A stretch of DNA of 13,326 nt, from UHGV virus genome UHGV-0203667; one strand, 5' to 3'. Position numbers and translations under genes: made by a program. Shown piece after piece: positions 1 to 13,326 of this stretch. Numbering within the stretch: the stretch's first letter is position 1; the number at the start of each line of letters is the position of its first letter. The notes under the pieces are model-generated. The model did not search any database and was not told the DNA's origin. It saw only the letters and a list, made by a program, of their open reading frames with translations. Source of the stretch: a virus.

Positions 1-531
1 ATGTTATTTCAGAAAGATAAAGAATCAGAAAACAAAAAGCTTTTTAAAGCAATAGTAAAAATGTTCTTTAAGGAGGCCGCACAGTTCGGGGCTACTATCC
101 TGCTTATTGGCCCTTGGGCAATGGCTATCTTCTTTTACCCTGCTACCTTATTTATTGGCAGTAGCAAGTTCGGCAATGGACCGTTTCATGTGGATACTGG
201 TTTTATAGATTTTCTCCTGATCCGCCCTATAAATGCTGTTCTCAATGCTTTCTACTTCCCCACTAGTCTGGAAGGGTGGGCGGTCACCTGGGGCGTTTTA
301 GGCTTAGCATTTGCAATATGGGTGATCGGCTTTTGGTGGAATGCGATCTGTGTTCTCCTTGATATCGATGGCGGAAAAAGCCGTAGAAGCGGTGGTAGCA
401 GTGGAGCAGGTATTTATGCACATGTAGGTACCAGGGGAGCTAGTGTTACCGCAGGTACCCGATTCGCTGGCGGCTGGCTGAGCATAGGCAAACGCGGCGT
501 TAGTTGGAGAAAAAGCAAAAAACTGTTCTGA
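1..531 (+). CDS. Predicted membrane protein with two hydrophobic segments and a Gly/Ser/Arg-rich basic C-terminal tail; possibly truncated at the window edge
   Basis: ORF of 176 aa starting at base 1; hydrophobic stretches (ATILLIGPWAMAIFFYPATLFIG; WAVTWGVLGLAFAIWVIGFWWNAICVLL); tail GGKSRRSGGSSGAGIY...; followed directly by an intrinsic terminator. No family recognised. Confidence 0.5.
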   Translation: MLFQKDKESENKKLFKAIVKMFFKEAAQFGATILLIGPWAMAIFFYPATLFIGSSKFGNGPFHVDTGFIDFLLIRPINAVLNAFYFPTSLEGWAVTWGVLGLAFAIWVIGFWWNAICVLLDIDGGKSRRSGGSSGAGIYAHVGTRGASVTAGTRFAGGWLSIGKRGVSWRKSKKLF

Positions 532-539
532 CCTACCAG

Positions 540-565
540 GGGGCCATCACGGCCCCTTTTTATTT
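540..565 (+). terminator. Rho-independent terminator: GGGGCC / atcac / GGCCCC followed by TTTTTATTT
   Basis: Perfect 6-bp GC stem (540-545 / 551-556), 5-nt loop, T-tract 557-565, 9 nt after the stop codon of the 1-531 ORF. Confidence 0.75.
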
Positions 566-578
566 ATCCCTCAATTAA

Positions 579-611
579 CCCCTATTTATCCCCTATTTAA
601 TGCCTATTTAT
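579..611. repeat. Three tandem 11-bp repeats (CCCCTATTTAT / CCCCTATTTAA / TGCCTATTTAT), helical-phase AT-rich array
   Basis: Read directly: units at 579-589, 590-600, 601-611, immediately downstream of the terminator. Confidence 0.55.
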
Positions 612-691
612 TGATTTAATCCGTTTTATGTCACAACCGCCCGGTTGACAGAGTAATAGAGAGGGTGTAACCCTTTTTCGTAATACTAATA

Positions 692-707
692 AAATCAATA
701 AGTTAGC
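692..707. repeat. 16-bp exact direct repeat AAATCAATAAGTTAGC, copy 1 (copy 2 at 8424-8439); contains an IHF-consensus-like WATCAANNNNTTR
   Basis: Identical 16-mer at both places; flanks also align with an indel (TAATACTAATA-AAATCAATAAGTTAGC vs TAATATTGTGATCTAAATCAATAAGTTAGC). Confidence 0.6.
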
Positions 708-1446
708 TTAATAAGCCTTTTCTCTATTTTTGTCAAATTTAACATACCCTAAAAAACTGCAAAATCTGGCTGCAAGATTATCTGCAGCTGGATTTCTTAC
801 ACCTCATTTTGTGGTATCACCCTGGCTAGTTTGTGCATAAATTGAACAGTTTTTAACATTTCCTCCTCACCTGGTAACCACACAAAAAGCTAAAAACGAG
901 GCACAGATAATCTTAGAGGCCTGTTTTCTTGTTATCACTCTGGAAACGCCGTAGAAGTGATTTTGATGAAAGATGACCTACCCTATTACACCCCTATTTT
1001 TTGTTATCACAATTGCATCCTGTGCGGTGTATGGCTATGTACTGAAAGCGGTTTTGGGTGTGGGTGTCAGAAATATCCATTAGCGGTATTAATACCTGTC
1101 AGATGTTCGTCTGAGGTGCCAGGCAGGCGCTCCCCTACCTCCCTTTTTTCTTCTAACAATTCTCAAATATCCGACCACTACTGACCACGTTGCTATTATG
1201 TTAATTCTTAAGCTTTGCTGTATGTTGTGCACATTATTTATTCAGGTGGCTGTACGTAAATTCTGTGCCCACTGATCATGATTTTTAAATCAGATTTTGT
1301 AGTGCGCTTTATTAGTGTAGATAAGATCTATTATGTTAAATGCAATTTTCCCAACCCTTCAAATCAATGACTTACGTGTAAGCATGCACTAACACCCCAC
1401 ACAGCACATTAGCCGTATAGATGGCTATACCCCACATATTTGATTG

Positions 1447-1469
1447 TTTTGTAGTCATTCCCCTGATCA
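1447..1469. repeat. Imperfect ~23-bp direct repeat TTTTG(T/C)AGTCATT..C..TGAT, copy 1 (copy 2 at 2177-2201); shares the CAGTCAT core also seen at 1974 and 2161
   Basis: Manual alignment of 1447-1469 with 2177-2201; CAGTCATACT occurs exactly twice (1972-1981 and 2161-2170). Confidence 0.4.
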
Positions 1470-2016
1470 TTTAACCAGTATAGCTTGTTATCTGCAGACC
1501 ACAAAATAGGAATTTACATCTGATTAACATAATCTGTTAGCATGATCACTATTACCCACACAACAATAACCCCATGTAAGCCTCTTCAGGCAATTTATCG
1601 GCGTGTTGGTGTGAACAGTCTTTCATGTTCTTTATGAATGCATTGTCCTGTGTGAGGGAAGGATGGACTGCCTCAGGGGCCATACTTATGATGCCCGGTC
1701 AACATAGCTATTGATAAAATCAACGGGTGTTGATCTACATATTTCCCACACATGAGAGGAAATCAGAGCAAAGAGAGAGGAGAGAGGTTTGTTAGTCACA
1801 TATGGTGATTTGAGCTCATCTCAAACCTTCTACGAAGGCCTTTGCTAGTCAAAATAGGTCAATTGACGGCTAATACAGAGTAAAAAATCAGATGCAATCA
1901 CTCCCCACCTGTTGGGATTAACGGCCCCGAGTCAAGGCCTATGCAACGAGGGTATTTCCTACAACCCCTTTCAGTCATACTCAGGCACCACACCCCGGTA
2001 AATATTACCCTACTAC

Positions 2017-2328
2017 CCCGGAAGATTTCTCCGCACTACCTGTAAAATATTTTTACTACTAACACCCTCGAGACGAGGGCTATTTGCACGAGTTTAACGC
2101 TCTCGGGAAGAGCTATAGGCGATTCTACCTGTGAAGAATTTTCACACCTGTGTGTTTATACAGTCATACTTTCCTGTTTTGCAGTCATTGCACCCATGAT
2201 ACACAGCCTCTAACTACTGAAGATTTCTCACTACTTAACCACCATACCTACCCACACCCCTGAGAATTTCTCACCACTACTACCGAAGATTTCTCACTAG
2301 TACCCCTGAGAATTTCTCACTCTAATAG
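2017..2328 (+). repeat. Iteron-like array: six copies of core GA(A/G)(A/G)ATTTCTCAC, the last three exactly 23 bp apart
   Basis: Cores at 2021-2033 (degenerate), 2133-2145 (degenerate, GAAGAATTTTCAC), 2219-2231, 2262-2274, 2285-2297, 2308-2320; each preceded by a C-rich tract (CCCC/CTACC). TGAGAATTTCTCA is itself a 6-bp inverted repeat. Confidence 0.6.
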
Positions 2329-2438
2329 ATAAAGGAATAGATCAATAAAAAGACCTCCCCCCTAACCCCCAGGGGGAATGGGGAGGGATCAGAGAGTGGG
2401 GAAGGTTTTCTAAGGGAAAAGCTTAACCCACAAATGAA

Positions 2439-2467
2439 AGCCTAAAGAGCATGAGCGACTCTTTAGG
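2439..2467. other. Strong hairpin: 10-bp stem GCCTAAAGAG / CTCTTTAGGC with 9-nt loop
   Basis: Perfect complementarity read from sequence; no flanking U-tract on the plus strand. Confidence 0.4.
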
Positions 2468-2839
2468 CAATCTGTGTGGGGTGACAATGTATTCCATACA
2501 TGACACGTCACCCAATTGTGTGTGGGGAGCGTAGTGCTATAGCACGTAGCTTTATAGTGTGGAGTCCGGATAAGAGACTTCTGTTTCCAATCCGGACCGT
2601 TTAAGCGAGTGGTTTCTCGCGCGGGTGCACGCACACATATATAAAGGATACACTCATAAATCGAAAATAAGGCCCCTAAATGGCCTTCTGGCTGCATTAA
2701 CCTGTGTGAGTAGTGCAATTGCATTACCTGACCTCTAAATCGCGTTAGAATCGATTTTAGAGCGCTTAAGGCAAAAGTGCTCTCCCTCCCTTGTGGACTT
2801 GCTTGTACCTATAGCACACCTAAATGATAATAATTCTCA

Positions 2840-2868
2840 TTGACAATTGGTTGACAATATGATAAGAT
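2840..2868 (+). promoter_or_regulatory. Candidate sigma70 promoter P0 (TTGACA, 17-bp spacer, TAAGAT) within a tandem TTGACAAT duplication
   Basis: -35 TTGACA at 2840-2845, -10 TAAGAT at 2863-2868; a second TTGACAAT at 2851-2858; sits about 35 nt upstream of the RBS of the small ORF at 2904. Confidence 0.35.
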
Positions 2869-2903
2869 TATAAATAGGGGGAGAAACAGATCCGGAGGTC
2901 AAT

Positions 2904-3053
2904 GTGGAAATTACAGATGTAATAGCGATCATCAACCTGGCTGTACTGTGGTGCGGTGTTGCCTACATAGCCGGAGTAACTGCAATCGACAACCTTGAAG
3001 AAAAAATGATAGATAAATACAAAAAGATTGTTGACAATCTCGCAAATAGCTGA
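2904..3053 (+). CDS. Small hydrophobic peptide (49 aa, GTG start), predicted single transmembrane helix with charged C-terminus
   Basis: SD GGAGG at 2894-2898, 5-nt spacing to GTG 2904; translation (V/M)EITDVIAIINLAVLWCGVAYIAGVTAIDNLEEKMIDKYKKIVDNLANS; stop TGA 3051-3053. Below the length cutoff of the ORF track. Overlapped by the minus-strand ORF 2868-3317, judged spurious. Confidence 0.4.
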   Translation: MEITDVIAIINLAVLWCGVAYIAGVTAIDNLEEKMIDKYKKIVDNLANS

Positions 3054-3059
3054 TAAAAT
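3031..3059 (+). promoter_or_regulatory. Near-consensus sigma70 promoter P1: TTGACA, 17-bp spacer, TAAAAT, with an A-rich upstream tract
   Basis: -35 at 3031-3036, -10 at 3054-3059; spacer contains the recurrent motif TCTCGCAAA (3038-3046); A-rich 3001-3026 resembles an UP element. Confidence 0.6.
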
Positions 3060-3065
3060 ATAAAT

Positions 3066-3141
3066 CATAGGGTAATTCTCATCATAGTGAATTTCCTTAA
3101 ACAAAAATGCGGGGGCTTGTCTTAAGTTCCCGTTTCTTTTT
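3066..3141 (+). ncRNA. Candidate ~75-nt small RNA or attenuated leader transcript, from P1 to the hairpin/U-tract at 3110-3141
   Basis: Strong promoter followed about 45 nt downstream by a 9-bp stem CGGGGGCUU / AAGUUCCCG (two G-U pairs) and UUUCUUUUU; no ORF in between. Confidence 0.3.
3110..3141 (+). terminator. Intrinsic terminator/attenuator in the leader upstream of the 3183 gene (also the likely 3' end of the small-peptide transcript)
   Basis: Stem 3110-3118 / 3124-3132, loop GUCUU, U-tract 3133-3141. Confidence 0.5.
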
Positions 3142-3182
3142 AACCGTATATCATTCTGATTCGAATTATAGGAGGCCCCGTT

Positions 3183-3398
3183 ATGGCAAGCAACGGACCG
3201 ACTAGCCCCCTGGTTAGCTGGACTACTGATGAGATCGTCGAAAACGTGCTCAGCGGCAAGTTTTATAAAAATTCTGTTTATGCTTTTATCCGTCGTAATA
3301 AAGGAAAATATCCACACATTGAAGCGGCAATTTTAGAACTGAACCGTCTTCGCCTTGAGCGTGAGCTGGCTAAATACACCAACAACATTGATAAATAA
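3183..3398 (+). CDS. Small hypothetical protein (71 aa), possibly regulatory
   Basis: SD AGGAGG at 3170-3175 with 7-nt spacing to ATG 3183; stop TAA 3396-3398; first gene after P1 and the attenuator. Confidence 0.75.
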   Translation: MASNGPTSPLVSWTTDEIVENVLSGKFYKNSVYAFIRRNKGKYPHIEAAILELNRLRLERELAKYTNNIDK

Positions 3399-3411
3399 TT
3401 ATGGGGGAACT

Positions 3412-4308
3412 ATGGCAAGTAATTACGGGGAGGTTTTTAATCCCCATTTCGAACGCCTCATTCAGTACACTTTTGATAAACCAGTAGCAACAACAATTGC
3501 TAATAAAAAGACTGGAAAAACAAAAGAGCGATTTAATTTAGACCTGATAGAGGTAACAATTTATGGAAAAATGGCAGGTTTTCATTTAAACGGGCAAGAA
3601 ATATTTATCTCAGAGCAGACCTTAGCAAAAATATGTGGTGTGAGTGATAGAAAAATCATCGAATCTATCAAAACTCTGGAAAATGCCGGGCTTATTTCTA
3701 AAGAAAGCCGGAAAGGTATGTCTAACATTTACAAACTGTTAATTACTCCTTCTCAAATCTGCAAAATGTGTGATGAACAGAAGATAGAACCAATGAGTAA
3801 TGCAGGTGGTGAAGATAAACAGCCTCAGGAAGCCCCAAAACAAGCCACACAGCAAGCTAAAAAGGCTAAAGTAGTGCAATTGCCTACCCAAGACACTAAA
3901 GCGCCTCAAATTAACGCTGTTAGTGACAAGCCACGCCGGGGCCGTCCTGTGAAAGATGTAACCGATGGGGGCTGGATTGTCCTGGGTGAGAGTGAAGCTA
4001 AAGATAGAATGCGCTCACTGTGGGAAAGCAAATACAAAGGTTTAAATAAACGTTGCCCGATCCGTTTGTCAAAGATTCAGGAGGATTTTTACACCACAGA
4101 GGAGGTAATACGCCATAAAGGCAATAGAGACGGTGAAATCTGGAAACCGGAAGAATACTGGCATTTAACCAGACCTGTTTTTATTTTTGCAAATAAACTT
4201 ATTGGGATGGGATTTGAAATATTGTTAGATCAAACTTACGGAGATTATCCTGAAATATTGTGGAGAAATGTTAGAAAGAATAAAAAAGGCATTTTAGAGT
4301 TTAGATAA
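3412..4308 (+). CDS. Winged-HTH DNA-binding protein with AT-hook-like linker (KPRRGRPVK) and a C-terminal domain of unknown function; putative replication initiator or regulator
   Basis: ATG 3412 after a GGGGG SD (the track's upstream TTG at 3355 has no RBS); N-terminal wHTH-like segment FISEQTLAKICGVSDRKIIESIKTLENAGLISKE; low-complexity linker EDKQPQEAPKQATQQAKKAK; 299 aa. Confidence 0.8.
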   Translation: MASNYGEVFNPHFERLIQYTFDKPVATTIANKKTGKTKERFNLDLIEVTIYGKMAGFHLNGQEIFISEQTLAKICGVSDRKIIESIKTLENAGLISKESRKGMSNIYKLLITPSQICKMCDEQKIEPMSNAGGEDKQPQEAPKQATQQAKKAKVVQLPTQDTKAPQINAVSDKPRRGRPVKDVTDGGWIVLGESEAKDRMRSLWESKYKGLNKRCPIRLSKIQEDFYTTEEVIRHKGNRDGEIWKPEEYWHLTRPVFIFANKLIGMGFEILLDQTYGDYPEILWRNVRKNKKGILEFR

Positions 4309-4349
4309 AAATACTGATAATCTTATTTTTTTGTTTAAGGAAATTTAAA

Positions 4350-4496
4350 ATGTATGGCGATTTTGATTATTACCTGGAAAAGGAAAAATATTTTGAAGAT
4401 GAACTATCACAACATTTTTCATATTGGGAAGAATATTGTGGTTGGTTAGCTGAAGATCCAGCAGATGAAGAAAATGATTCTGACATCCCTTATTAA
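4350..4496 (+). CDS. Small acidic, aromatic-rich protein (48 aa), hypothetical
   Basis: SD AAGGAA at 4337-4342 with 7-nt spacing to ATG 4350; MYGDFDYYLEKEKYFEDELSQHFSYWEEYCGWLAEDPADEENDSDIPY; below the track cutoff. Confidence 0.4.
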   Translation: MYGDFDYYLEKEKYFEDELSQHFSYWEEYCGWLAEDPADEENDSDIPY

Positions 4497-4587
4497 TATC
4501 CCCAAATAAACCAACAAACTACTAAATAAACTAATTACTAGAACTAGATTGATTGCCCTGATCTTTTAAACGTTCGGAGAATTAATC

Positions 4588-5076
4588 ATGTTCAAATCTG
4601 ATCTTTCTGATTCCCAATTTGAAAAACTGGTAGCACTGCAGAAATATCTCCCCAGTGATGATCAACCAACACGACAGGCCAAGCACTTATTAGTCGAGGG
4701 CTTTACCCCTGAATTCGTTGCGGAATACACAGGCGTTAAACTTGAGAAAGTCCAAAAACTATATGAAGAATCCTGGAATCCACGGTGTCGAGTTCCCCTC
4801 AGTGTCTATAACGAAATAGATAGAGATAGAAATGTCTTCGAAGATCGCCGCCGCAAATCTCTTTTAATGTGGAATTGCGGGATGAATATTGAAGAGATAG
4901 CAAAAGAATTAAAAGTAACCTGCTTTCATGTCTGGGGCTTGTTGAGCGACCTCCTGCCACGTAAGGAGCTTAATCAACGTTTGCCTAAGCCCGGTAGTCG
5001 TGCTTATCGCGAATTTATATTCATCTACCGCCGCCATAGAAATAAAGTCCAGAAAGCAATGGCCCAGAAAGCCTGA
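4588..5076 (+). CDS. Putative DNA-binding protein with two HTH-like segments (162 aa)
   Basis: SD GGAGA at 4576-4580, ATG 4588; HTH-like stretches LLVEGFTPEFVAEYTGVKLEKVQKLY and MWNCGMNIEEIAKELKVTCFHVWGLL; basic C-terminus. Confidence 0.75.
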   Translation: MFKSDLSDSQFEKLVALQKYLPSDDQPTRQAKHLLVEGFTPEFVAEYTGVKLEKVQKLYEESWNPRCRVPLSVYNEIDRDRNVFEDRRRKSLLMWNCGMNIEEIAKELKVTCFHVWGLLSDLLPRKELNQRLPKPGSRAYREFIFIYRRHRNKVQKAMAQKA

Positions 5077-5116
5077 GTTTTATCTCTTCGATTTATTTAT
5101 TTTCGACTCACTTTAA

Positions 5117-5159
5117 CCCCTTCCGGGGCTTGACGTTGTCAAGGCCGCAGCTATGCGGC
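5117..5159 (+). promoter_or_regulatory. Three consecutive hairpins (CCCC-ttcc-GGGG; CTTGAC-gtt-GTCAAG; GCCGCA-gcta-TGCGGC), copy 1 of a conserved structured element (copy 2 at 12577-12622)
   Basis: Read from sequence; lies 20 nt upstream of ATG 5180 in the 4588/5180 intergenic region; copy 2 keeps both stems through compensatory changes. Confidence 0.5.
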
Positions 5160-5179
5160 TCTAATTTAAGGAATTCCAA

Positions 5180-5623
5180 ATGTCTCAAATCGCTAAATTA
5201 TTATCCCAGGTTATCAAAGCTATCGACGCTGAAGATTCAAAAGTTCGCCAGGATCTTTTAGATGGCAAGTTTACCAACACCCTGGCATTTACCCGTGACA
5301 AAGAGCACTTCTTAAAGCACAGACATCACGCTTTCGCTGAATGCAAGTCCGCTAATGGTGATGTTTTCTATGTCGATTTGGTGGTTATGGCATGTAGATT
5401 GTGGATGATTCAGGACCTTATGCGCCAACACGGTGATGATCCTTTTATCAGCATGTGGAACAGCGCCCAGGATGGCTTTGTGATTGCTGCCTTATCCAAA
5501 TCCATGATTGAGGCAGAAGGCGCAAGCCTTCAGAACATGGCAGATCTCTTTGAAATAAGCGTAGGAATGATGCAGACCATGCTGCAGGCGGTGAAGCCTC
5601 TCAAACTGGTTAATCTTGCTTAA
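5180..5623 (+). CDS. Hypothetical protein (147 aa), first gene of the tape-measure operon
   Basis: SD AAGGAA at 5168-5173 with 6-nt spacing to ATG 5180; predicted largely helical; no family recognised. Confidence 0.8.
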   Translation: MSQIAKLLSQVIKAIDAEDSKVRQDLLDGKFTNTLAFTRDKEHFLKHRHHAFAECKSANGDVFYVDLVVMACRLWMIQDLMRQHGDDPFISMWNSAQDGFVIAALSKSMIEAEGASLQNMADLFEISVGMMQTMLQAVKPLKLVNLA

Positions 5624-5683
5624 GCTATTGATAAATAAGCACTCCCCATTTTTTGGGGGGTGCATCAATGAGAGGGTATGCCT

Positions 5684-6118
5684 ATGAATATTGAAGAAAT
5701 GATAGTTGAATTCGAAGAGGGTGATTTCCTGGAAGAAGGGGAGTTTAAATACTCCCGTTTTAAACAGGCGTTATTTAGCAGCGATGATAAACCCCACGTT
5801 AGTGATCTTAACGACGATGATTTATGTCGCTGGGTATGCACCCGCTTATATGAAGATGGAAAGTATACAGGCCAAAACTTTCCAAATCTCTATTTCAAAG
5901 CACAAACATTTGAGGAAGGGCAAAGAGTGAAAAACCTGGTCGATAAAATGCTGTCAGCCGGATATTTGCATAAAGAATTATTAAATCCTAAAGCTGAAAG
6001 CAAGCGCCATTATATTTTTGTGTGGTCTGTGGGGGATAAGTGCCCACTGCATGGGAGTCCTTCCAGGACCTTAGCTAAAGCTAAGCCCGTTGGGTCTGTT
6101 AAGCGTAAAGGCAAATGA
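5684..6118 (+). CDS. Hypothetical acidic protein (144 aa), positioned like a tail assembly chaperone
   Basis: GAGAGGG SD with 7-nt spacing to ATG 5684 (the track start at 5678 is only 1 nt from the SD); acidic N-terminus; ends with basic tail KRKGK; 2 genes upstream of the tape measure gene. Confidence 0.7.
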   Translation: MNIEEMIVEFEEGDFLEEGEFKYSRFKQALFSSDDKPHVSDLNDDDLCRWVCTRLYEDGKYTGQNFPNLYFKAQTFEEGQRVKNLVDKMLSAGYLHKELLNPKAESKRHYIFVWSVGDKCPLHGSPSRTLAKAKPVGSVKRKGK

Positions 6119-6119
6119 T

Positions 6120-6305
6120 ATGAATACCTACGAAAAGATTTATCAAAAATTAAAAAGTGATAACAATGCTCCCGTCATCAAGGGCGGGGCTTCTTCCTCT
6201 GGTGACCTCTCAATCGAAGAGCTTGCGGAGAAATATAATATTGATAAAGAGGCCCTGAAAAGGGCTATTTCATTATCAAAATCTTTAAGACAGGGCGAGG
6301 TGTAA
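6120..6305 (+). CDS. Small hypothetical protein (61 aa) immediately upstream of the tape measure gene
   Basis: ATG 6120 directly after the stop of the previous gene (TGA 6116-6118); its frame is open from 6075, overlapping the previous gene's 3' end; stop 6303-6305, 3 nt before the tape-measure ATG. Confidence 0.55.
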   Translation: MNTYEKIYQKLKSDNNAPVIKGGASSSGDLSIEELAEKYNIDKEALKRAISLSKSLRQGEV

Positions 6306-6308
6306 GAG

Positions 6309-8411
6309 ATGGCAATGAAGGAAGTCGCCAGACTAACAAACGTTATTTACTGGGACTCTGATAAATCCTCCTGGCGAAAAGAAGTTAAGCGCTTGGAGGA
6401 TTATAAAAAATCCTGGAAGAAAGCTACCGACGATATAGCTAAAGCGGATTTTAAATCTAATCAGGCTGTGCTCAGAACACAAAGAACACGCGCTAAGGTG
6501 GAAGAGCAGATCGCCAGAGCACAGAAGAAACAACGTGCTCAGGCTGTCAGCCGTCTGACCGGGGGCAATAATCCGGAGCTCTCCTCTATGCGCAAGTTCT
6601 ATCAGCAGCAAGCCAGAGAGGCCGCCAGACAACAAAAACTGTTAGATCGTAGTGTTGGAGATGTTCAGCACAGAAAAGCACGTGTAGGGGCCAACAGTGC
6701 ACGAATCAGCAGCATGTTTGATGGCTCCCTGGTTGCTCAGTTCCAATCCAGAATTCAAAGAGTTAATGCTGATTATGCTAAAGGGGCTATTAACCTGCAG
6801 ACCTATAATCAGAAAATGGCCCGACTCAGATCTGAAATGAAGATGGCAACAGCAGAGGCCGGAAAATTTCAGAGCAAACTGGATAGAGTTGCGATCACAG
6901 GATCTAAGCTGCATGACAACCTGGGGAAACTAAATTCTACTTTAGGCAAGATAGCTATTGGCCTTACTGCCGCTGGCTGGGGTGTTCAGCGTGCTGTTAG
7001 TGGTGCTATGGGTAGCCTTGCAGATCGCAACAGTGCCTACTTCGGTTTGATGGCACAGAACAAGGATGATAAAGCCAAGACTGATCAGCAGATGGCCTAC
7101 GTCAAAAGAATCTCTTATGACTACGGGATGGATCAGCGTGAGACCGAAGGCGGTTTTATGCGCTTTGCTGCAGCCACACCGAGCATAGAAGAGAAAGATA
7201 AACAGGCTCTTTTTGAGGCTATGGCTATTAAAGGTCGCTCAGTGGGTGCTACCGCAGACCAACAGAACAGGGCTATCGTTGCACTAGGGCAAATATATAG
7301 CAAGGGCGGTCGGGTGTATGCGGAAGAGCTTAAGGGCCAACTTTCTGAAGCCCTGGCAGGTTCTCAGGTAGATTTCACTAAGGCCGCTATCGATGCCGGA
7401 GTCATCAAGAAAGAGGAAGAATTTAATAAAGCCCTTGAAGATGGCAAGATCACCATGGATAAGCTTCTCCCTTCTTTGGTGAAAATCTGGTCTGCAGCCA
7501 AGAATACGAAAGCCTTTGCTGAATCCATGAAACAGCCAGAAGTAGCAATGCAGCGCATGAAAAACAGCTTTAACGAGCTGGCGATTCAGTTTATGGGTGT
7601 TGTGGATCCTGCCGATGGCGTTGTTAGCTTATCTGAATCTCTGATCTCCATCTTCGAAGACCTCACCACTGATATGGACGGCAGCGGGAGCGCGGCAAAA
7701 CAGTTTGGTGAAGCAGTCGGTGCTGCCATGCGGGAGATCATGTATTGGGTAGGCTTCGCTAAGGGATATATCGAGGTCAAGGCTAAAGAGTTCGGCATGA
7801 CCGGATCAGAGGTTGGCGAGCTTATCGGGAAACTAGTAGTCGGCTTAGCTGGTCTGAAAGTTATTACCACACTGCTTTCCCCTCTAACCGGATTTGTTTC
7901 ACTTGTCACCCAACTGATAGCCTTGTTAGGTAAAATCCCTGGTATGAGCAAGCTTATGGCATCTGCCTCAGGTGGAACGGCAACAGGAGCAGCAGTTATC
8001 AGTGCAGGCTCTAACGCTGAAAGAAGCTTCATTGATGGCAAGACGCAGGAAATGAGTAAGGAGAACTCAAAACAGGGTGCTTTGTTTGAGCTGGGAAGAT
8101 TTGTCAGCAATGCTGGCGCACTGTTCACACCTGGCGGTGATACTGGTCCTTTGTTCGATCAGGTCAAAGGCTGGTTTAATAAAGGGCCAACATTGACAGT
8201 AGACACTGGCATCAGACCAACACCAACGGGTGGCATAGCTATCCAGAATGGTGGATATCAACCAGTCCAAGTAAATGTAGCCCCACAAGGTGAGATTTCC
8301 GGCAAATGGGAGATAACCATCGATGAGGGGGGAATTGCCAGGGTGATCCAGAAGGAAGTCAGCGATCAGTTGGATTGGAAAGCCACACAGGAATCTAACC
8401 AGCTTTTCTAA
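6309..8411 (+). CDS. Phage tail tape measure protein (700 aa)
   Basis: SD GAGGTG with 7-nt spacing; charged coiled-coil-like N-terminus; motif ALGQIYSKGGRVYAEELKGQLSEALAGSQ, recalled as the conserved tape-measure motif; central hydrophobic segment (LIGKLVVGLAGLKVITTLLSPLTGFVSLVTQLIALLG); Gly-rich C-terminal part. Confidence 0.8.
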   Translation: MAMKEVARLTNVIYWDSDKSSWRKEVKRLEDYKKSWKKATDDIAKADFKSNQAVLRTQRTRAKVEEQIARAQKKQRAQAVSRLTGGNNPELSSMRKFYQQQAREAARQQKLLDRSVGDVQHRKARVGANSARISSMFDGSLVAQFQSRIQRVNADYAKGAINLQTYNQKMARLRSEMKMATAEAGKFQSKLDRVAITGSKLHDNLGKLNSTLGKIAIGLTAAGWGVQRAVSGAMGSLADRNSAYFGLMAQNKDDKAKTDQQMAYVKRISYDYGMDQRETEGGFMRFAAATPSIEEKDKQALFEAMAIKGRSVGATADQQNRAIVALGQIYSKGGRVYAEELKGQLSEALAGSQVDFTKAAIDAGVIKKEEEFNKALEDGKITMDKLLPSLVKIWSAAKNTKAFAESMKQPEVAMQRMKNSFNELAIQFMGVVDPADGVVSLSESLISIFEDLTTDMDGSGSAAKQFGEAVGAAMREIMYWVGFAKGYIEVKAKEFGMTGSEVGELIGKLVVGLAGLKVITTLLSPLTGFVSLVTQLIALLGKIPGMSKLMASASGGTATGAAVISAGSNAERSFIDGKTQEMSKENSKQGALFELGRFVSNAGALFTPGGDTGPLFDQVKGWFNKGPTLTVDTGIRPTPTGGIAIQNGGYQPVQVNVAPQGEISGKWEITIDEGGIARVIQKEVSDQLDWKATQESNQLF

Positions 8412-8423
8412 TATTGTGATCTA

Positions 8424-8439
8424 AATCAATAAGTTAGCC
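8424..8439. repeat. 16-bp direct repeat AAATCAATAAGTTAGC, copy 2 (copy 1 at 692-707)
   Basis: Exact match to 692-707; begins 13 nt after the tape-measure stop codon. Confidence 0.6.
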
Positions 8440-8462
8440 TGACCGGATAAACTCCAGGCAAG

Positions 8463-8493
8463 AAAAAAGCCCCTAAGTGTTAACAAAGGGGCT
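8463..8493 (-). terminator. Intrinsic terminator for the leftward head operon (AGCCCCT / 12-nt loop / AGGGGCT followed by UUUUUU on the minus strand)
   Basis: 7-bp stem 8468-8474 / 8487-8493; A6 on the plus strand (8463-8468) gives a U-tract on the minus-strand RNA; the plus-strand side lacks a U-tract. Confidence 0.55.
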
Positions 8494-8523
8494 CTTCTCC
8501 GGTATCCTTTTGATGCGGGGCAA

Positions 8524-8571
8524 AACCTGCTAACAAAAATCAACCTCTCGCGAGACTAATGTTAGCAGGTT
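8524..8571. repeat. Perfect 12-bp inverted repeat AACCTGCTAACA ... TGTTAGCAGGTT with 24-nt spacer containing palindrome TCTCGCGAGA
   Basis: Arms 8524-8535 and 8560-8571 are exact reverse complements; inner palindrome 8546-8555; the spacer carries a degenerate copy of the AAATCAAC(C/T)TCTCGC motif. Confidence 0.55.
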
Positions 8572-8913
8572 GCCGGAAGGTAAGTCAACTCCGGCCTATA
8601 AACCTTAAAGCGACTATAAAATTGCCCCGCCAATTGTGATGATCCGACCTTTGAGGCGGGTCCGGTGCCCAGGGGGTGCAGTGATGCACAAACCAGGCAA
8701 CGATAAACAGGCTAACAGTGATAGCGGCGCTCTCTCAGCGCACTAAATCCTAACCAGTCCGGGAAAGAGGCTGGCTCTATCGACCGCTCATGCACGGGAC
8801 AATGCATACCTGATAAAGGATTCTCACAAGGGACCAATCGCGAGAAAAGAAGTGGAAAGGGGCTGATTTGTGGTGTATCACTACGGCCTCAAAAGACACC
8901 CTATTGCCTTTTT

Positions 8914-9372
8914 TCAGCCTCTCCCCACATTTGACCAGTATTTGATTGCACCGATCAAATCATCATAGTGGCGCATTGCATCATTGAAGCCTTTATAGCT
9001 TGCCCATTGTGGGGAAACCTTGTTGTTGCTGAATTGCCCACTAATCAGGATAGTCTCCAGAATGTCGGCGTATCGCTTGCCAATTCGCTTCCTGACGGCC
9101 TCAGAGCTCCCACCCTTTACGATTGCATTAATCAGGGCTTTTGTGTGTCTCAGGCTCTCATAGAGCATTGCAGCGTGGGCAGATTCCATAAAGGAGCGCT
9201 TAGGCAGATCACCCCACCCCTCAGAATGAATTGCTGCCAATGTGGCGTAATTCAGGCCGCTATAGTGTTTCCCGTCATCCCAGCCAACCGCTACACCTTC
9301 CATCTGTGAGAGCTCTTTATGCAGCTTATCCATCATGCGCTTGTCTATGGTGCAACGGACTTTCGGACTCAT
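8914..9372 (-). CDS. Hypothetical phage virion morphogenesis / head-tail joining protein (152 aa); family not verified
   Basis: Last gene of the leftward structural operon; start ATG overlaps the stop of the upstream gene (ATGA), suggesting translational coupling. Confidence 0.7.
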   Translation of the reverse strand: MSPKVRCTIDKRMMDKLHKELSQMEGVAVGWDDGKHYSGLNYATLAAIHSEGWGDLPKRSFMESAHAAMLYESLRHTKALINAIVKGGSSEAVRKRIGKRYADILETILISGQFSNNKVSPQWASYKGFNDAMRHYDDLIGAIKYWSNVGRG

Positions 9373-10181
9373 TTGTTGATCTCCGTGATGTCATCAAGCA
9401 ACATGTTGGCCTTATCAATCATCGTTTCGTGGAACTCATTCGACACGACAGACTTATCACCTGCTGCAATCTTTCCCGCTGCCTCTCCCTGTGCATATTC
9501 CCCGCGATGCTTAGCCCTGGTTGATTTCGTAGCAGCATTGCCAGCGTTACTACCCTCTTTAGCACTGTTAACAGCACCCTTTTGCTGTGTTTTATTCACC
9601 TTCTTACTGTTAGTGAAAACTCCGGCATTTTCGACCATCTTCACCTTGAAGGTGCGGAATTCTTCAAAAGTGCAATCAATAGTGATGCAGTCGCCAGAGG
9701 AAGAGCTACGCTTAACTTCACATTTCGTCATGATGAAGTTCTCAAGGAGTCCGACATCTTCACCCACCAGGCTGATAATCTGGCGCTTGTCTCTCATTTC
9801 CATAAGTGCCTGAACAGCGGCAGCAGGGCGCATAGATTCACGGGGATTATCTGGATCAGTGTTCCGGTCGATGTAGTTCTCTTTCCGGATGATATGAGGG
9901 GAAGAGGTAATAATACCCGTAAAGCTGACAGATTTATCTTTAATGACGGCATGGTCTGACATGGTGGTGCCATCCTCGACCGCATAGCTCGATTTCTCAA
10001 CAGGGAACGAATAGCTGACATCAGAGATAGAGTCAAAGAAGATAGCCACATTATCGGTATAGTTGAAGCCATCCATCATATTTTTGTTTTGTGAATATCC
10101 CCCACACATAACAGTGAATGCAGGAGATCTCGACTCAGCTTGTTTTGCAGCTGTCAGAGCATCACTAGCCATATTAAACAT
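9369..10181 (-). CDS. Hypothetical phage structural protein (270 aa) with Lys/Ala/Gly-rich low-complexity C-terminal half
   Basis: In the head operon downstream of the major capsid gene; GGAGG lies 1 nt before ATG 10181 and 10 nt before the in-frame ATG 10172, so the true start may be 10172. Confidence 0.7.
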   Translation of the reverse strand: MFNMASDALTAAKQAESRSPAFTVMCGGYSQNKNMMDGFNYTDNVAIFFDSISDVSYSFPVEKSSYAVEDGTTMSDHAVIKDKSVSFTGIITSSPHIIRKENYIDRNTDPDNPRESMRPAAAVQALMEMRDKRQIISLVGEDVGLLENFIMTKCEVKRSSSSGDCITIDCTFEEFRTFKVKMVENAGVFTNSKKVNKTQQKGAVNSAKEGSNAGNAATKSTRAKHRGEYAQGEAAGKIAAGDKSVVSNEFHETMIDKANMLLDDITEINK

Positions 10182-10246
10182 GCCTCCAAATTGAATCTTT
10201 TGGTGGCCCTGTGTGAATTCTGATAAAAAGACAGGGCTATCTATCG

Positions 10247-10498
10247 TTATTTTGCAAAACGATTATGCGCATTCAGGGCTTTTTTGCGGTCCTGGGCTTG
10301 TTTGCGTGCAATAAAATGTTCGAAAGTCTCGGCCCAGGTGCATTTATTATATTCACGGTATTTGTGCATAGCCTGGCGGCTAACTTGATAGACAGATGCG
10401 AATGTGGAGATACGCAGGAATTCCGGCAGATCCTCGTCATCGATATGGATAATATCAAAAGGCACGTCATCACGGTCGCCGTATAAAACAATTTTCAT
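10247..10498 (-). CDS. Small hypothetical protein (83 aa) with an HTH-like stretch (LRISTFASVYQVSRQAMHKY)
   Basis: ATG 10498 with SD GAGGTG at 5-nt spacing (the track's GTG at 10507 lacks an RBS); lies between the major capsid gene and the 270-aa gene. Confidence 0.6.
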   Translation of the reverse strand: MKIVLYGDRDDVPFDIIHIDDEDLPEFLRISTFASVYQVSRQAMHKYREYNKCTWAETFEHFIARKQAQDRKKALNAHNRFAK

Positions 10499-10534
10499 AA
10501 AAGACACCTCAAAAACTTAAGACGGGGATAACAA

Positions 10535-10584
10535 AAAAGGGAGGAGGGAAAGACCTACCCACAATCTCCCACCTCTTCCCTTTT
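10535..10584 (-). terminator. Terminator-like or attenuator hairpin just downstream of the major capsid gene (G/C-rich imperfect stem with T-tracts on both sides)
   Basis: GGGAGGAGG (10539-10547) pairs with CCTCTTCCC (10572-10580), with one non-Watson-Crick position; T-runs flank it on both strands; large loop, so probably partial termination only. Confidence 0.3.
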
Positions 10585-10587
10585 CTT

Positions 10588-11631
10588 TTATTTAGCCTTG
10601 GCTTTTGCCAGAGCAGCGGCGGCGGTGTTTTTAACACTCACTTTAACCACCACCTCGGGCATCATATTCATAAATGCGTATGAGCTCTCGCAAAAGACCT
10701 CGCGCTTAGCTCTTGAATCTTGCATATACATGAAAGCTTCACGTGCAGCGCCGTTTGCCAGCTGCAGATTGCGAGCGCAAGGGCCAAAAAATTGAGTATA
10801 AACACCCATATCGCCCAGTGCATAAGGCTGGAATTGTGGGACCAGATAAGCAGTATTCTCTGGCAGACTATCCATTTGCACCACACGCAGGGCTAAGCCC
10901 GGAATGCGGAAGGTCGGGAAGCCCGGCAGAATATCCTCAGGGAACATCAGACCTTTGTCGGTAATGTTCTGATTGCCGAACAACAGCACTTTACGAAGCA
11001 GCTCGTCAGTCTGAATTGCAGCAAAGAGTTCAGCACGGCAGAACAGGGTGAAACCACGCAGGGCACGAACGACACCACGCTGTTTAACCTTGCTCAGTGC
11101 AACCAGGTCCTGCAGCTGTTTAAGGATATCTTGAGCTAGATCCACTTCAGAGGTGGACTGTTCTACTCCCAGCAGTTCGCACACATTCAGTTCTTTACCC
11201 TTGGTGAGGATAATTTTGTTCTCAAAGAGAGCAAGCTGGCGTGCTTCTTCGTGGGTCTGGCGTAAGCCTTCGCCAAGCTGAATAACACGACGAGCGGTTA
11301 CAGACTCTAAATTCTCTTCGGAATCTTTGCCCGGAACACGGATACCTTGCCAGTCTGACGGGAATATGGCCGAGCTGGCGGCTGTAAAGGCCATGTCGCC
11401 CGTGCCCGTTTCACGCTCATCTGCGGTAATGGTAGCCATCTGTTCACCGTAGCGCGGATACTGACCGAAAGCGGTTTGTTTCACCCTGCGAACTTTGTCG
11501 TACTCAAATTTGAACGTCGAAGAATAGACGGTAGTATTAAACACGTTCATTGCTGAAATAATCTGGTTATCCAGCGGGATATCTTTAATCAGACCACACA
11601 GATCGCGAACTTCGAATTCTTTCTTAGCCAT
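10588..11631 (-). CDS. Major capsid protein, lambda gpE-like (347 aa)
   Basis: Perfect SD AAGGAGG 6 nt upstream of ATG 11631 (the track's longer N-terminal extension is discounted); size about 340 aa; segments recalled as resembling lambda gpE (RRVIQLGEGLRQTHEEARQLA ~ RRRIIMQNMRDEELAIAQVEE; C-terminal REAFMYMQDS...PEVVVKV ~ AREFTMIQSAP...DEFVSV); preceded by a decoration-sized gene. Confidence 0.7.
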   Translation of the reverse strand: MAKKEFEVRDLCGLIKDIPLDNQIISAMNVFNTTVYSSTFKFEYDKVRRVKQTAFGQYPRYGEQMATITADERETGTGDMAFTAASSAIFPSDWQGIRVPGKDSEENLESVTARRVIQLGEGLRQTHEEARQLALFENKIILTKGKELNVCELLGVEQSTSEVDLAQDILKQLQDLVALSKVKQRGVVRALRGFTLFCRAELFAAIQTDELLRKVLLFGNQNITDKGLMFPEDILPGFPTFRIPGLALRVVQMDSLPENTAYLVPQFQPYALGDMGVYTQFFGPCARNLQLANGAAREAFMYMQDSRAKREVFCESSYAFMNMMPEVVVKVSVKNTAAAALAKAKAK

Positions 11632-11642
11632 TTTCAACCTCC

Positions 11643-11978
11643 TTATTGTGCAACACGCAAATCGCCATTGCTGGCAGCAACAACAGCGGCTAAGCCGTCT
11701 TTGTCCACATAGGCCGGATTGATGTAGCAACCTTTGTTCGCAACAACGATAAAGGAATCACCAACTTCAGCACGTTCTACAACCAGCAGCGGAGTTTTAT
11801 CGGTGTGCGTTGCTTTAACGAAGGTCTCAACCTCGCCAGCCTCAGTCACCACAACAACAGTGCCAGCCGGAATCTCAGCCTTAACTTTGTTTTTAACTTC
11901 AACGTCGCGAATACTAAATTGCTCATCTGCGGCGTATGAAATGATGTGTCCGCGTGTGCGGATAGTCATATCTCTCAT
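11643..11978 (-). CDS. Head decoration-like protein (111 aa), first gene of the head operon
   Basis: SD AGGTGA 5 nt upstream of ATG 11978; size and position immediately upstream of the major capsid gene match the lambda gpD arrangement; no sequence-level similarity to gpD confirmed. Confidence 0.6.
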   Translation of the reverse strand: MRDMTIRTRGHIISYAADEQFSIRDVEVKNKVKAEIPAGTVVVVTEAGEVETFVKATHTDKTPLLVVERAEVGDSFIVVANKGCYINPAYVDKDGLAAVVAASNGDLRVAQ

Positions 11979-12458
11979 TTGATCACCTGCGATTTAAATT
12001 AACTCCCCTCAAAGGGCTCAGGTATAACCTCTCAAACCACGACAGGCTCGGGCCGAAAAGTTATGCCGGAAATCTAAAGGGGGATTGATATAAGGAGAGG
12101 GAGATAGCCCCGCACCGTCCAAGCGGGGGCTATTCCATATGGGGAAAACCAACAACAGTTGGCTGATAGTTCACTGCATGGTTACGGTTGCTAGAGAGCA
12201 CTATCACGAAAGGCACTCCCCCGAATCAGTTCAGGCTGCGGTCACATCAGCGGGGAAATACCTTTCGGGATAGCTACCCACACCGAAAACCCGCAAAAGA
12301 AAACTGTGTGGATAACTAGCCCAATAGGAGAATTAATCGACCACTCTAAGATGATCAGGGTAGTGTTATTTATAAGGCGGCACCGCTACCTGGTCGCCGT
12401 TACTTTGGAGGAAAATACGGCAAATCACCTTCGCTAAATGATTCACGGTATACTGTAT

Positions 12459-12487
12459 ATTATATCAGTATTTACTCACATTGTCAA
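12459..12487 (-). promoter_or_regulatory. Consensus sigma70 promoter P2 for the leftward head operon: TTGACA, 17-bp spacer, TATAAT on the minus strand
   Basis: Minus-strand -35 is the complement of 12482-12487 and -10 the complement of 12459-12464; 22 of 29 positions identical to P1 (3031-3059); leaves a ~470-nt untranslated leader before ATG 11978. Confidence 0.6.
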
Positions 12488-12576
12488 CACCCTGATTATA
12501 TAAATTCTAATAATTAGCGTAGTAACGGTATTTTCAGACCTCTATCAATCCCATCAATACGTCACCTCATCCCTGA

Positions 12577-12622
12577 CCTGCTTTGCAGGCTTGGCACACA
12601 GCCAAGGTCGCAGCTATGCGAC
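12577..12622 (+). promoter_or_regulatory. Three-hairpin element copy 2 (CCTGC-ttt-GCAGG; CTTGGC-acaca-GCCAAG; GTCGCA-gcta-TGCGAC)
   Basis: Same three-stem architecture as 5117-5159; stem 2 differs by A>G paired with T>C, stem 3 by C>T paired with G>A; loop GCTA conserved. Confidence 0.5.
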
Positions 12623-12629
12623 TCCTATC

Positions 12630-12660
12630 ATCTATCATAACTTTTTCATTCGTGATAGAT
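12630..12660. promoter_or_regulatory. 8-bp inverted repeat ATCTATCA / 15-nt spacer / TGATAGAT, candidate operator
   Basis: Arms 12630-12637 and 12653-12660; lies between the three-hairpin element and the small rightward genes; ATCAAT repeats nearby (12544-12558, 12671-12682). Confidence 0.3.
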
Positions 12661-12757
12661 ATCTTTTGATCAATATCAATGTTTTCCTGGGATTTGCCCG
12701 GCTATAGTTCGAATCAAGGAAGGGGAGCATTGATAGCACCAAAACCGAACAAACAAA

Positions 12758-12772
12758 TCAACTTCTCGCAAA
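12758..12772 (+). promoter_or_regulatory. Conserved leader motif TCAACTTCTCGCAAA directly 5' of the SD of the 12784 gene (identical copy at 13301-13315)
   Basis: 15-nt exact repeat; both copies are followed by an SD-like sequence (AAAGGTGA / AAAGGGG); the TCTCGCAAA core also lies in the P1 spacer (3038-3046). Confidence 0.45.
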
Positions 12773-12783
12773 AGGTGATAGTT

Positions 12784-12906
12784 ATGGGTATCAAGAACAG
12801 TGCCAGCGCATGGCAAAAGGCCAGGTTTCATCACCCACACATTGTTAAGGCAATTGAGGTGGTTGGAGTGTTAGCCCTGATGTTAGCTCTGTGTGTGGAG
12901 GTGTGA
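12784..12906 (+). CDS. Small peptide (40 aa) with hydrophobic C-terminal segment, predicted membrane peptide
   Basis: SD AGGTGA at 12772-12777, 6-nt spacing to ATG 12784; MGIKNSASAWQKARFHHPHIVKAIEVVGVLALMLALCVEV; the track ORF starts earlier (12679) but has no RBS there. Confidence 0.45.
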   Translation: MGIKNSASAWQKARFHHPHIVKAIEVVGVLALMLALCVEV

Positions 12907-13008
12907 GATGGGCAAAGGAGGCAAAGCATTTTTTAATAGGTCTGGCTATCCTGGATGTTCTACTAATCATGATTGAGCGGAGTTTATGAACAGCATTGAG
13001 AGGAGTTT

Positions 13009-13269
13009 ATGACGGGGGCTAAAGATATCAGGAGACTGAGGGAAGAGCTGATAGCTGAAATTAAAGCTAAGGCAAAGCAAATGGAGATAGCCGCGCAAAT
13101 GGATGTAGCGGAACAGATGTACAAGATGGTTGAAGAGGGAACACCACGACAGGTTATCGCTAAAACCTTCGGTGTGGGGATCGCCACCGTGCACAGAAGG
13201 CTGAAAGCCTATGCCGACTACCACAACATTGAGAGAGGGGAGGATGGGAGATTTAAGAAGAATAAATAG
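13009..13269 (+). CDS. Small DNA-binding protein (86 aa): coiled-coil-like N-terminus plus C-terminal HTH of the Hin/resolvase or sigma region-4 type (TPRQVIAKTFGVGIATVHRRLK)
   Basis: SD GAGAGGAG before ATG 13009; preceded by a tandem-duplicated RBS-ATG unit and an 8-codon upstream ORF whose stop overlaps the start (ATGA). Confidence 0.75.
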   Translation: MTGAKDIRRLREELIAEIKAKAKQMEIAAQMDVAEQMYKMVEEGTPRQVIAKTFGVGIATVHRRLKAYADYHNIERGEDGRFKKNK

Positions 13270-13300
13270 TAGGAACAGTCCAACAGGTTATTAACTAAAT

Positions 13301-13315
13301 TCAACTTCTCGCAAA
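13301..13315 (+). promoter_or_regulatory. Second copy of leader motif TCAACTTCTCGCAAA followed by SD-like AAAGGGG; downstream gene start lies beyond the window
   Basis: Exact 15-nt match to 12758-12772, 32 nt after the stop of the 13009 gene. Confidence 0.4.
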
Positions 13316-13326
13316 GGGGTACCGTC

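Follow-up and report, generated by a model that had tools for sequence, protein, structure and literature searches.

At this locus a consensus leftward promoter is separated from the head genes downstream of it by nearly half a kilobase of DNA. The question is what this stretch does, and whether the head genes are controlled by the promoter itself or, as a first-pass annotation proposed, at a step after transcription has begun. The window discussed below is the whole stretch of DNA analysed, 13,326 bases long, which is one complete circular element, a 13.3-kb E. coli plasmid.

The plasmid that carries the leader

The same element occurs as a separate circular plasmid of 13.2-13.7 kb, at 91-93% identity, in 7 of the 5,426 complete E. 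coli genomes. One of these records holds the plasmid in a trimer form. Homologues of its major capsid protein are found in E. coli and in metagenomes on contigs of about 13.5 kb, and scans of genome and metagenome collections returned only four metagenome contigs of the family. A literature search found no description of it.

The recognisable genes encode an O-like/HTH_36 replication initiator (Rep), a tape measure protein (TMP), a Neck1/tail-completion protein, a Dit-like tail-tube initiator, a major capsid protein (MCP) and small HTH proteins. The virion-type genes, in addition to Rep, are thus those for the decoration protein, MCP, Dit-like protein, Neck1 and TMP, while no terminase, portal, sheath or tube gene was detected on the 13.3-kb element. 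Because these four functions are missing, the element would be unable to build particles alone and looks like a plasmid-borne phage satellite, with some virion genes and an incomplete set for autonomous particles. The Dit-like protein is about 50% identical to a Vequintavirus (rV5-like) protein, and the MCP and TMP are each about 25% identical to their Vequintavirus counterparts. Judged by these proteins, the Vequintavirus group is the nearest phage relative of the element, and a phage of this type may be its helper. Searches of phage records gave no DNA similarity to the element. The probable replication origin is marked by four iterons, each about 23 bp long, at 2213-2322.

The promoter and its surroundings

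The features of the promoter region are as follows.

12459-12487, minus strand: sigma-70 promoter, with TTGACA at 12487-12482, a 17-nt spacer and TATAAT at 12464-12459, in the extended form TGnTATAAT
12577-12622, plus strand: three hairpins in tandem, upstream of the promoter; only some relatives have them
12542-12781, no strand assigned: TGATAG half-sites at 12542, 12625, 12632, 12653, 12731 and 12776

The minus-strand promoter, which had been proposed from the letters alone, is upheld by a promoter scan as a 12/12 match to the sigma-70 consensus with a TG extension; by simple arithmetic, 13.3 kb would be expected to hold only about 0.005 such sites, counting both strands. It matches at 11-12 of the 12 positions in every relative (11/12 in the other clades), and the A/T-rich block directly upstream of it, 12488-12530, is also conserved. 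The scan found no other promoter-like site in 11600-13326. At a threshold of at least 9/12, there is no sigma-70-like site between the consensus promoter and the head gene or near the gene start, and none that would serve as a canonical rightward promoter, as the annotation had said. Weak 9/12 sites are the only ones before the head genes of the relatives L010 and L024. From the position of the -10 hexamer, transcription would start near 12452. The promoter should be very strong and is apparently unrepressed.

To the right of the promoter, the three-hairpin element noticed earlier is real, and its presence or absence is polymorphic among relatives. Nine of the 19 TGATAG copies in the window fall within 12164-13054, and the cluster probably represents operators of the rightward unit. 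The late-gene motif of rV5, TggTAaAAtA (PMC3606486), is not enriched in the window and resembles only the extended -10 of the promoter itself.

A conserved, non-coding leader

From the predicted start near 12452 to the ATG at 11978, the leader is about 474 nt long, close to the 470 nt first estimated, and ORF-free leaders of 474-543 nt are found across all clades. The earlier statement that this stretch holds no ORF is nearly right; a 45-codon frame with a TTG start (12155-12018) is the only long frame in the leader, and 2-nt and 4-nt indels break it in relatives. Each of the three ATG triplets, at 12247, 12179 and 12138, is followed by a stop within two to three codons, as had been remarked, but the pattern appears incidental, being unconserved: in relatives, the ATGs are lost or longer frames are opened. 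None of seven RefSeq and two GenBank records annotates a CDS in the leader. A leader peptide or small ORF was rejected, since indels disrupt the frames, both among members of the window clade and when L024 is compared with L025.

Conservation was measured on an alignment of 17 complete plasmids. Mean pairwise identity is 0.994 over 12201-12300 and 0.985 over 12301-12400, which equals that of the best coding stretches, and falls to 0.67-0.69 over 12501-12700, just right of the promoter. The 3' 125-170 nt of the leader evolve faster than 12201-12400. The leader core is therefore, by sequence comparison, under stronger purifying selection than most of the coding DNA of the element.

Two further clades came to light when the capsid and decoration proteins were used to search for homologues. 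The L010 clade consists of 13.3-kb E. coli plasmids whose capsid protein is 79% identical to that of the window, and clade II (L024, L025, L027 and L032-L034) has a capsid protein about 42% identical. In all three clades, even in rearranged elements, the leader unit lies directly upstream of the decoration and capsid genes and is co-oriented with them. In clade II, a resolvase gene and other genes on the same strand lie upstream of the leader; since these are co-directional, the term "divergent control region" used at first does not describe a defining property of the locus.

In all 31 loci with the leader, each element copy has a single instance of a short module, GGTG-N7-AYAARTAACA, on the sense strand; the four loci without the leader have none. 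The conserved module is absent from 50 kb of a Vequintavirus genome and from IMG/VR and GTDB genomes, the single IMG/VR match being a chance one inside an ORF.

Structure of the leader RNA

The predicted structural elements of the transcript, in 5' to 3' order, are as follows.

12415-12451, minus strand: 5'-terminal stem-loop of the transcript
12376-12398, minus strand: GC-stem hairpin with the conserved loop CAGGUAGCGGU
12362-12375, minus strand: A-rich motif UUAUAAAUAACACU, cross-clade consensus AYAARUAACA, seven nt past the GC hairpin
12271-12318, minus strand: predicted helix UAGUUAUCCACAC/GUGUGGGUAGCUA with a U-rich apical loop, containing a DnaA-box 9-mer
12202-12272, minus strand: P-long helix, 5' arm 12251-12272 and 3' arm 12202-12223, 22 bp with one C-U mismatch, enclosing 27 nt
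12149-12162, minus strand: small hairpin CCAACUGUUGUUGG

The leader of the window folds better than all of 100 shuffled sequences (z = -4.18), and the z values for the two other clades, with capsid identity down to 42%, are -6.17 and -6.31. The 5'-terminal stem-loop is hypervariable, with at least four alleles, and a hairpin forms in every one; its z values range from -1.4 to -2.9 for four window-clade alleles and L024, and the L010 value is -0.5.

The GC hairpin pairs across all three clades. In five distinct sequences from the three clades, 96.7% of the cells are paired and compensatory changes occur in two of the six pairs: one position has three different Watson-Crick pairs, and another has G-C or A-U. 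Its register is ambiguous, as a slide of -3 pairs equally well. The loop has the cross-clade consensus CAG(G)UAGC(R)GGU. In P-long, the window and L010 differ at both bases in 8 of the 22 pairs, and 95.5% of the cells remain paired, compared with 39-58% for slid controls. Several of these pairs are G-U; as the opposite strand would have A-C there, it is the transcribed sense strand that carries the structure. With 22 bp in the window and 23-26 bp in L010, P-long is long enough for RNase III (about 20 bp or more of continuous double-stranded RNA).

The small hairpin covaries within the window clade, where CCAAC/GUUGG alternates with CCGAC/GUCGG and at pair 405/414 ten sequences have A-U and nine have G-C. 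The clade II consensus has seven covarying pairs, four of them within one post-terminator hairpin. The helix at 12271-12318 is weakly supported beyond the window clade, 10 of its 13 pairs being kept in L010 with zero compensatory changes. Since three clades amount to few independent lineages and most sequences are more than 85% identical, all these covariation counts are suggestive and are not statistical proof.

Searches with Rfam 15 covariance models in the three clades matched no family and returned only noise (snoRNA and miRNA-precursor models at E of at least 0.02, far below gathering thresholds). The comparative data indicate that the leader is a real, selected, structured RNA and a candidate new RNA family. 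That this conserved structured RNA is made from the promoter at 12459-12487 is very probable, and the original description of a long untranslated structured leader behind a consensus promoter fits the comparative data.

Several motifs in the leader appear to be incidental. The perfect DnaA-box 9-mer is present in one copy, at 12307-12315, one base from where it was first placed. A function as an origin was rejected: there is only one box, a predicted helix encloses it, the iterons are about 3.2 kb away, and the other clades have it in degenerate form or not at all. The palindrome CCATATGG singled out earlier does occur, at 12135-12142, but relatives read CCATGTGG or TCATGTGG there, and it too is incidental. 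A T4-type late promoter, TATAAATA, inside the A-rich motif was likewise rejected; the other clades have AATAAATA or AACAAGTA, and the window has only two copies.

The terminator position

Downstream of P-long, the transcript passes through two further features.

12100-12136, minus strand: GC-rich hairpin, -21.3 kcal/mol, without a U tract, homologous to the terminator site of the sister clades
12049-12108, minus strand: C-rich, G-poor tract, C 37% and G 12% over the 60 nt after the hairpin

The hairpin of about 10 bp reported at 12103-12135 is confirmed and spans 12100-12136. The sequence that follows it is CUCCCUCUCCUUAUAU, and the scan does not call it a terminator. In L010, a canonical intrinsic terminator with a 15-bp stem and T9 lies about 365 nt from the start, and the clade II terminator reads CCUCCCCUGUCC...GGGACAAGGGAGG followed by U5-U7; across the L010 clade and clade II, the U runs fall within nt 333-402 of the leader. 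In these two clades, a strong promoter is followed by structured RNA of about 350 nt, then by a terminator and, after a further 125-170 nt, by a Shine-Dalgarno (SD) sequence and the head genes. By analogy with the terminators of these relatives, and given the C-rich tract, which is a candidate Rho-loading region, the stop signal in the window would be weaker or of the Rho type. An alternative pairing of the trp type, joining the G-rich arm of P-long to the C-rich arm of the hairpin, is possible in the window, but was set aside because no L010 counterpart is seen by eye.

The ribosome-binding site and the head genes

The 3' end of the leader and the genes behind it contain the following features.

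11976-11988, minus strand: Shine-Dalgarno sequence AGGUGAU (11982-11988) and start codon (11976-11978) of the first head gene
12349-12357, minus strand: anti-Shine-Dalgarno-like segment UGAUCAUCU, predicted partner of the SD
11643-11978, minus strand: first gene of the operon, a gpD/SHP-like head-decoration protein of 111 aa, assigned from a structure model and Foldseek
10588-11631, minus strand: major capsid protein, PHROG 29, with Phage_cap_E recorded for the clade II homologues

Partition-function folding pairs the SD of the window with UGAUCAUCU at p 0.96-0.99. The predicted partner is an AUCAUCU segment in L001, L002, L015, L010 and L028, while in L006, L008 and most of clade II (including L024, L032 and L034) the partner differs or the pairing is weak. 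Masking of the SD by the upstream segment is plausible as a long-range thermodynamic prediction.

The 111-aa protein has no Pfam or PHROG match. A single-sequence AlphaFold model is unusable (pLDDT 38), whereas the AlphaFold2 model built from a 10-sequence alignment has a pLDDT of 83, and its Foldseek matches are the SHP of phage 21 (1td3, E 9e-4, TM 0.58-0.61) and also lambda gpD. Weak PDB sequence matches to an Alba-like RNA-binding protein were rejected in favour of this gpD/SHP-like fold. With a decoration protein gene followed by a capsid gene, the name "head operon" is correct.

A proposed gate between promoter and head genes

A post-initiation gate on the head genes, as originally proposed, is the best-supported reading of these data, and confidence in it is evenly balanced. 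It fits the promoter, the leader, the covariation, the terminators of the sister clades and the lack of a sigma-70-like promoter near the genes, but the hairpin of the window has no U tract, and attenuation or antitermination is suggested here by the relatives and by the C-rich tract.

According to this model, the strong promoter would make a non-coding RNA of about 474 nt that forms the front end of the head-gene operon. Its first 350 nt or so would be folded into a stabilizing 5' hairpin, the GC hairpin with its A-rich single strand, the 22-bp helix and the hairpin at the terminator position. While the plasmid is at rest, the majority of transcripts would end or be silenced within the leader. 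In the sister clades they would stop at the intrinsic terminator, and in the window by hairpin-assisted and/or Rho-dependent termination in the C-rich tract, with the additional masking of the ribosome-binding site by UGAUCAUCU. Release, by read-through or by unmasking, would then allow the decoration and capsid genes to be expressed. The trigger would be a factor, probably brought in by an infecting Vequintavirus-type helper, that targets either the hairpin/A-rich module or the polymerase; for the release itself, Rho inhibition and processing are further candidates. No antiterminator gene (Q, N or similar) is found among the Pfam and PHROG matches of the ten largest ORFs, and a helper-encoded factor is possible; no Q-binding element, nut site or ops site was identified in the leader.

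A more specific proposal sees in the 350-nt domain a cis-acting RNA sensor of a new class, in which the loop/A-rich module would bind a helper protein or a modified RNA polymerase and thereby switch termination and SD masking to read-through. This is considered unlikely. If it were true, the satellite would detect its helper via RNA and not via repressor/antirepressor proteins as in the known satellites P4, SaPI/PICI and PLE.

If the gate itself exists, an RNA switch would silence the capsid genes of a resident plasmid, behind a promoter of maximal strength, until a helper infects, a logic that is not known to have been described for phage satellites. The loop (12381-12393), the A-rich motif AUAAAUAACA, the 22-bp helix and the terminator hairpin are defined targets for mutation. 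Read conservatively, the data still account for the near-invariance of about 1 kb of non-coding DNA in a 13-kb replicon.

Alternative explanations

The main rival of the gate, itself rather doubtful, is that the unit from promoter to hairpin encodes a stand-alone trans-acting RNA of about 350 nt, a decoy or regulator of the helper phage, of copy number or of the rightward genes, and that the head genes are expressed by incidental read-through or from a helper-specified promoter. The constant distance from promoter to terminator, with U runs at nt 333-402 and canonical terminators in two clades, is what such an RNA would show. The most conserved part of the leader, 12201-12400, lies upstream of the terminator position and the 3' 125-170 nt evolve faster, and the invariant loop with its A-rich motif resembles a recognition module. 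However, no target was found: neither the loop nor the A-rich motif has a complement elsewhere in the window, the best duplexes with two plus-strand 5' UTRs are no better than those with shuffled sequences, and pairing in trans of the loop UUUUGCGGG with the repeated CUCGCAAAAGG was rejected, its duplex energies being within the shuffle range. The constant position and orientation before the decoration and capsid genes in three clades, rearranged elements included, also argue against a purely stand-alone RNA, as do the covarying hairpin in the post-terminator segment and the lack of an independent sigma-70-like promoter of at least 9/12 before the head genes of the window (L010 and L024 have the weak 9/12 sites only). 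The RNA may act both in cis and in trans.

Two other readings were weighed. The leader could be a 5' UTR without a switch that tunes constitutive expression, with the 5' hairpin protecting against decay, the 22-bp helix serving RNase III and translation fixed at one level. RNase III requires a duplex of a certain length, and the 22-26-bp helix fits this need; a 5'-terminal hairpin is present in every allele, and no regulator has been identified. Nevertheless, such tuning is quite unlikely, given that the intrinsic terminators of two clades make read-through conditional or strongly limiting, that constitutive capsid expression from a 12/12 promoter would cost the plasmid, and that near-invariance over 200 nt is beyond the usual need of stability elements. 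Very improbable is the view that the conserved sequence acts as DNA, either as a DnaA-dependent replication or partition element or as a pac/cos site for the terminase of a helper. A satellite does need a packaging signal somewhere, and besides the perfect 9-mer at 12307-12315 the window has 13 near-matches to the DnaA box where 3.6 are expected. Against this view, the probable origin at the iterons (2213-2322) is about 3.2 kb from the box; the single perfect box is degenerate in the L010 clade and absent in clade II; the element has no DNA similarity to phage records; the compensatory changes and G-U pairs indicate a single-stranded, sense-strand structure; and a co-oriented promoter is conserved in all clades.

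Comparison with known systems

A gated leader of the kind favoured here has partial counterparts in several systems. The RNase III-processed leaders, such as the lambda N leader and the T7 early sites, likewise have a duplex, here of about 22 bp, between promoter and first gene. However, T7 sites typically have internal loops, while the duplex here is nearly perfect and its cleavage is putative. The nut boxA-boxB sites of lambda and rrn and the put sites of HK022 resemble the leader in combining a hairpin with an adjacent single-stranded motif in promoter-proximal RNA, but the conserved module, CAG(G)UAGC(R)GGU plus AYAARUAACA, is unlike both boxB and put. A boxA-like string, UGCUCUCUAGCAA, follows the long helix at 12188-12200 and matches rrn boxA at 11 of 13 positions; it was rejected as an rrn/lambda boxA, because it is variable among members of the window clade and the other clades lack it. 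The ops element recognised by RfaH is a 12-nt sequence, GGCGGTAGnnTG, on the non-template strand. Only GGTAGCG is common to it and the loop CCAGGTAGCGGTG, the clade II loop is CAGTAGCAGGT, and there is no JUMPstart match at E <= 10, so that an ops/JUMPstart element was also rejected.

The P4 immunity leader, with its PLE promoter and CI RNA, and the C4-type RNAs of P1 and N15 share several features with the leader: a satellite or plasmid setting, a constitutive promoter, a long untranslated leader and, in the model favoured here, control by termination within it through RNA structure. Unlike the present leader, that of P4 controls replication and early genes and not head genes, and it uses seqA/seqB/seqC complementarity and a processed 69-nt RNA. 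No match to C4 or another Rfam family and no repeated complementary boxes were found in the leader, where a repeat search gives helix arms only.

The lambdoid pR'-6S-tR' late leader has a strong constitutive sigma-70 promoter, an untranslated transcript and a terminator before the late (lysis and head) genes, the expression of which needs read-through, as would be the case here. In the window, the -10 is followed after 6 nt by a second -10-like hexamer, TATACC, which is the geometry of the pause-inducing element in lambda; in the other clades of this element, the spacing of the repeat differs. The distance to the terminator is also different, 350-375 nt compared with 194 nt in lambda. No Q homologue or Q-binding element was recognised here, the hairpin of the window lacks a U tract, and the conserved covarying RNA structure is one that Q-type systems do not need. 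Of these systems, the lambdoid pR'-6S-tR' late leader and the P4 immunity leader come nearest to the leader described here, which differs from both in having no recognisable antiterminator, a distinctive loop/A-rich module and a long, conserved, covarying RNA domain.

Plasmid family and gene content

The entire window (1-13326) represents a family of 13.3-kb circular E. coli plasmids that is present in seven of 5,426 complete genomes and also in many Logan contigs. Besides a Rep gene, its only phage-type genes are those for the decoration protein, the major capsid protein (MCP), the tail-tube initiator, Neck1 and the tape measure protein (TMP), which are distant kin of those of Vequintavirus, the rV5-like phages. 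The window is probably a plasmid-borne phage satellite that has hitherto not been described. Two further strong extended -10 promoters are both located upstream of the block of replication/TMP genes:

2840-2868, + strand: TTGACA-17-TAAGAT, with TG
3031-3059, + strand: TTGACA-17-TAAAAT, with TG

The rightward unit

A repeated 18-mer and an unannotated small ORF lie to the right of the leader promoter:

12758-12775 and 13301-13318: 18-mer TCAACTTCTCGCAAARGG, two copies
12784-12906, + strand: 40-codon ORF MGIKNSASAWQKARFHHPHIVKAIEVVGVLALMLALCVEV, unannotated, with a hydrophobic C terminus

Both copies of the 18-mer sit immediately 5' of the Shine-Dalgarno sequence of a + strand gene. By chance 0.03 copies of the 18-mer would be expected, and the sequence is unchanged even in L010, a relative from the plasmid clade whose capsid is 79% identical. 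L010 also keeps a homologous 40-codon ORF, as judged by eye. The rightward unit may begin with this ORF, and the product may be a small membrane protein. The window has 19 TGATAG hexamers, nine of which cluster within 12164-13054, several of them as inverted pairs, ATCTATCA...TGATAGAT; the cluster probably provides operator half-sites for one of the window's HTH proteins.

The ORF-poor region and repeats

About 2.3 kb of the window (531-2830) carries no conserved or annotated ORF. Across the alignment of 17 plasmids, identity is 93-98% in two of its blocks, 701-1000 and 1401-1700, and an Rfam search of the window gave no match in 531-2830. This region could harbour more non-coding RNAs or cis sites. 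Two repeat arrays are found here:

2213-2322: direct repeat of about 23 bp in four copies, ACTACTGAAGATTTCTCACTA-like
561-611: separate array of 11-bp repeats TATTTATCCCC, 3' of the first gene's terminator

The four longer repeats are probably Rep iterons that mark the origin. DnaA-box-like 9-mers (at most one mismatch) are over-represented in the whole window, with 13 against 3.6 expected, a number reached in none of 200 shuffles; they are spread over the window without clustering.

Rearranged and distant relatives

In L011 (NTNY01000053.1), an insertion at 13452-21041, which carries strA/strB-type phosphotransferase, DDE transposase and TetR/tet-type genes, gives a 30-kb contig. The 39.6-kb record L009 (NZ_CP043822.1) holds the element as a head-to-tail trimer whose copies are frameshifted. 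L035 (CP057043.1) is a different E. coli plasmid of 20.7 kb, whose Dit-like protein is 41% identical to that of the window; a search of the loci for the leader module found none in L035. The cattle survey behind L035 also yielded CP057073.1, a 137.6-kb 'plasmid' of a size in line with Vequintavirus genomes. Its Dit-like homologue is 48.8% identical to that of the window, about the level of Vequintavirus phages.

Follow-up and report, generated by a model that had tools for sequence, protein, structure and literature searches.

A repeated leader motif in a 13-kb phage-like Escherichia coli plasmid is probably the footprint of a candidate small RNA and its two mRNA target sites

The window, by which we mean the whole 13,326-bp stretch of DNA analyzed here, carries a short motif that recurs just ahead of two ribosome-binding sites. 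We propose that the motif represents two target sites on mRNA, designated T1 and T2, and, at a third place, a small RNA gene on the opposite strand whose product pairs with both, probably in a repressive manner; on the strength of sequence comparison we put the probability of this reading at about 0.65. An RNA of ~90 nt would be encoded on the minus strand, at ~8552 to 8463, and may originate from a σ70 promoter of its own, from processing of the transcript of the leftward structural operon, or from the two together. Its G/U-rich seed, GCGAGAGGUUGAUUU, would pair with AAWUCAACUUCUCGC, which is C/A-rich and occurs twice in the mRNA of a rightward operon: in the 5' leader of a gene for a 40-amino-acid (aa) membrane peptide and in the intercistronic region before a variable envelope-protein gene. 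Repression would be the most likely effect, through blocking of 30S access or of a translational enhancer, possibly with decay of the mRNA. The proposal is built on three conserved copies of the motif, on their complementarity, and on a promoter, seed, and terminator anatomy that is found in three architectures.

The window is 91 to 93% identical to complete circular E. coli plasmids of 13.2 to 13.7 kb. It is therefore a whole circular replicon whose end joins its start, and the motif copy at 13301 therefore precedes the gene at 1-531. The carrier is an uncharacterized 13-kb phage-like plasmid of E. coli. Its near relatives number in the hundreds, and every one of them is on an E. coli or Shigella contig of 13.2 to 14.3 kb. 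The family to which the capsid belongs is uncommon: 1.8 billion representatives contained 30 clusters of it. Searches elsewhere returned little. The window had no match in the phage collection, no relatives were found among species-representative genomes or in a scan of IMG/VR for the capsid protein, and the 63 matches to the motif pattern in IMG/VR were all unrelated and attributable to chance; a metagenome scan for relatives returned only close ones, and a search of the literature on this plasmid family found no relevant description. Genes were assigned from open reading frames (ORFs), PHROGs, Pfam, and the RefSeq annotation of relatives, as follows.

Rightward: a 49-aa ORF, a 71-aa ORF, and several unknown ORFs
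3412-4308, rightward: replication initiator with an O-like/HTH_36 domain
6309-8411, rightward: tape-measure protein, 700 aa
8914-9372, leftward: tail-completion protein
9369-10181, leftward: Dit-like protein
Leftward: an 86-aa ORF and a 111-aa ORF
10588-11631, leftward: major capsid protein
12784-12906, plus strand: 40-aa membrane peptide, the first of the putatively regulated genes (ORF with conserved alleles)
13009-13269, plus strand: HTH_7 protein of 86 aa, between T1 and T2 (Pfam HTH_7, E 3.5e-6; PHROG matches)
1-531, plus strand: variable "cargo" gene 3' of T2, encoding a 176-aa polytopic membrane protein in the window

The membrane peptide, the HTH_7 protein, and gene 1-531 make up a short rightward operon, and a terminator at 538-558 follows the cargo gene. 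The 40-aa peptide has a polar N-terminal half and a hydrophobic C-terminal helix, and it gave no family matches. The slot after T2 (1-531 and its equivalents in L005 to L028) is occupied by four unrelated allele classes, all of them envelope (membrane or secreted) proteins, with the motif and the Shine-Dalgarno sequence (SD) held constant: a polytopic membrane protein of 173 to 176 aa, a signal-peptide protein of 195 aa, a membrane-anchored protein of 233 to 239 aa, and a lipoprotein-like protein of 186 aa whose C-terminal domain is common to the third class. When the four classes were compared with PHROG, PADLOC, and Pfam, nothing exceeded the curated cutoff, the window allele giving a subthreshold Pfam match only; PHROG, PADLOC, and Pfam (at its curated cutoff) likewise yielded no match that would assign a function to the genes that follow T1 and T2.

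Several other features of the replicon were recorded. About one-third of it is noncoding, including 2.3 kb (540-2870) without a convincing gene, within which positions 700-1000 are conserved at ~92 to 94% and 1800-2300 are hypervariable. Five iteron-like repeats of ~21 nt, ACYMCYGARRATTTCTCAC, lie at 2015-2322, upstream of the replication initiator gene. At 12451-12487 a perfect σ70 promoter, TTGACA-17-TATAAT with a TG extension, points leftward into the capsid operon and is followed by a conserved leader of ~480 nt; a LexA-box-like palindrome, TACTGTATATTATATCAGTA, overlaps its -10 hexamer and is intact in many relatives, has a 1-nt deletion in its left arm in others, and is absent from the L027 lineage. 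A 16-mer, AAATCAATAAGTTAGC, occurs twice on the plus strand, at 690-707 and 8424-8441, the first copy being ~150 nt past the terminator of the cargo gene and the second 13 nt past the stop of the tape-measure gene; it has AAATCAA in common with the motif. Among the relatives, L013 (NTNY01000053.1, a 30-kb contig) has an insertion at 13452-21041 that adjoins the tail-completion gene and the small-RNA region and contains aminoglycoside phosphotransferase genes, an IS transposase, and a TetR-type gene; the element is therefore able to carry resistance cargo. The "plasmid" record of L005 (NZ_CP043822.1, 39.6 kb) is a head-to-tail trimer of the 13-kb element in which one unit has frameshifts and deletions, either an assembly artifact or a true multimer.

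The 9-mer TCTCGCAAA lies at 3038, 12764, and 13307, where it had originally been placed, and the last two copies belong to an identical 15-mer, TCAACTTCTCGCAAA, at 12758-12772 and 13301-13315, just 5' of two ribosome-binding sites. The original prediction had counted exactly three copies of the 9-mer on the plus strand; we found four, the extra one at 10686-10694. Four matches compare with 0.12 expected, and 0 of 200 shuffles reached that number; the 17-mer AAATCAACYTCTCGCRA, with up to 3 mismatches allowed, gave 3 matches against 0.16 expected. Simple arithmetic, C(13326,3)/4^18, nevertheless predicts ~6 thrice-repeated 9-mers in 13 kb. A thrice-repeated 9-mer that is picked post hoc is unremarkable, and conservation is therefore what counts.

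Conservation was compared across 29 related loci (L001 to L029). The real conserved element is CAACYTCTCGC, usually AAWTCAACYTCTCGC, and it has three copies, always on the plus strand, in every locus that covers them: T1 (12759), T2 (13302), and a copy at 8541. T1 and T2 were present in 25 of 25 covering loci and the third copy in 24 of 24. The motif was absent from the distant relatives L011 (42% capsid identity) and L012 (31%). The sites on the plus strand are as follows.

12755-12769, plus strand: candidate target site T1, AAATCAACTTCTCGC, in the 5' leader of the 40-aa membrane-peptide gene; exact match
13298-13312, plus strand: candidate target site T2, AATTCAACTTCTCGC, between the stop of the HTH gene (13269) and the ATG at position 1
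3038-3046, plus strand: 9-mer copy in the spacer of promoter P1; a minority allele, not counted in the system
10686-10694, plus strand: 9-mer copy lying antisense in the capsid gene; found in the window only among the compared loci

T1 is followed by the SD AAGGTGA (12772-12778) and an ATG at 12784, and T2 is followed by the SD GGGG (13316-13319) and the ATG that forms position 1 of the circular element. In an alignment of 18 elements both sites stand out as invariant islands in indel-rich leaders, which otherwise vary by a 48-nt insertion, several deletions, and many substitutions; T2 is conserved while both of its flanks vary. The L010/L027 lineage (79% capsid identity) has the same T1 as the window and has AAATACAACCTCTCGCAAAGGAG as its T2. 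A scan of relatives, which had been suggested as a check, thus found both leader copies positionally conserved, and the possibility that the motif is part of a larger duplicated segment did not hold, the similarity between T1 and T2 stopping after ~22 nt. T1 and T2 most plausibly answer to one shared regulator acting on mRNA. To that extent the earlier claim of a shared regulator survives; its choice of a protein as the binder is not supported, as nothing points to the HTH protein or to other plasmid proteins, and we infer that the regulator is an RNA.

The two remaining 9-mer copies were ruled out as functional sites since neither is conserved in relatives. The copy in the P1 spacer, put forward at the outset as an operator, lacks positional conservation, an outcome that had been named in advance as counting against the idea: the spacer is biallelic, 5 of about 22 elements having the motif allele, ATCTCGCAAATAGYTGA, and 16 having the other, ATTTGACGAATGYCTGA, and the -35 and -10 hexamers are kept. 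The capsid-gene copy is treated as a chance match. Duplexes of the seed with the P1-spacer and capsid-gene copies reach only -15.8 and -17.4 kcal/mol, respectively. P1 itself (TTGACA-17-TAAAAT, 3031-3059) falls inside the 49-aa ORF, at its 3' end. Between this promoter and the next gene (3183) there is a terminator-like hairpin (3109-3133) that might serve as an attenuator.

The third conserved copy had been described as a degenerate copy of the motif, AAATCAACCTCTCGCGAGA, at 8537-8555, in the loop of a 12-bp inverted repeat. It does lie inside that repeat, but we do not regard it as a fourth operator, because the opposite strand has the anatomy of a regulator gene. Read on the minus strand, the copy looks like part of a small RNA gene, with a promoter, a 5' seed, and a terminator.

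8559-8588, minus strand: predicted small-RNA promoter (promoter scan 9/12 with TG)
8537-8552, minus strand: predicted seed, 5'-CGCGAGAGGUUGAUUU, at the 5' end of the small RNA; reverse complement of the "degenerate copy"
8463-8499, minus strand: predicted intrinsic terminator, GAGAAGAGCCCCUUUGUUAACACUUAGGGGCUUUUUU (fold -30.1 kcal/mol, z = -2.65)
8524-8571, minus strand: 12-bp inverted repeat flanking the seed, arms 8524-8535 and 8560-8571 (folds; longer precursor z = -5.5)

The predicted promoter reads TTGACT-18-TGcTAACAT, with the -35 hexamer TTGACT at 8588-8583, an 18-nt spacer, and the TG-extended -10 hexamer TAACAT at 8564-8559. On the same strand GCGAGAGGTTGATTT begins 7 nt 3' of the -10 hexamer, and the small RNA would start near 8552. 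The terminator sequence, GAGCCCCU...AGGGGCUUUUUU, follows ~55 nt beyond GCGAGAGGTTGATTT, giving a predicted RNA that runs from ~8552 to 8463, just beyond the stop of the tape-measure gene. In L027 the differences within the terminator are confined to loop bases. The region at 8412-8913 is 97.6 to 98.6% identical among close relatives, compared with a mean column identity of 83% for the element; because the whole region is conserved to this degree, conservation of the promoter within the main type is uninformative. A search of the whole window against all 4,227 Rfam families with cmscan (E ≤ 1) returned only a subthreshold match, to ctRNA_p42d (RF00489; 23.6 bits against a gathering threshold of 50, E 0.24), and it covers the terminator hairpin only (8458-8498, minus strand).

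Two coding explanations of the same segment were rejected. The third copy could have served as a ribosome-binding site for a 26-aa ORF on the plus strand, and this ORF is absent from L015; a 40-aa ORF on the minus strand that runs through the small RNA has an impossible SD spacing and is not kept in L015. In L012 a very basic 49-aa ORF with its own promoter and terminator (4867-5135) replaces the small-RNA module beside the tape-measure stop, and L015 has a called 49-aa ORF (5645-5794) in an enlarged intergenic region.

The point that we consider decisive for the small-RNA anatomy, as far as sequence can decide it, is the existence of two further, nonhomologous versions of the seed locus. The promoter, seed, and terminator geometry is kept in three unrelated architectures, namely, the window type, L015/L024, and L029, which have in common a -35 hexamer, a -10 hexamer, a distance of 6 to 7 nt, the seed, and the terminator, and nothing else. 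In all three, GCGAGARGUU begins 6 to 7 nt 3' of a -10 hexamer and the terminator consists of a GC-rich stem followed by U5-6. In L015/L024 the arrangement is TTGACT-17-CACACT-6-GCGAGAAGUUG (GCGAGAAGTTG), joined directly to the terminator; the predicted RNA is 46 nt long, with its first 10 nt, the 5' seed, unpaired (-17.3 kcal/mol, z = -3.2). The remainder of the L015/L024 intergenic region does not align with the small-RNA region of the window, and L015 keeps only the 11-nt core of the motif. The -10 hexamer CACACT is weak, scoring 8/12 by our own count, below the threshold of the promoter scan. L029, a relative from a metagenome, has a tail-completion protein with only 50% identity; here the arrangement is TTGACT-16-TGtTAGTAT-6-CGCGAGAGGUU (CGCGAGAGGTT), followed by a stem-loop and a strong terminator (z = -6.2), and the promoter scan score is 9/12 with TG. 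The seed locus of L029 was read and the targets of its lineage were not recovered; from its seed, CGCGAGAGGUUAUCGAUC, the leader targets are predicted to contain AACCUCUCGCG.

The inverted repeat around the seed complicates this simple picture of the transcript. The 5' arm and the -10 hexamer of the small-RNA promoter overlap, and in the fold of a read-through transcript the seed would be displayed in the ~24-nt loop of the repeat. The repeat is retained in L029 (~4375-4420), where two of its pairs have changed in a compensatory way (C-G to T-A and A-T to G-C), and the short L015 type lacks it. Its role could be that of a hairpin in read-through RNA or that of a palindromic operator. The covariation suggests that the seed may also be presented in a hairpin loop by RNA that reads through from the leftward operon, which hints that a longer transcript, and not the 90-nt primary RNA, may be the active form.

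A second, apparently structured element lies upstream of the small-RNA module on the same strand, between that module and the tail-completion gene. It is a conserved noncoding domain of ~250 nt (window 8640-8885, minus strand), found also in L029 (4085-4375), L011 (3325-3640), L015 (5845-6190), and, in reverse, L012 (4590-4880), where it is inverted relative to the capsid gene. Six helices are supported by five diverged sequences, one example of a long-range helix being CUUUUGAGGC with GCCUCAAAGG. Pairing was found in 92% of cells, compared with 39 to 52% in slid controls, and 13 pairs were changed on both sides, compared with 0 to 3; the covariation score was reached by 0 of 500 shuffles. G·U occurred in 21 cells and A·C in 2, which favors an RNA read from the minus strand. 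The domain matched no Rfam family. From this pattern of substitutions, the minus strand at this position very probably specifies a functional RNA; the small RNA may stand as a unit by itself or belong, as the 3' module, to a longer RNA.

The predicted seed forms a duplex of 15 contiguous bp with T1, including one G·U (-24.5 kcal/mol), and with T2 a duplex of 12 bp, a mismatch, and 2 bp (-21.8 kcal/mol). The background over 5,332 plasmid windows is -9.1 ± 2.8, so that T1 and T2 lie 4 to 5 standard deviations beyond it, and the next best translation-initiation region reaches -13.3. These energies are not independent evidence, because the complementarity follows by construction from the shared motif. 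At the Y position the seed G faces U (or C, in T2 of L027) and the seed A of L015 and L024 faces U; all of this variation is compatible with pairing, although a degenerate DNA motif would look alike. Strict compensatory change between seed and target was not seen among the compared loci, the one variable position being wobble compatible. Both duplexes stop 15 nt before the start codon and 2 to 3 nt before the SD; since the predicted pairing falls short of the SD, the sign of regulation is less than certain.

The same RNA-RNA pairing could accordingly act in the opposite direction, with the small RNA activating translation by opening a weak hairpin between CUUCUC and the SD. Small hairpins of CUUCU(C) with GGGG or AGGU are indeed predicted at both targets. 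They are weak (-3.4 to -8.8 kcal/mol), no better than those of shuffled sequences, and their registers differ between T1 and T2, so we regard activation as unlikely; an SD-sequestering hairpin as such was rejected on the same grounds, the folds being weak and not exceeding those of shuffles. A reading closer to the original one, in which the motif is a DNA operator through which a plasmid protein such as the 86-aa HTH_7 protein coregulates genes, strikes us as distinctly unlikely. Three conserved copies of an 11- to 17-bp sequence would suit it, as would the position of the HTH_7 gene between T1 and T2, and HTH_7 domains (the Hin/resolvase HTH) can bind asymmetric half-sites. T1 and T2, however, adjoin ribosome-binding sites rather than promoter hexamers, and none of the scanned promoters lies there; the sole copy inside a promoter, that of P1, is not conserved, and the sites are asymmetric, without dyad symmetry, and all on one strand. 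An operator also leaves unexplained why L015 should retain the 11-nt core alone and why the third copy should sit between a minus-strand promoter and terminator in three unrelated contexts. Nor does the motif behave as a promoter in its own right: when it was compared by eye with σ70, σE, σ54, T4-late, and T7-like promoters there was no conserved -10 element, and no RNA polymerase or sigma factor is encoded among the plasmid genes.

The occurrence of all copies on one strand, with T1 and T2 at a fixed 15 nt from the start codon, would fit an mRNA operator bound in plus-strand transcripts at three places by an RNA-binding protein of the plasmid, a helper phage, or the host. We judge this improbable: no RNA-binding domain was found among the plasmid proteins, the sites form no consistent local hairpin and their folds do not surpass those of shuffles (z +0.2 to +1.5), no conserved gene follows the third copy, and the minus-strand promoter and terminator would again go unexplained. 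Just as improbable, in our estimation, is the absence of any regulator, in which case the motif would be a shared leader for efficient translation initiation or a linker for recombination where modules meet, and the third copy would be a relic. Conserved boundary sequences are known in mosaic phages, and T2 lies exactly at the junction where the four unrelated cargo alleles swap; T1, on the other hand, is not at a variable junction, the 11-nt core is invariant while neighboring leader bases change, and the third copy has been retained in three sequence contexts, one of them in a lineage whose proteins have diverged by ~50%, which is not expected of a relic. Pairing of a minus-strand small RNA with T1 and T2 is the reading that we retain.

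Regulation by base-pairing small RNAs is well known, and the principle proposed here is not new. GcvB reportedly has a G/U-rich seed that recognizes C/A-rich elements upstream of the SD, with repression as the outcome. The candidate RNA resembles it in its G/U-rich seed and in C/A-rich targets that lie immediately 5' of the SD and not over the AUG; GcvB is a chromosomal, Hfq-dependent global regulator, whereas the candidate is plasmid borne and has two putative targets on its own replicon. There is also a likeness to type I toxin-antitoxin pairs such as TisB/IstR-1 and ShoB/OhsC, in which a hydrophobic peptide of ≤60 aa has a leader complementary to a small RNA. Unlike in those pairs, the RNA gene here is 4.2 kb from the peptide gene, and a second, unrelated gene has the same target site.

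Among phage-like plasmids the nearest parallels are the immunity RNAs of P4 and P1. PMC4825925 (citing Sabbattini 1995 and Briani 2000) describes the CI RNA of satellite phage P4, a small stable RNA with a short antisense element, seqB, that is complementary to seqA and seqC and controls the operon; the logic here would be the same, a single antisense element serving two complementary sites within one operon of a phage-like plasmid. CI is processed from the transcript of its own targets and works by premature transcription termination. The c4 RNA of P1/P7, encoded in immI (c4-icd-ant), is described in PMC8546580 (citing Citron and Schuster 1992) as a trans-acting small RNA of a plasmid prophage that represses downstream proteins via short complementary leader sites. 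This RNA is cotranscribed with its targets and then processed out of that transcript. Unlike CI and c4, the candidate would be transcribed from the opposite strand, and 4.2 kb separate it from T1 and T2. Its targets abut ribosome-binding sites, unlike those of CI, and the genes that it would regulate encode envelope proteins and not an antirepressor as with c4; to neither RNA is there homology in sequence or structure. The Rfam C4 and IsrK/SeqA models had no match in the whole window.

A broader and more tentative proposal, which we consider possible but doubtful, is that the small RNA is the RNA arm of a lifestyle switch in an undescribed family of phage satellites, plasmid borne and ~13 kb in size, with capsid, tape-measure, Dit-like, and tail-completion genes of their own. 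The small RNA, positioned at the 3' end of the structural ("late") operon and beside the ~250-nt structured domain, would be produced when the late operon fires and would shut off the divergent maintenance/exclusion operon of membrane peptide, HTH protein, and envelope cargo. Such a switch would amount to an RNA-based commitment circuit analogous to P4 or P1 immunity and built independently.

If the small-RNA reading is correct, it would provide a regulatory circuit, one small RNA with two target sites, for a widespread and unstudied group of E. coli and Shigella plasmids that carry phage capsid and tail genes, sometimes with resistance genes, and that are represented by hundreds of contigs. 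It would add an RNA regulator that is carried on a plasmid, acts on envelope proteins, and belongs to no Rfam family, and it would illustrate that a repeated motif resembling an operator can mark an RNA seed together with the sites that it targets. The neighboring conserved structured RNA is a further object of study in these plasmids.
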